From the NCBI GenBank assembly GCA_964432485.1, contig CAYSNP010000002.1, positions 6,141 to 70,140 on the forward strand: 64,000 nt of DNA, written 5' to 3'. This stretch comes from an uncultured Christensenellaceae bacterium. GTDB lineage: Bacteria > Bacillota > Clostridia > Christensenellales > DTU072. Below are positions 1 to 64,000 of this stretch, piece by piece. The notes under the pieces are model-generated. The model did not search any database and was not told the DNA's origin. It was given only the letters and a program-made list of their open reading frames with translations. Both the position numbers and the translations under genes were made by a program. Numbering within the stretch: position 1 is the first letter of the stretch; the number at the start of each line of letters is the position of its first letter.

Positions 1-2
1 TA

Positions 3-290
3 AAGACAGGCGCAAAAGGCCTGCAAATAGTTGGCTTAGTTTTATTATTCTTTCCCTTGCCAATGATTGTTGGCAGTGCCTTACAAGCAATAGGCAAGAA
101 ACTGCTGTCTTTGGTGCTTTATGCATCTACCCTTATATTTCTTGCAATGTCAATAGGTTTTGCCAAAACTAAACTTAATCTTATAGGAATATGGTGGACT
201 TATGTTATAGCCAATTTTCTATCCACATTGCTATCATTAATTATTTTATTTACTAATAAGCCTGCTAGTCGCTTAAATTTTTCTCATTAA
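3..290 (+). CDS. C-terminal fragment of a multi-pass membrane protein (gene starts upstream of the window)
   Basis: Frame 3 is open from nt 3 to the TAA at 288-290, so the TTG at 57 in the ORF track is probably internal. The tail is hydrophobic (LLSLVLYASTLIFLAMSIGF..., IGIWWTYVIANFLSTLLSLIILF), giving about 2 TM helices. Function is not assignable. Confidence 0.4.
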   Translation, partial: KTGAKGLQIVGLVLLFFPLPMIVGSALQAIGKKLLSLVLYASTLIFLAMSIGFAKTKLNLIGIWWTYVIANFLSTLLSLIILFTNKPASRLNFSH

Positions 291-308
291 AGGATTACGG
301 CGCTTATT

Positions 309-3300
309 TTATTTGCCAGCCCTTCTTATTTTTATTTCTCTCACGGTAACAAACACACCTACCGCAAGTACAGTAACCACTATTGCGGCGGCTACAAGTA
401 TATTTGAAATAGCGGTGTAGGGGTTGAGTTCTTTTATGGTATCGGTAGCAAGGTCATATTCGTAACCTTGATAGTAAAGGTCTACTCCATCATAGTATAG
501 TATCCCGAAAGTGGGATTTTGGAGACCTTTACCATAGGCTATAGGAACATTGGGATTGTCCATATACTCGTAAAACTTATTGCCCAGCGTCCCTACATTA
601 ATATAAAGAGTGCCCTCTCCGCCCAGCTTTTTTCTGCCGGTAGCGGCCAAGCTAACAGGATTGCCTTCGGCATCTAAGTAATAGCTTTCGGTATAGGTGT
701 GGTCATGACCTTGCAGCACTAATGCAACGCCATATTTAGGAAATATGGGAGTAAGCTGTTCACGCAGGCCCTTTACATCGGCATTAAAAGAGTGAGAGCC
801 TCGAGTATACGGACCTTTATGCATTATTACTACTTTATGTACTTTATCGGTACTTTCTAAGTCATTGATTAGCCAATCGTATTGCGCTTGTCCCAGCTTG
901 TTTTTAACTATATCATTGGTATCAAGTACAGTAAAATGCACACCGCTATAATCAAAGGAGTAATATACGCCTGTTGAAGTGTTTTGAGCGGGATAGCTAA
1001 AGTTATGATGTGCTACCATATAGTTATAAGCATTCTTAACTACTGCAGAAGAGGACGGCACATAATCTTTTGTGGCTTCAAAAGTGGCTACCTCATGATT
1101 GCCGGTTGCGCATACCAGCGTAGTATTGCCCCAAATAGCTTGCGGTATATCTAAATAGTATTCGTACTGCTTAATATTGTTGGAGCTGTCCACAGAGTCG
1201 CCCATATCCAGCACAAAATCATAGCCAAACTTAAATACGCTGTCTATATTATTTAAGATATGATTAACTTGCGTATATTCTGCGGCGGTGTAACCTTGCA
1301 AATCCGCTATTATCAAGGCTTCAAAAGCAGAATTGTCAGACGGTGCGGTCTTAAAGGTGTATGCCGGCGAAAGGAATCCTTTTTCCACACTGCCAATCCT
1401 GTAATAGTAAGTAGCATTGGGGGAAAGTCCTTCAAGATTGATAGTATGACGGGCCTTTTCTATGGTGGTCTTAGTGATAGCAATCAGCCCTATATCAATA
1501 AGCGGTCTTCCCATAGCATAAATTTGGGTTTCGCCTGACACAATTGTTGCTTTTTCGATATCAAAAGGCTTGCCGTCATAAGGATAATAAGCAATTTGTG
1601 CCTCCTCTACTCTAGGGTCGGTAAAATATACAAAGTTTTTATCGGTTTGAGGATTCGCCCCAAAATTAATTGCTAGCATGCTGGGCAGTTTTCCATTTTC
1701 TATGCTGGCATTGCAAGGCAGCGGCGCTCCTGTAAAAGTAAACTCGTCTCCCTGTGCAAAGGTGATTAAGGTAAGTTCTTCATAATTGCCCTCTTGAAAA
1801 GCATCTAATGCAAAGGACTGCAAAATATCGGCAACAATATTGCCCAGTCCCGTATAAAGGCTTTCCGTTATATAGCTTTTAATAGCACCTTCTATAAAAT
1901 CAGCAATGGTCAGACCGCCCATATCCAAATTAAGCCCAAATATTATTGAAGCTTTTTCTATAAGCATACCAAGGTCCAGCTTTGAGGGGTCAGGATTGCC
2001 CAGTAGCGTAGTTATGGCTTTTAGAGCGCCTAGCTCCGCACTTGTAAGCCCTTGAGTTAAATCAACTTCGCTTGTAAGCACTTTGGATAATACACTAAAA
2101 AGTGAATCTTCATTGTTTATCAGCAACCCCATAAGCTCTTCAATAGGCTGGCCATTACGCATATTTTCAAGACCTTCTTGAATATTAGCAGGCAAATCCT
2201 CAAAGGTGGCAGCATCATTACTGTTTAGATGCATTGTAAAGCATGCAACAAAGAACTCGTATAAAGTAGTTCCGTCAGAGGCGGCTTGTATATTGACAAC
2301 CTTATCAACTAAATCTTTCAAGTAAGCAAATAGCTTATTTTGTCCGTTTTGGTAGGCGGGATAATCGCCTTTGTATTCATAATCGGCCAATCCTATTTCC
2401 TCTATTTGACCAATTAAATTAACAACAATTTTATCCAGAAGAGGATTTATGCCTGAAAGTATAGACGGGATTTTATCTTTTATCCCCTCCAACAACCCTA
2501 AGATACCATCCATTTCTAAATACTCAAGGGTGTACGCATCCACAATATTATTGAATTGTTTTGCTTCGCTATAGGCACTCATATCTAGACAAATACCGTT
2601 GTTAAAGAATTGCGCTTCGCCCATAGCAATTAAATGCTGCATAGGGAGATAGCCCGCATTTATTATGTAAGAAAAATCAATTTCACGAATAACATAGCCT
2701 TTAACTCTAAATTTTTGCGTTTGGATATCCCCTTTAGAGCCACGCTCTATATAAGCGCTTCTATAACCGCCGCCGCTGGAAAATAAAGAAGCGGTTTGAA
2801 TATCTAATATTCTGTTAAGGTTAAAAGAAGTATGTCCCATTACATTATTGGCGTGGAAATGGCCTGTAAAAACATATTTTATCCCCATATCCGCCAAAAA
2901 GTCGGTTGCTTGCAGGTAATTATCCAAAATAAAGCCAGTAAGATAGTTGTATTGCTCGCTAAAATGAGGGAGCGCACTATGATGAAATAATGCTATCCCC
3001 GTCTTGTCGGCAACAACTTGACTGTGAGTATCAATAAAGTCTACAATAGAATCAAATAATCTGCCTCCCAATACATGCCCTTCCTCGGCGTTGGACAGCA
3101 CTACATCAGCACCTAAAAAGAAATAATCATTGTCATTGAGCGCAATATACGACAGCTCGCCAACATTGTAATCAGCTTGCTCTTGCAAGCCATTTTCAAT
3201 ATATTGCCAAGCCATACTAAGATTGGGGGCTGTAGTTGAGTTTACAAAAGCGCTTTCATTTGCTTGATAAGGCAGCGGGGTTGCGCTAAGCTCTGACTCC

Positions 3301-3884
3301 GTGTAAAAAGCTAAGGCTTGCTCATTTGTTATATCGGGATAACCTAAAGAGGAATATATAATACTCAAGTCTTTTCTGCTTACATTAGGGACATCTATCC
3401 TGCTTCCGTCCGCTAAAAAGCGGTATGCTTCGCCATTATAAATATCATGGTTGCCAAAAACAGTAAAGATTTGAAAGTTAGGCTTGTTGTAATCCGCTCT
3501 AATGCGATTTTGCAAATCCCGCAAGGCATTGGCTACATCTATATGAGACTCCCGCTCCCCATCGTAAGTGTTATCTCCGGAAACTATCACATAATCGGGC
3601 GCTTGCTCATAAATTAAGCCTAACACATGCTCAAAAGCTGCGCTAGGCTCTACAATCTTGAACCCTTTTTGCAGGATATGCTTGTAATCATTTTCATATG
3701 CGGTGCTGCAGTATCTTAAAGGGTAATAGTGCAAATCGCTGATATGTATTATATGCAGCTCGTCTTGCTTAACATAATCAGCGGCAAATGCCGTCTTGGA
3801 ATTGAAAGACAATATCCCTATTGATACAATTAAAACAACTAAAATGGCAAAAACAGCGTACTTTTTAGCAATAGCTCGTGACAT
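309..3884 (-). CDS. Membrane-anchored protein with two calcineurin-like (purple-acid-phosphatase-like) metallophosphoesterase domains
   Basis: Domain 1 motifs: HISDLHY, SGDNTYDGE, GNHD, GHFH. Domain 2 motifs: DMGDSVD, GNHE, GHDH, preceded by a PAP-N-like 'ATYYYRIGS..FKTAP' segment. It has an N-terminal signal-anchor (AVFAILVVLIVSIGILSF) and a C-terminal TM followed by a basic tail. I moved the start to the ATG at 3882-3884 (MSRAIAKK), which has AAGGAGG 8 nt upstream. Confidence 0.8.
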   Translation of the reverse strand: MSRAIAKKYAVFAILVVLIVSIGILSFNSKTAFAADYVKQDELHIIHISDLHYYPLRYCSTAYENDYKHILQKGFKIVEPSAAFEHVLGLIYEQAPDYVIVSGDNTYDGERESHIDVANALRDLQNRIRADYNKPNFQIFTVFGNHDIYNGEAYRFLADGSRIDVPNVSRKDLSIIYSSLGYPDITNEQALAFYTESELSATPLPYQANESAFVNSTTAPNLSMAWQYIENGLQEQADYNVGELSYIALNDNDYFFLGADVVLSNAEEGHVLGGRLFDSIVDFIDTHSQVVADKTGIALFHHSALPHFSEQYNYLTGFILDNYLQATDFLADMGIKYVFTGHFHANNVMGHTSFNLNRILDIQTASLFSSGGGYRSAYIERGSKGDIQTQKFRVKGYVIREIDFSYIINAGYLPMQHLIAMGEAQFFNNGICLDMSAYSEAKQFNNIVDAYTLEYLEMDGILGLLEGIKDKIPSILSGINPLLDKIVVNLIGQIEEIGLADYEYKGDYPAYQNGQNKLFAYLKDLVDKVVNIQAASDGTTLYEFFVACFTMHLNSNDAATFEDLPANIQEGLENMRNGQPIEELMGLLINNEDSLFSVLSKVLTSEVDLTQGLTSAELGALKAITTLLGNPDPSKLDLGMLIEKASIIFGLNLDMGGLTIADFIEGAIKSYITESLYTGLGNIVADILQSFALDAFQEGNYEELTLITFAQGDEFTFTGAPLPCNASIENGKLPSMLAINFGANPQTDKNFVYFTDPRVEEAQIAYYPYDGKPFDIEKATIVSGETQIYAMGRPLIDIGLIAITKTTIEKARHTINLEGLSPNATYYYRIGSVEKGFLSPAYTFKTAPSDNSAFEALIIADLQGYTAAEYTQVNHILNNIDSVFKFGYDFVLDMGDSVDSSNNIKQYEYYLDIPQAIWGNTTLVCATGNHEVATFEATKDYVPSSSAVVKNAYNYMVAHHNFSYPAQNTSTGVYYSFDYSGVHFTVLDTNDIVKNKLGQAQYDWLINDLESTDKVHKVVIMHKGPYTRGSHSFNADVKGLREQLTPIFPKYGVALVLQGHDHTYTESYYLDAEGNPVSLAATGRKKLGGEGTLYINVGTLGNKFYEYMDNPNVPIAYGKGLQNPTFGILYYDGVDLYYQGYEYDLATDTIKELNPYTAISNILVAAAIVVTVLAVGVFVTVREIKIRRAGK

Positions 3885-3918
3885 TTTCGGGTGTTCCTCC
3901 TTAATAAAACTTAAATCA

Positions 3919-3947
3919 ATATTAACACAATAAGGTATAAAAATCAA
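3919..3947 (-). promoter_or_regulatory. Sigma-A-type promoter for the 309-3884 gene
   Basis: The minus strand reads TTGATT (3942-3947), a 17-nt spacer, then TAATAT (3919-3924). It lies about 35 nt upstream of the ATG. Confidence 0.45.
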
Positions 3948-3977
3948 GCTTGCTTTTTTAAGAATTGCTTTAGACCG

Positions 3978-4904
3978 CTACTTTTTATAATACCTTTGAT
4001 TGCCGCTGGTAGGCCTGCTGGGAAGGGTCATTGCCACTAGTCCTGCTTGCATTGCAGGGTGCAAGTAATTGTCAAAAAAGGCTGCTTTTGACTTTAAGCC
4101 CAACAGTACCATTAATTCATTGGCGCTCATTGGATGCTCTTGGATTGCAAACATTAGCCTCCTTACCCTGTCGCTGGTGTTAAGCAAATGATTGTCTATA
4201 TCGGTTGCAAGCTGTTCAACCGCATTTAATATAGCTTGTAGCATAAACATAATAAAGGGATTAAGGCTGCCTTCGGCACCTGCTAAATCTATAATTTTGC
4301 AATATTCTGCTTTTTGATTTAGCAAAATGCTTTCTATGGGTATAAAAGCAAGAATCGGACGCCAAGCAGCTAAAACTGCGGCAGCCCAAAGCCTAGCTAT
4401 CTTGCCGCTTTCTTTTGCAGGCAACTGCATATATTTTAGACGGTAATGAAAAATACTTGATTTGATAAGCGGGTGCGCACCGCTGTCTTTCCCCCATAAA
4501 AGCAGTTGAGTAACGCTATCGAACATATTGGTTGCAAGTGCTTGTTCATATTGTTTATTGGATAAGCCTGTTATCTTTTTGTATGATTTCAAAAAGTCGG
4601 CCATATTATCCCAAGCTAAAGCAGGCAGCTCCTTATATGCCTTATAGGCATTCTTAACTTCTCTTATTTCTTTAGCCGCTCCCAATACATGCTCCCCATT
4701 GCCTATAGCAAAAACTTGCTCATAGGACAAGCAGTTGCCCTCAAGCGCCAATGTAGAATATATAGCTTGAGCAAGGCTTGCTTCCTTTAGCTTTGGCAAT
4801 TTCTCCAATATCTTTTTATCAGCAATTCTACCAAGTCTTTCTGCTAGCTCAACAGCAAGGGCAAGCATTTCTTCTGTTAAATTAAAAGGGGGCACGCAAT
4901 CCAT
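3978..4904 (-). CDS. Fic/DOC-family protein with a degenerate catalytic motif and a C-terminal winged-helix-like tail
   Basis: The N-terminal TxxxEG segment (TLALEG) resembles the Fic inhibitory-helix motif. The core helix 'IFHYRLKYMQLPAKESGKIARLW' aligns to the 'HyrFe.IHPFxDGNGRxxR' pattern, but His is Gln and GNG is ESG. The C-terminal 'SANELMVLLGL...RPTSGNQRYYKK' is typical of Fic wHTH tails. Confidence 0.65.
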   Translation of the reverse strand: MDCVPPFNLTEEMLALAVELAERLGRIADKKILEKLPKLKEASLAQAIYSTLALEGNCLSYEQVFAIGNGEHVLGAAKEIREVKNAYKAYKELPALAWDNMADFLKSYKKITGLSNKQYEQALATNMFDSVTQLLLWGKDSGAHPLIKSSIFHYRLKYMQLPAKESGKIARLWAAAVLAAWRPILAFIPIESILLNQKAEYCKIIDLAGAEGSLNPFIMFMLQAILNAVEQLATDIDNHLLNTSDRVRRLMFAIQEHPMSANELMVLLGLKSKAAFFDNYLHPAMQAGLVAMTLPSRPTSGNQRYYKK

Positions 4905-4916
4905 TTTTCACCTATT

Positions 4917-6068
4917 TTAATGCTCAATAGTAATATGAAACATTATATCGTCTATTCTTTCATAGATAGTCTTGTAATCAGTTTGCTTTGAGCTATAACA
5001 ATAAGCAAAGTATAACTCCGCCGAATTTGCAGTAGGAAGGAATTGGTATTGCACTTCGGGTAGTACGGATGTTGAAAAAACATAGTTATCCGCATTGTAT
5101 ATTCTAAAATCACCTTGCCCATCAAATCTTATAAAAGCCGCCACGCAGCTATCTACTTGAATACGCCCTCTGCGATGCACAAGAATATTTTCGCTTTCGC
5201 CATTGGTAAAAAAGAACTTTGCTTTTACTTCTTCGATAAAAAGAGGAAGTTCCGGGCGTTGCCATACAGGCAGTGTTACATAATAATCTAAGTGAGTGCC
5301 TAGCTTCATTCCGTAATCAATCTCTATATGGTCAAAATTGTTTATTATTGGGACACTAAGCACAGTATTTATAGTTTGGGTAAAATGTTTTGTATAGCAG
5401 TCGCAAAGAAAACTTGTAATATAATCCCCGTCTTTTGCACGGTTTGGAGCGGTAAAGGTATGCTCCCTTGCTCCTTTTTCTCCTTTGGTCCAATAGCTGA
5501 CAAATAGCATAGGGGTATCCTGCGGCAAAAGCGCTCCGTCACTATACACCTCTGCGCATAGCTTGTATTGCTCCCCCGCTACAATCTCCTCAATTTCGTT
5601 ATTATCTAAATCTTTAATACAAGTCACAACTTGGTCAGGGATACCGCAACTTCTAACATTTACCTCAAATTCTGTAGAGATACAGCCCGACACCCTAACA
5701 ATTATTTTATACTTACCGGGGCGCGCAAACATATAGCCGGAGTATTCTGTTCCCATAGGATGCTTTTCAATAGCCTTAATATACTCCTCGACATAATAAA
5801 TGTAAAAGACAGGGTTAGTCTTGGGCTTTATTGTAAAGGCAACCTTATTAAAATCTATACTGTCAAAGAGAATAAATCCTTCCTCATCAGGTGCGTCAGG
5901 ATTATGGTAATCCTTATTGTAATTGAGCTTGCTTATATCGATAATCGGCAATTCTTGCACCGGTGGCTCTTCCTCCTCAGGCGACTCTGCTTCTCCGAAG
6001 AGATTACAAGCAAATAGCGTTGTTACACATAGCAATAAAGTGCATATAAAGAATATTCTCTTGCTCAT
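4917..6068 (-). CDS. Hypothetical lipoprotein
   Basis: The signal peptide has a lipobox (LLLCVTTLFAC). I placed the start at the ATG at 6066-6068 (MSKRIFF), which has GGGAGG just upstream. It ends 12 nt upstream of the Fic gene, so co-transcription is likely. I recognise no family. Confidence 0.6.
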   Translation of the reverse strand: MSKRIFFICTLLLCVTTLFACNLFGEAESPEEEEPPVQELPIIDISKLNYNKDYHNPDAPDEEGFILFDSIDFNKVAFTIKPKTNPVFYIYYVEEYIKAIEKHPMGTEYSGYMFARPGKYKIIVRVSGCISTEFEVNVRSCGIPDQVVTCIKDLDNNEIEEIVAGEQYKLCAEVYSDGALLPQDTPMLFVSYWTKGEKGAREHTFTAPNRAKDGDYITSFLCDCYTKHFTQTINTVLSVPIINNFDHIEIDYGMKLGTHLDYYVTLPVWQRPELPLFIEEVKAKFFFTNGESENILVHRRGRIQVDSCVAAFIRFDGQGDFRIYNADNYVFSTSVLPEVQYQFLPTANSAELYFAYCYSSKQTDYKTIYERIDDIMFHITIEH

Positions 6069-6239
6069 CAGTCCTCCCAACTCCTGCCCCAACCATATTG
6101 TAACACCTTATATGCTAAATTTCAACTCTAGAAGATTCTCAAATTAATTCAAGTTGGTGTACTAAATAAATCAAGTTTGGTGAGTTTTTGACTGTTTTAT
6201 GCCATTTTACTTAACTCAAATATCCCTTTCTAACCTTAC

Positions 6240-8096
6240 CTATGAAGCGCTTTCAAATTGACTGTTGTATAATTCAGCGTAAAAACCGCCTTTTTCTAGA
6301 AGTTCATTATGATTTCCATTTTCAACAATTTCACCATCTTTCATTACCAAAATTATGTCTGCATTCTTAATGGTGGATAATCTATGAGCTATAACAAATG
6401 ATGTTCTGCCTTGGGTTAGCTTATCCATAGCTTCTTGTATTAAAACCTCTGTGCGCGTATCAACCGAGCTTGTTGCTTCATCTAAAATAAGTAGCGGAGC
6501 ATTTTGTATCATAGCACGAGCTATTGTTAAGAGTTGTTTTTGTCCTTCCGATAGACTGGCCTTATCGCCTAAAATTGTATTATATCCTTCTGGTAAAGTG
6601 CGAATAAAGTGGTGTAATCCTACTGCTTTACATGCTGTTTTTATCTGTTCATCCGTCACGCCTTCTTTGCTATATACGATATTTTCTTTAATTGTTCCTT
6701 CAAAAAGCCAAGTATCTTGAAGCACCATGCTAAATTGTTCGTGAATATTTTCCCGCGTGACCTCATTAATTGGCACGCCATCTATTAATATTTTACCATC
6801 ATCAATTTCATAAAACCGCATAAGCAAATTTACCATAGTGGTTTTGCCTGCTCCAGTAGGCCCAACTATAGCAACTTTTTGGCCGGGATTAATGGTAGCT
6901 GAAAAATCGTTTATAATAGTTTTTTCTTTATTATATCCAAAGCGCACATTGCGAAACTCTACGCTACCTTTTATATTTGATAGTTGCTTAACTTTTTCAC
7001 TTTCATTGACCAGCTCATCTTCTTCAAAAAAATCAAAAACTCGCTCGCTTGCTGCTGCTGTACTTTGCAATCCTTGCGCTGCTTGAGCTATCTGAGAGAG
7101 CGGCTGTGTGAACAATCGCACATATAACATAAAGGCAATAATAACTTCAAAACCAATTGTCCCATTCATTGTAAGCACAGCCCCTACAACACAAACGGCT
7201 ACATAGCCAAGATTTCCTATAAAACCCATAATGGGCATCATAAGCCCGGACATGAATTGAGACTTCCATCCACTTGAAAACAATCGATTGTTTATTTTTT
7301 CAAAAGTATTTTGTGCATTTTTGTTCCCATTATAAACTTTTACAACATTGTGATTTGTATAGATTTCCTCTATATGTCCATTTACATCGCCTAGACTATT
7401 CTGTTGCGACACAAAATACTTTTGAGACTTTGCCATAATTGTCATCATAAATATAAATCCAACAACACTTGCTCCAATTGCTGTTAATGCCATAATCCAA
7501 TTAGTAGCAAACATCATCAGCAACGAGCCTACAAACATAGTAATAGCTGTCACTAAAGAACCAATGCTCTGATTAAGTGTCTGCCCTATGGTATCCACAT
7601 CATTTGTCACTCGAGATAAAACATCTCCATAACTAGTGTTGTCGAAATATTTAAATGGTAGCTTATTAATTTTTTCTGATATTCCCGTACGCAATTTCTT
7701 AGAAACTCTTGCGGTAACAGTTGCCATAATAAAGTTTTGGGCATAGCTTAATATTGCTGAGGATACATATATAACAACTAGTGTTATTCCTATGTTTGTT
7801 ACAACATTAAGATTCATTCCACCCTTAAATACATTCCCTACTTCTTTCATTATACTTGAAATTTTATCCGGGCCTATAACTTGAAGCACAGTGCCCACAG
7901 CTGCAAAAATGAGAGCTACGATAATGGCTAGTAGATAACTTTTAGAATATTTAATTAGTTTTATCCAAGCAACCTTAAAGTTTTTAGCTTTTTCTACAGG
8001 TCTCCCCATGCTTCGTGGCCCTCCACCACCGCCAGGTCCTCGAGGTGTTGGTCTGTTCTCTAGCCGTTCATTGCTTTTTTCTACATATTTACTCAT
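6240..8096 (-). CDS. ABC exporter permease/ATPase, heterodimer subunit with the consensus catalytic site
   Basis: It has a six-TM N-terminal half, Walker A GPTGAGKTT and Walker B LLILDEATSSVD (catalytic Glu present), but an atypical signature LSEGQKQLL. The RBS is GAGGAGG. The start overlaps the upstream stop (ATGA). Confidence 0.9.
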   Translation of the reverse strand: MSKYVEKSNERLENRPTPRGPGGGGGPRSMGRPVEKAKNFKVAWIKLIKYSKSYLLAIIVALIFAAVGTVLQVIGPDKISSIMKEVGNVFKGGMNLNVVTNIGITLVVIYVSSAILSYAQNFIMATVTARVSKKLRTGISEKINKLPFKYFDNTSYGDVLSRVTNDVDTIGQTLNQSIGSLVTAITMFVGSLLMMFATNWIMALTAIGASVVGFIFMMTIMAKSQKYFVSQQNSLGDVNGHIEEIYTNHNVVKVYNGNKNAQNTFEKINNRLFSSGWKSQFMSGLMMPIMGFIGNLGYVAVCVVGAVLTMNGTIGFEVIIAFMLYVRLFTQPLSQIAQAAQGLQSTAAASERVFDFFEEDELVNESEKVKQLSNIKGSVEFRNVRFGYNKEKTIINDFSATINPGQKVAIVGPTGAGKTTMVNLLMRFYEIDDGKILIDGVPINEVTRENIHEQFSMVLQDTWLFEGTIKENIVYSKEGVTDEQIKTACKAVGLHHFIRTLPEGYNTILGDKASLSEGQKQLLTIARAMIQNAPLLILDEATSSVDTRTEVLIQEAMDKLTQGRTSFVIAHRLSTIKNADIILVMKDGEIVENGNHNELLEKGGFYAELYNSQFESAS

Positions 8097-9853
8097 GATG
8101 CTAGTTCCTCCTCACTAAGTTGCGAATGAGCTATCTCTCTATATATCTCGCATGATGTTAATAACTCTTGATGAGTGCCTTTCCCAACCATTTTTCCTTC
8201 ATCTAAAACGATTATTTGGTCAGCATTCATAATCGTCCCTATACGCTGAGCAACAATAAGGCTAGTCACACCTGCAGTTTTCTTTTTTAGCACCGTTCTC
8301 AATTTCCTATCAGTTTTATAGTCTAGGGCTGAAAAAGAATCGTCAAATATATATATTTCGGGTTTTCTATACACCGCACGAGCAATTGCTAGTCGCTGTT
8401 TTTGTCCGCCAGATATATTAGCTCCACTTTGTGAAATATCGGCATTGTATCCTCCATCCATTTGCTCTACAAAGTTTGAGCCTTGTGCTATTTGCACAGC
8501 TTTCTCTACTTCTTTCTCGCCACTTTCAACACGGCCATTGTCACCATATGCCACATTAAAATTTACAGAACCCTTAAACAGCACCGCTTTTTGAGGCACA
8601 TATCCTATCTTATTATAAAGAGATTCTAGCTTATAATCTTTTACATTTATACCGTTTATCAAAACTTCGCCTTCTGTTGCATCAAAAAAGCGTGGAACTA
8701 AGTTAATTAAGGTTGATTTACCGCTCCCTGTTGAACCGATAAATGCAACAGTCTCACCTTGATTTGCCGTAAAACTAATATCTTTTAATACATATTCTGC
8801 AGCATTTGGGTACTTAAAGCTAACATTATTAAATTTAACTTGCCCTACTACTCCAGGCATACCCTCGCTAAGCATTCCATCCTTTATGCTAGGCTCTGTG
8901 TCTAGTACTTCATTGATACGCTTTGCTGAAACATTTGCACGAGGCAATATCATAAATATCATTATCAGCATCATAAAAGCCATAACAACCTGCATTGCAT
9001 ATGCTGAGAATACAACCATATTGGAATAAATCGGCAACTTGTCCATAACATCAGCGGCATTAATAAGATAAGCGCCTATCCAATAAACTGCAAGCGTGAG
9101 TCCGCTCATAAGCGTTGACATTACAGGCATCATAAAAGCCATTGCCCTACTAGTAAATAGATTTGTTTTAGTCAACTCACTGTTTGCTCTTTCAAATTTT
9201 TGCTCTTGATAATTTTCTGCATTATAAGCACGAACAACTCGAAGTCCAACAAGATTTTCACGGGTTACACGATTAAGATTATCTGTTAATATTTGCATTT
9301 TCTTGAATTTAGGCATAACAAAAATAAGTATAAGTGTAAATAATAATAGCATTATTAAAACTGCTACGCCTGTAGCAAGCGACCATTCCAAACCTTTTCC
9401 TGCAATTTTTGTAACAGCCCAAATAGCCAAAATTGGTGCTTTTATCACTACTTGCAGACCCATAGTAACTAACATTTGAATTTGTGTTATATCATTGGTA
9501 GAGCGAGTGATTAAACTTGATGTAGAAAACTTATTAATCTCTCCCATTGAAAACGATCCCACTTTATTAAACAAAGTGCTACGCAATCGCCGAGAGAAAG
9601 CTGCAGCAATTCGTGCGGCAAGAAAGCCAACAACTATTGCACACGCAAGGCTTCCTAATGCACATAATAGCATATAGCCACCGGCTAACCAAACGTCCCT
9701 CATAGCACTGCCTGGTGTTTGTACAAGTATAGTTATTTCTTGCATGTAATCTGGCATTTTAAGGTCTAGCCAAACTTGTGCTACAATGAATAATACACTT
9801 ATACTAGCTAATAGCCATTCTATGGGCTTGAGATGTCGAAGTATTTTAAGCAT
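8093..9853 (-). CDS. ABC exporter permease/ATPase, heterodimer subunit with the degenerate site
   Basis: Walker A is GSTGSGKST and the signature is ISGGQKQRLAIARA. Walker B is IYIFDDSFSALD, with Asp replacing the catalytic Glu. It overlaps the partner gene by 4 nt. Confidence 0.9.
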   Translation of the reverse strand: MLKILRHLKPIEWLLASISVLFIVAQVWLDLKMPDYMQEITILVQTPGSAMRDVWLAGGYMLLCALGSLACAIVVGFLAARIAAAFSRRLRSTLFNKVGSFSMGEINKFSTSSLITRSTNDITQIQMLVTMGLQVVIKAPILAIWAVTKIAGKGLEWSLATGVAVLIMLLLFTLILIFVMPKFKKMQILTDNLNRVTRENLVGLRVVRAYNAENYQEQKFERANSELTKTNLFTSRAMAFMMPVMSTLMSGLTLAVYWIGAYLINAADVMDKLPIYSNMVVFSAYAMQVVMAFMMLIMIFMILPRANVSAKRINEVLDTEPSIKDGMLSEGMPGVVGQVKFNNVSFKYPNAAEYVLKDISFTANQGETVAFIGSTGSGKSTLINLVPRFFDATEGEVLINGINVKDYKLESLYNKIGYVPQKAVLFKGSVNFNVAYGDNGRVESGEKEVEKAVQIAQGSNFVEQMDGGYNADISQSGANISGGQKQRLAIARAVYRKPEIYIFDDSFSALDYKTDRKLRTVLKKKTAGVTSLIVAQRIGTIMNADQIIVLDEGKMVGKGTHQELLTSCEIYREIAHSQLSEEELAS

Positions 9854-9890
9854 TATAAACCCTCTCTTCTAACATTTTTATTTATCTTTA

Positions 9891-9926
9891 ATTATATTAA
9901 ATAAATGTTAAAAAAATTTTAAATAC
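9891..9926 (-). promoter_or_regulatory. Promoter/operator element shared with 17073-17108 (-10 TATAAT plus a TTAAAA-N5-TTAACA direct repeat, no -35)
   Basis: The minus strand reads TTTAAAATTTTTTTAACATTTATTTAATATAAT. 29 of 36 positions are identical to the element at 17073-17108. Both copies begin exactly 38 nt from their start codons (9853 and 17035). Confidence 0.55.
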
Positions 9927-10132
9927 CATCTTAATATAAGTAAGAATGCCCGTAGAGTTAATTCACTTACGCAAATTCTCGCTATTTCCAACATTTCTCG
10001 CCATGCCGAAAAGAACGCATATGCATAAAACATTGCTGTTGGGTCTTGATTTGGTGGTACCCTATTAAACGGAACAAACAAAACGACCACAAGGTTAGCA
10101 TAGGTGTAAGTTTGATTTGTTTTGTTGTCTAT

Positions 10133-11200
10133 TTATAATTGTACTGAAAATACTGAGCCTTTATCTTTTGTGCTTTCGAACTTAATATCGCCGCCGATTT
10201 TTGATAAAATCTTTTGAATTACTACAAGCCCCAAACCGCTTCCTTGGGTATTTCTTGAAGAGTCTTCTATAAAAAAGAGCTCGAATATTTTTGCTTTATT
10301 TTCTTCACTTATGCCTATTCCGTTATCTGTTATTTCGAATAATATACCTTTCTTATTTTCTGTTAAGATAATCTTGATTGTGCCGTTTTGTCGACTGAAT
10401 TTTATAGCATTGCTAATTAAATTCTGCCAAATTTGATATACTAGCTGTTCATTATTTTTAATAGTAATTTCTTTAAGATGCAAGTCAAGCGTTATCCCTT
10501 TTTCCTGCCATTTAATTTGCAGCAGCCTTAAAATATCCCGTATTTGTTCAGCAATATTAAATGTATCGTCCTTTCTTATTATTGTTGTACTGTCCAGCAA
10601 GGAAAGCTGCAAAATACTTTTGCTCAAAAGAGCCAATCTATCGCTTTGCTTAATAATAACATCAGCATAATCAGCTAAAGCGGTTTTATCCGGCATATCA
10701 TTTCCCGCCTCTTGTTGCATTAGTTCGCCATATGCCCTTATTACGCTTATAGGCGTCTTAAATTCATGGGAGACATTTCTTGTAAACTCTTTGCCTAAAT
10801 ACTCATTTATTTTTAGCTCTGCACTCATTAGGTTAAAACTATGTGTTAAGTCAGACAGCTCATCCTTGCCTTTTGATTTTATGCTAATATCAAAGTTGCC
10901 TGCTGCAACTTCTGTTGTTGCTTTCTCCAAACTGCGTATCCTGGCTACTATCGTTTTATTAAGTACATGTGCAAAAATAATTATAATGCCTAACCCAAAG
11001 AAGGGCAAAAAAACATGCAAAACAAACTTTAGCCATAGCTCCATTGACTCCTTATCTTTTGGAGATTCGAACCCTGCACTTCTTGCAATTGAAAAAACAA
11101 TAAAAATCAAAAACCACAATGTAAACAAAATGCCAATCAGCATTAAAATTATTTTTATTGATAATCTAGAAAAGCGTATTTTCTTATTATTTGTTTTCAT
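10133..11200 (-). CDS. Sensor histidine kinase, intramembrane-sensing type (2 TM, about 18-aa outer loop, HAMP, HisKA, HATPase)
   Basis: H-box SHEFKTPISVIRAY, N-box ISNAIKFS, G1 DNGIGI, G2 GSGLGL. The two N-terminal TM helices are separated only by 'ARSAGFESPKDKESMELW'. The gene overlaps the response-regulator gene by 4 nt. Confidence 0.9.
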   Translation of the reverse strand: MKTNNKKIRFSRLSIKIILMLIGILFTLWFLIFIVFSIARSAGFESPKDKESMELWLKFVLHVFLPFFGLGIIIIFAHVLNKTIVARIRSLEKATTEVAAGNFDISIKSKGKDELSDLTHSFNLMSAELKINEYLGKEFTRNVSHEFKTPISVIRAYGELMQQEAGNDMPDKTALADYADVIIKQSDRLALLSKSILQLSLLDSTTIIRKDDTFNIAEQIRDILRLLQIKWQEKGITLDLHLKEITIKNNEQLVYQIWQNLISNAIKFSRQNGTIKIILTENKKGILFEITDNGIGISEENKAKIFELFFIEDSSRNTQGSGLGLVVIQKILSKIGGDIKFESTKDKGSVFSVQL

Positions 11201-11865
11201 TTTAACACTGCCTTATAGCCTAGTCCCCATACAGTATGGATTTCATAATCCTCGCTTGCCGCTTTTTCTCTAAGTCTGCTAATATGGGTATCTACTGTCC
11301 TATCGTTAGATTCGTTATCAAAACCCCACAATTCGTTAAGCAGTTGCTCTCGTGAAAGTATAATATCAGGATTGGATAAGAGCTTAAATAGCAATTGAAA
11401 CTCCTTTTTGTTTAATTCAACTGCCTTGCCTTTTATCATCAAAGTTTGAGAATTGATATCAAGCAATGTATTTGGCAATTCTATTCTATTTTCGCTGTTA
11501 ATCTTATACCGCCTTAACAGCGCCCTCACTCTTAAACATAGCTCTTTCATATGGATAGGTTTAACAAGATAATCATCAGCCCCGCAGTTAAACCCTTTTT
11601 CTTTATCCTCAATTGTTTCAAGGGCGGTAAGCATTAAGATAGGTATGTCTTTGTTTGTTTTCCTTATTTCTGCTGTAAGCTGATTGCCGTCCATACGGGG
11701 CATCATTATATCTGTTACTATCAAATCTATATATTCATTTCTAAAAGCGGCTAATGCCTCTATGCCATCACGACACTCGATGGTATAAAAACCGTCATTT
11801 TGTAATGTTTTTGCTATGGCATTTTTCAAGCAAGGCTCATCCTCTGCTATTAGAATCTTTAACAT
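11197..11865 (-). CDS. OmpR-family response regulator
   Basis: The receiver domain has DLIVTDIMMPRMDG. The C-terminal winged helix has LSREQLLNELWG...TVDTHISRLREK. Confidence 0.92.
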   Translation of the reverse strand: MLKILIAEDEPCLKNAIAKTLQNDGFYTIECRDGIEALAAFRNEYIDLIVTDIMMPRMDGNQLTAEIRKTNKDIPILMLTALETIEDKEKGFNCGADDYLVKPIHMKELCLRVRALLRRYKINSENRIELPNTLLDINSQTLMIKGKAVELNKKEFQLLFKLLSNPDIILSREQLLNELWGFDNESNDRTVDTHISRLREKAASEDYEIHTVWGLGYKAVLK

Positions 11866-11885
11866 ATTACTCTCTTTTTTATTTA

Positions 11886-11914
11886 ATTATATAAATAAAT
11901 GCTGTTATTGTCAA
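11886..11914 (-). promoter_or_regulatory. Consensus sigma-A promoter of the two-component operon
   Basis: The minus strand reads TTGACA (11909-11914), a 17-nt spacer, then TATAAT (11886-11891). It lies in the 55-nt gap between the ABC-FtsX gene and the response-regulator gene. Confidence 0.6.
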
Positions 11915-11920
11915 TTTGGT

Positions 11921-14695
11921 CTATTCTGTCCTTAGTGCAAGCACAGGGTCTTTCTTAGCGGCTAATAGTGCGGGTATAAGCCCACTCGCGACCGTTATTA
12001 CAAGAGATAGTCCGACAAGTAGAACCTCTTGCCACCAGACGGCTTGTAACAAATTAGAAATTCCGAGTAACGAACTTATTATAGCGTTAGCGGGGAATAT
12101 CAAAATCACACCGAGAGCAACTCCTATTATCCCTGAAATCAAGCCTATTATAAGGGTTTCAGCTATAAATACACTTGCCACATTCCCTCGGCTTGCGCCC
12201 AAAGAGCGGAGCAGCCCGATTTCCTTTATCCTGTCCTGCACTGAAATATAAAGTATTATAGCCACAAGCAGCATTGAAACTATGACCGCTATGACGGCTA
12301 TGGCAATCAAAATATACGTTATTGTATCTATCATCGATTTCATAGACCTCGTCATTTCCGATAGTTCATCGATGTAGGTAACCGTATAGTCAATGGTGGA
12401 TTTTGATAGCTCCTCATCCGCATTTATTCGTGTATTGTACTCGCCAATATAAGCTATAATTTTACTTTTACCTTCTATTGAAGAAGGATAGATATAGATA
12501 CTTGAAGGCGTGTTTATATTTTTTGAATCAAGATTTGCGCTCATAAACTGCAAATATTCCGATTCGTCGAGAACAGCATCCGAGGTAACACTCTGAATTT
12601 TTAATTCGCCTGCTGCTGCTATATTAAGCAGTCCGATATCCTCCATAGCTAATGTTCCAGTAGCTACAAGTTCCATTAAATCCGCAGATGTTGCGGCCGT
12701 TATATCTAAGCCCGCATTGCTTATTATCGACTGTATTTCCAAAAGTCTTGATTGCTGTGTCAGGTATTTAATATATTCAGCTTCTTGGGCTTTTGCTACA
12801 TCCGATTCGTTTGTCGTATTAATGATATATTCAGCAAGTGCTTGCGTATATCCAACAGCTCTCGCTATACAGCCGCCGCTTACACCCTCTTTTAACCTTA
12901 CTATTCCCGACACTTTCAAGGTTAAGCCCTTCTCGCTTATCGTATTTTTCTTGTCGGAAAAATCAAAAAGTCCCGTAGCTTCATTATATGAATAATAATC
13001 TGACGGTATCATCAAGGTAAATTCTGAGCCTAAAAATTCGTTAAAATCGTATTCTTGTTTTATATCTATACCAGTCAGACCCGAAATCATAAGCTCCAGT
13101 ATATTGACCTTACCCAAGCAAAACATCGTAAAGTCATCGATTTGGTTATACTCGTCAACTGCGATTACAACTTCTTTCATTCCCTCCGCTGTGGTGCAGT
13201 CGGGCAAATATCCGGCTAAAATATCGTACTGCGTATGCAATATATCTTTATCGTCAATCATCATTGACCATGGGTTTAAACTATCCATCATTGTTCGCAT
13301 TTGATTTTGCATGGTGTCGTCCATCCCACCGCCAAAAGAGCCCATCATTGAAAGGATGCTGTCGTAAACGGGGTTAATTCTCGTAAAGCTACTCCCTCTT
13401 CGCGAATATATATTAAGCCGCAGATTGTAGTCAGAGCGGACCGCTCCCCATTCGGGATTGAAGTTTTGCTCCATATCTTTAATGAATATCGAAATATCCG
13501 ACTCTAATTTCAATTCCATATTTTCTGCCATTTTCTCGGGGTTGCTCCTATCAAACCCTGACTCACGCATGGTGTCCATTGCGCCCAAAATAACCCGCGC
13601 CATATAGATGATTTCTTCATCGGTGTATTTTTCGCGCATTTCTTTATCGCTTCTAAATAGGTCTAGCATAGAATTTAGGTCTACTGAAGACATATCCATT
13701 TCGTTTTCCTCAAAGGCGTTTTTAAATATGTCAAAAATCGAGGATGTTTGACTGATAACCTGAATAGGGTATTTGCCCAGCGAATCTCTTTCATAAGCAT
13801 CAATATAATGTGCGAAGCCGCTGTTCATTGCAAGTATCAAAACTATGCAAATTATGCTTATACTTCCGGCAATCACGGTTAAAATCGACCGCCCCTTTTT
13901 ATTTATCAGATTTGTGAAGCTAAGTTTTAGCGCCGTGCCGTAATTCATAGAAGCTTTGTTCTTTTTTATTGATTGAGTTTGCAGTGTGGAAATTGCCTTC
14001 TCAACGCTTGATTCTTTCAAGGTGTTTTGCTCATCGCTCACTACTATGCCGTCTTTCATTCGTATTATTCTGTCTGCAAACTCATTAGCAAGCTCCTGGT
14101 TATGCGTTACCATAATAACGAGACATTCTTTGGATATTGCTTTTAGAATAGCCATTATTTGTTTACTTGTGCCGCTATCAATCGCACCCGTCGGCTCATC
14201 CGCAAGCAGTATTTCTGGGCGGTTAACAATCGCCCGCGCTATCGCTACCCGCTGCATTTGTCCGCCCGAAAGCTGATTGGGTCGTTTGTGCGCTTGGTCG
14301 GCGAGCCCGACCTTTTCAAGAGCTTCCAGCGATCTTTGTCTTTTTTCTTTCGTGTCTACACCTGAAAGCGTAAGCGCAAGCTCTACATTTCCAAGCACCG
14401 ATAGGTGCGGGATGAGATTATATGTTTGAAAAACAAAACCTATGGAATGGTTGCGGTAATTGTTCCAATCGGAATCTTTGTAGTCCTGGGTACTTTTCCC
14501 GTTTATAATCAAATCACCGCCCGTGCATCCGTCGAGCCCACCGATGATGTTCATCAACGTAGTTTTGCCACATCCAGAGGGTCCTAAAACAGCTACAAAT
14601 TCTTTTTTGTTGAATATCGCCGTGACCCCGTTTAACGCATGTATTGTTTGTTCACCTATGACATATTCTTTATTAATATTTACAGCTTGAAGCAT
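11921..14695 (-). CDS. Fused ABC ATPase / FtsX-type (MacB-like) permease, copy 2
   Basis: The N-terminal ATPase has [23 protein letters not shown] and [12 protein letters not shown]. This is followed by TM1, a roughly 480-aa extracytoplasmic region, and a C-terminal FtsX 3-TM bundle ending [11 protein letters not shown]. Confidence 0.88.
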
Positions 14696-14719
14696 GTTTA
14701 ATCCTTCTTATGATTTTTG

Positions 14720-17035
14720 TTACTCTGTCCTTAGTGCAAGCACAGGGTCTTTCTTAGCGGCACTGCGGGCAGGTATTAAGCCGCCAATCAGTGTCAAAGA
14801 CATACTGCCTGCAACCAAAGCCAATGCGTATAATATAGGTAGACTCACAATACCTGATACGCCTACAAGTGAGGATATAATAAGGTTTAGCGGTATTGAC
14901 AGCACATATGTTATGGTAACGCCAAACAGCCCTGCTATAAAGCCTATAATTAAAGTTTCGGCATTGAATATCCTTGAAATATCTTTTTTTCTTGCCCCTA
15001 TTGCTCTTAGTATGCCTATTTCTTTTGTTCGCTCCACTACCGAAACATATGTTATTATGCCAATCATTATAGTAGACACAACTAAAGATACAGCCGCAAG
15101 AGCTGTCAAAATAATAGTAATAGTATTGATTAAAGTTGAAATCATACTGGTAATAGTTTCTGCTAAGTCACTATAAATTATTTGTTCCGCCTCAAGGTGG
15201 TCTGCATTGTACAAGTCAAGATAATCTTTTATTTTATCTTTAGCTTGAAAGTCAGCAGGATATATCTGAACACCGGTAGGTATAGCGCTTGCGCCTATCT
15301 GTTGCATAACGCTTTCGTATTTATCAGATGCTTTGCCGCTAAACTCCGCTCCTGTAAGAACATTCTTTGTATCACCTAACTCACTTTGTGCAATTGCCAC
15401 ATCTGAGTTGGCGGCGCTTGCAAGCATTGTTTCTGTAAGTGCTGTTGTATAAACTATACCGCTTGATAATAGTTCTGAAGAAGAAGATTCCTTAACACGC
15501 ATAATACCTACAATGGTTAGTTCAATATTATTAGGGTTGTTATACATTGCCTCATAGTTAGTGTCAGCTATAAAAACGCCGTTGTTTTCTGTGTAATAAT
15601 CATTGTTATTAATTACTTTATATGTTTTACCAAGCAGAGCAGAAAACTTGTAGTTCTCTGCTACTGCAATCCCCAAAGCCTCTAATGCTTTAACATCCAA
15701 ACGGTTGTAACTGTCTACAACCAAAGCAACTTCATTTGTATTAGATGGAAAGGTCCCTCCATTTTCTAAAATTTCGTATTGGCTCTTTATAAAATCTTCA
15801 CTATCAGGCATTTCGTTAAAATAACTGCCGGAGCCTAGAAAACTTGAGTTTTTACCTGTTTCAATCTTTTTATATTCGCCATTATCCGCTTGCACAATCA
15901 CAGGCATATTTAAACTGTACGAATAAGAGATAGCATTGTAAAGAGATTTATCCATAGAGTTAAGGTAATCAATGTAGTCTTGCGTTATCAAATTGGTGTG
16001 AGTTCTTCTATTTGCGCTAGAATCATAAGAATATATTGTGTCGCCTTTAGGGAATTTTTCAGCTTCTTCTCTATTCTCCATAGGCATACTGCCATCAAAG
16101 GATGTTGCAGTTTGCGAAATAGTAATTGGAAACCCTGCCAAAGCATCAGATTGCATACTGCTGACATAAGTTGACATACCGCTTGAGATAGCAAGCACAA
16201 GGGCGACGCCTATAATTCCTATGCTGCCTGCAATAGAGGTCATTATTGTACGCTTCTTCTTTGTCATTAAGTTTTTGAAACTTAATTTTATTGCCATTAG
16301 CCACGACATAGAAGTCTTTGTAGTTATTAGCGGTTTTTCTTTTTCTGTCACCAATTCATGCGAGGGGTTAGAGTCGCTGGTAATTAACCCATCTTTTAGT
16401 TGTATAACTCTATCGCTATATTTTTTGGAAATTTCTTGATTATGAGTTACCATAATAACATGGCGTGTTTTGCTTATCTCCTTTAATATATCCATAATCT
16501 GCATGCTGGTTTCAGAGTCAAGAGCACCCGTAGGCTCATCAGCAAGGATAACTCTTGGATTGTTTATAAGTGCCCTTGCAATGGCAACACGCTGCATTTG
16601 TCCGCCGGAAAGTTGATTGGGTTTCTTATAAGTTTGGTCGGCAAGACCCATTGATGCTAAAACCTGTCTAGCACGCTCTTTTCTCTCCTCAGGAGAAACA
16701 CCTGAGAGAGTAAGCGCAATTGCAACATTATCCAGCACATTAAGATGAGATATTAAATTATATGTTTGAAAAACAAAACCTATGGTGCTATTGCGATAGG
16801 CATCCCATTCGTTGTCATTAAAGTCTTTGGTAGATTTACCGTCTATTAAAAGCTCGCCGCTTGTATACTTATCCAGTCCGCCAATTATATTTAGCAAAGT
16901 AGTTTTTCCGCAACCACTAGGCCCTAAAATGGAAACAAACTCCGGCTGGGAAAACTGTATATCAACTCCGTTTAGCGCATGGACGGCATTGCTTGAGTCG
17001 CCGTAAACTTTAGTAATGTTCTTTAATTGCAACAT
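14720..17035 (-). CDS. Fused ABC ATPase / FtsX-type (MacB-like) permease, copy 1
   Basis: It has the same architecture as 11921-14695 ([35 protein letters not shown]-terminal [11 protein letters not shown]). The RBS is AAGGAG. It is separated from copy 2 by 24 nt. Confidence 0.88.
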
Positions 17036-17072
17036 TTAATACTTACTCCTTTGTTAGTAATCTTACAGCTTT

Positions 17073-17108
17073 ATTATAAGTTATAAATGTTAAAAAACTT
17101 TTAAAATC
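17073..17108 (-). promoter_or_regulatory. Second copy of the shared promoter/operator element
   Basis: The minus strand reads TTTTAAAAGTTTTTTAACATTTATAACTTATAAT. Spacing to the start codon (38 nt) is the same as for the 9891-9926 copy. Confidence 0.55.
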
Positions 17109-17133
17109 ACTTTTCAATTACTATTATATTTGA

Positions 17134-17460
17134 CTAAAGGCACAATTCAAAAACATCCTCAAAGAAAATCTTATTGTTATCTATCGTAATATATTTAAAG
17201 GGCAAGTTTTTTTCGTTTACTTGTCCGCTAAAGGTGATATAGTGACCGTTGCGGTAAAAGGTAACGGTAACGCTTGCGCCTTTTTCTAATTTTTGCAGTA
17301 TTAAAGAAAGTTTTGCTTTTTGCTCTTCGGATAGCTCGCTTTTTTGCACTCTTGCCAGCTTTTGCTCTTTTGCCCTTAACGCTTCTTGCAAGCCTTTCAT
17401 TGCATCAAAGGGCATAAATTGGGCGGCTCTGCTTGCTTTATTCACTGTTATGCCCTCCAA
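17134..17460 (-). CDS. YolD-like protein
   Basis: It is a small protein beginning 'AAQFMPFDAMKGLQEAL'. It lies immediately downstream of the Y-family polymerase gene and overlaps it by 23 nt, which is the arrangement known for B. subtilis uvrX-yolD and yqjW-yqjX. Confidence 0.7.
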   Translation of the reverse strand: MEGITVNKASRAAQFMPFDAMKGLQEALRAKEQKLARVQKSELSEEQKAKLSLILQKLEKGASVTVTFYRNGHYITFSGQVNEKNLPFKYITIDNNKIFFEDVFELCL

Positions 17461-18697
17461 TTTGTGTATTTCTTATCCTTGCTGTGGCATCCGCTTGCAA
17501 GTCCATTGCCCTAAGCATAGCGTTTTTGCCAAACTTATCTTTAATGTACAGTGCCGCTTGCTCGCATCTTTTTTCTTTTTCTATACGCTCAAAATCGGTA
17601 AAAAAGTCATAGCCTTCGCATTCTTGCCCGCAAAGGTTGCCAAAAGAGATAGATAACCGCCTGATAGGTATATTTTTTATGGCGGTCTTTTCAAAAAGCT
17701 CTTTAACATAGCCGCTCACTATAGAAAATATATTGGTAACCTCCGCCATTCTGGCAGAGCCGCCCGTAGGAGGGTGCGCCTCTTTGGAGTAGCCTATCCC
17801 CAGCCATATATTGCGGGTAACAAGCCCTTCCCTTAACATTTGTTGACAGCCGGCAAGCGCCATTTCCTGTATTACCAAGCTTGCCTGTTCAAAAGAATAG
17901 TCTTTAAGCAATATTTGTGAGTTAGAAATAGATTTGCTTTTGGTTTTATACGCTTTAACATCCGCTATGGTGCAGCTTTCTCTGCCCCAAGCATGGTCTA
18001 TCAACAGTTCTGCATTAATGCCAAAAGTCTTATACAACAGTTGCTCAGGCGCAAGTGCCACCCCTTTCATATCGGTTATGCCAAAACGGGCAAGCCTTGC
18101 CGCTGTGCCTCTTGCCACTTGCCAAAAATCGGTTATGGGCCTATGTTCCCAAAGGGTTGCCCTATACAGCGGCTCATTAAGGTAGCCCATATGCTCTTTG
18201 GACTTTTTTGCGGTAATGTCAAGCGCAATCTTTGCCAAATATAAGTTAGTGCCTATGCCTACCGTAGAGGGGATATGTAGCCTACGGGCAATTTCGTCCA
18301 CTAATTTGGCGGCAAACTCTTTAGGGGTTAAATTGTATACCCTAAGATAGCTGGTGGCGTCTATAAAGGACTCGTCAATGGAATAAGTATGAATATCGTC
18401 CTTGCTGATATAGTTAAGATAAATCTCATAAATATCTGCCGCATACTCTATATATTTGCTCATTCGGGGCTTGGCGGCAATATACTTAATATAAGGCGGA
18501 ATCTCAAATAAGCGGCATCTGCCGCCCACTCCTTGCGCCTTTAATTTCGGGCTAACCGCAAGGCATAACGCTCCCTTGCCCCTGCTTGCATCCGCTACCA
18601 CCAAATTGGTTTCAAAAGGATTAAGCCCGCGCTCGGCGCACTCCACAGAAGCATAAAACGCCTTCATATCAATACAAAAATATGTCCTTTGCTCCAT
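17438..18697 (-). CDS. Y-family (UmuC/ImpB/UvrX-like) translesion DNA polymerase
   Basis: The N-terminus 'YFCIDMKAFYASVECAERGLNP' and the motif 'SIDESFID' are characteristic of Y-family polymerases. It is preceded by a LexA-box promoter. Confidence 0.88.
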   Translation of the reverse strand: MEQRTYFCIDMKAFYASVECAERGLNPFETNLVVADASRGKGALCLAVSPKLKAQGVGGRCRLFEIPPYIKYIAAKPRMSKYIEYAADIYEIYLNYISKDDIHTYSIDESFIDATSYLRVYNLTPKEFAAKLVDEIARRLHIPSTVGIGTNLYLAKIALDITAKKSKEHMGYLNEPLYRATLWEHRPITDFWQVARGTAARLARFGITDMKGVALAPEQLLYKTFGINAELLIDHAWGRESCTIADVKAYKTKSKSISNSQILLKDYSFEQASLVIQEMALAGCQQMLREGLVTRNIWLGIGYSKEAHPPTGGSARMAEVTNIFSIVSGYVKELFEKTAIKNIPIRRLSISFGNLCGQECEGYDFFTDFERIEKEKRCEQAALYIKDKFGKNAMLRAMDLQADATARIRNTQIGGHNSE

Positions 18698-18753
18698 ATA
18701 TCTTACCGCTTTTATCCTAAAATCTTATACCTAAATTATATTTTGGTACATCA

Positions 18754-18783
18754 ATTATAGAACAAGCGTTCGCATATTGTCAA
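18754..18783 (-). promoter_or_regulatory. SOS-regulated promoter: TTGACA-18-TATAAT with an embedded Gram-positive LexA (Cheo) box
   Basis: The minus strand reads TTGACA atatg CGAACGCTTGTTC TATAAT. The GAAC-N4-GTTC core lies at 18759-18772, between the -35 (18778-18783) and the -10 (18754-18759). It is 56 nt upstream of the polymerase ATG. Confidence 0.7.
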
Positions 18784-18984
18784 TGGTCTGCCACTGGGAA
18801 ATATTACAAGCAAGCTGTTAAAAAGTCATTGTTCCTTGTACTACTTACTTTCACTCAAGCTGTGCTGTTGCGATATATCAGATTGCAACTTGATAAAAGA
18901 TATTTTTGGCAAAATACCCTTGTTAATCGGCTCGACGCCAGAAAAGTTATTGAGAAATCCATTAGCCTGCATTCTGCCCCCATT

Positions 18985-19746
18985 CTATCTTTTATATGTC
19001 TTCATAAGCAAAAAATTCGGCTTATCTAAATCTTTTTCATAATGGGGTAACCGCTTGATTGTTTCTTCCGTCGGTACGGTTTCAATCATCCTTTCGATTA
19101 CAAAGCCATTATCTATAAGCGCATTTACTATTTCCGAAAATGGTCTGTGATACTTTATGACTTTATCGACAATCCATGCGGTGCTACGCTGTCCACTTCT
19201 CATATAGCCCATGAGATTGTAATGCATTACATTTCTATTTTTATCCCTCGTCCAACTTGCCCCGGCAGGCGGTGCTGTCGTAAGAGGATGCTCCTGCGAA
19301 AATATGAAAACGCCACCCTCTACAAGTATTCTGTTGACACTTGCCACAAAATTGTCAAAATCCTTTATATAATGTACCGCCAGCGAACTAAATACGACAT
19401 CAAAGTGTCCGTCAACGTGGGACAAATCGCTCATATCAGCACTAACAAACTCAATCCCTATATTCTCATTTTTAGCGACCTCAAGCATCTTTTCGGATAT
19501 ATCAATCCCTACCACTCTTGAGGCTCCGAGGCATTTAAATTTAGCACAGTTTTCACCATAACCACAACCGAGATCAAGTACGGCTTTACCTGTTAAATCC
19601 GGTGCAAGCGAAAAGAGTGCGAGCTTTTCTTCGAGGATATTGGCACTGTCGGGATTGTCGCGCAACTTTTTATATCCATCAAAAAATGTTTTATTATCGT
19701 AGATGTTCTGCGAAGGGTTCTTTAATTTATCATCATCGATCATCAT
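18985..19746 (-). CDS. Class I SAM-dependent methyltransferase
   Basis: Motif I is VLDLGCGYGEN. I placed the start at the ATG at 19744-19746 (MMIDDDK), which has GAGGAGG 6 nt upstream. The longer ORF in the track lacks an RBS. Confidence 0.8.
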   Translation of the reverse strand: MMIDDDKLKNPSQNIYDNKTFFDGYKKLRDNPDSANILEEKLALFSLAPDLTGKAVLDLGCGYGENCAKFKCLGASRVVGIDISEKMLEVAKNENIGIEFVSADMSDLSHVDGHFDVVFSSLAVHYIKDFDNFVASVNRILVEGGVFIFSQEHPLTTAPPAGASWTRDKNRNVMHYNLMGYMRSGQRSTAWIVDKVIKYHRPFSEIVNALIDNGFVIERMIETVPTEETIKRLPHYEKDLDKPNFLLMKTYKR

Positions 19747-19928
19747 TTTATGCCTCCTCATTGTAGAAATGCATTCGTATATATTATAGTTATTTAGTTG
19801 ATTTGTCAATACAAATAGACTAATTTAGTTATCACTAAAAAAAGCACTCCACTGCTATGAAGTGTGCGATTAGCATATAGCTATCCACAGAGCAGAGCAA
19901 CTTAAAGGCTATTTTCTTTCAAAAGGTA

Positions 19929-19958
19929 TTGTTAAAATTACTCACTTAATGCTATACT
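19929..19958 (+). promoter_or_regulatory. Possible promoter for the 20174-22085 operon
   Basis: TTGTTA (19929-19934), an 18-nt spacer, then TATACT (19953-19958). If used, it implies a roughly 210-nt leader. Confidence 0.3.
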
Positions 19959-20173
19959 AATAATATGTTTTTTAGTTTGAGGTTAAATGTGAAGTTAAGG
20001 ATGAGTTCAAGACACCAAGATTAAAAACAATTACCTTTCAGCAGTACGAAAGAGTGCCACGGATAATATAAATATAAAGACATTGATAAAATTGCTTTAA
20101 AAGACAAAATCAATGATGTCAGTCCATCACAATTTTGTTGCGATGGCTACGAAAGTAATGCATGGAGGACTAA

Positions 20174-20764
20174 ATGAAGAAAACCTTATTGATAGATATT
20201 GATGATACCTTAATTAATAGTTTTGAACTTCCAATAGTTAATCAATTTTTGGGGACGAATTATGGGGAAGAGGACTTTAAGAGCTATATTCAGGAGATTT
20301 TCACCGACCCTAGCGAAATGGAGCGGTTTCATGAATTTTTATTCACTCAAAAAGTATATGGGGATGATACAATAAAGGTAAAGGATGATGCCATAAGAGT
20401 TGTGAAGAAACTAAGCAAAGCATATAGCGTCTACCTATGTTCTGATTACACCTTTTGGCAAAAACCTTGGGAGTCTGATAGATTTTTTGTTGAAAAGTTT
20501 CATTTTCTTAAAAGGCATTTTAATTTCATAAGTCCCTTGCAGCATATTTTTTTGAAAGAAAAGCAATTATTGCAAGCAGATATTATGATTGATGATAGAA
20601 TTGAAAATTTTGGAGAAAACATTAGACAACGCATATTGTTTTCAGCTTATCATAATAAAACGATATCATCCGACGAGCTAAGAGACCGCGGGATAATAAG
20701 AGTCGACACGTGGTCGGACATAGAAAGTTTGTTGCTTGACGGTAAAAAGAGAGGTGACAATTAA
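20174..20764 (+). CDS. HAD-superfamily 5'(3')-deoxyribonucleotidase-like protein (NT5C/YorS-like)
   Basis: HAD motif I is IDIDDTL and motif IV is IMIDDR. 'ILFSAYHN' and 'RVDTWSDIE' match the pattern I remember for NT5C-family proteins (ILFTAPHN, RVNNWEEV). The RBS is GGAGGA. Confidence 0.65.
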   Translation: MKKTLLIDIDDTLINSFELPIVNQFLGTNYGEEDFKSYIQEIFTDPSEMERFHEFLFTQKVYGDDTIKVKDDAIRVVKKLSKAYSVYLCSDYTFWQKPWESDRFFVEKFHFLKRHFNFISPLQHIFLKEKQLLQADIMIDDRIENFGENIRQRILFSAYHNKTISSDELRDRGIIRVDTWSDIESLLLDGKKRGDN

Positions 20765-20765
20765 C

Positions 20766-22085
20766 ATGGACGCAACGAATGAGAAAGTCTTTATTGCATG
20801 GGGCGGGAACCAACCACTTGCAAAAGCAGTTAGTGAAAAAATATCAAAGTATAAGTTTTCGGCTATTGTAGGCGGAGGTCAAGTTACCGACTTGTATTTG
20901 GGAAATCAGATTTTGACCCAAATGCGTCAATGTACTCAAGCGGTTATTTTGGTACAAAGAACATCTAGTGATAGTAGCAAATACAATTTGAATGACAACA
21001 TGATGTTTGAATGGGGATATTTGACGAGTCAAATGCCACCGAATAAAATTCATGTGTTCCTCATTGACATGCAAGCAAAGCATTTGCCGAGTGATTTGAT
21101 GGGAACGTGGGCTACTGAAATTATACAGAGTAATCGGACAATGGAAGATGTTGCAGAAGAAGTAGCAAGAACATTTCATGCCAATGCCTCAATCCCAATT
21201 GAAGTAAACAAAATGGAAGTTTTGCATACTTGGGAACGAACTAAGCGCCTAATTGAAAATTACAACGAATCTTCAAACATTTCGGATGTGGAAATGGCTC
21301 ACATCCTCCTGCACAGCATTGAAACAAATTATCAATATATGGAGGATGAGTACACTGAAAAAATTCTTAATAATATGAAGCCAATTTCTAATTTACTTGC
21401 ATATGTTGTTCAACTTTTCAAGGTTAATATAACTCTTGTTAGAGAAACAAATCATTTAACAAGTCCAATTGACTTTGATTTATATGAAGAGCTAAAAAGC
21501 ATTTGCAGCAGGGACGTAAACTTCATTGATAAGGATGAAAACCTAAATATGTGGATTCAATTTTACAAGGTTGATCATTTAATAATGTTACATTCATCTA
21601 TTGCAACTAATCCTGAATTGAGAGATGAGGAGAAAAGTCTATATATAAAAAAATCAGTACAAGAGGGAGAGCGGGCGCTTGACATTCTGCAAAAAATCAT
21701 TTCCGAATTTCCAAGGGATAAAAATTATGTGAACTTATTCGTAGGGTATATTCATGGCCATTTACGATATCACTGTTATAGTAAAATCGAGTGTTCGGAT
21801 AAAGCTTCGTACCATAGCAAATTAGCGGTTGATGCTTTTAGAGATTTTTACTTAACATTTAAGCAACTGTTTCCTGGTGATGGATATTTGATTAATCAAT
21901 TCGCACAAACTTACTATTTGGATCTTGCGAGGCATGCAGACTATGTTTCTGATGCAGGAGAACAAATGATGATACGAAGAATGATATCTTCATTTTTGTC
22001 GAAATATCAGCAGCAAGCAGAGCGCCAGCATAAGATATTTAAAAAACTTAAAGATAGGGCAAAAAGAATATTGAAGGATGGATAA
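20766..22085 (+). CDS. TIR-like (COG4271/Cap12-type) domain protein with an unassigned roughly 300-aa alpha-helical C-terminal domain
   Basis: The N-terminal roughly 130 aa carry KVFIAWGG, AVILV, NMMFEWGYL and LPSDLMG. These fit the 'VFIVHG ... AivLlTpDD ... NVifElGyf ... iPSDL.G' pattern of TIR-like nucleotide-binding domains. The ATG at 20766 lies 1 nt after the upstream TAA (20762-20764). The TTG at 20736 in the track is less likely to be the start. Confidence 0.6.
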   Translation: MDATNEKVFIAWGGNQPLAKAVSEKISKYKFSAIVGGGQVTDLYLGNQILTQMRQCTQAVILVQRTSSDSSKYNLNDNMMFEWGYLTSQMPPNKIHVFLIDMQAKHLPSDLMGTWATEIIQSNRTMEDVAEEVARTFHANASIPIEVNKMEVLHTWERTKRLIENYNESSNISDVEMAHILLHSIETNYQYMEDEYTEKILNNMKPISNLLAYVVQLFKVNITLVRETNHLTSPIDFDLYEELKSICSRDVNFIDKDENLNMWIQFYKVDHLIMLHSSIATNPELRDEEKSLYIKKSVQEGERALDILQKIISEFPRDKNYVNLFVGYIHGHLRYHCYSKIECSDKASYHSKLAVDAFRDFYLTFKQLFPGDGYLINQFAQTYYLDLARHADYVSDAGEQMMIRRMISSFLSKYQQQAERQHKIFKKLKDRAKRILKDG

Positions 22086-22562
22086 AGCCGAGTAAAAAGC
22101 CGCTGAAATTATTAAGGGCTGAGCAAAAAACAGTAAATATACATAGAAGAAAAACCAAGCATAATTAAAAAGCGGCTAGCTTATTTCAGCGGGCTACTAG
22201 AGAGGATAAATGTTGAGAAAAACGGTTACCTTGAGTTAGCATTAAAAAATGATATTATGCTACATCTTGCCTTTGGCGTTCTTAATTACAGCGGTCGTTA
22301 AGTCAAAAGGATAATCCACATAGCTATCCGTCAAGCATTCCTGAATCAAAAGAGAATTAATATTTTTTAGTGATATTGCTTACGCAATGATATTGACCTA
22401 TCAACTTGACAGGGGTAGATAACCTACCGGTCAATGATATTTTTGCTAAAGCAAAAATGATATTATATTTTTCTTTAACTTGACTTGAAAAGGCAAATAT
22501 CATTCACGAAGTGAATACCATTGCGAAGCAATAGCACTTTTCCGCAAGGAAAAATATAATTG

Positions 22563-22600
22563 AAAAAGAGTTGAATTTCAGAGAAATTCAACTCTTTTTT
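22563..22600. terminator. Bidirectional rho-independent terminator
   Basis: AAAAAGAGTTGAATTTC-AGA-GAAATTCAACTCTTTTT forms a 17-bp stem flanked by an A-run and a T-run. It directly abuts the 3' end of the tRNA (minus strand) and closes the plus-strand region. Confidence 0.75.
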
Positions 22601-22676
22601 TGGTGGAGATAAGGGGACTTGAACCCCTGACCTATGCGTTGCGAACGCATCGCTCTACCAGCTGAGCCATATCCCC
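22601..22676 (-). tRNA. tRNA-Ala (anticodon CGC), CCA encoded
   Basis: The reverse complement is GGGGATATGGCTCAGCTGGTAGAGCGATGCGTTCGCAACGCATAGGTCAGGGGTTCAAGTCCCCTTATCTCCACCA. It folds as a cloverleaf with a 7-bp acceptor stem, the G3:U70 alanine identity pair, anticodon loop TTCGCAA and T-loop TTCAAGT. Confidence 0.95.
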
Positions 22677-22686
22677 AAGTGCTGAT

Positions 22687-22716
22687 ATTGTAGCATAATT
22701 TGTTCTTTTTTAGCAA
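22687..22716 (-). promoter_or_regulatory. Promoter of tRNA-Ala
   Basis: The minus strand reads TTGCTA (22711-22716), an 18-nt spacer, then TACAAT (22687-22692). It ends 10 nt before the tRNA 5' end. Confidence 0.5.
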
Positions 22717-22840
22717 GAGAATTAAGAGAAACCATAGGTGGAATATTAAAAAATCGCAGACAAGTTTGCTTTAGCACCAATTGCAATCAGCAGGTAAATA
22801 TGTTATGATTATTTTAAGATTATATGCACGGCGGACATCA

Positions 22841-23271
22841 ATGAAAGGTATAAAGATAATAAGCGTTTTTTTAATTCTGGTGCTTTTGACTTCATTATGC
22901 AGTTGCTCCAGAAGAGTATTTTATAAAAGAAAAGATATAGAAAGCGTATCTTTCCGCTTAGCGTATCCTGATGCTACAATCTTGGAAGAAGATGACATTA
23001 CAGACCCTGAGGTTTTAGATGCTGTTAGCAAAGCCCTTAAAAGGCTAAACTTTAATCGTTATAAACCTTGGGGCAATATCTGGACCTTGGAACGCTATGA
23101 CTATATAAAACCGCAATACTGTCACATTATGAAAGTAAAACTAAAGAATATGGCACTATTGTATATAGTATTGACCAAGAGAATAAATGTTACAGCATGG
23201 AAGGCTATAGAAATTACTCCAAAAATGGAGAGAAATTAGTAGAAGTAATGGAGCAATACTTTGCAGAATAA
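22841..23271 (+). pseudogene. Small lipoprotein family, copy 1, interrupted by a -1 frameshift near 23141-23148
   Basis: MKGIKIISVFLILVLLTSLCSC (lipobox) followed by FYKRKDIESVSF matches copies 2-4. After 'HIMKVKLK' the family-conserved C-terminus (EYGTIVYSIDQENKCYS...GEKLVEVMEQYFAE*) continues in the neighbouring frame to the TAA at 23269-23271. The ORF-track frame ends at 23239 with unrelated residues. Confidence 0.65.
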
Positions 23272-23317
23272 AAGCTGGTAGCTTTATTTGTTGAAAGGCG
23301 GCAGGAGAAATAATATT

Positions 23318-23749
23318 ATGAAAAGTAAAAAAGCTCTTTGTATCGTTTTAATCTTGGCAACCTTATTGTCATTTAGCGGGTGTGCAAAAACAGGTTTATT
23401 CTTTAAAAGAAAAAATATAGATAGCTTATACTTTCAGATGTCGCTAAAAAATGGGACTGTTGTAAGTGAAAATGTTACAGATCCGGAAGTAATAGATAGA
23501 GTTTATGATGTTCTTAAAAAAATAAAGTTTAATAATAAGCGGCCTAGAAACAATATATTGTCAGGAGAAAAATATACTTATTACGCTCCCGCAACTTATC
23601 ATATTTTAGGGATAAACACCAAAAAGAATGGCACCTTGAATCTAGAAATTGATATGCATAACAGATGCTTTGTAACTACTGATTACAGAAGACACTCTAC
23701 AGCGGGAGAAGAGCTTGTTGAAATTATGACAGAGTATTTTGATACATAG
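23318..23749 (+). CDS. Small lipoprotein family, copy 2
   Basis: The ATG at 23318 has AGGAGA 9 nt upstream. Lipobox LSFSGC. Family motifs: FFKRKNIDSLYF, TDPEVIDRVYDVLKKIKFN, YH, RCF, ELVEIMTEYF. Confidence 0.8.
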   Translation: MKSKKALCIVLILATLLSFSGCAKTGLFFKRKNIDSLYFQMSLKNGTVVSENVTDPEVIDRVYDVLKKIKFNNKRPRNNILSGEKYTYYAPATYHILGINTKKNGTLNLEIDMHNRCFVTTDYRRHSTAGEELVEIMTEYFDT

Positions 23750-23852
23750 TATTGACATTGCTTTGCAATCTTTACAATTATTCTTTTCTTTTTTCAAAAA
23801 GACCAGAAAGTCTTTATAATAATAGCAAATCTTTCTTTAAAGGAGAACTAAT

Positions 23853-24395
23853 ATGAGTAAATATGCAATTATTGTAGTGGATATGCTCAATGACTTTGTA
23901 ACCGGAGCATTAGGCTGCGACAGAGCAAAGGAGATTGTGCCTGCTAATGCCAAACTAATCCAAGCGGCAAGAGCTAAAGGTATCCCGGTGATTTATTCTA
24001 ACGACAGTCACCTTAAAGGGATAGACCACGAGCTAAAGTTTTGGGGAGACCACGCTATAAGAGGTACTTACGGAGCTGAGGTTATACCTGAACTTGCACC
24101 TACCGATATAGACTATATTGTTCCTAAAAGGAGATATAGCGGCTTCTTTCAAACTGATTTGCTTATTTTGCTACAAGAGCTAAAAGTAAACACTTTAATT
24201 GTTACCGGACTGCATACACATATGTGTTGCAGGCACACTTGCGCAGATGGTTATTGCTACGGCTATAAGATAATTGTCCCCAAGGATGCCACCAATGCCT
24301 TTACAGAAGAAGACTACCAATCAGGACTAAAATATCTTAAAGAAGTTTATGATGCTACTATTACCACTGTTAGCGAGTTAGTTAAAAAGTTTTAA
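23853..24395 (+). CDS. Isochorismatase-family cysteine hydrolase (nicotinamidase/PncA-like)
   Basis: IIVVDMLNDF supplies the catalytic Asp, VPKRRYSGF the Lys, and TGLHTHMCC the Cys. The RBS is AAAGGAG. Confidence 0.8.
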   Translation: MSKYAIIVVDMLNDFVTGALGCDRAKEIVPANAKLIQAARAKGIPVIYSNDSHLKGIDHELKFWGDHAIRGTYGAEVIPELAPTDIDYIVPKRRYSGFFQTDLLILLQELKVNTLIVTGLHTHMCCRHTCADGYCYGYKIIVPKDATNAFTEEDYQSGLKYLKEVYDATITTVSELVKKF

Positions 24396-24404
24396 GCTAC
24401 TTTA

Positions 24405-24433
24405 TTGCTAATATAGCTAAAATGTGCTATATT
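24405..24433 (+). promoter_or_regulatory. Promoter placed so that lipoprotein copy 3 would be leaderless
   Basis: TTGCTA (24405-24410), a 17-nt spacer, then TATATT (24428-24433). Only 6 nt (AAATAA) lie before the ATG at 24440, and there is no purine-rich RBS. Confidence 0.4.
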
Positions 24434-24439
24434 AAATAA

Positions 24440-24883
24440 ATGAAAATCAAAAAGATTCTTTATGTAAATCTAGTATTAATATTGATAGGTAGCTTGCTGA
24501 CTGCTTGCGGTAGACAAGGTGTTTTTTTCAAAAGAAAACATATAGAAAGCATAGATTTTTACTTAATTTCTAACAACGTTATTATAAAAGAAGCCAAAAA
24601 TATTAAAGATAAAGAAACTTTAGATGCAATTTATAAAGTGCTTAAAAACATAAGGTTTAATAAAAAATTCTCTGATTCTGCTATAAGTGAAGGTCTGAAT
24701 GAACCTGAAACCTATTATGTATTAGATGTAAACTTAAGAGAAAATTATGGCTTATACTCTCTGCATATTTCAGAGGCAGGAAGATGTTTTAACTATAAGG
24801 ACAAAGGTTATGAATATTTTTCTCTGTCAGGGGATAGATTATTAGAAATAATAGAAAACTATTTTGAGCAGCAGGAATCATAA
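24440..24883 (+). CDS. Small lipoprotein family, copy 3
   Basis: Lipobox LLTAC. Family motifs: FFKRKHIESIDF, LDAIYKVLKNIRFN, RCF, LLEIIENYF. Confidence 0.8.
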   Translation: MKIKKILYVNLVLILIGSLLTACGRQGVFFKRKHIESIDFYLISNNVIIKEAKNIKDKETLDAIYKVLKNIRFNKKFSDSAISEGLNEPETYYVLDVNLRENYGLYSLHISEAGRCFNYKDKGYEYFSLSGDRLLEIIENYFEQQES

Positions 24884-24915
24884 CATATGAGATTAATACT
24901 TAGAAAGGTAAAAAT

Positions 24916-25371
24916 ATGAAATTAAAGAAACTGATATGTGTTGTTTTAGCGTTGGCTATCCTATTTTCGCTTGTAGGATGCAACCGTAAATGGGCTAACT
25001 TTAAGAAAGATAAAATAGAAAGCCTGAGTTTCGAGTTGGAATATCCTAATGGGGTAACAAAATCTGATAGCGATATTACTGATCCCAAAGTTATCAGTGA
25101 TACATATCAAATGTTGCAGAAAATAAAGTTCAATAAGAAATTACCAAAAAGAGAAAGCATATGGCATAATATAGAAATTGTTTACGAGGAGCCCGCTGTG
25201 TACCATACTTTAAGCATTAAGCTAAAAGACGGAGGGCATAAATTTTTATATATAGATAGCAAAACTAATTATTGTTACAGCCCCGGCGAATATAGGATAT
25301 ATTCTGACTCCGGAGAGCAGGTACTGGCTGTTATGGTAAAATATTTTCAAAATAAAGAAGAGTCAAGCTAA
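24916..25371 (+). CDS. Small lipoprotein family, copy 4
   Basis: Lipobox SLVGC. Family motifs: FKKDKIESLSF, TDPKVISDTYQMLQKIKFN, YH, YCY, VLAVMVKYF. The RBS is GAAAGG. Its 3' end overlaps the convergent ABC ATPase gene by 9 nt. Confidence 0.8.
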   Translation: MKLKKLICVVLALAILFSLVGCNRKWANFKKDKIESLSFELEYPNGVTKSDSDITDPKVISDTYQMLQKIKFNKKLPKRESIWHNIEIVYEEPAVYHTLSIKLKDGGHKFLYIDSKTNYCYSPGEYRIYSDSGEQVLAVMVKYFQNKEESS

Positions 25372-26157
25372 TAGCATTCTATCGCTAACAAAGTTTTCGC
25401 CTACGCTCTCTTCAAACTTTGCCATAAGGTCGGGTACTGTAATTTTACTTTTTTCCTCACCTTCTACATGATATATAATCATACCGTTATGCATCATAAT
25501 CAATCTGTTGCCATATTTTATTGCATCTTTCATATTATGAGTGACCATCAAAGTAGTAAGGTTATGCTCTGAGGTGATTTGCTCTGTAAGGTGCTGTACT
25601 TTAAGTGCGGTCTTAGGGTCCAATGCGGCAGCATGCTCATCCAGCAATAACATTTTTGGCTTGCGCAGCGTTGCCATAAGCAAGGTAAGAGCTTGCCTTT
25701 GCCCTCCGCTAAGCAAGCCCACCTTATTGGTCAGCCTATCTTCCAATCCTAGCCCTAATAGCTTTAGCTGCTGATAAAACAACTCCTTTTCCTGCTTGGT
25801 TATCTCCCATCGCAAAGTGCGCTTCTTCCCTCGCCTATATGCCAAAGCAAGGTTTTCTTGAATTTCCATAGAAGCGGAAGTGCCCATCATAGGGTCTTGA
25901 AAAACCCTGCCAAAGAACTTTGCCCTTTTATACTCCGGCAGATTGGTGATATTGATATCACCCAACATAATCTTGCCGCTGTCAGCCAAATGAACGCCGC
26001 TAATAAGATTGAGCAAGGTAGATTTGCCCGCTCCGTTACCGCCAATTACTGTAATAAAATCACCGTCATTGATAGAAAGGCTAACATCTATAATGGCCTT
26101 CTTTTCTGTTATCAGCCCTTTGTTAAAAGTTTTATGAATGTTGGTTATCTCCAGCAT
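25363..26157 (-). CDS. ABC transporter ATP-binding protein (COG1101-type)
   Basis: Walker A GGNGAGKST, signature LSGGQRQALTLLMA, Walker B LLLLDEHAAALD. It is the last gene of the SBP-permease-ATPase operon. Confidence 0.9.
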   Translation of the reverse strand: MLEITNIHKTFNKGLITEKKAIIDVSLSINDGDFITVIGGNGAGKSTLLNLISGVHLADSGKIMLGDINITNLPEYKRAKFFGRVFQDPMMGTSASMEIQENLALAYRRGKKRTLRWEITKQEKELFYQQLKLLGLGLEDRLTNKVGLLSGGQRQALTLLMATLRKPKMLLLDEHAAALDPKTALKVQHLTEQITSEHNLTTLMVTHNMKDAIKYGNRLIMMHNGMIIYHVEGEEKSKITVPDLMAKFEESVGENFVSDRMLLA

Positions 26158-26184
26158 TTTAATTTCTCTCTTTTTGCCATAATC

Positions 26185-27078
26185 TTAAACACCCTTTAGC
26201 TTTTTAGGCTTTTTAAGATGCGGTATACCTAAGGCGATTATTACTATTAAGGCGGTAAGCAGTTTGATATCGGACGCTTCCAAAAAGTTAAAGAGCAGCA
26301 CCAGCGAAATGATTAGGCGGTATACCACGCTGCCTAATACAATAAAAGTCAGCTTTAGCCAAAAAGGGAACTTTTGACCTGTAAATGCCTCTCCTATAAT
26401 TACGGACGCCAACCCTATCACAATAGAGCCTGAACCCATTGTAGCATTGGAGTTTGCCTGATGTTGCGCAACAAGCGCTCCGCAAAGTGCAACAAGAGCA
26501 TTGCTTATCATTAAAGCCAGTATTTTGGTATTGTCTGTATTGATACCTTGTGCACGGCACATCTTTTCGTTGTCGCCCGTTGCCCTGATTGCGCATCCTA
26601 TCTCGGTGCCGAAAAACCAATAAAGGGCGGCTACAGCTATTGATGTAAATAGTATAGCGATAATAAAGATAGAAAAGTTGTACGCTATACCCTTATCCAT
26701 AAAAAAGCTAATTAAAGTATCTTTCCTAAGCAGGGAAAGGTTTGCCCCGCCCATTATCCTGATATTGATAGAGTATAGGCCTATCATTACCAGTATGCCT
26801 GCAAGAATGGGCGGGATTTTTAATTTAGTATTTAACAAGCCGGTAGCCAACCCCGCCAACGCGCCAATCATTAAGGACAGCACACATGCTGTTACAAGAC
26901 CTAAGGCAGTCTTGGCAATAAATACAGCCATAACGGAAGCACCTAAAGTAAAACTGCCCTCTACGGTAAGGTCGGGAAAATTCAAAATCCTGAAAGAAAT
27001 GAACACACCCAAAGCAAAAAGCCCCCAGAGCATGCCTTGGTTTGCGCCGGCAAAGAGCGTATGAATTAAAGCTGCCAT
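26185..27078 (-). CDS. ABC transporter permease (COG4120-type)
   Basis: This is a polytopic membrane protein of 297 aa sitting between the SBP and ATPase genes. Confidence 0.85.
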   Translation of the reverse strand: MAALIHTLFAGANQGMLWGLFALGVFISFRILNFPDLTVEGSFTLGASVMAVFIAKTALGLVTACVLSLMIGALAGLATGLLNTKLKIPPILAGILVMIGLYSINIRIMGGANLSLLRKDTLISFFMDKGIAYNFSIFIIAILFTSIAVAALYWFFGTEIGCAIRATGDNEKMCRAQGINTDNTKILALMISNALVALCGALVAQHQANSNATMGSGSIVIGLASVIIGEAFTGQKFPFWLKLTFIVLGSVVYRLIISLVLLFNFLEASDIKLLTALIVIIALGIPHLKKPKKLKGV

Positions 27079-27112
27079 AAGTCTTCCTTTAATATATTAT
27101 TCTAGTTTGCTT

Positions 27113-28105
27113 CTAGTTTGCCAAATCCAATACTGTCTGCGGAATTTCAAATCCTATCTCATCTGCTACTGTTTGATTAATAGATAGCACAGGGTTCTTT
27201 TCTGACCATTCAACAGGAGTCGCGCTTATATCTGCACCCTCGACCAATACTCTATACGCCATACGAGCCGCCTGCTTGCCCATTTCATAATAGCTTAATC
27301 CGTAGGTGGCTATTCCGCAAGAGTCATTAATACCCGTTTCAGCAGCAACTATTGGCAGGGGCGTTGTCCTTGCCTTATTTGCGACATGCACAGCCTCGGC
27401 CGCATTGGCTATCATATTGTCAGTAGGCAAATATATTGCACCAATCTCACTTGCGTCAATGGAGTTTATTTGTCCTGCAATTTCATTTTGGTCTGTAATA
27501 GCCTTTTCAACTACTGTAAGCCCCATTTCAAATTCGTCAATTTTAGCCCTAACGGTTGCAAGTTGTGCCACAGAATTTGGCTCGCCGCTGTTATAGACAA
27601 AGGCAATTTTAGTTATCCCGGGGACAAGCAATTTAATAAGCTCAAGCTGTTTTTTCACTTGGATAGGAGCTAAGTCGTCCGAAACACCACTTACATTATA
27701 TTTTGGCACTTCATTGGTATCTACCAAATTTGCAACCTCTGCATCAGTTACAGCAGCAAAAATTATGGGTTTTTCGGTGATTGCGCCTGCCGCCGCTATT
27801 GCCGCAGGTGTGGCTATGGCATACACCATATCGCTGTCGGAAACCTTGAACTGCTCGGATATTGTAGTGCAATTTTCCTCATCTCCCTCAGCATTTTTTA
27901 CATTAAATGCCACCGTTTTGCCATCTGCATTTAGTAGCGCGGTAAGCTCATCCTTAAATCCTAGATAAGCATCGTCCAGCGCAGGGTGTGTAACAAGCTG
28001 CAAAACATCAATTGAATAATCATAATGTTCTTTATTACAACCTGTAAATATAAACACACTTACCACTATTGTTATCAAAACTAAAATAAATATCTTTTTA
28101 CGCAT
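27113..28105 (-). CDS. ABC transporter substrate-binding lipoprotein (COG2984 / ABC_sub_bind-type)
   Basis: Lipobox FTGC. The periplasmic-binding-protein-like sequence begins 'IDVLQLVTHPALDDAYLGF'. The RBS is GGGAGGTG. Confidence 0.8.
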   Translation of the reverse strand: MRKKIFILVLITIVVSVFIFTGCNKEHYDYSIDVLQLVTHPALDDAYLGFKDELTALLNADGKTVAFNVKNAEGDEENCTTISEQFKVSDSDMVYAIATPAAIAAAGAITEKPIIFAAVTDAEVANLVDTNEVPKYNVSGVSDDLAPIQVKKQLELIKLLVPGITKIAFVYNSGEPNSVAQLATVRAKIDEFEMGLTVVEKAITDQNEIAGQINSIDASEIGAIYLPTDNMIANAAEAVHVANKARTTPLPIVAAETGINDSCGIATYGLSYYEMGKQAARMAYRVLVEGADISATPVEWSEKNPVLSINQTVADEIGFEIPQTVLDLAN

Positions 28106-28140
28106 AAAAACACCTCCCTATTTTACAATGTTTTAGCGTA

Positions 28141-28169
28141 ATTATAGCAAGCGAGTTTTAAGGTGTCAA
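28141..28169 (-). promoter_or_regulatory. Consensus promoter of the COG2984 ABC operon
   Basis: The minus strand reads TTGACA (28164-28169), a 17-nt spacer, then TATAAT (28141-28146). The leader is only about 35 nt. Confidence 0.6.
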
Positions 28170-28385
28170 TAGCGTTTTAACATTTAATGGCAATATACAA
28201 CAATGTTTGTTGAAAATGACAAAATAGTACAAGAAGTAAAAGTTTTTTACCATTATTAGCCTATTATTTTTACAGAAAAAAGAGGAAAATCAGTAATTTC
28301 AGTTAGCTTCTAAAAAGAGAGGGTTGCCTTTTTTGCAAATTATTGCTATACTTATTTTAATTAGAAAAGGCGGAGTATCAAGTAA

Positions 28386-29741
28386 ATGAAAAAGAAAAAT
28401 TTATTACAAATAGTAATAGCTATCCTTGTACTTGTAAGTGTCGGATTGGGAGTTTTTGCTTATTTAGATGTTGAAATTTGGCATTATTCTTATGAGCCTA
28501 GCGGGGATTTTTACAATATTGCTGTTTGCTTTGCAGGGAGCGGAGCGTATTCCAGAGCGTTTTCCTTTTCCACAAAAGCTGGAGGTACATATTGGGACAA
28601 ATGCGTAGTGCAAATAGACCCCGCTGAAAAAGAAGAAAATGTTCCTTCATTTCGGGATAGAGATAACTTTATAATTGAGGCAAAATCCTGCGAAAACGCT
28701 ACAATCCATATTGAGCCAAGAGTTATAGTACACTTTGCGCATACCGTAGAGCTAAAAGCTGATACCAAATACTTTTATCGGGTAGGCCGCCCTAAAGGCA
28801 ACCTTTGGAGCAGGTGGGGATACTTTATTACTGACGATGGAGATGACTGCTTTACCTTTATGCATATTACCGACTCGCAAGCTGAGGGGGATGCTGAATA
28901 TGAAGCCTTTGCCGCCACTTTAAGCAAGGCATTTGTAGAAGCGCCTGAAACTGAGTTTATACTATCTACAGGAGATCAAGTAGAATTCCCCTTTCAATCT
29001 TATTGGGATAAGTTTTTTGCCTGCATTGATGATATAGTGAAAATAACTACTTTTGCAGCAGTAAACGGTAATCACGAAATTACGACTGATACTATGCAAG
29101 CCAACTTTTATGTACCCACCGAAAGTGATATGTACTGTTATGCATATGAATATGGGGATTGTCTTTTTATGATTATAGACACCAATTACTTATCCAGAGA
29201 CCCTTCTAACTACAATGACCAATTGAGATACCTTGCAAATATTATGGAGCATTCTACTAAGAAATGGCGAGTTATAGCCGCGCATAAATCTCCATTTTCT
29301 ACAGGCACTCATGCTACTAATATTGATGTATTGGGGTTTAAGGACGCTATTGTACCTTTTGCGGCGCAGCATAATATTGATTTGGTGCTAAGCGGCCACG
29401 ACCATATTTATTATAGAAGTTTTCCTGTTGACGGGCAAGGAGAGCGGGCTAGCGTAGCAGAGGTGAGGCAAGTGCGAGTAGGCGAATATAATGCTACCGC
29501 TTATATTAATCCGCAAGGAGCGATATATGTGGAAAACCGCTGTATCGGTACTAAGTTTTATAATAAGGTACATTCTCTCAATGACCATTTGCTGGAAAAG
29601 ACCGACCCGCATAAGATACGGATACCTATGTATTCTGTAGTAAAAATAGAAGGTTCTAAACTAACCTATACAGCTTATGAACATGACAGAGATACGAATA
29701 CAGTGTCAATTTACGATTGTTTTGAAATAATTAAAAATTAG
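28386..29741 (+). CDS. Purple-acid-phosphatase-like metallophosphoesterase, signal-anchored
   Basis: The PAP-N-like segment is 'DTKYFYRVGRP'. MPE motifs: HITDSQ, TGDQVE, GNHE, GHDH. There is an N-terminal TM. Confidence 0.85.
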   Translation: MKKKNLLQIVIAILVLVSVGLGVFAYLDVEIWHYSYEPSGDFYNIAVCFAGSGAYSRAFSFSTKAGGTYWDKCVVQIDPAEKEENVPSFRDRDNFIIEAKSCENATIHIEPRVIVHFAHTVELKADTKYFYRVGRPKGNLWSRWGYFITDDGDDCFTFMHITDSQAEGDAEYEAFAATLSKAFVEAPETEFILSTGDQVEFPFQSYWDKFFACIDDIVKITTFAAVNGNHEITTDTMQANFYVPTESDMYCYAYEYGDCLFMIIDTNYLSRDPSNYNDQLRYLANIMEHSTKKWRVIAAHKSPFSTGTHATNIDVLGFKDAIVPFAAQHNIDLVLSGHDHIYYRSFPVDGQGERASVAEVRQVRVGEYNATAYINPQGAIYVENRCIGTKFYNKVHSLNDHLLEKTDPHKIRIPMYSVVKIEGSKLTYTAYEHDRDTNTVSIYDCFEIIKN

Positions 29742-29752
29742 GGTAAGAAAGA

Positions 29753-30046
29753 TTAAGGTTTAGGCTTATCCGTAGGTACAAACTTTTTATAGCCGCCTTT
29801 ACCATGCCTTATGCAGGCAGAAACTCGGCTAAGGGTAGCGGAGGAAATATCAGTCTCCGCTATTACTTGCGCATAGGTTTTGCCTTCAAGAAGCAGTTGC
29901 GCCGCCTTGGCACGCTGGGCCATTTGCAGCACCTCATTAACAGTACATAAATCAGCAAGCAGCAAAGCGCAATCCTCTTTACTTTTTACTTTTACAAGAG
30001 TATCATAAAGCAAGTCAATCATATCAGCAGTAATCTTTTCGTTCAT
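29753..30046 (-). CDS. TrpR-like YerC/YecD-family DNA-binding protein
   Basis: This 97-aa protein has 'LLADLCTVNEVLQMAQRAKAAQLL..GKTYAQVIAETDISSATLSRVS', the typical YerC/YecD pattern. Confidence 0.8.
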   Translation of the reverse strand: MNEKITADMIDLLYDTLVKVKSKEDCALLLADLCTVNEVLQMAQRAKAAQLLLEGKTYAQVIAETDISSATLSRVSACIRHGKGGYKKFVPTDKPKP

Positions 30047-30056
30047 AATTATCCTC

Positions 30057-30932
30057 TTAATACTTAGCTATAAACTGTTTAGTTTTTAGCGATTTTGGGT
30101 AATCAAACACTTGAGTTGGGGTACCCATTTCTTCAATTTTGCCATCATGCATAAAGATAATCCTATCAGCGACTTCTCTTGCAAACTCCATTTCGTGAGT
30201 AACTACAATCATAGTTGCTCCATAATCTTTTAAGTCTTTTATAACTCTAAGCACTTCGCCAGTTAGCTCGGGATCTAGCGCACTGGTCGGCTCGTCAAAA
30301 CACAGTATATCAGGCTCTAGCGCCAATGCTCTTGCTATGGCTACCCGTTGCTGCTGGCCGCCTGAAAGCTGAAAAGGATAAGCGTCTACTTTATCGGTAA
30401 GCCCAATCCTGTCTAGAAGCGCAAGAGCTTTTTTTCGGTTGGCATCATATTCTTTTGCCAGTTCCGCCCTATACTTCTTGAAAAGGTTTGGAGCGGCAAT
30501 TGCTCCCTTAAAAAAACTCTTAACTTTACTGCCAACTGTTTTTTTGGTATCCTTGCCAAAAAGAGATTGCTTAACCCTTTCTTTAGAAAGCAGGTCAGAA
30601 GCTAAAGTGATATTGCGCAAGGTGTTATATTGGGGAAATAGATTAAAGGACTGAAAGACCAGCCCAAAGTGCAAGCGTTTTTTGCGTAAGTCTTGTTCAT
30701 TATCTTGGATAGAGCAATTGCTGCAATCATACAAAGTCTTGCCCGCCACCACTATTTTGCCGCTATCTGCCTTTTCTAAAAAGTTAAGCACCCTAAGCAG
30801 CGTAGTTTTGCCGCTTCCGGATGAGCCGATAATAGCAAGCACTTCGCTTTTTTGCATAGTAAAGCTAATATCTTTTAGCACCTCCAGCGTGTCAAAACTT
30901 TTTTTTAAGTCAGTTACTTCTAAAATAGTCAT
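30057..30932 (-). CDS. Polar amino-acid ABC transporter ATP-binding protein (GlnQ-like) with a Lys-rich insertion
   Basis: Walker A GSSGSGKTT, Q-loop LVFQSFNLFP, signature [14 protein letters not shown], Walker B ILCFDEPTSALD. About 98 aa separate the Q-loop from the signature, against about 60 in the E. coli GlnQ sequence I remember. Confidence 0.88.
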   Translation of the reverse strand: MTILEVTDLKKSFDTLEVLKDISFTMQKSEVLAIIGSSGSGKTTLLRVLNFLEKADSGKIVVAGKTLYDCSNCSIQDNEQDLRKKRLHFGLVFQSFNLFPQYNTLRNITLASDLLSKERVKQSLFGKDTKKTVGSKVKSFFKGAIAAPNLFKKYRAELAKEYDANRKKALALLDRIGLTDKVDAYPFQLSGGQQQRVAIARALALEPDILCFDEPTSALDPELTGEVLRVIKDLKDYGATMIVVTHEMEFAREVADRIIFMHDGKIEEMGTPTQVFDYPKSLKTKQFIAKY

Positions 30933-30939
30933 ACGCTCT

Positions 30940-31584
30940 TTACCTATAATAGTCCAGCTTAGCTTCTATATGGCTAAATAAAATTGTAAGCAAGCCGCTA
31001 AACACCAAATAAAATACCCCTGCATAAAAGAGCGGATATAAGATACCATACCCGGCTACTATGTTGTATGCTACCATAATCAGTTCAGGGAAAGCTATAA
31101 CCCTGGCTAAAGCTGTATCCTTTACTAAAGTGATAACCTCATTGGATATGGGCGCCATTATCCTTTTTATTACCTGAAACAGTACAATCTTAAAGAAAAT
31201 CTGCCCTTTGGTCATCCCCAGCACTTGCCCTGCCTCATATTGCCCTTTAGAGATACTTTCTATACCGCCACGATAAATTTCGGAAAAATAACAGGCGTAA
31301 TTGATTACAAAAGCTATTAGGGCGGCTGTCATTCTTTTACTAAGTGTAACTCCGAACAATAAACCGGGCGCATAAAAGACTATTATTATCTGTAGCATTA
31401 GCGGAGTGCCTCTGATTACCCATACTATACTGCGAGTAAGCCACCGCAAGGGCTTGAATTTGCTCATAGAGCCAAAGGACACTATCAGCCCCAGCGGCAG
31501 CGACAATATCAATGTCAGTATAAATAATAGCAGTGTTGTACCAAAGCCCTCTAAAAGGTCTTTGGATACTTGTAGAAATGTCAT
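30940..31584 (-). CDS. Amino-acid ABC transporter permease (HisM/GlnP-type)
   Basis: It has 214 aa and 5 TM helices, with an EAA-like loop 'ESISKGQYEAGQVLGMT'. Confidence 0.88.
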   Translation of the reverse strand: MTFLQVSKDLLEGFGTTLLLFILTLILSLPLGLIVSFGSMSKFKPLRWLTRSIVWVIRGTPLMLQIIIVFYAPGLLFGVTLSKRMTAALIAFVINYACYFSEIYRGGIESISKGQYEAGQVLGMTKGQIFFKIVLFQVIKRIMAPISNEVITLVKDTALARVIAFPELIMVAYNIVAGYGILYPLFYAGVFYLVFSGLLTILFSHIEAKLDYYR

Positions 31585-31589
31585 ACTCT

Positions 31590-32387
31590 TTACTTAATTT
31601 CTTTTAAGGATTCCGCAATATTATACTTTCCTGCAAGTGCCCCAATAGTGCCGTCATCCCAAAGTTTTTTAAGTGCGGCATTAACTTTAGCTACGGTGTC
31701 AGGACTGTCTTTACGAAAAGCTATGCCATATTCTTCTTCTGTAAAATGCAGACCTTGAACTATCATAAGAGAGTTGTATGATTCTCCTGTAAGAGTGCCT
31801 TCTGCCATAACAGAATCTACTATAGCTATATCGCTTGCATTAGCTTTAACTTCTAACAATGCATTAATTTGAGAGGAGGCGGCAAGAAAAGATTTGTCAA
31901 AGAAATCCGCTTTAATGACATCTTCGCCTGCAGAGCCTGCTTCTGCGACAAGTCTGCCATTCTTAATGGTTTCCTTGTTTGTATACACGGATTGGTCAGC
32001 TTTTCTAATTACTGCAATTTGCTTATTATATAGATAAGATACAGAAAAATCAGCTTCTTTAGCTCTTTCTTCATTGACTGTAAAGCCATTCCATACACAA
32101 TCAATGGTTTTGCTGTTTAACTCAAAAAACTTATTATCCCAATCAATGAGTTGAAATACAGGGTCTACTCCTAATTCTGCACAAACCGCTTCTGCAAGTT
32201 CGGTATCAAACCCTATAAACTTACCATCTTCGCTATAGTTCATTGGTTCAAATATAGTGTAACCTATAATCATTTTGCCTTTGCCTTCTATGTACTTCCA
32301 ATCTTGATTTGCGTTGCAACCTGCAAGCGAAAGTACAACTGCCAAACATAAGGCTATTGCCAATATTGTTAAACCTACCTTTTTCAT
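31590..32387 (-). CDS. Amino-acid ABC transporter substrate-binding lipoprotein
   Basis: Lipobox SLAGC. It shows a family-3 SBP pattern (GFDTELAEAVC, IDCVWNGFT). Confidence 0.85.
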   Translation of the reverse strand: MKKVGLTILAIALCLAVVLSLAGCNANQDWKYIEGKGKMIIGYTIFEPMNYSEDGKFIGFDTELAEAVCAELGVDPVFQLIDWDNKFFELNSKTIDCVWNGFTVNEERAKEADFSVSYLYNKQIAVIRKADQSVYTNKETIKNGRLVAEAGSAGEDVIKADFFDKSFLAASSQINALLEVKANASDIAIVDSVMAEGTLTGESYNSLMIVQGLHFTEEEYGIAFRKDSPDTVAKVNAALKKLWDDGTIGALAGKYNIAESLKEIK

Positions 32388-32524
32388 AATTTTTTAGTCT
32401 CCTTTTTGTTAATGCTTTAGATTATACTTTAGTTCGTTAAAGAAGTAAAGTGTTTTTGCATAGTTTTTTATTTTTTTCTTATAATGTGCTATAATCTACT
32501 AAAATAGTATAGGAAAGACAAAAT

Positions 32525-33085
32525 ATGAAAAAGAAAGTTAAAAACTTAATTGAGGAGTTCAAAAAGTTTATTGCCAAAGGCAATGTGTTGGATTTGGCGG
32601 TTGCGGTAATTATTGGAGCGGCTTTTTCTAAGATAGTTACCAGCCTTGTCAATGATATGGTAATGCCGCTGGTGACTGCGGCAATTGGCGGACAAAGCCT
32701 TGCTGATTTGTCTTGGATAATCAAGCCGGAGATAGCGGCTGACGGTGTTGTGCTTCAGCCTGCGCTAACTATAAAATGGGGCTCTTTTTTGCAAAATATT
32801 ATTGACTTTTTAATTATTGCAATTATTGTATTTTCTTTTGTTAAAATGCTTGCCGCCGCTAAGGCGGCATCAGAAAAGCTGCATACCGAAGCTAAAGGAT
32901 TGATTAAAGAATATGGTATAATTAAGATTGATTCTAAAGCAGAAAATAAAGAAAACGAGCAAGTGCCTGAGCAGATAGCAGAAAATATTAAAGAGGATAC
33001 TGCGATAGCAGAAAGCTCACAATTAGGTAAAATAGAAATATTATTAGAGGATATTAAGCGTATTTTAAAAGAAAAAACAAATTAG
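32525..33085 (+). CDS. mscL: Large-conductance mechanosensitive channel MscL with an extended acidic C-terminus
   Basis: The N-terminus 'EFKKFIAKGNVLDLAVAVIIGAAFSKIVTSLVNDMVMP' is the MscL signature. At 186 aa it is longer than I remember as typical for MscL (not checked). Confidence 0.9.
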   Translation: MKKKVKNLIEEFKKFIAKGNVLDLAVAVIIGAAFSKIVTSLVNDMVMPLVTAAIGGQSLADLSWIIKPEIAADGVVLQPALTIKWGSFLQNIIDFLIIAIIVFSFVKMLAAAKAASEKLHTEAKGLIKEYGIIKIDSKAENKENEQVPEQIAENIKEDTAIAESSQLGKIEILLEDIKRILKEKTN

Positions 33086-34446
33086 GTCAGTCTGATTTTT
33101 CTTTTGGCTCTCTTTGGCTTGGCGCAAGCAGCAAGATACTGCAATTGCCCTGCTCGGCTAAGCAAGCGCGGCTCACTTGCGCAAAGGCTTACCAACTCTT
33201 GCAAACATTGCCCAATTGCTTTGCCCGAAAGCCCTGCCGCAAGCGCATCAGTACCGTTTACTTGCAAATCTTTAAGGCTAAAGGGTATCCCCGTCTTTTC
33301 CATATACGCAAGTTGCTCTTGCAAGCGTATATTGGCAATAGGATTGGCGCTACCCTCTCTGGAAGCTAGACAGTCTGCTGACTTTAGTGCCATTAGTTTG
33401 TCCAAAATATCATAGTTCCTTTGAATAAACCGCCTTATTGTAACAGGGCGCGCCTCTCCGCTCAAATTAAACATATGGGTAAGTACCAATCTTTCAGTTT
33501 CGCTAATAATACTTGGCTTATATTTTAATCGTGTTAAAGTGTCTACGGCAATTTTAGCCGAATACTTAGCATGAGCGGACATACTGGAAAAGGTTCTTTC
33601 GCAATATGGTTTGGCTATATCGTGAAAAAGTATTGCCAGCCTTACATCTTGCCTTGCAACCGTCAATGCCTGCATGGTATGCTCATATACATCATATATA
33701 TGGTAGCGCTTATTTTGCGCAAAATCTATCCCTTCTAGCAATTGCGGGATTATATGTGCCATTGCGCCGCACTCTACTAAATATCTTATCCCCTGAGTAT
33801 GCGCACCGTAAACATTGTTCTTTTTATCGGCAAGCAGGATCTTATTTAGTTCATCCTGTATGCGTTCGGGGGCAAGAGCGGCAATAAGATGCGCTTGCTC
33901 CCTTGCGCCTGAAAGAGCATTAGGGCAAATGGTTAAACCGTTTTCGCAAGCTAAGCGCGCTAAGCGTAAAATTCGCAACGCATCCTCGCTAAATACCTCT
34001 TTAGGCTCTCTAGTAGTCCTTATTGTGCGGCTCTTAATATCAAAACTGCCTTGTAAAGGGTCTATAATTTTTTGTGCCGCTATATCATAATAAATAGCAT
34101 TAATGATAAAATCCCGTCTTAGTGCATCTTTTTGTATATCGTTGGTAAAATTAACGCTAATAGGTTGATGAGTGCCGTCTTGCGCATAGCTATCCTCACG
34201 CATAGCGGTATATTCATACCTTTCGTTGTCTATAGCAATGGATAAAGTCCCAAGTTTTAAGCTATTTGGTTTGGCAGAAAAAGCAGAGCCTGCTAATGTT
34301 TGCAGCACTTGAGAGGCAGAGAGCGTGCCCGTAAGGTCAATATCGCTTATGGAGTATCCCAAAAGGTGGTCTCTTACCGCTCCGCCTACAATATATAAAG
34401 GAGATATTAAGGCGGCAAGGGCGGCTAAGTTTCTAGATATCTTCAT
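33082..34446 (-). CDS. cca: CCA-adding tRNA nucleotidyltransferase / poly(A) polymerase-family protein with an HD-like C-terminal domain
   Basis: The N-terminus is 'LYIVGGAVRDHLLG...DIDL', followed by 'RRDFIINAIYYD' and then 'LAILFHDIAKP'. Confidence 0.8.
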   Translation of the reverse strand: MKISRNLAALAALISPLYIVGGAVRDHLLGYSISDIDLTGTLSASQVLQTLAGSAFSAKPNSLKLGTLSIAIDNERYEYTAMREDSYAQDGTHQPISVNFTNDIQKDALRRDFIINAIYYDIAAQKIIDPLQGSFDIKSRTIRTTREPKEVFSEDALRILRLARLACENGLTICPNALSGAREQAHLIAALAPERIQDELNKILLADKKNNVYGAHTQGIRYLVECGAMAHIIPQLLEGIDFAQNKRYHIYDVYEHTMQALTVARQDVRLAILFHDIAKPYCERTFSSMSAHAKYSAKIAVDTLTRLKYKPSIISETERLVLTHMFNLSGEARPVTIRRFIQRNYDILDKLMALKSADCLASREGSANPIANIRLQEQLAYMEKTGIPFSLKDLQVNGTDALAAGLSGKAIGQCLQELVSLCASEPRLLSRAGQLQYLAACAKPKRAKRKIRLT

Positions 34447-34987
34447 TATTATTTAAATATATTTCTTCTTTTAATACGCATATTTCGGGCAAGTTTCTAT
34501 ACCTTTCCTTATAATCTAGGCCATATCCTACCACAAAGGCATCGGGTATGGAAAAGCCCACATAATCGCCCTCAATAGGTACTTGCCTGCGGGAAGGCTT
34601 ATCTAACAAGGCGCATATTTTTAAGGTCTTTGGCGCACGAGCAAGGAGCAGTCTTTTTAGATAAATCAGCGTATTACCGCTATCTATTATATCTTCTACC
34701 AAAATAACATTTTGCCCTTCTATGCGTGTGCTAATATCTTTATCAATCCTCACTTCGCCTGAAGAACTGGTCCCCGAGCCATAGCTAGAAACAGCCATAA
34801 AGTCAAAGTTGACTTCGGTTGTAATCATCCTCACCAGGTCTGCAAAAAAGAGAGATGCGCCCCGCAATATACATACCATCAGCAATCGCTCTCCTGCAAA
34901 ATCTTTGGAGATTCTTTGCGCAATTTCTTTAGTTTTTTGCGCTATTTGCTTGCTTGTTACCAATACTTCTTTTACATCCTTGTACAT
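34433..34987 (-). CDS. hpt: Hypoxanthine phosphoribosyltransferase
   Basis: The PRPP-binding loop is VILVEDIIDSGNTL. The HPRT-type N-terminus is 'VLVTSKQIAQKTKEIA'. It lies directly downstream of tilS. Confidence 0.92.
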   Translation of the reverse strand: MYKDVKEVLVTSKQIAQKTKEIAQRISKDFAGERLLMVCILRGASLFFADLVRMITTEVNFDFMAVSSYGSGTSSSGEVRIDKDISTRIEGQNVILVEDIIDSGNTLIYLKRLLLARAPKTLKICALLDKPSRRQVPIEGDYVGFSIPDAFVVGYGLDYKERYRNLPEICVLKEEIYLNNNEDI

Positions 34988-34992
34988 TGTGT

Positions 34993-36261
34993 TTATGCCT
35001 TTTTTATCTCGTATATATTTTTTGTTTTTTTATCAATTTTAATTAAATCGCTGATTTCGATACCCAAAACAGCATATATGGTTTGCCCTTTTGCAACTAC
35101 CAGCAAATTATCTCTTTTTCGTGCAGGCACTTTTTTTTGCTGAAGATAATCGCCTAACAGCTTAGTCCGCCCGTTGCAAGCCTTAAAGATATCACCGTTT
35201 TGTCTTGTTCGAACAATAAGCTCGCTGGGCAGTTTATCAGCATCAAAAGCCAAATGCTCGCTTCGATTATCTGCCTTGCAAAAAACAAACTTTTGTCCTG
35301 CAAACTCATAGCTTTTAGACAACACAAATTGCTGACTGTACTTTGTTTGCGGCTGTGTCTTTATAAAGGTAAGACTGCCGCCCTCAATATAAACATCTAT
35401 TTCGAACGGTAAGTTTATCCTTTTATTGTTTTGTTTGCACAGCAGCTCCAAAAGGTCATCGTAATGCCTGCTCTCTATATCCCGATAAATACCCATTGCC
35501 CTTAAAGTGCGCGCTATGGAATACTTTATTATTAGCGGATGCAAAGAGTTTATCATAGCAGGCAAGATATAAGCACCGTCTTTTTCCTTAAATGATACCG
35601 CTTTGCTTTCCAGGTAGGCATCTGCCTCATTGCAGTTTTCGGCAAGACGCTCCAGGCTTTTATCTAGTGCAGGGTAACGCTCGCAAATTAAAGGAATAAT
35701 TTTATTGCGGATAAAGTTGCGGGTATAGTCTATCTCCTTATTGGTTGCATCCTCTCTATATTCTATATTATTAGCCTTGGCATATTCCAGCAACTGTGCC
35801 TTTGAATACTTTATAAAAGGGTGAACAAATCTGTCGCTGTCCGTAATCCCTTTAAGCCCTCTTATCCCTGTGCCTCGAAAGATACGCATCAGCAATGTTT
35901 CGGTTTGGTCATTTTGGTGATGCGCAAGCGCAATAATATCTACTGTCCTTTGAGTAAGCAAAGAGTTAAATATTTGATAACGCATTTTGCGTGCTACCAG
36001 CTCGATACTTTCGCCATCTTGTGCTTGCTGTGCAGGCACATTGATAGGAAAATGCAAGCATTGCACCCCTTTTTCTTGACATACCTTTTTCACAAAAAGG
36101 CTATCTTGCTTGCTTACTTCGCCCCTTATACCGTGGTCAATATTGACAACTATAATATTGGCACTGCTCTTTATGGCTAAATCCAGCAATACCATAGAAT
36201 CCAGTCCGCCTGATACAGCAAGCCCTATCTTTTTATCTTTGGCAAACTTAACCTTTAGCAT
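34993..36261 (-). CDS. tilS: tRNA(Ile)-lysidine synthase
   Basis: The PP-loop is LAVSGGLDSMVL, followed by 'AHHQNDQTETLLMRIFRG'. Confidence 0.92.
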   Translation of the reverse strand: MLKVKFAKDKKIGLAVSGGLDSMVLLDLAIKSSANIIVVNIDHGIRGEVSKQDSLFVKKVCQEKGVQCLHFPINVPAQQAQDGESIELVARKMRYQIFNSLLTQRTVDIIALAHHQNDQTETLLMRIFRGTGIRGLKGITDSDRFVHPFIKYSKAQLLEYAKANNIEYREDATNKEIDYTRNFIRNKIIPLICERYPALDKSLERLAENCNEADAYLESKAVSFKEKDGAYILPAMINSLHPLIIKYSIARTLRAMGIYRDIESRHYDDLLELLCKQNNKRINLPFEIDVYIEGGSLTFIKTQPQTKYSQQFVLSKSYEFAGQKFVFCKADNRSEHLAFDADKLPSELIVRTRQNGDIFKACNGRTKLLGDYLQQKKVPARKRDNLLVVAKGQTIYAVLGIEISDLIKIDKKTKNIYEIKKA

Positions 36262-37958
36262 TAATCCTTAGCATTAAGGTGAAACACCATTGCCTCATAT
36301 GGCCTTAGGCGCATACTTTCAAGATTGGCACGGTCATAGTTATAGTTGTGAAAAACAAGTTTATTAGTATAAAATGAAATATGGCTGGGCAAAGCAAAGT
36401 CCACTTCCTTGTTCTTAAAATTGCACACTACAACTAGCACCTCTCCATTATACCCTCGCTCATAGCAATATAAATCTTTATGCTTAGGATAGCTTTCAAG
36501 ATAAGTGCCTTGCTTGATTATTTCGTTGCCCTTGCGGTAAGCTATTAGCTTTTTATAAAAATGCCAAATAGAATCTTTATCTTGCATAGCTTGCTCTACA
36601 TTGATTTGCTTGTAGTTGGGATTGATAGAAAACCAAGGAGAACCTTTAGTAAAGCCTGCATTGGTATTGCTTGACCATTGCATAGGTGTCCTTGCATGGT
36701 CTCTTGCACGCTTAATCATAACTTTAAGAGCATAGTTTTGTATTACCTTAGGGAACTTTTCAACAATGCCATATACTGTTTTTGCAAGCACATCGTCAAA
36801 GTCTTCCCAATCCTTAAAGGGGTAGTTTGTCATCCCAATCTCTTGTCCTTGGTATACATAAGGAGTGCCTTGTTGAAAATAAATGCTAATTGCCAACATC
36901 TTTGCAGCCTCTGTGCGCAACTGCCCATAGTCGCCTGTAAACCGACCTAGGCTGCGAAATTGGTCATGATTTTCATAATAAAGGCTGTTCCAGCTTTTTC
37001 CTCGCATAGCATCTTGCCATCTGGTAAATATCTTTTTAAGTTTAGGCAAGTTCATACGCTTCTTAGGGATTAGGCGCAAGATCATATCTGACTCCACATG
37101 CTCAAAATGAAATACGGTATCCAGCTCCTCTCTATCCTCTGCTGTCATTAGCAGGCCTTCTTTAATATTTACCCCCGGTCCTTCGCCTACTGTCATAATG
37201 TCATACTTGCTAAATGCCTCTTTATTAAGCTGATGTAAATACCCGTGCATTTTTTCGTGACAAGTAAAATGTTCATCGCCACGCATAGCAGGCAGATGTA
37301 TCCCATTAGGCAGTCCGTCTGGCTTGCCAATATAATTAATAACATCGCATCTAAAGCCGTCACAGCCTAAATCCAGCCAATATTTTACTATGTCCACAAC
37401 TTCTTCACGCACTTTAGGATTGTCCCAATTGAGATCCGGCTGTTTTTTATTAAACAAATGCAAATACCATTCGCCCGTTGCCTCATCATACTCCCATGCG
37501 CTGCCCCCAAATCTGCTTGTCCAGTTGTTAGGCGGTCTTTTGCCGCCCTTACCTTTGCCTTTGCGCCAAATATAGTAGTCTCGGTACGGATTGTCCACAC
37601 TTGAGCGGCTTTTTATAAACCATTCGTGCTCATCGCTGGTATGATTGACCACCAGGTCCATAATTAGCTTAATCCCCCGCTTATGCATACCGTCGACCAT
37701 TTCCTTCCAATCCTCAAGAGTGCCGAACTCATCCATAATGTCACGATAATCGGATATATCGTATCCATTGTCGGCATTAGGCGACTTGTAGCAAGGAGAA
37801 AGCCATACTGCACCAATGCCTAACTCCTTGAGGTAATCCAACTTTTGAATAATGCCTTTTATATCGCCCATTCCGTCTCCGTTGCTGTCATAAAAGCTGC
37901 GGGGATAAATTTGATATACAAAAGTGTCTTTATACCATCTTGTTTTAACTACATCCAT
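36261..37958 (-). CDS. GH13 alpha-glucosidase (oligo-1,6-glucosidase / trehalose-6-phosphate hydrolase-like)
   Basis: GH13 regions: DLVVNHTSDEH, GFRCDVINYI, MTVGE, YYENHDQ. The N-terminus 'WYKDTFVYQIYPRSF' also fits the family. Confidence 0.9.
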   Translation of the reverse strand: MDVVKTRWYKDTFVYQIYPRSFYDSNGDGMGDIKGIIQKLDYLKELGIGAVWLSPCYKSPNADNGYDISDYRDIMDEFGTLEDWKEMVDGMHKRGIKLIMDLVVNHTSDEHEWFIKSRSSVDNPYRDYYIWRKGKGKGGKRPPNNWTSRFGGSAWEYDEATGEWYLHLFNKKQPDLNWDNPKVREEVVDIVKYWLDLGCDGFRCDVINYIGKPDGLPNGIHLPAMRGDEHFTCHEKMHGYLHQLNKEAFSKYDIMTVGEGPGVNIKEGLLMTAEDREELDTVFHFEHVESDMILRLIPKKRMNLPKLKKIFTRWQDAMRGKSWNSLYYENHDQFRSLGRFTGDYGQLRTEAAKMLAISIYFQQGTPYVYQGQEIGMTNYPFKDWEDFDDVLAKTVYGIVEKFPKVIQNYALKVMIKRARDHARTPMQWSSNTNAGFTKGSPWFSINPNYKQINVEQAMQDKDSIWHFYKKLIAYRKGNEIIKQGTYLESYPKHKDLYCYERGYNGEVLVVVCNFKNKEVDFALPSHISFYTNKLVFHNYNYDRANLESMRLRPYEAMVFHLNAKD

Positions 37959-38079
37959 AATACTTCTCCTTACTTGTTTTGGTACATTATACCATAATTG
38001 TTATAAGCTTTCAATAATTAGTCTGTTAAAACCGCCATTTAATACAAGGATAACCCTGCCCCAAGCAAAGCGTAAGCAA

Positions 38080-38108
38080 TTGACATTGGCTATCTTATAG
38101 TGTATTAT
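38080..38108 (+). promoter_or_regulatory. Promoter of the third ABC-FtsX operon
   Basis: TTGACA (38080-38085), a 17-nt spacer, then TATTAT (38103-38108). Confidence 0.5.
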
Positions 38109-38144
38109 ATTATAATAAAAGTCATAAGGTAATTTTGTCTCTAT

Positions 38145-40925
38145 ATGCTGGAAGTTAAGAACTTAACTAAGATATACGAAAGCAAAAGCGGTAACAGGGT
38201 TGTCGCTTTAGATGGCATTGACTTAAAGTTCCCTGAAAATGGACTTATCTTTATATTAGGCAAAAGCGGCAGCGGAAAAAGCACTTTTCTCAATGTTGTC
38301 AGCGGGTTGGATGCACCTGACGGCGGCGAGATTATCATAGCGGACAGGTCCAGCAAATATTTTTCCGAAAAGGACTTTGATGCATACCGAAATACATATT
38401 TAGGCTTTATTTTTCAAGAATACAATATTATAAACGAGTTTTCTGTTAAAGATAACATTGCCCTGGCTCTGGAATTGCAAAACAAGCCGCCCGACCGCAA
38501 TAAAATTGCAGCTATCCTGGAAATTGTAGGACTGGAGGGCTTTGGGGACAGAAAACCTAACGAACTGTCAGGCGGACAAAAGCAAAGGGTGGCTATTGCA
38601 AGGGCATTGGTTAAAGAGCCAAATGTAATTTTTGCCGATGAGCCTACGGGCAATTTGGATTCCGCCTCAAGCGTGCAGATATTTGATTTCTTAAAGCATT
38701 TAAGCCAAAAAAAACTAATTATTGTCGTTAGCCACGATTCGGACAGCGCAGAAAAATACGGAGATAGGATAATTGAGCTGTCTGACGGTAAAGTTATTGC
38801 TGATAGGACATTTAATGAGCAAGATACCTCCTCAAGAGCAAGAAAACATCGGTTCATACCTACTCAGGTAGTGAAGGTGGATAAAGATATACGCTTTTTG
38901 CCTATAAATGCTCACCTGCCTTCCAAGGCAAAAAGGAAAATTGCCGCCAGCAATATATTAAATAAAAAAGGGCGGCTTGCTGTCACTTTAATTTTAATTA
39001 TTACCTCGCTTACCTTATTTGGGTTTGCACAAATCTTAGCAGGGTATAATCTGGTAGATGCAACACTTTCCAGCTTTGATAAGATGGGCATCACCAACGT
39101 GAGGATAGAGCAAGGTAAAATGGATGAGTATGTAGGCTTATATTTTGACCGTAGCAGAGAAGTTATAGAAGATGAAACAATTGAGAAGGTAAAAACCAAG
39201 TTTTCTGCATATCACTTTAGCAAATATTACCCTTTTATTAGTATGGGTATAGGGTTACGGTCAGGAGCAACAGGGTCACCTTTTTTACCCTCTTCTATCA
39301 GGGGCGTAGTGATTACCAGCGAGAAAGGGCTTGCGCAAATGGGGTATACTTTATTGGGGGAGTTTCCTGATGAGGATAGCAATCAAATCATTCTTACTGA
39401 TTTTATGGTATTTAATTTATTATGGGCAGATGCTACCAAGCTAGGCTATCCTGCCAGCGATAGCAAGGGAGATAATATCTCAATAGCTGATATTTTGCGA
39501 ATGTTTATTGAGCTTAAACTTAAAGCGGAAGATTTTAATATTTTGCTGGATATATTGAACGGCGATTACGAAAAAGATAAAAACTTTTTTACCAGAAGCG
39601 CAACGGAAGAGGCTTTGCGCCGTATTGTCAAAGGTGTATCTCAAGCTGCACTAGGCAGAGAGCTTAAGATATCCGGAGGGACTTTTCAGGTTACGGGCGT
39701 AATATCAACAGGTTTTGAAAAATATTTTGATATAATGAAGAAAGATTTCAAAAAGATTTTGAATGACCCCAGAGTTCTGGAGTTGCAAGAAAATATAAAC
39801 TATTACTATGGCAATTTCTATGCGGCGGAAGGGTTTCTGGATAACTTGTTTGAAAAAAGAATCTTACTGGGTAGCTTGTCCATACCCTCTCCTTTAGGCT
39901 TTGAGGATTGGCTAGTCGAAATGGAACAAACAATTGCAGAATATAGAGAGGCGAACCCTTCACATTACTTGCTTGATAGTGACAGTAAAGAAAATGCTAT
40001 TGATATCTTTTATTTTGAAGGTTATGGAGATAAACCGCTTGCAAAAAATGAAGTGTTGCTTAGCCAAGATATGTTCAAAAGCACATTCAATCTAGAGTAT
40101 AACCAATGGCAAAAAGGAGCATCAGATAAATACTCTTGCCCTATTTACACGCTAAGATATGGGGTTTCTAACCTAGATTGGCAAGCAAAGCCTATGGAAA
40201 TGAAAGTAATAGGGGTAATAAAAGACAAGCGCTTCCTAGTTAAAGAGGATGGTATGGATGTAGTTAAGAAAAATATTAAATCTCTTTATTCTATTGTTGT
40301 CAATAATTCTGTTTATGAAAATATAGCAAAAGATATACAAAAAGTAGGGGCATTATACTTTCGCCTAAGCGGCAGCACCAGCCAAAATAGGGCAATTATA
40401 TCATATCTTTGCGATACAACCGCAGAAGGCGATATGCTATATCATCTTAGTCCTATTAGCGAGCTGCTGTACACAATGAGTGATGCACTAATGATTATGC
40501 AGATTTTATTCAAAAGTCTTAGCTATGTATTAGGTGTATTTAGCGCAATACTGCTTATTAACTTTATGGCAACCTCAGTAATGGCAAAACAGCGTGAAAT
40601 TGGAGTGCTTAGAGCCCTAGGCTGCAGGGGGAGGGATGTCAGCGGTATTTTCCTTTATGAGGCAGGTTTTATAGGTATAATTCATCTTGTTGTCACTTAT
40701 GCTATGATGGTGTTGACTACCTATACGGCAAACAATTTGTTCAAGGCCGGGTTTATACGCCTTTTTAAGAATGAGCTGGTAAATAAATTGCAACTGCTTA
40801 CCTTATCTATTTATCCGTTTATATTAGTTGGCGCAATTTCGCTTGTGCTGATATTTTTTGCTACCCTTATCACAACCGGCAAAATCAGCAGAATGAAGCC
40901 TGTTGATGCAATTAAAAAGGCATAG
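38145..40925 (+). CDS. Fused ABC ATPase / FtsX-type (MacB-like) permease, third paralogue
   Basis: Walker A GKSGSGKST, signature [14 protein letters not shown], Walker B VIFADEPTGNLD. There is a large extracytoplasmic region and a C-terminal FtsX bundle ending 'RMKPVDAIKKA'. Confidence 0.88.
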   Translation: MLEVKNLTKIYESKSGNRVVALDGIDLKFPENGLIFILGKSGSGKSTFLNVVSGLDAPDGGEIIIADRSSKYFSEKDFDAYRNTYLGFIFQEYNIINEFSVKDNIALALELQNKPPDRNKIAAILEIVGLEGFGDRKPNELSGGQKQRVAIARALVKEPNVIFADEPTGNLDSASSVQIFDFLKHLSQKKLIIVVSHDSDSAEKYGDRIIELSDGKVIADRTFNEQDTSSRARKHRFIPTQVVKVDKDIRFLPINAHLPSKAKRKIAASNILNKKGRLAVTLILIITSLTLFGFAQILAGYNLVDATLSSFDKMGITNVRIEQGKMDEYVGLYFDRSREVIEDETIEKVKTKFSAYHFSKYYPFISMGIGLRSGATGSPFLPSSIRGVVITSEKGLAQMGYTLLGEFPDEDSNQIILTDFMVFNLLWADATKLGYPASDSKGDNISIADILRMFIELKLKAEDFNILLDILNGDYEKDKNFFTRSATEEALRRIVKGVSQAALGRELKISGGTFQVTGVISTGFEKYFDIMKKDFKKILNDPRVLELQENINYYYGNFYAAEGFLDNLFEKRILLGSLSIPSPLGFEDWLVEMEQTIAEYREANPSHYLLDSDSKENAIDIFYFEGYGDKPLAKNEVLLSQDMFKSTFNLEYNQWQKGASDKYSCPIYTLRYGVSNLDWQAKPMEMKVIGVIKDKRFLVKEDGMDVVKKNIKSLYSIVVNNSVYENIAKDIQKVGALYFRLSGSTSQNRAIISYLCDTTAEGDMLYHLSPISELLYTMSDALMIMQILFKSLSYVLGVFSAILLINFMATSVMAKQREIGVLRALGCRGRDVSGIFLYEAGFIGIIHLVVTYAMMVLTTYTANNLFKAGFIRLFKNELVNKLQLLTLSIYPFILVGAISLVLIFFATLITTGKISRMKPVDAIKKA

Positions 40926-40928
40926 GCA

Positions 40929-41855
40929 ATGAGTATACAATTGCTTTTTTGCGGCGGAACTATTTCCAGTGAACAAAAAGAAGGGGTTTTTCTTGTAAGC
41001 AGCAAGCCAATGGTGCTGGATTACTTGCAAGCTGCATATCCCAATAAGCACTTTTTACCAAAATTTTTATTAAATAAGCATAGCGAAAACTATTTGCTAG
41101 AGGATATTGAGCGGATTATCCGCACTTTAAGAGAGGGGAGCAAGGCTAGGGCAAATATAGTTTTTTGCGGCACAGATGCGCTTGCTTATCTTGCTGCATT
41201 TTTATATTATGGGCTGGGTAGCTCTTGCAAGCCTACGGTATTAGTTAGCGCAAATGCCCCGATTGATAATAATAGATCTAATGCAAAAGCAAATATAACT
41301 GCGGCAATGGCGGCTTGTGAGGCCTTTAATAAAGGCGTTTTTGTAGCTTACAAGAACCATAATGAGCCTGCAAAAATCTACTTAGGCAATAGTATACTGT
41401 CCATACCTTGTTTTTCTAACTCTGTAAGCGCATACCCTAATGCTTATGCAGTGCTGAAAGGAGAAAAGCTAGAAATTGTCAATCCCGACTTGCCCGTATG
41501 CGGTACTGTGACATATAACTTTTCCAAACTTGCCCCTAGTGTAGTATCCATTGTAAGTGCAACAGGTTTGGATTTTAGGTACTACCTTAGCATGAAACCC
41601 CTGCCAAAGGCTTTTATTATAGAAGCATATCACTCCTCTACTGCTTGTACGCAAGAAGGGGCAAGCTATATGGCATCTATTAACAGCTTTGCTAAAGAAT
41701 GTGCTAAACTTGGGGTGGACATATGCCTATCAGGCTATGAAAACAGAGAGGCATATTACCAATCCTCAATGCAACTAGGTAGTATTATCAAAAAAATGCC
41801 CCTGCCTACTCCCGCACTTTTTGCTATGCTGACTTTGCAGTACTCCAGCCAATAA
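40929..41855 (+). CDS. Divergent L-asparaginase/glutaminase-fold protein
   Basis: 'LLFCGGTISSE' corresponds to the asparaginase 'ATGGTIAG' motif. 'IVFCGTDALAYLAAF' corresponds to 'HGTDTMEETA'. 'KPTVLVSANAP' corresponds to 'KPVVLTGAMRP'. The gene starts 3 nt after the ABC-FtsX stop. Confidence 0.45.
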   Translation: MSIQLLFCGGTISSEQKEGVFLVSSKPMVLDYLQAAYPNKHFLPKFLLNKHSENYLLEDIERIIRTLREGSKARANIVFCGTDALAYLAAFLYYGLGSSCKPTVLVSANAPIDNNRSNAKANITAAMAACEAFNKGVFVAYKNHNEPAKIYLGNSILSIPCFSNSVSAYPNAYAVLKGEKLEIVNPDLPVCGTVTYNFSKLAPSVVSIVSATGLDFRYYLSMKPLPKAFIIEAYHSSTACTQEGASYMASINSFAKECAKLGVDICLSGYENREAYYQSSMQLGSIIKKMPLPTPALFAMLTLQYSSQ

Positions 41856-41935
41856 ATAACAGTATCCCCTAAGCCCCTTTTTTACAGCAAAAAATTGAAG
41901 TATTACTTTATTTATGATATAATTTTAGTAGGATA

Positions 41936-44200
41936 ATGAAAAAAAGAAACTTAATTGCTTGCATTTTAATATTGATTTTACTGCTGCTGTTTGCTTCCGC
42001 TTGCCAGAAAAAGGCAGAGAGTTTTGCATTTGAAAAAAGCGAGCTAACAATTGCGGTTGGGCAGCGAGTTGCTCCCAAAGTTGTTGCTTACCCCGAAGAT
42101 AGGGCTTACTCTTTGCAAGCGGAAAATCCCACTATTGTAACAGTGGAAGGCAAGGAAATAATTGGGCTTAAAATTGGGGTCACTTATGTAAATGCTGTCT
42201 CCGGCAATTTTACTGACACCTTAAAAGTTATAGTAGGGGACGCCACCGGCAAGTTGCCCGATGTGGATATCTTTTATACCCTCTCCTTCCAAACCGATTA
42301 TGGCTCTGCACCTGAAAGCGTTGCTGTGTTAGAAGGCGATTATGCGCAAAATCCGGGCAGTCTTGCAAATATCGGCGGCTATAAATTCACAGGATGGTAT
42401 ATTGATAATCAAGGCACTCAGCTATTTGACTTTGAGTCAGTGCAAATATATGACCATTATACCCTTTATGCCGGCTGGGAAATTGACCCTACTATTAACT
42501 TTAGCTATACTACTGAAAACGAAAAATGGGTTATTAACGGATTCCATTATGCAGATGTACCTTATGAGGTTGTCAACTTTCCTATCTATAGCCCAGAACT
42601 TTCGCCTGTTGGCAAAATGGCAATACAAGGGATAAGCGCAGAAGCCTTTAAGGGCAATACAACCTTAACAGAGATTATTATACCTTCCTCTTATGAGTAT
42701 ATAGGACAAGAGGCTTTTGCCAATGTTAAAAACTTAAAAAAAGTGACCTTTATCGGAAGTGAGCAGGAGCTTATATCTATTGAAAACAAGGTATTTTGCA
42801 ACTGTAGTGCGCTTGAGGAAGTAGTCAACTTGCCCGATAGCATTACAAGCATAGGAGAGCTGGCATTTTATAATACAGAAAAACTTGCTAACTTTAGCTT
42901 TCCAAATGCACTTGAAAAAATTGAGGAAGGAGCGTTTGCCGACAGCGGTATTGCCGGCGCAGATATAAAAGGTGTAAGTATAATAGGAAAGGAAGCCTTT
43001 GCATACAGCAAGTTAGAGCAATTTACCTGCACCGAGGAACTAACTGATATAGGAGTGGATGCCTTTTTAGCTACACCTTGGCAAAATGGTATATTGCAAG
43101 CTGACAATTATATAGAAGTAAATAATATCTTATTAAAAGTTAATCTAAACTCAAGCAATCCTTCTTTTGATATGCCAACCAACATTGCCAAAGTTGCAAG
43201 CGCATGCTTTACTTATGAAGGCGCAGAAATAATGTTAAGCACTGGCCATTTTCCTGAATTTATGTCTGACTCATTGCCGCAAAATTATGATATTATTGTA
43301 GCTAGCGCAGCCTTGCAAAGCTATTTGGACTATTATCCAGCAGAAATAGCCGGCAATATATGGTGCTTGCATAGCAATTACAATGTAGACGGAAAGTATA
43401 CCTTTGAGCTTTTAGAAAGGGGTGCAAGCGGTGATATAGTTATTAAACAATGCACAACAAATGAAAATGAAATAAACCTTGTAGACATATTTACGGGCAA
43501 GCATATAAAAAAGATTAAAAGGACTGCCTTTGGCAGCAGTTGCCCCAACTTAGCAATTGTACGCTTGCCTTCTGACGCAGAGCAGGTTAGTATAAATGCT
43601 TTTAATACTGTTATAAGGGCTTTGTTTATTAAACAAGTAGGCTCAGCAATCTTGCAACTAGAAGGCAATCCTGTTCTTACTACTGTTTCGCCTGCGGGAT
43701 ACGAATATAAGCTATATATAGACAGCACCGGATACAGTAACAAAAGGCAAGCATATATCAATGCTTATAGCTTTTTATCCGCTTCCAATACTTTTGACGC
43801 TGCTATTGTAAAAGAGGACGGGTTATGCGTCAATGTTGTGGATGACGAAGCATATATAGTGCAATATTTAGGCTGGGCATCTTCGCTTACCATATTAGAC
43901 GAGTATGACAGCAACCCCCTAGTAGGGATAAGCAAGTATGCCTTTTGCGGCAATAAAACTTTAGATGCTCTTATTATTGAAGATGGCAGCCTACCTTTAG
44001 GTATAGGAGTCAATGCCCTTTACAATATGAACAGCAATATGCAGTTTACTATAAAAAGAGCAACTCCGCCCGCACTAGGCGAAAATGTATTTGGCTCCGG
44101 CTCTACTGCAGGGTATGCTATCTATGTACCTGCTGATTATGTTGAGATTTATAAGTCAGCTTGGGTTCAATATGCAAATATAATTTCCGCTATAGAATAA
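41936..44200 (+). CDS. Surface lipoprotein with a Big_2-like domain, a Listeria-Bacteroides repeat and BspA-type leucine-rich repeats
   Basis: Lipobox FASAC. 'YTLSFQTDYGSAPE...YKFTGWY...YTLYAGW' is a Listeria-Bacteroides (Flg_new) repeat. Repeated 'IPSS..YIGQEAFANVKNLKKVTF', 'LPDSITSIGELAFYN' and 'FPNALEKIEEGAFA' are BspA-like LRRs. Confidence 0.75.
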   Translation: MKKRNLIACILILILLLLFASACQKKAESFAFEKSELTIAVGQRVAPKVVAYPEDRAYSLQAENPTIVTVEGKEIIGLKIGVTYVNAVSGNFTDTLKVIVGDATGKLPDVDIFYTLSFQTDYGSAPESVAVLEGDYAQNPGSLANIGGYKFTGWYIDNQGTQLFDFESVQIYDHYTLYAGWEIDPTINFSYTTENEKWVINGFHYADVPYEVVNFPIYSPELSPVGKMAIQGISAEAFKGNTTLTEIIIPSSYEYIGQEAFANVKNLKKVTFIGSEQELISIENKVFCNCSALEEVVNLPDSITSIGELAFYNTEKLANFSFPNALEKIEEGAFADSGIAGADIKGVSIIGKEAFAYSKLEQFTCTEELTDIGVDAFLATPWQNGILQADNYIEVNNILLKVNLNSSNPSFDMPTNIAKVASACFTYEGAEIMLSTGHFPEFMSDSLPQNYDIIVASAALQSYLDYYPAEIAGNIWCLHSNYNVDGKYTFELLERGASGDIVIKQCTTNENEINLVDIFTGKHIKKIKRTAFGSSCPNLAIVRLPSDAEQVSINAFNTVIRALFIKQVGSAILQLEGNPVLTTVSPAGYEYKLYIDSTGYSNKRQAYINAYSFLSASNTFDAAIVKEDGLCVNVVDDEAYIVQYLGWASSLTILDEYDSNPLVGISKYAFCGNKTLDALIIEDGSLPLGIGVNALYNMNSNMQFTIKRATPPALGENVFGSGSTAGYAIYVPADYVEIYKSAWVQYANIISAIE

Positions 44201-44240
44201 GCAATAGTATATTTGGCAACCCTTTTTTCATACTAATTAT

Positions 44241-45485
44241 ATGAAAAAAAGGGCTATAACATTGCTAACCTTAATTACCCTGCCCATATTACTGGCACTT
44301 TTGGGCGGATATGCTTACTTTAAGTCCTTTTTTGTATTGGAAATCACCCATAACGAAGGGATTGTCTTTGAAAGACGATACCAAATCCCATTTCGCACTA
44401 CAATTGCTATAGCATTAAAACATAATGGAGATTATGCCAAGTTTTACAATGCCAGGAAAGATATAAGCACCGCTCAAAAGCTGGACTATCTTGCTAAAGG
44501 GCTAAGCGCAGACTTACAAGAGTTGCAAAAGTTCAACTTCTTGCCCAGAGATGCCGCCTATCAATGGAATGCAGCAGATACCAATTTTACTTACGAAAAA
44601 GAAATGTCGGGTCAAGTAGTAGATATGGATGAGCTTGCCAAAAGTATCTTTGAAAATCTTGCCCCAAAGACCAAAGTGAGCCTGCCTTGCAAGCCCATTG
44701 CCCCTGCCAGAAGGCTGTTAGATGTAAAAAAATCCACCGCATTGCAAGGATTTTACAGCACAAACTATTCCAGCAGCGCACAAGCCCGAAAGCATAATAT
44801 AAGCGTAGCGGCAGGCAGGCTAAACGGGGCGGTTATATCTCCCGGAGAAGCGTTGTCTTTTAATAAAGTGGTGGGCGACAGAACAAGCGCCAATGGATTT
44901 ATGCTTAGCATAATAATATCTGACGGTAAGTTTGTGCCGGGCACAGGCGGCGGAGTTTGCCAGGTCTCTACTACCCTTTACAATGCTTGTCTTAGGGCGG
45001 GGCTGACAATTGATTACGCCAAGCCCCACTCATTGCCCGTTTCGTATGTGCCCCCTTCTTGCGATGCTATGGTAAGCAGAACAAACGACCTTGTAATTAA
45101 AAATCCGACTGACTCCCATTTCTTTCTAAAGACAAAAGCGGACGGGTCAACTTTAAGCATCTTTGTATATGGGGCGGACACCTCGGGGGGCAAAGTTTTT
45201 AATATTAAGAGCACAATAGAACGCCGTATAGAAAGCAACCAATATGAAGAGATAATTGACAATTCCGGAAAGCTGCAGCCCGGAGAAAGGAAAGTAATAA
45301 AAGCCCCTAAAGCAGGGCTGGTCAGCAGCGCATATATGGAGTATTACTGCAATGGGGTTTTGGTAGAAACAAAAAGACTTAGGCAGGACTATTACAGTCC
45401 GCAAAAAGGGATAGTTGCGGTAAGCCCTTATGCCAAGTCTGATTTAGATGAAAGAGAAGTCGAAATTGCCAATATTTGCTCTTAA
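44241..45485 (+). CDS. VanW-family protein
   Basis: It has an N-terminal TM. 'GGGVCQVSTTLYNACLRAGL' and 'SRTNDLVIKN' match the VanW-like domain pattern. Confidence 0.8.
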   Translation: MKKRAITLLTLITLPILLALLGGYAYFKSFFVLEITHNEGIVFERRYQIPFRTTIAIALKHNGDYAKFYNARKDISTAQKLDYLAKGLSADLQELQKFNFLPRDAAYQWNAADTNFTYEKEMSGQVVDMDELAKSIFENLAPKTKVSLPCKPIAPARRLLDVKKSTALQGFYSTNYSSSAQARKHNISVAAGRLNGAVISPGEALSFNKVVGDRTSANGFMLSIIISDGKFVPGTGGGVCQVSTTLYNACLRAGLTIDYAKPHSLPVSYVPPSCDAMVSRTNDLVIKNPTDSHFFLKTKADGSTLSIFVYGADTSGGKVFNIKSTIERRIESNQYEEIIDNSGKLQPGERKVIKAPKAGLVSSAYMEYYCNGVLVETKRLRQDYYSPQKGIVAVSPYAKSDLDEREVEIANICS

Positions 45486-45968
45486 AAACACTACCCCTAC
45501 TATTTGTTCCATATCTCCGAGATTGCCATAATGGCTATCTGAAGAAAAATTCCTATTGTCGCCAAGGTAATAAAATTGACCTTCGCCTACTACTACCTCA
45601 TCTTGAATATAATCCATTTTTTCATTTATATAAGGCTCTATTAACTTTTCTCCGTTGCGAAACACATAGCTATCTGGACCCTCTCTTTTTACCTCAATGG
45701 TATCGCCCGCTAGCCCAATTACCCGCTTTACCAGATACTTGCTGTCCAAAGCAGAATAAAATATCACTATATCTCCGTACTTAGGCTCTGCCAGTCTATA
45801 TACAACCGCCCTATCCCCATCATGAATTGTAGGCTCCATACTATGCCCGTCTATTGGGATAGATGCAATAAGATATTGGGTTGCAAAAAAAGATAATAGA
45901 TATGCCAAGCCAATGATAATCGCCAGTGAGGCAATAGTTTTTAAGACCTTTTTTACTTCTCCGCTCAA
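45444..45968 (-). CDS. lepB: Signal peptidase I
   Basis: SPase I boxes: GHSMEPTI (catalytic Ser), YLVKRVIGLAGD (catalytic Lys), GDNRNFSSDSH. It overlaps the upstream gene by 4 nt and the convergent VanW gene by 42 nt. Confidence 0.9.
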   Translation of the reverse strand: MSGEVKKVLKTIASLAIIIGLAYLLSFFATQYLIASIPIDGHSMEPTIHDGDRAVVYRLAEPKYGDIVIFYSALDSKYLVKRVIGLAGDTIEVKREGPDSYVFRNGEKLIEPYINEKMDYIQDEVVVGEGQFYYLGDNRNFSSDSHYGNLGDMEQIVGVVFLRANIGNFDFSFI

Positions 45969-47596
45969 ATCAATATTATATTCCCTATGGCAAAAGGTCC
46001 TTCGCCTTTTAGTCTAATATACTTTACCATAGAAAAATCCTCCAAACCAATGAATTTTTTATCTTTACAATCGTTAGCTTCTATCATATATGCTTCAAAA
46101 GTGTCGCCTGTTGCCGCTACTTCCAGCTCTAGCCTGTACTCTTGCAACTGGGCGGCTTTTACTTCGCCCAATATCAGTTCAATAAAGTTGTCGCCGGCTG
46201 TCTTTAGCTCAATCTGCAATAGCGTGCCCTCTTTAATATAGGCAGTTTTGCCTATTTCATAAGTGATTAAATCGTTAGTTGCGCTAGAGAGTTCAATAAG
46301 CCCAAGTTTGTTCTTGTTAGCCTTAATGCCCTCGCCAAAAAGCACAGGAAGTTCGGTTTGCGCCGCAAAGGTATGCTCCGGGTCAGCGGCAGAATAAAGC
46401 AGCCTTTTTTGCGGACTTGTTCCTTTAGAAAGTCCTTCTACCTTGACATATACAGGCAAAGTGGCAAGCCTTATATCCCCTTCGTATACTACCTCGCCAA
46501 ATACCAGCACATCCTCTTTGGCATCCGCTATATCTACTGCGGCAATATACTCCCCTACTCCTGCGTGCTCGCAACTCTTATATTCAAAATTGCGGTATCT
46601 GCGATTATGCTCGTCAAAAGCTATATATATCCCTACGCTCTTTACTTTTAGCCCTGCTCTTTCGGTAATATAAAAATATAGCGCTTCTTCTTGAAGTTTT
46701 TCTGCAATTGTGGGATTGCTTGGCAGCGGCTCTTGATTTAGTATATTTCGAAGCGAGCTTCTAATAACATTATAGCTTAGATTATCAATGTAATCTTGCG
46801 CCCTTGGCGTAATTGTAAACACCCGCTGAATCTTATCGGGCAGCAAGGATAAAAAGTTAGCCAGCCTATCCATATCCACGCCTTTGGAGTTGCTGCCTAA
46901 CGCCGCAATTGTAGGACAGCTTATCAGCTTGGTATAAGCACTGCTGCTAACCCCCATCAAATATGCCATTCGCTCTTCGTCCTTTTCCAAATTGACAGGA
47001 GGGTCATGGTAGTTAAAAGATAGGTATTCGGAATAAGCGGCACCGTTTAAGCAGATAAGGCCATTTATTCTTTTATCCAGCCCTGCTACCGTGATAGCAA
47101 TATCCGCACCTTCCTTAATGCCCATAAGTATAAGTGGAGCACAGCCAAAAATCTCTTGGCAAAAGGTGATTGCACGCCTAAACACTTTAGCATAAAGATA
47201 AAGAGAGGTATCAAAAGCGCTTTCTGTTATCTTTTCTAAATGCTCGCCGGCTTGTGCTATATTGCCATAGGCAAACTCCGAAGGATAGCAAGTTGCGCTG
47301 TCTTGAAAAATGCCGGTATAATCTACTTCTATTACATTGTACCCTTCGGAAACTAGGCTATCTATTAAACTTTCATCAGTAGGGTTATAAAAGCTGCCGA
47401 CAATTAAAAGGCAAGCTAGCCCTTCTTTGGATTTATTTATTCGGGCATAAATAGGGGCGGGACTGTCTCCTATTGCCGCATCAAAAGTAAAATGCTCTAA
47501 GTTGCCCCGCTTATCCAGTTTATTTATATTCAATGGTTGTTCCATTGGATTGTAGTCCGCCCAAATCTCTGAGGGAACTAGCATTTTTATTGCCAT
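45965..47596 (-). CDS. Hypothetical protein, possibly an alpha/beta-hydrolase-fold N-terminal half plus a beta-rich C-terminal half
   Basis: The ORF-track start at 47605 is GTG with no usable RBS. The ATG at 47594-47596 has AAGGGA 10 nt upstream. 'PLILMGIKEGADIAITVAG' looks like a nucleophile elbow with Lys in place of Ser. No family is recognised with confidence. Confidence 0.55.
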   Translation of the reverse strand: MAIKMLVPSEIWADYNPMEQPLNINKLDKRGNLEHFTFDAAIGDSPAPIYARINKSKEGLACLLIVGSFYNPTDESLIDSLVSEGYNVIEVDYTGIFQDSATCYPSEFAYGNIAQAGEHLEKITESAFDTSLYLYAKVFRRAITFCQEIFGCAPLILMGIKEGADIAITVAGLDKRINGLICLNGAAYSEYLSFNYHDPPVNLEKDEERMAYLMGVSSSAYTKLISCPTIAALGSNSKGVDMDRLANFLSLLPDKIQRVFTITPRAQDYIDNLSYNVIRSSLRNILNQEPLPSNPTIAEKLQEEALYFYITERAGLKVKSVGIYIAFDEHNRRYRNFEYKSCEHAGVGEYIAAVDIADAKEDVLVFGEVVYEGDIRLATLPVYVKVEGLSKGTSPQKRLLYSAADPEHTFAAQTELPVLFGEGIKANKNKLGLIELSSATNDLITYEIGKTAYIKEGTLLQIELKTAGDNFIELILGEVKAAQLQEYRLELEVAATGDTFEAYMIEANDCKDKKFIGLEDFSMVKYIRLKGEGPFAIGNIILI

Positions 47597-47597
47597 T

Positions 47598-50255
47598 TCA
47601 TTCACATCCCTTATCTTTTCTTAACTTGTTCATAATAGCTTTTTGCGCTTCTACCAAAGGAATTATTAAAATTGAACAGCCAAAACAAATAAGCCATTGC
47701 GTAAAGCTAAGCATTACGGTATTAAAAATACCATTCATAAAAGGTAACATTATTACAGCAAAGAGCATTGCCACCCCTGCCAAAAAGGCATTGTTAATAT
47801 AAACATTCTCAAAAGGGTTGGAGGCAAAAAGGCTGCCCTTAGATGAGCGCATATTATAAGCATGAAATAGCTGTATTAAACAAAGCGTGGCAAATGCCAT
47901 AGTCATAGGTATTGTATGGTTGGCTATACCGCTTGTAAGCAAGTAATTGCCTATAAAGAATGCGGCAAGCACCAGAATTGTCTGCATCATACCTTGCACA
48001 ATAATATTCTTGCCCATTGTGCCCGCAAAAAGACTGGAGCCCGATTTCCTTGGCGGATAATCCATTATATCAGGTTCGGGCTTTTCCATACCCAAAGCAA
48101 GGGCGGGCAAGGCATCTGTAACTAGATTTACCCATAATATCATAACAGGGGTAAGGAATTGAAGGTCAAGGATAACGGTCACAATAAATAAAGTCAGCAC
48201 CTCAGAAATGTTGCAACTAAGCAGGAATTGTATAGCTTTTTTAATATTGGCAAAGACCTTTCTGCCTTCCTCGGTAGCAGTCACAATAGTGGCGAAGTTA
48301 TCATCGGCAAGCACCATATCGCTAACGCCTTTGCTAACTTCTGTGCCGGCAATGCCCATACCAATCCCTATATCCGCTATTTTAATACTGGGCGCATCGT
48401 TAACCCCATCCCCTGTCATAGCTACCACTTTGTCAAGGCTCTTGAATGCCTTAACTATACGCACCTTGTTTTCAGGACTTACCCGTGCAAAGACACGGAA
48501 GCGCATAAGGTTGGCGCAAAACTCTTCTTCAGAAAGTTTATCCAGTTCCGGCCCGCTGATAATTAGGCTGCCTTGCTCAAGTATCCCTATTTCTGTGGCT
48601 ATGGCTCGCGCGGTTTCTATATGGTCACCTGTAATCATTATAGGTGTCATACCTGCCTGCTTGCATACCTCTACAGCATGAGCAACTTCGGGACGAGGCG
48701 GGTCAATCATACCTGCCAGCCCTACGAAAATCAAATCATGCTCCAAAGTGTCCATATCTGTAAGGTCTTTTTGCTTAATGGCAAAGGCAAGCACCCTTAG
48801 CGCATCTTTTGCCATAGAAAAATTGGCCTTGTTTAGCTGCTCTATGTCTTTGGGGCTTATTTTGCGCACATCGCCATCTAAAATATGTGTACACCTTTTG
48901 ATAAGCACATCATACGCACCCTTGACATAGGCGGTCTCTTGTGTGCCGCTGATATTTACCGTTGTCATTAGCTTTCGGCGTGAATCAAAGGGCAGCTCCC
49001 TGACAAGCCTATTGCTTTCTATAATCTTAACAGGGTTGCAGCCTATGCTTTTTGCATACGCTATCAGCGCATTTTCGGTAGGGTCGCCAATAATATTATT
49101 GTTGTCAATAATAGAATCATTACAAAGCACCATAGTCTTGAGAAGGGTCTGCTGAGCAACATCATTTATTTTACTGTCTGCCGCTTCAAAAGTCCCGCTC
49201 TCTACGGTATACAGTCTAGTTACTGTCATTTGGTTTAAGGTGAGCGTGCCCGTTTTATCAGAGCAAATAATCTCGCAAGAGCCTAGCGTTTCTACTGCGG
49301 GCAAATTGCGCACTATAGCATTTTGCTTGCTCATCCTTTGCACCCCAATTGCAAGCACAATAGTAACTACAGCAGGCAACCCTTCGGGGATAGCGGCTAC
49401 CGCTATGGCAACGGAAAGCATAAACGCATCTATTATTTGCGCCTTTCGGATAAGCGAAGCAACAAAGATAATAGCCGCTATTACCAGCACCATTGCGCTA
49501 AGCACCTTAGCGGTCTTGGCAAGCTGAATTTGCAGCGGAGTGGGCTGCTTTTCCTCTTCGGTAAGCATAGAGGCAATTTTGCCTACCTCTGTATTCATAC
49601 CTGTAGCCACCACTACGCCAATGCCCTTGCCATAGCTTATAATGCCTGAGCTATATGCCATATTGCGCCTATCTCCTAAAGGAGTGTCGGGGTCTGAAAT
49701 AAGTTTAGCATGCTTTTCTATAGGCACAGACTCCCCTGTTAAGGCGGACTCGTCAATCTTTAAGCTATTGCACTCCAGCAAGCGCATATCGGCAGGCACT
49801 ATATCCCCTGCCTTGAGCATCACAATATCGCCTACCACTATATCTTCGCCCTTAACCTCTACAATATGTCCATCTCTTTTTACCATTGCAAAAGGTTTAT
49901 TTAGGTTCTTTAACGCCTCAAGCGCCGCCTCCGCCTTACTGTCTTGGCTAAGGCCTATTACTGCATTGATTACTACAATAATTAGTATCAGCGCACCTTC
50001 TATAAGCTCCGAATACTCTGCATTATATATGGCAATTGCGGAAGAGACAACTGCCGCAACTATAAGTACAAGTATCATTACATCTTTAAGTTGGTCTAAA
50101 AATCTTGCCAGAAAACTTTTCTTTTTTGGCTCTAAGAGGGCATTCTTGCCCTCTTTTTCCAATCTTTTTTCTGCCTCTGAGCTGCTAAGTCCGCCAATTG
50201 AAGTTTTTAATAGAGAAAGTGTGCTAAGTTCATCTTTATCAAAATAGCCAGCCAT
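47598..50255 (-). CDS. P-type Ca2+-transporting ATPase (P2A/P2B type)
   Basis: Phosphorylation site ICSDKTGTLT, TGES loop LTGESVP, hinge TGDGVNDAPS, ion site 'PEGLPAVVT'. It has 10 TM helices. Confidence 0.9.
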   Translation of the reverse strand: MAGYFDKDELSTLSLLKTSIGGLSSSEAEKRLEKEGKNALLEPKKKSFLARFLDQLKDVMILVLIVAAVVSSAIAIYNAEYSELIEGALILIIVVINAVIGLSQDSKAEAALEALKNLNKPFAMVKRDGHIVEVKGEDIVVGDIVMLKAGDIVPADMRLLECNSLKIDESALTGESVPIEKHAKLISDPDTPLGDRRNMAYSSGIISYGKGIGVVVATGMNTEVGKIASMLTEEEKQPTPLQIQLAKTAKVLSAMVLVIAAIIFVASLIRKAQIIDAFMLSVAIAVAAIPEGLPAVVTIVLAIGVQRMSKQNAIVRNLPAVETLGSCEIICSDKTGTLTLNQMTVTRLYTVESGTFEAADSKINDVAQQTLLKTMVLCNDSIIDNNNIIGDPTENALIAYAKSIGCNPVKIIESNRLVRELPFDSRRKLMTTVNISGTQETAYVKGAYDVLIKRCTHILDGDVRKISPKDIEQLNKANFSMAKDALRVLAFAIKQKDLTDMDTLEHDLIFVGLAGMIDPPRPEVAHAVEVCKQAGMTPIMITGDHIETARAIATEIGILEQGSLIISGPELDKLSEEEFCANLMRFRVFARVSPENKVRIVKAFKSLDKVVAMTGDGVNDAPSIKIADIGIGMGIAGTEVSKGVSDMVLADDNFATIVTATEEGRKVFANIKKAIQFLLSCNISEVLTLFIVTVILDLQFLTPVMILWVNLVTDALPALALGMEKPEPDIMDYPPRKSGSSLFAGTMGKNIIVQGMMQTILVLAAFFIGNYLLTSGIANHTIPMTMAFATLCLIQLFHAYNMRSSKGSLFASNPFENVYINNAFLAGVAMLFAVIMLPFMNGIFNTVMLSFTQWLICFGCSILIIPLVEAQKAIMNKLRKDKGCE

Positions 50256-50258
50256 TTA

Positions 50259-51749
50259 TTATTCCGTTAAATCCCTCTTTAATGATTTATCAAACTTTTT
50301 AATCTTTTTGGTCATTCTGCTGTTTTCTAATACCCTTTTTAATGCATTGCCATGTGCGGCATTTAAAAAGAATTTTGCAACTTCAATTTTACCTTTGGCA
50401 AAGTTTGGATTAACGCTATCCATTTTAGCATAGCCTACGCTGTGTTTGTCAAGCAAAAGCAAAAATTGGGCTGCTCTTTCTTCAAAATCCTCATAATCCT
50501 GCTCCTCTACTCCGCACCATGCAGCTTCGGCTACTGCCAAAAGCCGAGGATAAGTCAAATACTCTATGCGTGCATTATCCGCTACATATTCTGTCCAAAG
50601 CGCGCCTTCTATTCCCCAAAGATTGGTTATCTCATTATCTCCTACTTTTAGATTGTAGCTGTAAGTCTTCTTCAAAGGGGTCATGCCAAAAGGATAATCA
50701 AAATAATAATACATAAATGGGCTAAGAATTATTTTATTGCCCCTTGCATCTGCGGCTAAGGTCACCTCTTCCGAAGATTTTCCGGGCTGCCAATGCTGTA
50801 CTATCAAAGTGGGGCTGGAGTTCTTTGCTTTTACGCCATCGTTCCAATTTATCACCTTTTTGCCTTTGGACACTACATATTGTTCCACCCTTGCCATAAA
50901 ATGCGCTTGCAGCTGTTCGGTACATTCCAGCTCGTTTTCTTTAAGCATAGCAATACAATCTTTGCATTCTATTACATAGGTTTTGATTGCTTCGTCCCCG
51001 CCCAAATGGATATACGGGAAGGGGAAAAGCTCCATAACTTCATCCAGCACATCATAAATAAACTTATATGTACTCTCTTTACCCATACAAGCAATATCGG
51101 GCTGTATCCCAAACTCTGTTTTAACATCAATTTGCTCGCCTTTGCAAGACAAATACGGATAAGCATGAATTGCCGCTGTAAAATGGCCGGGCATATCAAT
51201 CTCCGGCAGCACTTCTATATGCAAGCTATGGGCATAATCTATTACTTCTTTTATTTCCGCTTTAGTATAATATCCGCTATGCGGCGTCTTATCCCCTCTG
51301 GTTTCTTTCCTAATGCTGCCTTTTTTAGTTAAATCAGGATACGCATCTATTTGAATACGCCAACCTTGGTCATCGGTAAGATGCCAATGAAAAATATTTA
51401 GCTTTAGCAATGACATAAAAAAGATATGCCTCTTTATCTCTGCTATAGTGAAGAAATGCCTGGAGCAATCCAGCATATAGCCCCTATACTCATACTTTGG
51501 CGCATCCTCAATTTGACAATAGGGCAAGCCTATCCCCGCTTGAGCGGCAATTTGGCGCAATGTTTCCTTTGCATAAAAAGCTCCCGCTTCAGAGCCCGCT
51601 CTTATATCTATGCCTTCCTCTCCAATTGTAAGCAAATAGCCTTCTGCAGGAAGAGAAAAGTCAATTTGCACATTTTCTTCCTTTTTTGCCAGCAGCTTTT
51701 TAACGGGGTCAAAATTAGCTTTTAAGGGTTTCGGAACCAACTTAATCAT
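50259..51749 (-). CDS. GH20 beta-N-acetylhexosaminidase
   Basis: 'RGYMLDCSRHF', 'FHWHLTDDQGWR' and 'HLGGDE' are GH20 catalytic-domain motifs. I saw no signal peptide. Confidence 0.88.
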   Translation of the reverse strand: MIKLVPKPLKANFDPVKKLLAKKEENVQIDFSLPAEGYLLTIGEEGIDIRAGSEAGAFYAKETLRQIAAQAGIGLPYCQIEDAPKYEYRGYMLDCSRHFFTIAEIKRHIFFMSLLKLNIFHWHLTDDQGWRIQIDAYPDLTKKGSIRKETRGDKTPHSGYYTKAEIKEVIDYAHSLHIEVLPEIDMPGHFTAAIHAYPYLSCKGEQIDVKTEFGIQPDIACMGKESTYKFIYDVLDEVMELFPFPYIHLGGDEAIKTYVIECKDCIAMLKENELECTEQLQAHFMARVEQYVVSKGKKVINWNDGVKAKNSSPTLIVQHWQPGKSSEEVTLAADARGNKIILSPFMYYYFDYPFGMTPLKKTYSYNLKVGDNEITNLWGIEGALWTEYVADNARIEYLTYPRLLAVAEAAWCGVEEQDYEDFEERAAQFLLLLDKHSVGYAKMDSVNPNFAKGKIEVAKFFLNAAHGNALKRVLENSRMTKKIKKFDKSLKRDLTE

Positions 51750-51761
51750 ATTTTATCTCCT

Positions 51762-52454
51762 TTATAATTTAATTGTTTTAGAGGGCAATCTTATTACCTC
51801 TTCTCCATCACAAATATCAATATTTTTCACTTGCACGCTTTCGCCGTCTGCGTTGCTTAGCTCTATTTTTACTATATCAGCATCTTTTTTTAGGGGTTCA
51901 GCTTTATTATTATACCATAATATTTTAGTTCCATCGACTATATCTTCTCTGGCTATTGTGCCGCCCAAAGCAGTAAAAGATTTATACATATTTTCTTTAG
52001 GCTGGCTAAGCAAGAAAGTTGCGGCATAAATACCATTGTTGTGCTCTTCTAAATTGATCAAAGAAATTATCAAATACTTGCCTTCTTTGCGCATTAGTAG
52101 CCTTGAATAGGTAAGGACCATAGATTCATTTTTGCCTACTGTATAAAAAAGATTGACAGATACTCCCCCATAGCTTATTGTAAGCTGTCCTTCGCTATTG
52201 GTAAGCCCAGAATCAAAGCCGGACACCATATCAGCGGTAACTTGCTTTTGCTCTCTTGTTCCGTCCCAATACAGCACATTGATAAAAGCATTGGAGTAGT
52301 CTAGCTGCTCATCTATAGCATAGCCAATCTTAAATGAGCCGGAAACTACTTCAATACGCTGCACTTTTTTGCCCTCTCCCTCTCCGTTGCAAGAGCTAAG
52401 CAAAAGCACAATTGCCAGAAGTATTATAAAAATGTAGAATTGCTTCTTTTTCAT
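51762..52454 (-). CDS. Lipoprotein with one Big_3-like Ig repeat related to those of the upstream giant protein
   Basis: Lipobox LLSSC. 'VTADMVSGFDSGLTNSEGQLTISYGGVSVNLFYTV' matches the repeat motif of the 2020-aa protein. The start overlaps that gene's stop (ATGA). Confidence 0.75.
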   Translation of the reverse strand: MKKKQFYIFIILLAIVLLLSSCNGEGEGKKVQRIEVVSGSFKIGYAIDEQLDYSNAFINVLYWDGTREQKQVTADMVSGFDSGLTNSEGQLTISYGGVSVNLFYTVGKNESMVLTYSRLLMRKEGKYLIISLINLEEHNNGIYAATFLLSQPKENMYKSFTALGGTIAREDIVDGTKILWYNNKAEPLKKDADIVKIELSNADGESVQVKNIDICDGEEVIRLPSKTIKL

Positions 52455-55400
52455 AACTCATACTTCCTTGGAGGGGTAGCAACCAAACTCCTAAAAAATA
52501 GCAGTAATGGCTGTGGGTCAATTTTTTTGTTAGCTGCTTTTATCCAATTGACAAAATCTTTTAAGTCATAAGTGCCATCGTTGTCAAAATCTATTTCTTC
52601 TCGGTAAGTGCCTTTTAAGAATTGTTCTGCCAAAACCTGCAAATCCTCTTTGGTGAACTCGCCGTCATTATTCATATCACCGTAAATGCATATGTTAAGG
52701 GAGTCAACTACTTGACCGTCAGTATTTTTAACCATCAGTTTATAATCGCCATTCAGCATTACGCCGTCAAACTCTTGAGAGTCAATATCAATAGGGCCAA
52801 GGCTATCTTCTAAGCTAAGAGCAAGATAAGAATAGTAGTCTGCCAAAGCTATCTTAGTGAAAATATCAGGGACGCTTAATCCTTGATAAAATAGCACCTT
52901 GTTTGTATATATACAGGCATCTTCTTCTGAATAATTGTATAAAGGAGAAGGTTTTAAGCGCACGGTAACAGAAAAGCTGCAGCTTTTTGCTTCTAAAGAT
53001 AGCGTAACATTTTGGCTACCCGTCTTAATGGGATTATATATAACGCCTAACATAGAATATTCGGTAATAATCACCTCGCCAACAGCACGATAAGTTGCCT
53101 TTAGCTCTAGCCCTGCCAAAGCTATGGCCTGTCCGTAACTATAAGAAGTTTTAGAAGGAGGGCAAATTAGTTCAAGCGCTTCTAATACATCTATTACAGT
53201 AACAGGAAACAAGCAAGTAAAGCCCATATACGATACCCTGACATTTTGTGCGCCTAAGTTCCGTTTATCGTAGTTGGTGGTATAAGCTGTTACCGTAATT
53301 TCGCTGCCATCCGCCATTATTAAATATACAGCGGTAAGGGCAAGTTCCTCTCCGTACTCATAGATACTCTTGCTGCCTTCATGTACCCTGATACCAACTT
53401 CATAATTATTAAATGTCACTTCAAAACTGCAAGTTTTTCCCGATGCTATATGCTTGACAACAATTTCTGCTACTCCTATCTCGTTATTATTATAAGGCTC
53501 TATCAGAAAAACATTACTATCAAATATTACTTCCCTGGTCGCACCTGAGGTATAAGTTACTTTGATAGTTTTGCCCGTTAAGTCTATCTGTTCATATAAA
53601 AGATATTCTTCAGGAGCATCCAATAATTCTAGCTTATTTATATCTTCAATTATATAGACAGTAATTTGCAAACTAAAGGTTTGGTACTCTAAAGTCACAG
53701 TTTGAGCACCCAAAACAAAGGAATTGAACCCAAAAATATCATAATCATTTTCAGAGAGAGCTTGCTTATCACCGTTAAACTTTACCAAATATACCACTCC
53801 GCTAAACTCTGCTCCATAGCATATCTGCAGGCTGTCCTCACAGTCAATTGACACAGGGTCATTTACCAGCAAAATTTGCACTGTCACAGAAAAGCTGATA
53901 TAGGTGACTTGTACAGCTTGGAAAGTAAATATACTAAGGTCGATATCAATACTGTCAGGCTCTTCGGTTGTAACATTGCCATTGATATCAGTCACCTCGA
54001 CCATAATGCCAAGGTCTGCAATACAGCTTATCTCGCTTCGGTTGTAAGTAGATTGATATATTATTTCTATCTTGTCAACCTCAATTATATTTATTAACTC
54101 AATGCTCTTGCTGTCTAAAAAAAGGTTGCTAACTACTCCTCCTGCGGTGCGCCTCTTTACAAAAAGCTGAATTTCTAAATTGGGCTTGTCCCCTAAATTG
54201 TCCAAAGTAAAATCTGTTTGCAACAGCTCTATGCCCTGATAAAAATACTTTGCAAATAAGTAATCTTGACTATTTAGCGTTGCGCCGAAAGGTCCTCCGC
54301 CCAGCTCAAAAAAAGCACCTATCTCCACCAGTGGACAGCTATTGTCATAAAACATAAAACGCCCTTGCCTTTTAGTGCCCTCAATAACAATGCTGTCAAT
54401 ATAATCCTCTACCTGAAATATGGTATAAGCTTGAAGCCCCTCATAAGATAAAGTAATGCTTTGCGTGCCTAACATATAAGGGTCAAAACCGGAAAGTGTG
54501 GCATAGGTAATATACTTATACTCTTCTGCGCCGGAAAGCCGGGTTATCTTAAAAGTTTCGCCTAGAGGGAGCTGCTCTCCATAGGCAAAACGAGTCTTGC
54601 TAAAGTTAGGGGATATTTGGCATATTGGGTCTGTTAAAAAAATAGTAAAAGTTGCTACCAAACCTTGATAAGTTAAAGTAATGGTCTGCTCGCCAAACTC
54701 GTAAGGGTCATACCCCGATAACATAGCAACAGTGATATATATAGGAGCAGATTGCGCCCCTGAAGCAAGCAATTGCACAAACTCCCCGTCGGAAGCGTCT
54801 AATGCCTCGCCATACGCATAAAGAGTTTTAATAGGCTTACTTATTTCCAGCCCTATAGCATAGTCAAATACCCAAACTGTAAAATCAACACTTTGCTGAT
54901 CCACAGTTACTGTTAGCTGCTGCCCTAAGCTATTGGTGTCATAAGGGTCATACCCGGAGACCATATCCGTTGTTATCGGCAACTCGTACTCATCTTCGTT
55001 AACCGTAACTACATGGATAATTCCGCCTGTAAGGTCCAAAGGTTCGCCATATAAATATTCTCGTTTAGTAATATGGCTAAGAATTTCTATATAGCACACC
55101 TTATCTATAACATATATAGTACATTGTGCACTTTTCTCCTCTCCAAAATCGTCAATGGTAACGGTAATAATAGCAGTACCGATTGCTTTGCCTATAATTT
55201 CTCCTGTGGCTGCATTAACTTCTACAATATCGGTATCACCAGAAGAAAAGACGCCACGCCCCCTGTTAGTTGCACCTGCTGGAACGGTAACAACATTTAA
55301 GAAGCTGCTGTCACCTATAACTATATTCCTTTCTGCCAGGTCAAAACTAACAGATTCTATAAGAATGGGATTGGTTACGGTTAGTGCCAAGTCAGCAAAA

Positions 55401-58400
55401 ACCTCCGAGCCTTTATGCTTAACCCTAATTGTTGTGCTGCCTTCTTTAAGAGTAGTTATATTACCGTCTGCATCAACTGTGGCAATGCTCTCATCTAAAG
55501 ATATGTATTCAAGTGCAGGATAGGAAGCATCTTGAGGTGCAACAGTTGCCTCCAGCTTAAAGGTTAAAGATAGCTCTATCTCTTTTTGATAGGCATTTAA
55601 GGTTATCCCTGTAAGGGAAACATAATCATCAGTTAAAAGATTGGAAATAGCTTGAGTTGCGCTTTCATTGTAGCCTTTATAGAGCACTACCCCGTCTGTG
55701 CGTAAAAAGGCGGAATGGGTAACGCCTGCGCTTATATCAACTATATCGCATAAATCTGCTACGCTTGCTTTGCCACCTTGATTATTGCCATAACTAAGCA
55801 CCTTGCCGCTGCTGTTAAGCGCTAAGAGGTAATTGCTGCCGGCGGCAACCTTAACTATATCACCCCACCCCAGGTTGACATTAGCGCCATCGACCTTGCC
55901 TGCAACAAGCACATTGCCGCCTTCTCTAATACCTATTGTAAAAGTATCGCCTACATCTATGGCAATAATATTCGTCCAATTGGAAAAATTCAGCTGGCCA
56001 TCGGTATTATCCCCTGCACCATACACCCTGCCGTCATTGCCAAGAATAACAACGTGGCGCACAGCACCTTTAATATCTTTTGCATTGGTGTAATTGGCTA
56101 TGGAAAGCTGCCCATAATCGTTAGCACCTACTGCATGCGCCTCGCCATATAAGTCTATGGCATAAGAGTTGTCTTGTGATGCAGAAATCTTAACTATATC
56201 TTGCCAGCCTAAAACATCCAACTTGCTGTGTGTATCATTGCTTACTGCTGTAACAGTTAGCCCTTTGGACAAAAGCAAGGTATGGGAAAACCCGGAAGAG
56301 ATAGCAATAATATCAGAATACCCGCTATAATTATAATATCCGGAACTAACCACCTTGCCATTAAAGCGCAAGCCTACGGTTTCTGCACTTGAGGCAGAAA
56401 GCCCAGGGATAACCTCTTTTTTGGTGCTAAGCACCTCTTCCCAAGTACAAGATAAGGTATCTATTTCGCTTACATCCAATTGTATCTCATCAGAGTCTGC
56501 ATCCTCTACTATTAGTCTGATATAATAGGGCTCGCTAAGATCCTCGTATATCCCTCTGTCAAAGACGCTCGGAATAATATTATCCTTGTCATTGACAATA
56601 AAATGCAAGCCAAAGTCTTCGCCTCCTTGTAAGTAAGAAGTATAAAAAGCGGACAAATTCAGCGTATTGGTCGCCAATATATTTTCTTGCTCGTCTAGCA
56701 GCTCTGCTCTTAAAGATTTTAGATAAGTTATATCTATATCTTCAATATGAATATTGGCTTGCACTCCGCTAAAGTTGCTGTTATTGACCAGCTCGGCATT
56801 ATTCATGCTGATACGCTCTTGAAAATAAGTATTGTCAATAGTGTCCTCGCCTGATAATCGTACATTGAACTCTAAGGCTTGCTCATTCATAGATAGCACT
56901 TCTATTATTATGCCGGAGTTGGAGCCATCGGAAAAATAAATTGTTTGATTGTCGTAATCTGACCCTGAATAATCAAGACTCTTGCCCACAGAGGTAAAGA
57001 ACGCATTGTGAGGAGCAAGATTTGCATAGTCAAGATTAATCTTGCTTCTTTCTCCTATCGAGCCGCTTAGCGCAACGCTTGGCCTAAAAACATAAACCTC
57101 ATCAGGATGCGCGGGGTCACGGTACTTGGCATTTTTATTGCCCTCTTGAGCTGTAATATTTATCCTGTATACAATTAGCCCACTGCCCGGCAGCATACTA
57201 TCATAAGTGGCAATGCTATTGTTGCGGTATTCCACCATAAAATATTCGATATCCGAATATTCTGTATAGATTTTATATGCCAGCACATCACTGCTTGTTG
57301 CACTAACGGTAGGTTTAAGGCTATATATTCCATTGTATTCTATCTCGTCAATTTGCTCTTCGGCTATATAGCCTATGTATTTTTGCCTTATATGAGTGGT
57401 CATATACTGCGGCGTAGGCAAGTTAGATTGCATTAAATCCCATTTGCCTACCGGTGCATAACTTTCCGAGTCATTATAATGATATAAGTCCGGTGCGCCC
57501 AGTACATGACTCATTTCGTGACAAAGTACCCCTTGGTTAATAGAAGTCTGAAACTGCATATTGTATTTGCCTACTTCTATACCGCCTATTTTTGCGCTTG
57601 CACCGCCATTATAAGCCTGATTGGCATAATAAAGATCCCAGGCATGAGGCCAAAGCAAACTGCCCCAAGAAGAACTTGCAGATCCTTGCATAATAAAAGT
57701 AACAGCATCTATCCTATTGTCACCGTTGGTATCTAAGTTAAGTCCTGTGATATCAATCTTGCTGTTTACCGCATTAACAGCATTGGTAAGCAATACAGCC
57801 TCTCTCTTATACCTTGTGCCGCCATCCTCAATATCATAATAGTTTCTGTTCTCAGGAGCTTTATAAACATACACATTGCCTTCTAAATTAATTGGATACG
57901 CACTTTCAAAATCTAAGTTGCCGTAAGTTATATTGTAATAGTAGTCTTTAAGCGAATTGTCGTCAGCAGTTAATAATGAGGCAAAATTGTCCTCCGGAAC
58001 ATTAAAGGTGGTATTTTTATACTCTATAAAAATAATTATATTTACCAGAGTTACACTTAACTCTGAATTTAATATCCCGCCCTCCGAGTAATCAATACCT
58101 TCCCAATCAGATATTAAATCGGGGTTGGCGGCAAAGTCTATATCGGCATAGCTCATCTTAGCGGCTAAGGCAACACTCTTTTTATCAGCACCATAGCGCA
58201 CCTTGCCGGGGACAGGCCTGCCTCCTTGATTTTGCGCATAGACCATATAGCCTTCACTATTTTGCATAAGGATATAGCCATACTCATCATGGGCATATCT
58301 AAAGCGCATATCCCCCGACCCATAATAGTGTGCTGTATTGCCGTCAGGCTCCTCTGCAGAGCACGGTAAGGTATACTCCCCTTCTATCCATTGGTATGTA

Positions 58401-58513
58401 AGTTCATAATTTTTTATAGCAAAAAACTCAAGCGTGGAAATGCCTGCTAATATTAAAACGGTTACAAGTAGTACCGTTAGAAGTCTCTTTTTTGTACTGT
58501 TACTTATATTCAT
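52451..58513 (-). CDS. Giant secreted/anchored protein: M6 (InhA-like) metalloprotease, RCC1-like repeats, two Big_2 domains, many Big_3-like repeats and a C-terminal dockerin-like module
   Basis: The HExxH motif is 'VLCHEMSHVLGAPDLYHY' (57506-57520). RCC1-type repeats (GANDYGQL, GDNTDGQL, GNNQGG) lie at about 55667-56389. A Big_2 domain reads 'VAPQDASYPALEYISLDESIATVDADGNITTLKEGSTTIRV'. There are at least 8 repeats of '..MVSGYDP...G.Q.LT..Y.G....F.V'. The dockerin-like segment is 'GDMNNDGEFTKEDL...DFDNDGTYDLKDF' (about 52535-52681). The track start at 58531 is TTG and sits within the promoter-proximal (-10/TSS) region. I placed the start at the ATG at 58511-58513 (MNISNSTKK), which has AAAGG upstream. 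Confidence 0.85.
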   Translation of the reverse strand: MNISNSTKKRLLTVLLVTVLILAGISTLEFFAIKNYELTYQWIEGEYTLPCSAEEPDGNTAHYYGSGDMRFRYAHDEYGYILMQNSEGYMVYAQNQGGRPVPGKVRYGADKKSVALAAKMSYADIDFAANPDLISDWEGIDYSEGGILNSELSVTLVNIIIFIEYKNTTFNVPEDNFASLLTADDNSLKDYYYNITYGNLDFESAYPINLEGNVYVYKAPENRNYYDIEDGGTRYKREAVLLTNAVNAVNSKIDITGLNLDTNGDNRIDAVTFIMQGSASSSWGSLLWPHAWDLYYANQAYNGGASAKIGGIEVGKYNMQFQTSINQGVLCHEMSHVLGAPDLYHYNDSESYAPVGKWDLMQSNLPTPQYMTTHIRQKYIGYIAEEQIDEIEYNGIYSLKPTVSATSSDVLAYKIYTEYSDIEYFMVEYRNNSIATYDSMLPGSGLIVYRINITAQEGNKNAKYRDPAHPDEVYVFRPSVALSGSIGERSKINLDYANLAPHNAFFTSVGKSLDYSGSDYDNQTIYFSDGSNSGIIIEVLSMNEQALEFNVRLSGEDTIDNTYFQERISMNNAELVNNSNFSGVQANIHIEDIDITYLKSLRAELLDEQENILATNTLNLSAFYTSYLQGGEDFGLHFIVNDKDNIIPSVFDRGIYEDLSEPYYIRLIVEDADSDEIQLDVSEIDTLSCTWEEVLSTKKEVIPGLSASSAETVGLRFNGKVVSSGYYNYSGYSDIIAISSGFSHTLLLSKGLTVTAVSNDTHSKLDVLGWQDIVKISASQDNSYAIDLYGEAHAVGANDYGQLSIANYTNAKDIKGAVRHVVILGNDGRVYGAGDNTDGQLNFSNWTNIIAIDVGDTFTIGIREGGNVLVAGKVDGANVNLGWGDIVKVAAGSNYLLALNSSGKVLSYGNNQGGKASVADLCDIVDISAGVTHSAFLRTDGVVLYKGYNESATQAISNLLTDDYVSLTGITLNAYQKEIELSLTFKLEATVAPQDASYPALEYISLDESIATVDADGNITTLKEGSTTIRVKHKGSEVFADLALTVTNPILIESVSFDLAERNIVIGDSSFLNVVTVPAGATNRGRGVFSSGDTDIVEVNAATGEIIGKAIGTAIITVTIDDFGEEKSAQCTIYVIDKVCYIEILSHITKREYLYGEPLDLTGGIIHVVTVNEDEYELPITTDMVSGYDPYDTNSLGQQLTVTVDQQSVDFTVWVFDYAIGLEISKPIKTLYAYGEALDASDGEFVQLLASGAQSAPIYITVAMLSGYDPYEFGEQTITLTYQGLVATFTIFLTDPICQISPNFSKTRFAYGEQLPLGETFKITRLSGAEEYKYITYATLSGFDPYMLGTQSITLSYEGLQAYTIFQVEDYIDSIVIEGTKRQGRFMFYDNSCPLVEIGAFFELGGGPFGATLNSQDYLFAKYFYQGIELLQTDFTLDNLGDKPNLEIQLFVKRRTAGGVVSNLFLDSKSIELINIIEVDKIEIIYQSTYNRSEISCIADLGIMVEVTDINGNVTTEEPDSIDIDLSIFTFQAVQVTYISFSVTVQILLVNDPVSIDCEDSLQICYGAEFSGVVYLVKFNGDKQALSENDYDIFGFNSFVLGAQTVTLEYQTFSLQITVYIIEDINKLELLDAPEEYLLYEQIDLTGKTIKVTYTSGATREVIFDSNVFLIEPYNNNEIGVAEIVVKHIASGKTCSFEVTFNNYEVGIRVHEGSKSIYEYGEELALTAVYLIMADGSEITVTAYTTNYDKRNLGAQNVRVSYMGFTCLFPVTVIDVLEALELICPPSKTSYSYGQAIALAGLELKATYRAVGEVIITEYSMLGVIYNPIKTGSQNVTLSLEAKSCSFSVTVRLKPSPLYNYSEEDACIYTNKVLFYQGLSVPDIFTKIALADYYSYLALSLEDSLGPIDIDSQEFDGVMLNGDYKLMVKNTDGQVVDSLNICIYGDMNNDGEFTKEDLQVLAEQFLKGTYREEIDFDNDGTYDLKDFVNWIKAANKKIDPQPLLLFFRSLVATPPRKYEL

Positions 58514-58536
58514 AAGCAAATACCTTTTCAAAATAA

Positions 58537-58565
58537 ATTATATCAAATTATGCGGATAAAGTCAA
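58537..58565 (-). promoter_or_regulatory. Promoter of the giant-protein operon
   Basis: The minus strand reads TTGACT (58560-58565), a 17-nt spacer, then TATAAT (58537-58542). It lies between the ftsH terminator and the ATG at 58513. Confidence 0.6.
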
Positions 58566-58627
58566 TTAAGAGGCAAATCAAGTCCATAGCAAATATATGC
58601 AGTTTGAATGTTCCTTTTTCTTTTTAA

Positions 58628-58656
58628 CAAAAAAGCCCTATCCAAAGGGCTTTTTG
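58628..58656 (-). terminator. Rho-independent terminator after ftsH
   Basis: AAAAGCCCT-ATCCAA-AGGGCTTTT forms a 9-bp stem. On the minus strand it is followed by TTTTTTGTT. Confidence 0.75.
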
Positions 58657-58675
58657 CTGTAATACAATTTTATTC

Positions 58676-60772
58676 TTAATCTTGCTCGGGTTTGTCAGGC
58701 TCTTGGTCTTGTTCTGCTTGTTCTTCAATATCAGCTTCTTTAGAATCTTTGCTTGCCTTTTCGATTAAATCAGCTATAAGTTGATTTTGCGCATCTAAAT
58801 CGCTCTTTTCTTTAACTATTATGGAGTCAGTGCTGCCAAATAGGGGAGCTTCTTTAGAATTGTCTTTTTCTTCTTTCTTTTTATTATCAATATACTCGTT
58901 AATTTCTTCCAAACTTTTTCCTTCCAACAGCATATGGACTTCGTCAGAATATATAGTTTCGCGCTCAAATAGCAGCCTGACCATCTTGTCCATAACATCC
59001 AGATTGCTGGTAAGCACTTCCAATGCTCTTTGATAATTTTGCTCTATAATTGCTTTGGACTCTTTATCAATTATGCCGGCAATTTCGTCTCCGTAATTGA
59101 GTTGAGTTTGATAATCTCTGCCTATAAATACCTCTTGATCGCCGCCATAATACATATTGGGCAAGGACTCGCTCATGCCCCATTCGCAAACCATTTTTCT
59201 AGCCATTAGGCTGGCGCGCTTAATATCTGCGGACGCACCTGTGGAAATATCTTTTATAATTAGCTCCTCTGCCGCTCTTCCGCCAAGCATCATAGCTATT
59301 TCGTCGTTTAATTTGCTCTTTGTAATATGACTATCGTCTGTGCGGGGTATAGAAATAGTATAGCCAGCCGCCATACCCCTAGGGATAATGCTGACCTCTT
59401 GCACCTCATCGCAATTGGGCAGCACTGCACCGACAATGGCATGCCCGCTTTCGTGATAAGCAGTAATTCTTTTATCGGCTTCGGTAATAATCCTAGATTT
59501 CTTTTGAGGACCTGCTATCACTTTGTTTACACCCTCAAGCAGGTCTTTCATTAAAATAACTTTTCTGTTTGCTCGAGCTGCCAATATTGCCGCTTCATTT
59601 AACAAGTTTTCAATATCCGCTCCGCTAAAACCGCTAGTTAAACGCGCCAAATTCTTAAAATCTACATCGGGAGCAATGGGCTTGTTGCGAGCATGCACCT
59701 TAAAGATAGCTTCTCTGCCCTTTACATCAGGGATATGCACATAAATTTGGCGGTCAAATCTGCCAGGTCTAAGTAGTGCGGGGTCTAATACATCAGGTCT
59801 ATTGGTAGCGGCTATAATAATTATGCCGTCATTGCTTTCGAACCCATCCATTTGCACAAGCAACTGATTGAGAGTTTGTTCTCTTTCGTCATTGCCTCCG
59901 CCTATACCCGCTCCTCTTTGTCTGCCAACCGCATCTATTTCGTCAATAAATACTATACAAGGCATATTCTTTTTAGCTTGAGCAAATAAATCTCTAACCC
60001 TGCTTGCGCCTACGCCTACAAACATTTCTACAAAATCAGAGCCGCTTATAGAAAAGAAAGGGACATTTGCCTCGCCTGCAATAGCTCGGGCAAAAAGTGT
60101 TTTACCCGTGCCGGGCAAGCCTACCAGCAATACCCCATGCGGAATCTTAGCGCCTAGTCCGGAATATTTTTTAGGATTCTTTAAAAAGTCTACTATTTCT
60201 TTTAACTCTTCCTTTTCCTCCTCCGCACCAGCCACATCATTAAACTTTACCTTAATATTGGTAGCCATATGCGGCTTGGTCTTACCAAAAGTAAGAGCGG
60301 AACTGCTACCTCTGCTGCCTTTCATAGTGATATATAAAAAGACAAGCAGCGCAGCTAACATTAGAAAAGATAAAATAGGAAAAATATTGCTTAAAAAAGA
60401 GCCTTTGTCAGGATTGTTTAAATCCAGATAAGGCATTTCTTCCCTTTCAGCATATATTTCTGTTACTGTTAATGAAAAAGAGGTACGGTCAGTAACAATG
60501 CATGCTGCAGATTGAAATTTGCCGTCCTTAAACTTGTCCAACTCGCCCGCATCTTTTTTATATAATATCTTAACATTATAGCTATCAGAACATATCAGCC
60601 CTATTACTTTATTATCTTGATTGTCCTCCTCTTCATACTCTTGTTTTAGCTGGTTTATCAATGTCCCATAATCCACTACTTTAGGAGGCGTAGGCTTAAA
60701 CAGAATAATAGCCAATATAAAAACTGCCAGTATAATTACTGTAATAAGCAGCATAGATTTTTTATCTTTCAT
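58676..60772 (-). CDS. ftsH: ATP-dependent zinc metalloprotease FtsH
   Basis: Walker A GLPGTGKT, Walker [13 protein letters not shown] '[20 protein letters not shown]', zinc site 'HESGHAI'. It has two N-terminal TM helices and an acidic C-terminal tail. Confidence 0.95.
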
Positions 60773-60878
60773 TTATTACCTTATGTTTTTAGTTTGTGAT
60801 ATTAGGATAAATATTATAGCATAACAACTCTATATACGCAAGCGTAAATATCCCTTATGACAATTACCCTAAAACTAA

Positions 60879-61385
60879 TTAACACATATCATAGGCAAGG
60901 AAAGTATTTTTTGCAAGCTCTATAAATGAGGCATTTTCTTTAATATTTTGCAGTAAAGAATGGACTTTTGCTGCTACAGAAAATGCCAAGTCCTGCACAA
61001 ATATTTTATCTATATTTCTTAGTATATTAAAATTGTCTTGCCCATATTCGCCTACTACCGCCAAAATGCCAATATCACCTATCCTTTGATTGTTTTTACC
61101 TAAAGCGCCCCCTGCTCTTACGCCGGAAGCAGTTACTTTTATCTTGCCTACATCAGCCTTTATGCCTAAGCAGGAATCTATGGCAATAATCATAGAATCA
61201 GAATGGTGAGATTGTATATGAGCATGGTAAGCGGAAAAGTTAACACCATTGACATTGCTACGGCTCTTGCCATACACAAATGCATCTATATCATAAATTT
61301 CTACTAAAAAATCTCCTACCAAAGGGCCTAGCGCGTCCCCCGATATTTTATCTGTGCCTATGCAAACTATAACAGGTTTGGGCAT
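60879..61385 (-). CDS. yyaC: Spore protease YyaC-family protein
   Basis: 'VCIGTDKISGDALGPLVG' matches the YyaC/GPR-like pattern 'IGTDRSTGDSLGPLVG'. Confidence 0.7.
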   Translation of the reverse strand: MPKPVIVCIGTDKISGDALGPLVGDFLVEIYDIDAFVYGKSRSNVNGVNFSAYHAHIQSHHSDSMIIAIDSCLGIKADVGKIKVTASGVRAGGALGKNNQRIGDIGILAVVGEYGQDNFNILRNIDKIFVQDLAFSVAAKVHSLLQNIKENASFIELAKNTFLAYDMC

Positions 61386-61597
61386 ATTGCTCCTCCATAA
61401 TGTACTTGATTAACTATTGCCCCAAAGCACTTTTCTTATTCAAAATCAGCCAGTAATATTAGTTTTATATGTGTAATTGAAATATCCTTTTGTTTTTTGC
61501 AAAGTTAAGGTAATAATATATCTTGATTTATTGCTAGGATTTTGTTATAATTTACTTAACAGATTCTAGATAAACAACTACCTTAGGAGGTAGTCTG

Positions 61598-62419
61598 ATG
61601 ATTTATGGGTTTTATTACTTTGATATAGCTGCTTGCATTATATTGCTGATAGCTATTATTACAGGATTGCGTAAAGGGCTGATTAAAATGCTTTTTGGGC
61701 TGCTTAGTTCTTTGGCGGCACTTGCATGTGCCATTTTTCTCGTTATGCCCGCTACCAATTTTATAATAGATAATACCCCGATTGACGACTATTTAATACA
61801 TGCTCTAAAAGCACCTATTGCTGCCAACCAGCCTATTCTGGATTCGCCCGTAGTGTATTATGACCATGACGGTGACCCCGGCACAGATGATATATTAGGA
61901 TTCTACTATAACGATACCATTACCCCTGTGCACGAAGCAATTGAGCAATCTAACTTATTAAATATGTTTGCAGATCAAATAAATGATATATTGACTAAAA
62001 TAGTGCCTCCTGAAGGGTTGCCCAGCGCACTATTTGCTATTACTTCTGTAATTGTAGCTTATCTGCTTATACCTATTGACTTTCTCTTAATTTGGATACT
62101 TGCAGGCACCTTGCTAAGATTAATATTCGGGCTGCTGAACCTTTTGGTAAAAAGGGTTGCTTCGCTATATTTTCTTAATAGAGTGGCAGGGATAGCTATT
62201 GCTATTGTATATGCTGCAATATTTTTATTAGGTGTTATTACCTTACTGGACCTTACAGCAAGCAATCCGCTTGCCGCAGATATCAAAAACAATTATGTGA
62301 CGGGCTCTACCATTGGAGGCTTCTTAGACGGCATCAATCCTTTTACTGAGCTGCTGCAAAAACTAGATTTTTCCTCTTGGATAGACAAAATTATGCAAAG
62401 TATAGGTCTGAATAAATAA
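61598..62419 (+). CDS. cvpA: CvpA-family membrane protein
   Basis: The N-terminus 'DIAACIILLIAIITGLRKGLIKMLFGLLS' is typical of CvpA. It is polytopic. The RBS is AGGAGG. Confidence 0.7.
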   Translation: MIYGFYYFDIAACIILLIAIITGLRKGLIKMLFGLLSSLAALACAIFLVMPATNFIIDNTPIDDYLIHALKAPIAANQPILDSPVVYYDHDGDPGTDDILGFYYNDTITPVHEAIEQSNLLNMFADQINDILTKIVPPEGLPSALFAITSVIVAYLLIPIDFLLIWILAGTLLRLIFGLLNLLVKRVASLYFLNRVAGIAIAIVYAAIFLLGVITLLDLTASNPLAADIKNNYVTGSTIGGFLDGINPFTELLQKLDFSSWIDKIMQSIGLNK

Positions 62420-62445
62420 GCAAGCTAGCGGACTCAGCACCTTAA

Positions 62446-62475
62446 AGAGGGCAAGGGATTTGCCCTTTATTTATA
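62446..62475 (+). terminator. Probable terminator after cvpA
   Basis: AGAGGGCAA-GGGAT-TTGCCCTTT forms a 9-bp stem with one G:U pair, followed by ATTTAT. Confidence 0.45.
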
Positions 62476-62482
62476 GATTAAT

Positions 62483-63871
62483 ATGGATATAAAAGAGCTA
62501 ACAAGTAAAAAACAGCAATTCTATGCAGTAATTGCCGAGGATGCAAGCCATTCGCTTTCGCCCTTTATGCATAAAATAATAAATAAATATACCGAAAGCA
62601 GCACTCCTTATTATGCTATAAGCGTAAAAGAGCACAACTTACAGCAAGATATCCTCTCCCTAATGAAATATGCAAAAGGGCTTAATGTAACTATCCCTTA
62701 TAAGAGTGCGGTACTACCTTATCTAGATAGGAGTGAGCAAGATGCCCTTGCTATTAATGCGGTAAACACTATTGCCAAAAAAGGCAGTTTGCTTTATGGC
62801 TTCAATACTGATATCTTAGGCTTTAAGGATACCTTGGCTTATTACAATATTGCTGTGCAGGACAAAAAAGCAGTGGTGTTAGGCAGCGGAGGAGTATCCA
62901 AAGCAATAGCGTATACTCTACTTGCAGAAGGGGCAACGGTATATATGGCGTCCAGGCAGCAAAATATTGCTCTCCCAAACAGCTTATCTAAGGTAAAATT
63001 AACCGGCTATAATGAAATTGATAGCAACATGAATATTATTATAAATGGCACACCTGTAGGAATGGCTAGAATAAAAGAAAAAAGTCTGGTGTCCTTAAAA
63101 GATTTTTCGCAATTGTCCTTTGTTTTGGACAGTATCTACACTCCTTTTTTTACACCGCTGCTAAGGCAAGCTGACTCTTTAGGTATCCCTTATGCCAATG
63201 GGCTATTTATGCTGCTTGCACAAGGAGTGCGCTCCAGAAGTATATGGGGTGATGCTAAAATTTCTCTGCCAGAGCTTGAAAGCATTTTTCAGGAAATGCA
63301 AGTGCACCTTTTAAGTAAAGAGCTGCAAAAATCTAATATAAAGTGCATAGCTTTAGGCGGTTTTATGGGAGTAGGCAAAACTTTTATTGGCAAAGAGTTA
63401 GCTGCGGCAGTTGGATATAAGTTCATTGACTTAGATAAACAAATAGAGGACAAGTATAGACCAATTTCGGAAATCTTTGCTTGTGACGGGGAAGAATATT
63501 TTCGCCAAATTGAAGAAAAGGAATTAAAGAGCCTTGAGCTTAGCAATGTTGTAATCTCTTTAGGCGGCGGTATTTTGGCATCAGATAAATTGGCTAGCTG
63601 GCTCAAAGAGCGCGCTTTTTTAATAAATATACAGCGGCCTTTTGAAGATATTGTAAAGAATATCGGCAAGGATACCTCCCGTCCTTTAGCTGCAAATCAT
63701 AAGGACTTGGAACAGTTATATTATATGCGTAAAGAAGCATATAAGGGTAAAGCCCATATCAATATAGAGGCAACTATGGATGTTAGGCAAAATATTATTG
63801 AAATATTAAAACGCATCATATATGCTTGCAATACCGCTCTTTATCAGAGGCTGCAAGGCACTGCTATTTAG
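62483..63871 (+). CDS. aroE/aroK: Bifunctional shikimate dehydrogenase / shikimate kinase (AroE-AroK fusion)
   Basis: Residues 1 to about 275 carry the AroE motifs NVTIPYK, NTDILGF and VLGSGGVSKA. Residues from about 290 to 462 carry the AroK Walker A GFMGVGKTFIGKELA and SLGGGI. Confidence 0.85.
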   Translation: MDIKELTSKKQQFYAVIAEDASHSLSPFMHKIINKYTESSTPYYAISVKEHNLQQDILSLMKYAKGLNVTIPYKSAVLPYLDRSEQDALAINAVNTIAKKGSLLYGFNTDILGFKDTLAYYNIAVQDKKAVVLGSGGVSKAIAYTLLAEGATVYMASRQQNIALPNSLSKVKLTGYNEIDSNMNIIINGTPVGMARIKEKSLVSLKDFSQLSFVLDSIYTPFFTPLLRQADSLGIPYANGLFMLLAQGVRSRSIWGDAKISLPELESIFQEMQVHLLSKELQKSNIKCIALGGFMGVGKTFIGKELAAAVGYKFIDLDKQIEDKYRPISEIFACDGEEYFRQIEEKELKSLELSNVVISLGGGILASDKLASWLKERAFLINIQRPFEDIVKNIGKDTSRPLAANHKDLEQLYYMRKEAYKGKAHINIEATMDVRQNIIEILKRIIYACNTALYQRLQGTAI

Positions 63872-63931
63872 CTTTTCGCCAAATTAACTTGTAGAATTAA
63901 GAATTGGTGCTTGTAAAAACAAGGGCGTAAA

Positions 63932-63960
63932 TTGACAAAACAAAATTATCAATATATAAT
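63932..63960 (+). promoter_or_regulatory. Consensus promoter for the gene starting at 63989
   Basis: TTGACA (63932-63937), a 17-nt spacer, then TATAAT (63955-63960). Confidence 0.55.
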
Positions 63961-63988
63961 TAAGTGACATAGCAAAAAAGGACTCTTT

Positions 63989-64000
63989 ATGAAAAAGTTT
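63989..64000 (+). CDS. First four codons (MKKF) of a gene that continues beyond the window
   Basis: The ATG at 63989 lies downstream of a consensus promoter and an AAAGGA RBS. Only 12 nt are visible. Confidence 0.3.

Follow-up and report, generated by a model that had tools for sequence, protein, structure and literature searches.

TIR enzymes are central to bacterial, plant and animal immunity, and every characterised TIR protein of the Cap12/Pycsar type is, to our knowledge, an immune effector that is activated by a cyclic-nucleotide sensor domain. In Cap12/TIR-STING and in Pycsar PycTIR this sensor is a STING, SAVED or cNMP-binding domain, and the partner is a CD-NTase or a pyrimidine cyclase. 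Within the 64-kb stretch of DNA analysed here (the window), we found a gene, gene 2, whose product belongs to the same TIR subfamily by the PF10137 HMM and has the same fold, and by analogy would be expected to cleave the N-glycosidic bond of NAD+ with a conserved Glu. Its catalytic domain is joined instead to a conserved, family-specific helical solenoid of 300 aa, and its partner, in place of a cyclase, is an NT5C nucleotidase encoded by gene 1. The wider gene-2 family is tied to ordinary nucleotide-metabolising enzymes both by operon and by fusion.

Three further groups of systems invite comparison. BcTpr, of the B. cereus BcTir/BcTpr pair, was reported to be a phage-defence NADase that produces a cADPR isomer and needs its TPR part, and its core is frequently found by itself or beside variable partner genes (bioRxiv 10.1101/2023.05.26.542521). 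It combines an N-terminal Rossmann-like N-glycosidase with C-terminal helical repeats in 415 aa, a layout similar to that of gene 2 (439 aa), and, compared by description, both have their catalytic Asn and Glu at a spacing of four residues (N82/E86 in BcTpr, N78/E82 in gene 2). However, the N-terminal domain of BcTpr is described as MilB-like (deoxyribohydrolase superfamily), whereas that of gene 2 matches TIR models only, and BcTpr is paired with a TIR protein that is catalytically dead (BcTir) rather than with a nucleotidase; the NT5C gene is the sole co-directional partner of gene 2, and a BcTir-like TIR-only neighbour is absent. Thoeris also has a TIR enzyme in a small operon, and its signal-plus-sensor logic is mirrored by neighbours with RyR domains, a cADPR-binding domain type (PMC13232231), in other loci of the gene-2 family, but ThsA (SIR2-SLOG or Macro) is absent from the window and the gene 2 TIR domain is of the PF10137 type, not ThsB_TIR. 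Defences that deplete nucleotide pools (dCTP deaminase, dGTPase and PNP-type ATP nucleosidases) would share the logic that we propose below, nucleotide starvation of the phage; they have no homology to the pair, in which two activities are split over two proteins. A literature search found no link of NT5C to TIR defence, and by PADLOC and the literature the pairing appears to fit no named system, as an initial annotation of this DNA had supposed.

Gene 1 (20174-20764, + strand) is a 196-aa ORF, and gene 2 (20766-22085, + strand) encodes 439 aa from an ATG at 20766 inside an enclosing ORF at 20736-22085; the N-termini of homologues back this start. The TAA stop of gene 1 (20762-20764) and the ATG of gene 2 are 1 nt apart, just as had been noted, and the two genes are thus translationally coupled. 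Inspection of the sequence located ribosome-binding sites for both genes, GGAGG at 20164..20168 (+), 5 nt ahead of the gene 1 ATG, and AGAGGTG at 20750..20756 (+), within the 3′ end of gene 1. The 364-bp intergenic region before gene 1 contains a candidate sigma-70-type promoter at 19929..19958 (+; TTGTTA, 18 nt, TG-TATACT), which on a consensus scan has 9 of 12 consensus matches plus an extended −10 TG and is a weak pattern match only. The scan also returned a further candidate at 20083-20110.

The surroundings of the pair are largely as the initial annotation had described them. A prophage-type uvrX/yolD pair and a tRNA gene had been given as its borders; genes for YolD and IMS (a Y-family polymerase) lie upstream at 17134-18697 (− strand) and tRNA-Ala(CGC) downstream at 22601-22676 (−), but a class I SAM methyltransferase gene that had gone unmentioned (18985-19809, −) separates YolD/IMS from gene 1. 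The downstream spacer, 22086-22600, is indeed free of ORFs of at least 50 aa and carries several short inverted repeats, together with a match to the Gut-1 RNA. The pair had also looked AT-rich, and its GC content, 0.349, lies below the window mean of 0.391 (sd 0.024) and at the 7th percentile of stretches of equal size; the difference is modest, however, and the low-GC stretch, from about 19.5 to 25.5 kb, is wider than the pair. The ORFs lying up to about 5 kb away (15-27 kb of the window) include no CD-NTase or PycC cyclase, ThsA or Sir2, again as stated earlier. Other neighbours in the window are ABC transporters, lipoproteins and an isochorismatase. We read the pair as an accessory two-gene operon, probably acquired by horizontal transfer.

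The N-terminal domain of gene 2 (residues 1-139; 20766..21182, +) had been assigned to the Cap12/PycTIR group of TIR-like domains, and profile and structure searches bore this out. Residues 7-117 matched CAP12-PCTIR_TIR (PF10137; E=1.3e-10, 41.8 bits, cut-off 24.7), and the motifs KVFIAWGG (7-14), AVILV (59-63), NMMFEWGYL (78-86) and LPSDLMG (107-113) are present. Searching the PDB with the family profile to E=10 returned the TIR-STING/Cap12 structures 7un8 (E=1e-4) and 9lmq (E=7e-4) and no other convincing match, and Foldseek likewise placed TIR-STING (7un8, 9lmq) first, followed by SARM1 and plant TIR domains. The predicted catalytic residue, Glu82, sits inside N78-x-M-F-E82-W-G-Y, with glycine loops at W12-G-G-N15 and G36-G-G38. 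In the profile alignment, the family motif NLMFEWGY lies against NVVFEFGL of 7un8 and 9lmq, so that E82, which is invariant across 33 family members and the distant fusions, falls on the Glu of FEFG in Cap12/TIR-STING, the catalytic residue of those proteins. Residues F9, W12, G36, G37, N78, E82, G84, Y85 and G113 are invariant up to the most distant members. We rejected an NDT/MilB-type domain, since NDT, DNPH1, MilB and LOG were all absent from the PDB profile matches to E=10, and no NDT, DNPH1 or MilB identity appeared among Pfam matches at E≤0.1 or the top 50 Foldseek matches. We also rejected membership of PADLOC PDC-S35, on which a literature search found nothing: the match is weak and partial (residues 3-134 on profile positions 116-251 of 264; E=4e-6, 24.7 bits) and reflects shared TIR-like similarity in a different architecture. 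NCBIfam gave no useful match to a known defence system, and gene 2 had no match in PHROG.

The rest of gene 2 (residues 140-439; 21183..22085, +) had been read as all-helical and free of recognisable motifs. It has no match in Pfam, NCBIfam or PHROG, and the AlphaFold2 model predicts an all-helical, 12-helix alpha-solenoid (pLDDT 94.7, pTM 0.89). Foldseek found no significant match to this domain, with LapB, LGN and 14-3-3 proteins best at E≥0.013 and TM≤0.41; the modelled fold is weakly TPR/14-3-3-like and seems to lack a counterpart among solved folds. A profile search of 1.84 billion representatives returned 161 matches, nearly all of them proteins of 430-480 aa in which the domain covers about residues 140-450. 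With few exceptions the domain follows some 140 aa of N-terminal sequence, and this part proved to be a TIR domain in eight of ten sampled representatives and additionally, by sequence only, in a fusion protein described below (P0206). The idea that the solenoid is a swappable sensor carried by other effectors was therefore rejected; it is essentially confined to a place behind a gene-2-type TIR domain. Conserved positions include H183, E186, Y189, M192, D257, W263, Y383, Y384 and H422. Mean pairwise identity across phyla is 55% for the TIR domain and 41% for the helical domain (r=0.85). The helical domain is conserved and not diversifying, unlike the usual sensors of phage proteins.

Gene 1 is, as first suggested, an NT5C-type HAD protein. 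It matched Pfam NT5C (PF06941) over profile positions 4-178 of 180 (E=8.3e-19, 68.6 bits, cut-off 24.8) and contains DIDDTL (residues 8-13), IMIDDR (137-142) and ILFSAYHN (154-161). The HAD catalytic motifs are complete, with the D8-x-D10-T nucleophile/acid of motif I, the conserved Lys and the DD metal site, and a PDB profile alignment placed K130 and D139-D140 on LTRDKTVVSADLLIDDR of an mdN-type chain. Among solved 5′(3′)-deoxyribonucleotidases the matches were to 3bwv from Staphylococcus (E=6.5e-6) and to human mdN/cdN (about 1e-3); PHROG returned phrog_420, of unknown function (E=2.8e-15), and PADLOC nothing. Gene 1 thus has the full signature and catalytic residues of housekeeping and phage NT5C enzymes (human cdN/mdN, 3bwv, phage NT5C-like proteins), whereas its own subclade is known solely beside the TIR-solenoid gene. 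Its next relatives occupy NT5C-thyA-folA-tmk operons, a setting that makes dUMP or dTMP plausible substrates. Operons of the thyA-folA-tmk kind are typically housekeeping.

The pair recurs in four independent lineages that are about 60% identical (window/L023/L080, L003/L071, L069/L070 and L002/L024). What flanks the pair varies between them, from a SAM methyltransferase, an AraC regulator or an acetyltransferase to ParE with a FecR-like protein; two gene orders occur through one inversion, and the intergenic gaps are 1-18 nt. Both genes diverged in parallel, with gene 1/gene 2 identities of 57.5/62.3, 59.0/61.4, 61.0/60.0 and 52.4/59.9%. With P0083 left out, all gene 1 homologues more than 50% identical whose contigs were examined adjoin gene-2 homologues. 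These results establish the pair as a genuine co-inherited cassette in a few gut Clostridia, limited to one clade. The expectation that the two genes would be found together in other genomes was thus borne out in these lineages but not beyond them: about 60 further, more distant gene-2 homologues, from at least eight phyla and mostly from gut MAGs, have no NT5C gene beside them.

Among 185,579 species genomes, 20 carry the gene-2 family, scattered over at least eight phyla that share gut habitats, and its neighbourhoods are varied. RyR-domain proteins are the commonest specific neighbour, in about 12 loci, and come in two types. The first, of 620-780 aa, has two or three N-terminal transmembrane helices, TrkA_N and a C-terminal RyR domain and, judged by this domain composition, looks like a ligand-gated membrane effector; the second is an RyR protein of about 100 aa followed by a DHH phosphoesterase. 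Other neighbours are Pfam TIR_2 proteins with TPR, LRR or Sel1 repeats. One subclade, in a single related set of loci (L017, L048/49, L051 and L052), lies among the purine-salvage genes punA, xpt and hpt, which exceed their NCBIfam equivalog cut-offs (382/218, 234/177 and 183/150 bits, respectively), together with a gene for a CDA-fold deaminase. Elsewhere, an IU-nucleoside hydrolase gene overlaps downstream of a gene-2 homologue (L079), one homologue is fused to a xanthine-PRTase-like (Xpt-like) domain (P0094), and another TIR-solenoid protein is fused to an HAD_2 phosphatase with DxDxT and DD motifs (P0206, locus L078). The last is a singleton contig, and we treat it as supporting evidence only. 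In Propionibacteriaceae the homologue stably adjoins argG, in three independent loci a family member adjoins a tRNA gene, and a truncated copy lies beside a resolvase gene. None of the roughly 65 family loci has a CD-NTase or PycC cyclase as a conserved neighbour. The initial annotation had asked whether gene-2 homologues lie in defence islands; of 138 genes neighbouring them, few match PADLOC models. A viral origin was rejected, with no relative in IMG/VR contigs and none found by tblastn against phage and plasmid records.

The two enzymes very likely share one nucleotide pathway, and the cassette probably breaks down NAD+ or nucleotides. Defence is a plausible role, and the reading that we prefer, tentatively and at somewhat less than an even chance, is abortive-infection-type defence by triggered NAD+/nucleotide depletion, with a gene 1 that is predicted to be active and would have been recruited from an NT5C lineage of thymidylate metabolism. 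Gene 2 would be a TIR N-glycosidase in which Glu82 most likely splits NAD+ at the nicotinamide-ribose bond and yields ADPR or a cyclic ADPR-type molecule, and its solenoid may govern activation or oligomerisation. The gene 1 enzyme, translated from the same transcript, would add a second catalytic activity, removing phosphate from mononucleotides (dNMPs and possibly NMN) and so keeping the depleted pool from being rebuilt. The identities of the two enzymes, the operon layout and the co-inheritance of the pair favour this reading. The HAD and PRTase fusions and the IU-nucleoside hydrolase, as independent nucleotide-enzyme partners, argue for such depletion. Conflict-type signals point the same way, namely the rarity and patchiness of the family, the tRNA-adjacent loci, the resolvase-adjacent truncated copy, the RyR-domain and repeat-bearing TIR_2 neighbours, and toxin–antitoxin and restriction–modification genes in one pair locus (L002), as does the analogous glycosidase-plus-TPR architecture of BcTpr (bioRxiv 10.1101/2023.05.26.542521). 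Against it stand the many family loci that lack NT5C, the scarcity of PADLOC matches, window neighbours that form no defence island, the absence of copies from phage, plasmid and viral-contig collections, the good conservation of both domains where phage sensors typically evolve fast, the stable argG neighbourhood, and the salvage and thyA-folA-tmk settings of some relatives. Nor is any NT5C enzyme known to use ADPR-type products. If the cassette is defensive, it would represent depletion by two enzymes and would bring in a novel type of partner, a phosphatase of dNMP/NMN that could block the rebuilding of the pool.

A serious rival, unlikely as we judge it, is that the pair is a module for nucleotide/nucleoside salvage and catabolism instead of immunity. 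Gene 1 would turn (d)NMPs into (deoxy)nucleosides. The Glu of gene 2 would act on the N-glycosidic bond of nucleosides or nucleotides, by cleavage or exchange, and free bases for phosphoribosyltransferases, while the solenoid would serve in allostery or oligomerisation, as such domains do in regulated nucleosidases. The initial annotation had held that homologues in conserved nucleotide-salvage operons would speak against a defence module, and such settings were found for part of the family, in the punA/xpt/hpt subclade of gene 2 and in the thymidylate operons that house the relatives of gene 1. The equivalog-level salvage partners and the CDA-fold deaminase favour this rival, and so do the hydrolase partner and both enzyme fusions; the many invariant polar residues and high conservation of both domains across phyla, the scarcity of known defence genes nearby and the stable argG synteny fit it as well. 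However, the salvage setting is that of a single group of related loci and may represent a single ancestral insertion, and the N-terminal domain matches immune-type TIR domains only. For a metabolic enzyme, the family has a very rare and patchy occurrence, the RyR, TIR_2 and DHH neighbours are no salvage genes, and a purine riboswitch or other known leader, which would have favoured salvage, was found neither in 20 related loci nor in the window. If this rival were correct, gene 2 would be the first TIR enzyme known to us that serves nucleotide salvage as a housekeeping function, and the interpretation of TIR matches in genomes would change.

We consider it rather unlikely that the TIR-solenoid protein is the core of an undescribed, modular family of NAD+/nucleotide-based immune systems of gut anaerobes with interchangeable partners (NT5C/HAD phosphatase, xanthine PRTase, nucleoside phosphorylase/hydrolase, RyR plus DHH, and RyR-domain membrane channels). 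The host nucleotidase would then destroy NMN/dNMP intermediates that the phage needs, a built-in counter to phage NAD+-reconstitution pathways, and in sister versions the TIR product might gate bacterial RyR-domain channels, mirroring cADPR and ryanodine receptors in animals. The RyR neighbours of the sister genes offer a route to asking whether host RyR domains sense TIR products.

The same neighbours bear on an explanation that we regard as improbable, Thoeris-like signalling, in which gene 2 would sense infection and make a cADPR-type signal with no depletion of NAD+, the effector would be encoded elsewhere, and gene 1 would be an off-switch that processes or clears a nucleotide by-product or the signal. 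Here the frequency of RyR proteins and the resemblance of some to ligand-gated membrane effectors, with others preceding a DHH phosphoesterase, would be accounted for. RyR domains bind or cleave 2′/3′ cADPR (PMC13232231, a 2026 preprint). Yet the 64-kb window has no RyR-domain ORF, and the four NT5C-paired lineages have neither an RyR domain nor another recognisable sensor-effector beside the pair. cADPR isomers contain no phosphomonoester, which leaves NT5C nothing to remove from such a signal.

A toxin–immunity pair, in which gene 2 would be toxic through NADase or nucleosidase activity and gene 1 would neutralise its product or keep it silent in the manner of an enzymatic antitoxin, is very improbable: the tight coupling with the small gene first, the toxin–antitoxin neighbours in L002 and the flanks that vary between lineages would suit it, but the roughly 60 homologues without NT5C or any constant small partner indicate that the TIR protein is not obligatorily toxic, and fusion of a phosphatase or PRTase into one polypeptide suits consecutive catalysis better than antagonism. 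Chance adjacency of two unrelated genes, suggested by the absence of NT5C beside most family members, is effectively refuted by the co-inheritance data, namely retention in four lineages whose proteins have diverged by about 40%, with flanks that differ and one inversion, correlated divergence, short gaps, the gene-2 neighbour of every examined gene 1 relative above 50% identity and the independent HAD fusion.

The SAM methyltransferase was rejected as a third component and is treated as a coincidence, because the copies found upstream in the window and in L078 are just 20% identical and no such gene accompanies the pair in the other three lineages. A 333-aa ORF in an insertion in L023 has no PDB relative. 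L002 carries HigB with an HTH protein, ParE and an MmeI-type restriction–modification gene and, about 3.7 kb upstream, a Guanylate_cyc gene; L024 has upstream genes in common with L002.

Gene 1 (positions 20174-20764, + strand) is an open reading frame of 196 aa, and gene 2 (20766-22085, +), read from an ATG, encodes 439 aa. The frame of gene 2 extends upstream to a TTG at 20736, and the N termini of its homologues favour the ATG at 20766. A single nucleotide separates this ATG from the TAA of gene 1 (20762-20764), as the initial annotation had described, and each start codon is preceded by a good ribosome-binding site, GGAGG (20164-20168) for gene 1 and AGAGGTG (20750-20756) for gene 2. All motif strings that it had cited were found in the two translations. 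Profile searches bore out the proposed families: gene 1 matched the Pfam model NT5C (E = 8.3e-19), and residues 7-117 of gene 2 matched CAP12-PCTIR_TIR (E = 1.3e-10), each far over the curated cut-off. The remaining 300 aa of gene 2, in which no motif had been recognized, gave no match in family-model searches.

An AlphaFold2 model of the whole gene 2 protein was confident (pLDDT 87.8, pTM 0.82). Searched against the PDB, the family profile retrieved only Cap12/TIR-STING structures, placing NLMFEWGY opposite NVVFEFGL, and Foldseek ranked TIR-STING first for the N-terminal domain, followed by SARM1 and plant TIR domains. Because no nucleoside deoxyribosyltransferase, MilB, DNPH1 or LOG enzyme appeared among the PDB profile or Foldseek matches, we set aside the related deoxyribohydrolase class and assign the domain, on profile and model evidence, as a true TIR of the Cap12/Pycsar family. 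E82, W12, G36, G37, N78, G84, Y85 and G113 are invariant even among the remotest members. The most probable chemistry is a predicted N-glycosidic cleavage of NAD+ by E82, to our knowledge the sole activity known for this TIR subfamily. Modelled by itself (pLDDT 94.7), the C-terminal domain is a 12-helix solenoid whose likeness to TPR and 14-3-3 proteins is weak (E = 0.013 for the best match, TM ≤ 0.41). It includes a clade-specific segment, H-G-H-L-R-Y-H-C, spanning residues 329-336. A profile search of 1.84 billion representative proteins returned 161 relatives of this domain, nearly all of them 430-480 aa long and carrying it between about residues 140 and 450. The same TIR formed the N-terminal partner in eight of ten members sampled by Pfam; of the other two, P0206 has a TIR domain by sequence inspection only and P0226 showed none. 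This near-uniformity in size, position and partner suggests that the TIR-solenoid architecture is largely fixed, not a shuffled sensor. Both domains are strongly conserved (mean pairwise identity 55% and 41%, r = 0.85).

The gene 1 protein aligns with solved 5'(3')-deoxyribonucleotidases (3bwv, human mdN and cdN) and retains the HAD catalytic set D8, D10, K130, D139 and D140, which places it by sequence in the NT5C family. Its next-nearest relatives are the products of two genes, one 45% identical and close to tmk, the other 36% identical and part of an NT5C-thyA-folA-tmk operon; gene 1 therefore appears to come from a nucleotidase lineage of thymidylate metabolism and to have been recruited as a partner of the TIR gene.

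We gathered roughly 80 loci (L numbers), about 70 of them with a gene 2 homologue; full-length homologues fall into about 79 clusters. Conserved co-localization held in four lineages with differing flanks but was restricted to one clade, and roughly 60 other loci lacked NT5C. The lineages are the window with its near-identical contigs L023 and L080; L003/L071, from an Oscillospiraceae MAG, where an AraC regulator gene precedes the pair; L069/L070, where the pair lies between an upstream acetyltransferase gene and a downstream tRNA; and L002, where NT5C lies downstream and convergent. Upstream in L002 (1687-6650) are genes for a Guanylate_cyc-domain protein (583 aa), a FecR-like protein (921 aa) and a ParE toxin. 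The FecR-like and ParE genes are shared by L024 (1639-4812), a contig that stops within the TIR gene, before the NT5C position. L002 additionally carries HigB with an HTH protein, as well as a downstream restriction-modification gene of MmeI type. Intergenic gaps within the pair are 1-18 nt, and the percentage identities of genes 1 and 2 shift jointly (57.5/62.3, 59.0/61.4, 61.0/60.0, 61.6/73.9 and 52.4/59.9). All relatives of gene 1 above 50% identity whose contigs were examined (a set not including P0083) adjoin gene 2 homologues. The pairing is real and limited to one clade.

Members of the gene 2 family are rare, occurring in 20 of 185,579 species genomes, and their hosts are a scattered set of Oscillospiraceae, Propionibacteriaceae, Bifidobacteriaceae, Eggerthellaceae, spirochaetes, Planctomycetota, Bacteroidia, Cloacimonadota and Dehalococcoidia. 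Several named MAGs with a homologue derive from samples of animal gut, goat jejunum for example, and many others are, judging from sample names, taken to be termite-gut assemblies. No member was found in viral, phage and plasmid collections. One short metagenomic contig (L025, 363-2568) carries two homologues in tandem. In L072, a solenoid-only copy of 259 aa (4224-5003), with 82% nucleotide identity to window positions 21210-22079 and a serine resolvase gene about 850 bp away, is probably a truncated remnant of a rearrangement.

Among the loci collected no neighbour was universal and several were recurrent. RyR-domain proteins occur at about 12 loci in two forms. In the first, a RyR protein of about 100 aa precedes a 500-aa DHH/DHHA1 phosphoesterase (L028 2221-4082, L029 1684-2356, L048 4087-7093); a TIR_2 protein precedes the L048 module, and the DHH gene stands alone in L001 (9351-10853). 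This module may be a separate unit for handling TIR signals. The second form, of 620-780 aa, starts with two or three transmembrane helices, contains a TrkA_N domain and ends in a RyR or RyR-like domain (L010 11848-13854, L018 1590-3566, L036 7382-9733, L038 2488-4341, L045 1780-3945, L047 1090-3024, L067 1346-3298), with TrkA_N assigned by Pfam in the one member scanned, and RyR clear by HMM in three and by BLAST clustering in the others. These proteins resemble membrane proteins that are gated by a ligand, and could serve as effectors under the control of TIR products, since RyR-domain proteins are reported to bind or cleave the TIR products 2'cADPR and 3'cADPR (2026 preprint, PMC13232231). 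Our literature search found no description of host-encoded proteins of this type. Other recurrent neighbours are TIR_2 proteins with TPR, LRR or Sel1 repeats, and large TPR proteins.

One subclade (L017, L048/49, L051 and L052) is embedded among purine-salvage genes (L048 389-4076, L017 593-3558, L051 907-3448, L052 431-3077). Purine nucleoside phosphorylase, xanthine PRTase and hypoxanthine PRTase, all over NCBIfam equivalog cut-offs, occur there with a CDA-fold deaminase, in the orders hpt / gene 2 homologue / xpt and gene 2 homologue / (deaminase) / punA / xpt. In L079, an IU-nucleoside hydrolase gene overlaps the end of the gene 2 homologue. Two fusions act as Rosetta stones: P0094 joins TIR, solenoid and an Xpt-like PRTase in a single protein, and P0206 joins a TIR-like domain and solenoid to a HAD_2 phosphatase that retains its DxDxT and DD motifs. 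On comparison, this HAD_2 domain showed no specific kinship with NT5C, so a phosphatase appears to have joined the family at least twice independently. In four Propionibacteriaceae loci (L008, L011, L013 and L035; Arachnia propionica and three uncultured MAGs), argG, encoding argininosuccinate synthase, directly precedes the homologue, a pattern suggesting that the gene has been inherited vertically and stably at its chromosomal position.

Gene 2 shares its TIR family with CBASS and Pycsar effectors but lacks their cyclic-nucleotide sensor domain and cyclase partner. Thoeris was rejected as an identity for want of ThsA, and PADLOC PDC-S35 because the gene 2 match was partial and at the level of the TIR only. 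In layout, gene 2 is like BcTpr, an NADase that joins a glycosidase to TPR repeats and is reported to protect against phage (bioRxiv 10.1101/2023.05.26.542521). We found nothing in the literature that links NT5C with a TIR system. In the pair, a known catalytic module is built into a fixed architecture and set beside a partner, neither of which has been described before. The cassette is real, its family unexplored and its role ambiguous.

Taken by their sequences, TIR-solenoid proteins very likely work with enzymes whose substrates are mononucleotides, nucleosides or ADPR-type molecules; in the pair clade the partner would be a predicted active 5'-nucleotidase on the same transcript. We tentatively favour, at somewhat less than even weight, a triggered system for NAD+/nucleotide depletion, because the TIR domain is of the immune type, the family is rare and patchily distributed, three loci adjoin a tRNA gene, L002 carries toxin-antitoxin and restriction genes nearby, homologues have RyR, TIR_2 and DHH neighbours, and BcTpr offers a parallel. 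NT5C would then be a second catalytic arm that could block NAD+ rebuilding or strip dNMPs. In yeast, NMN and nicotinamide riboside are known to be broken down by HAD 5'-nucleotidases and IU-type hydrolases, which is why a partner of this kind could have the former effect. The main rival, a salvage or catabolic module, is less probable but carries real weight; it draws on the purine-salvage operons, the thymidylate-operon ancestry of gene 1, the strong conservation of both gene 2 domains, the scarcity of known defence genes near homologues and the stable argG synteny. Thoeris-like signalling is a lesser alternative, against which the window holds neither a RyR domain nor any other effector, and an enzymatic toxin-immunity pair is likewise a lesser one. 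Chance adjacency of two genes that recur together under differing flanks is effectively excluded.

The initial annotation had placed the pair between yolD and polymerase genes and a tRNA. YolD and Y-family polymerase genes do lie upstream and a tRNA-Ala(CGC) downstream, but the nearest upstream gene encodes a class I SAM methyltransferase (18985-19809, -) that directly adjoins gene 1 divergently. A methyltransferase also adjoins the HAD-fusion locus (L078 334-1071, +, overlapping, same strand), with only 20% identity to that of the window; none was found beside the pair in the other pair lineages. The AT-richness noted by eye is real but modest (pair GC 0.349 versus 0.391 ± 0.024 for the window, 7th percentile). 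Directly downstream of the tRNA-Ala and its 17-bp terminator hairpin (22563-22599) is a Gut-1 RNA motif (22492-22562, -; Rfam RF01706; 50.2 bits, gathering score 50; whole-window E = 6e-7), and the ORF-free stretch around it holds at least five copies of AATGATATT in both orientations. L023, from a close relative, is 97.8% identical to the window in nucleotides over 18816-22349, and between TIR gene and tRNA-Ala it has a differing 2.7-kb segment (4203-6946) versus about 250 bp in the window (22350-22596); the tRNA-proximal spot is variable. A 333-aa ORF in that segment had no relative in the PDB. Further downstream, four paralogous lipoprotein-like genes of about 150 aa (22781-25371, +; starts at 22781, 23288, 24440 and 24916) each encode a signal peptide with a terminal Cys, after which comes (V/L/N)F(Y/F/K)K(R/K)K.IES. 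An isochorismatase-family gene (23853-24395) lies among them, and the block is throughout as low in GC as the gene pair.
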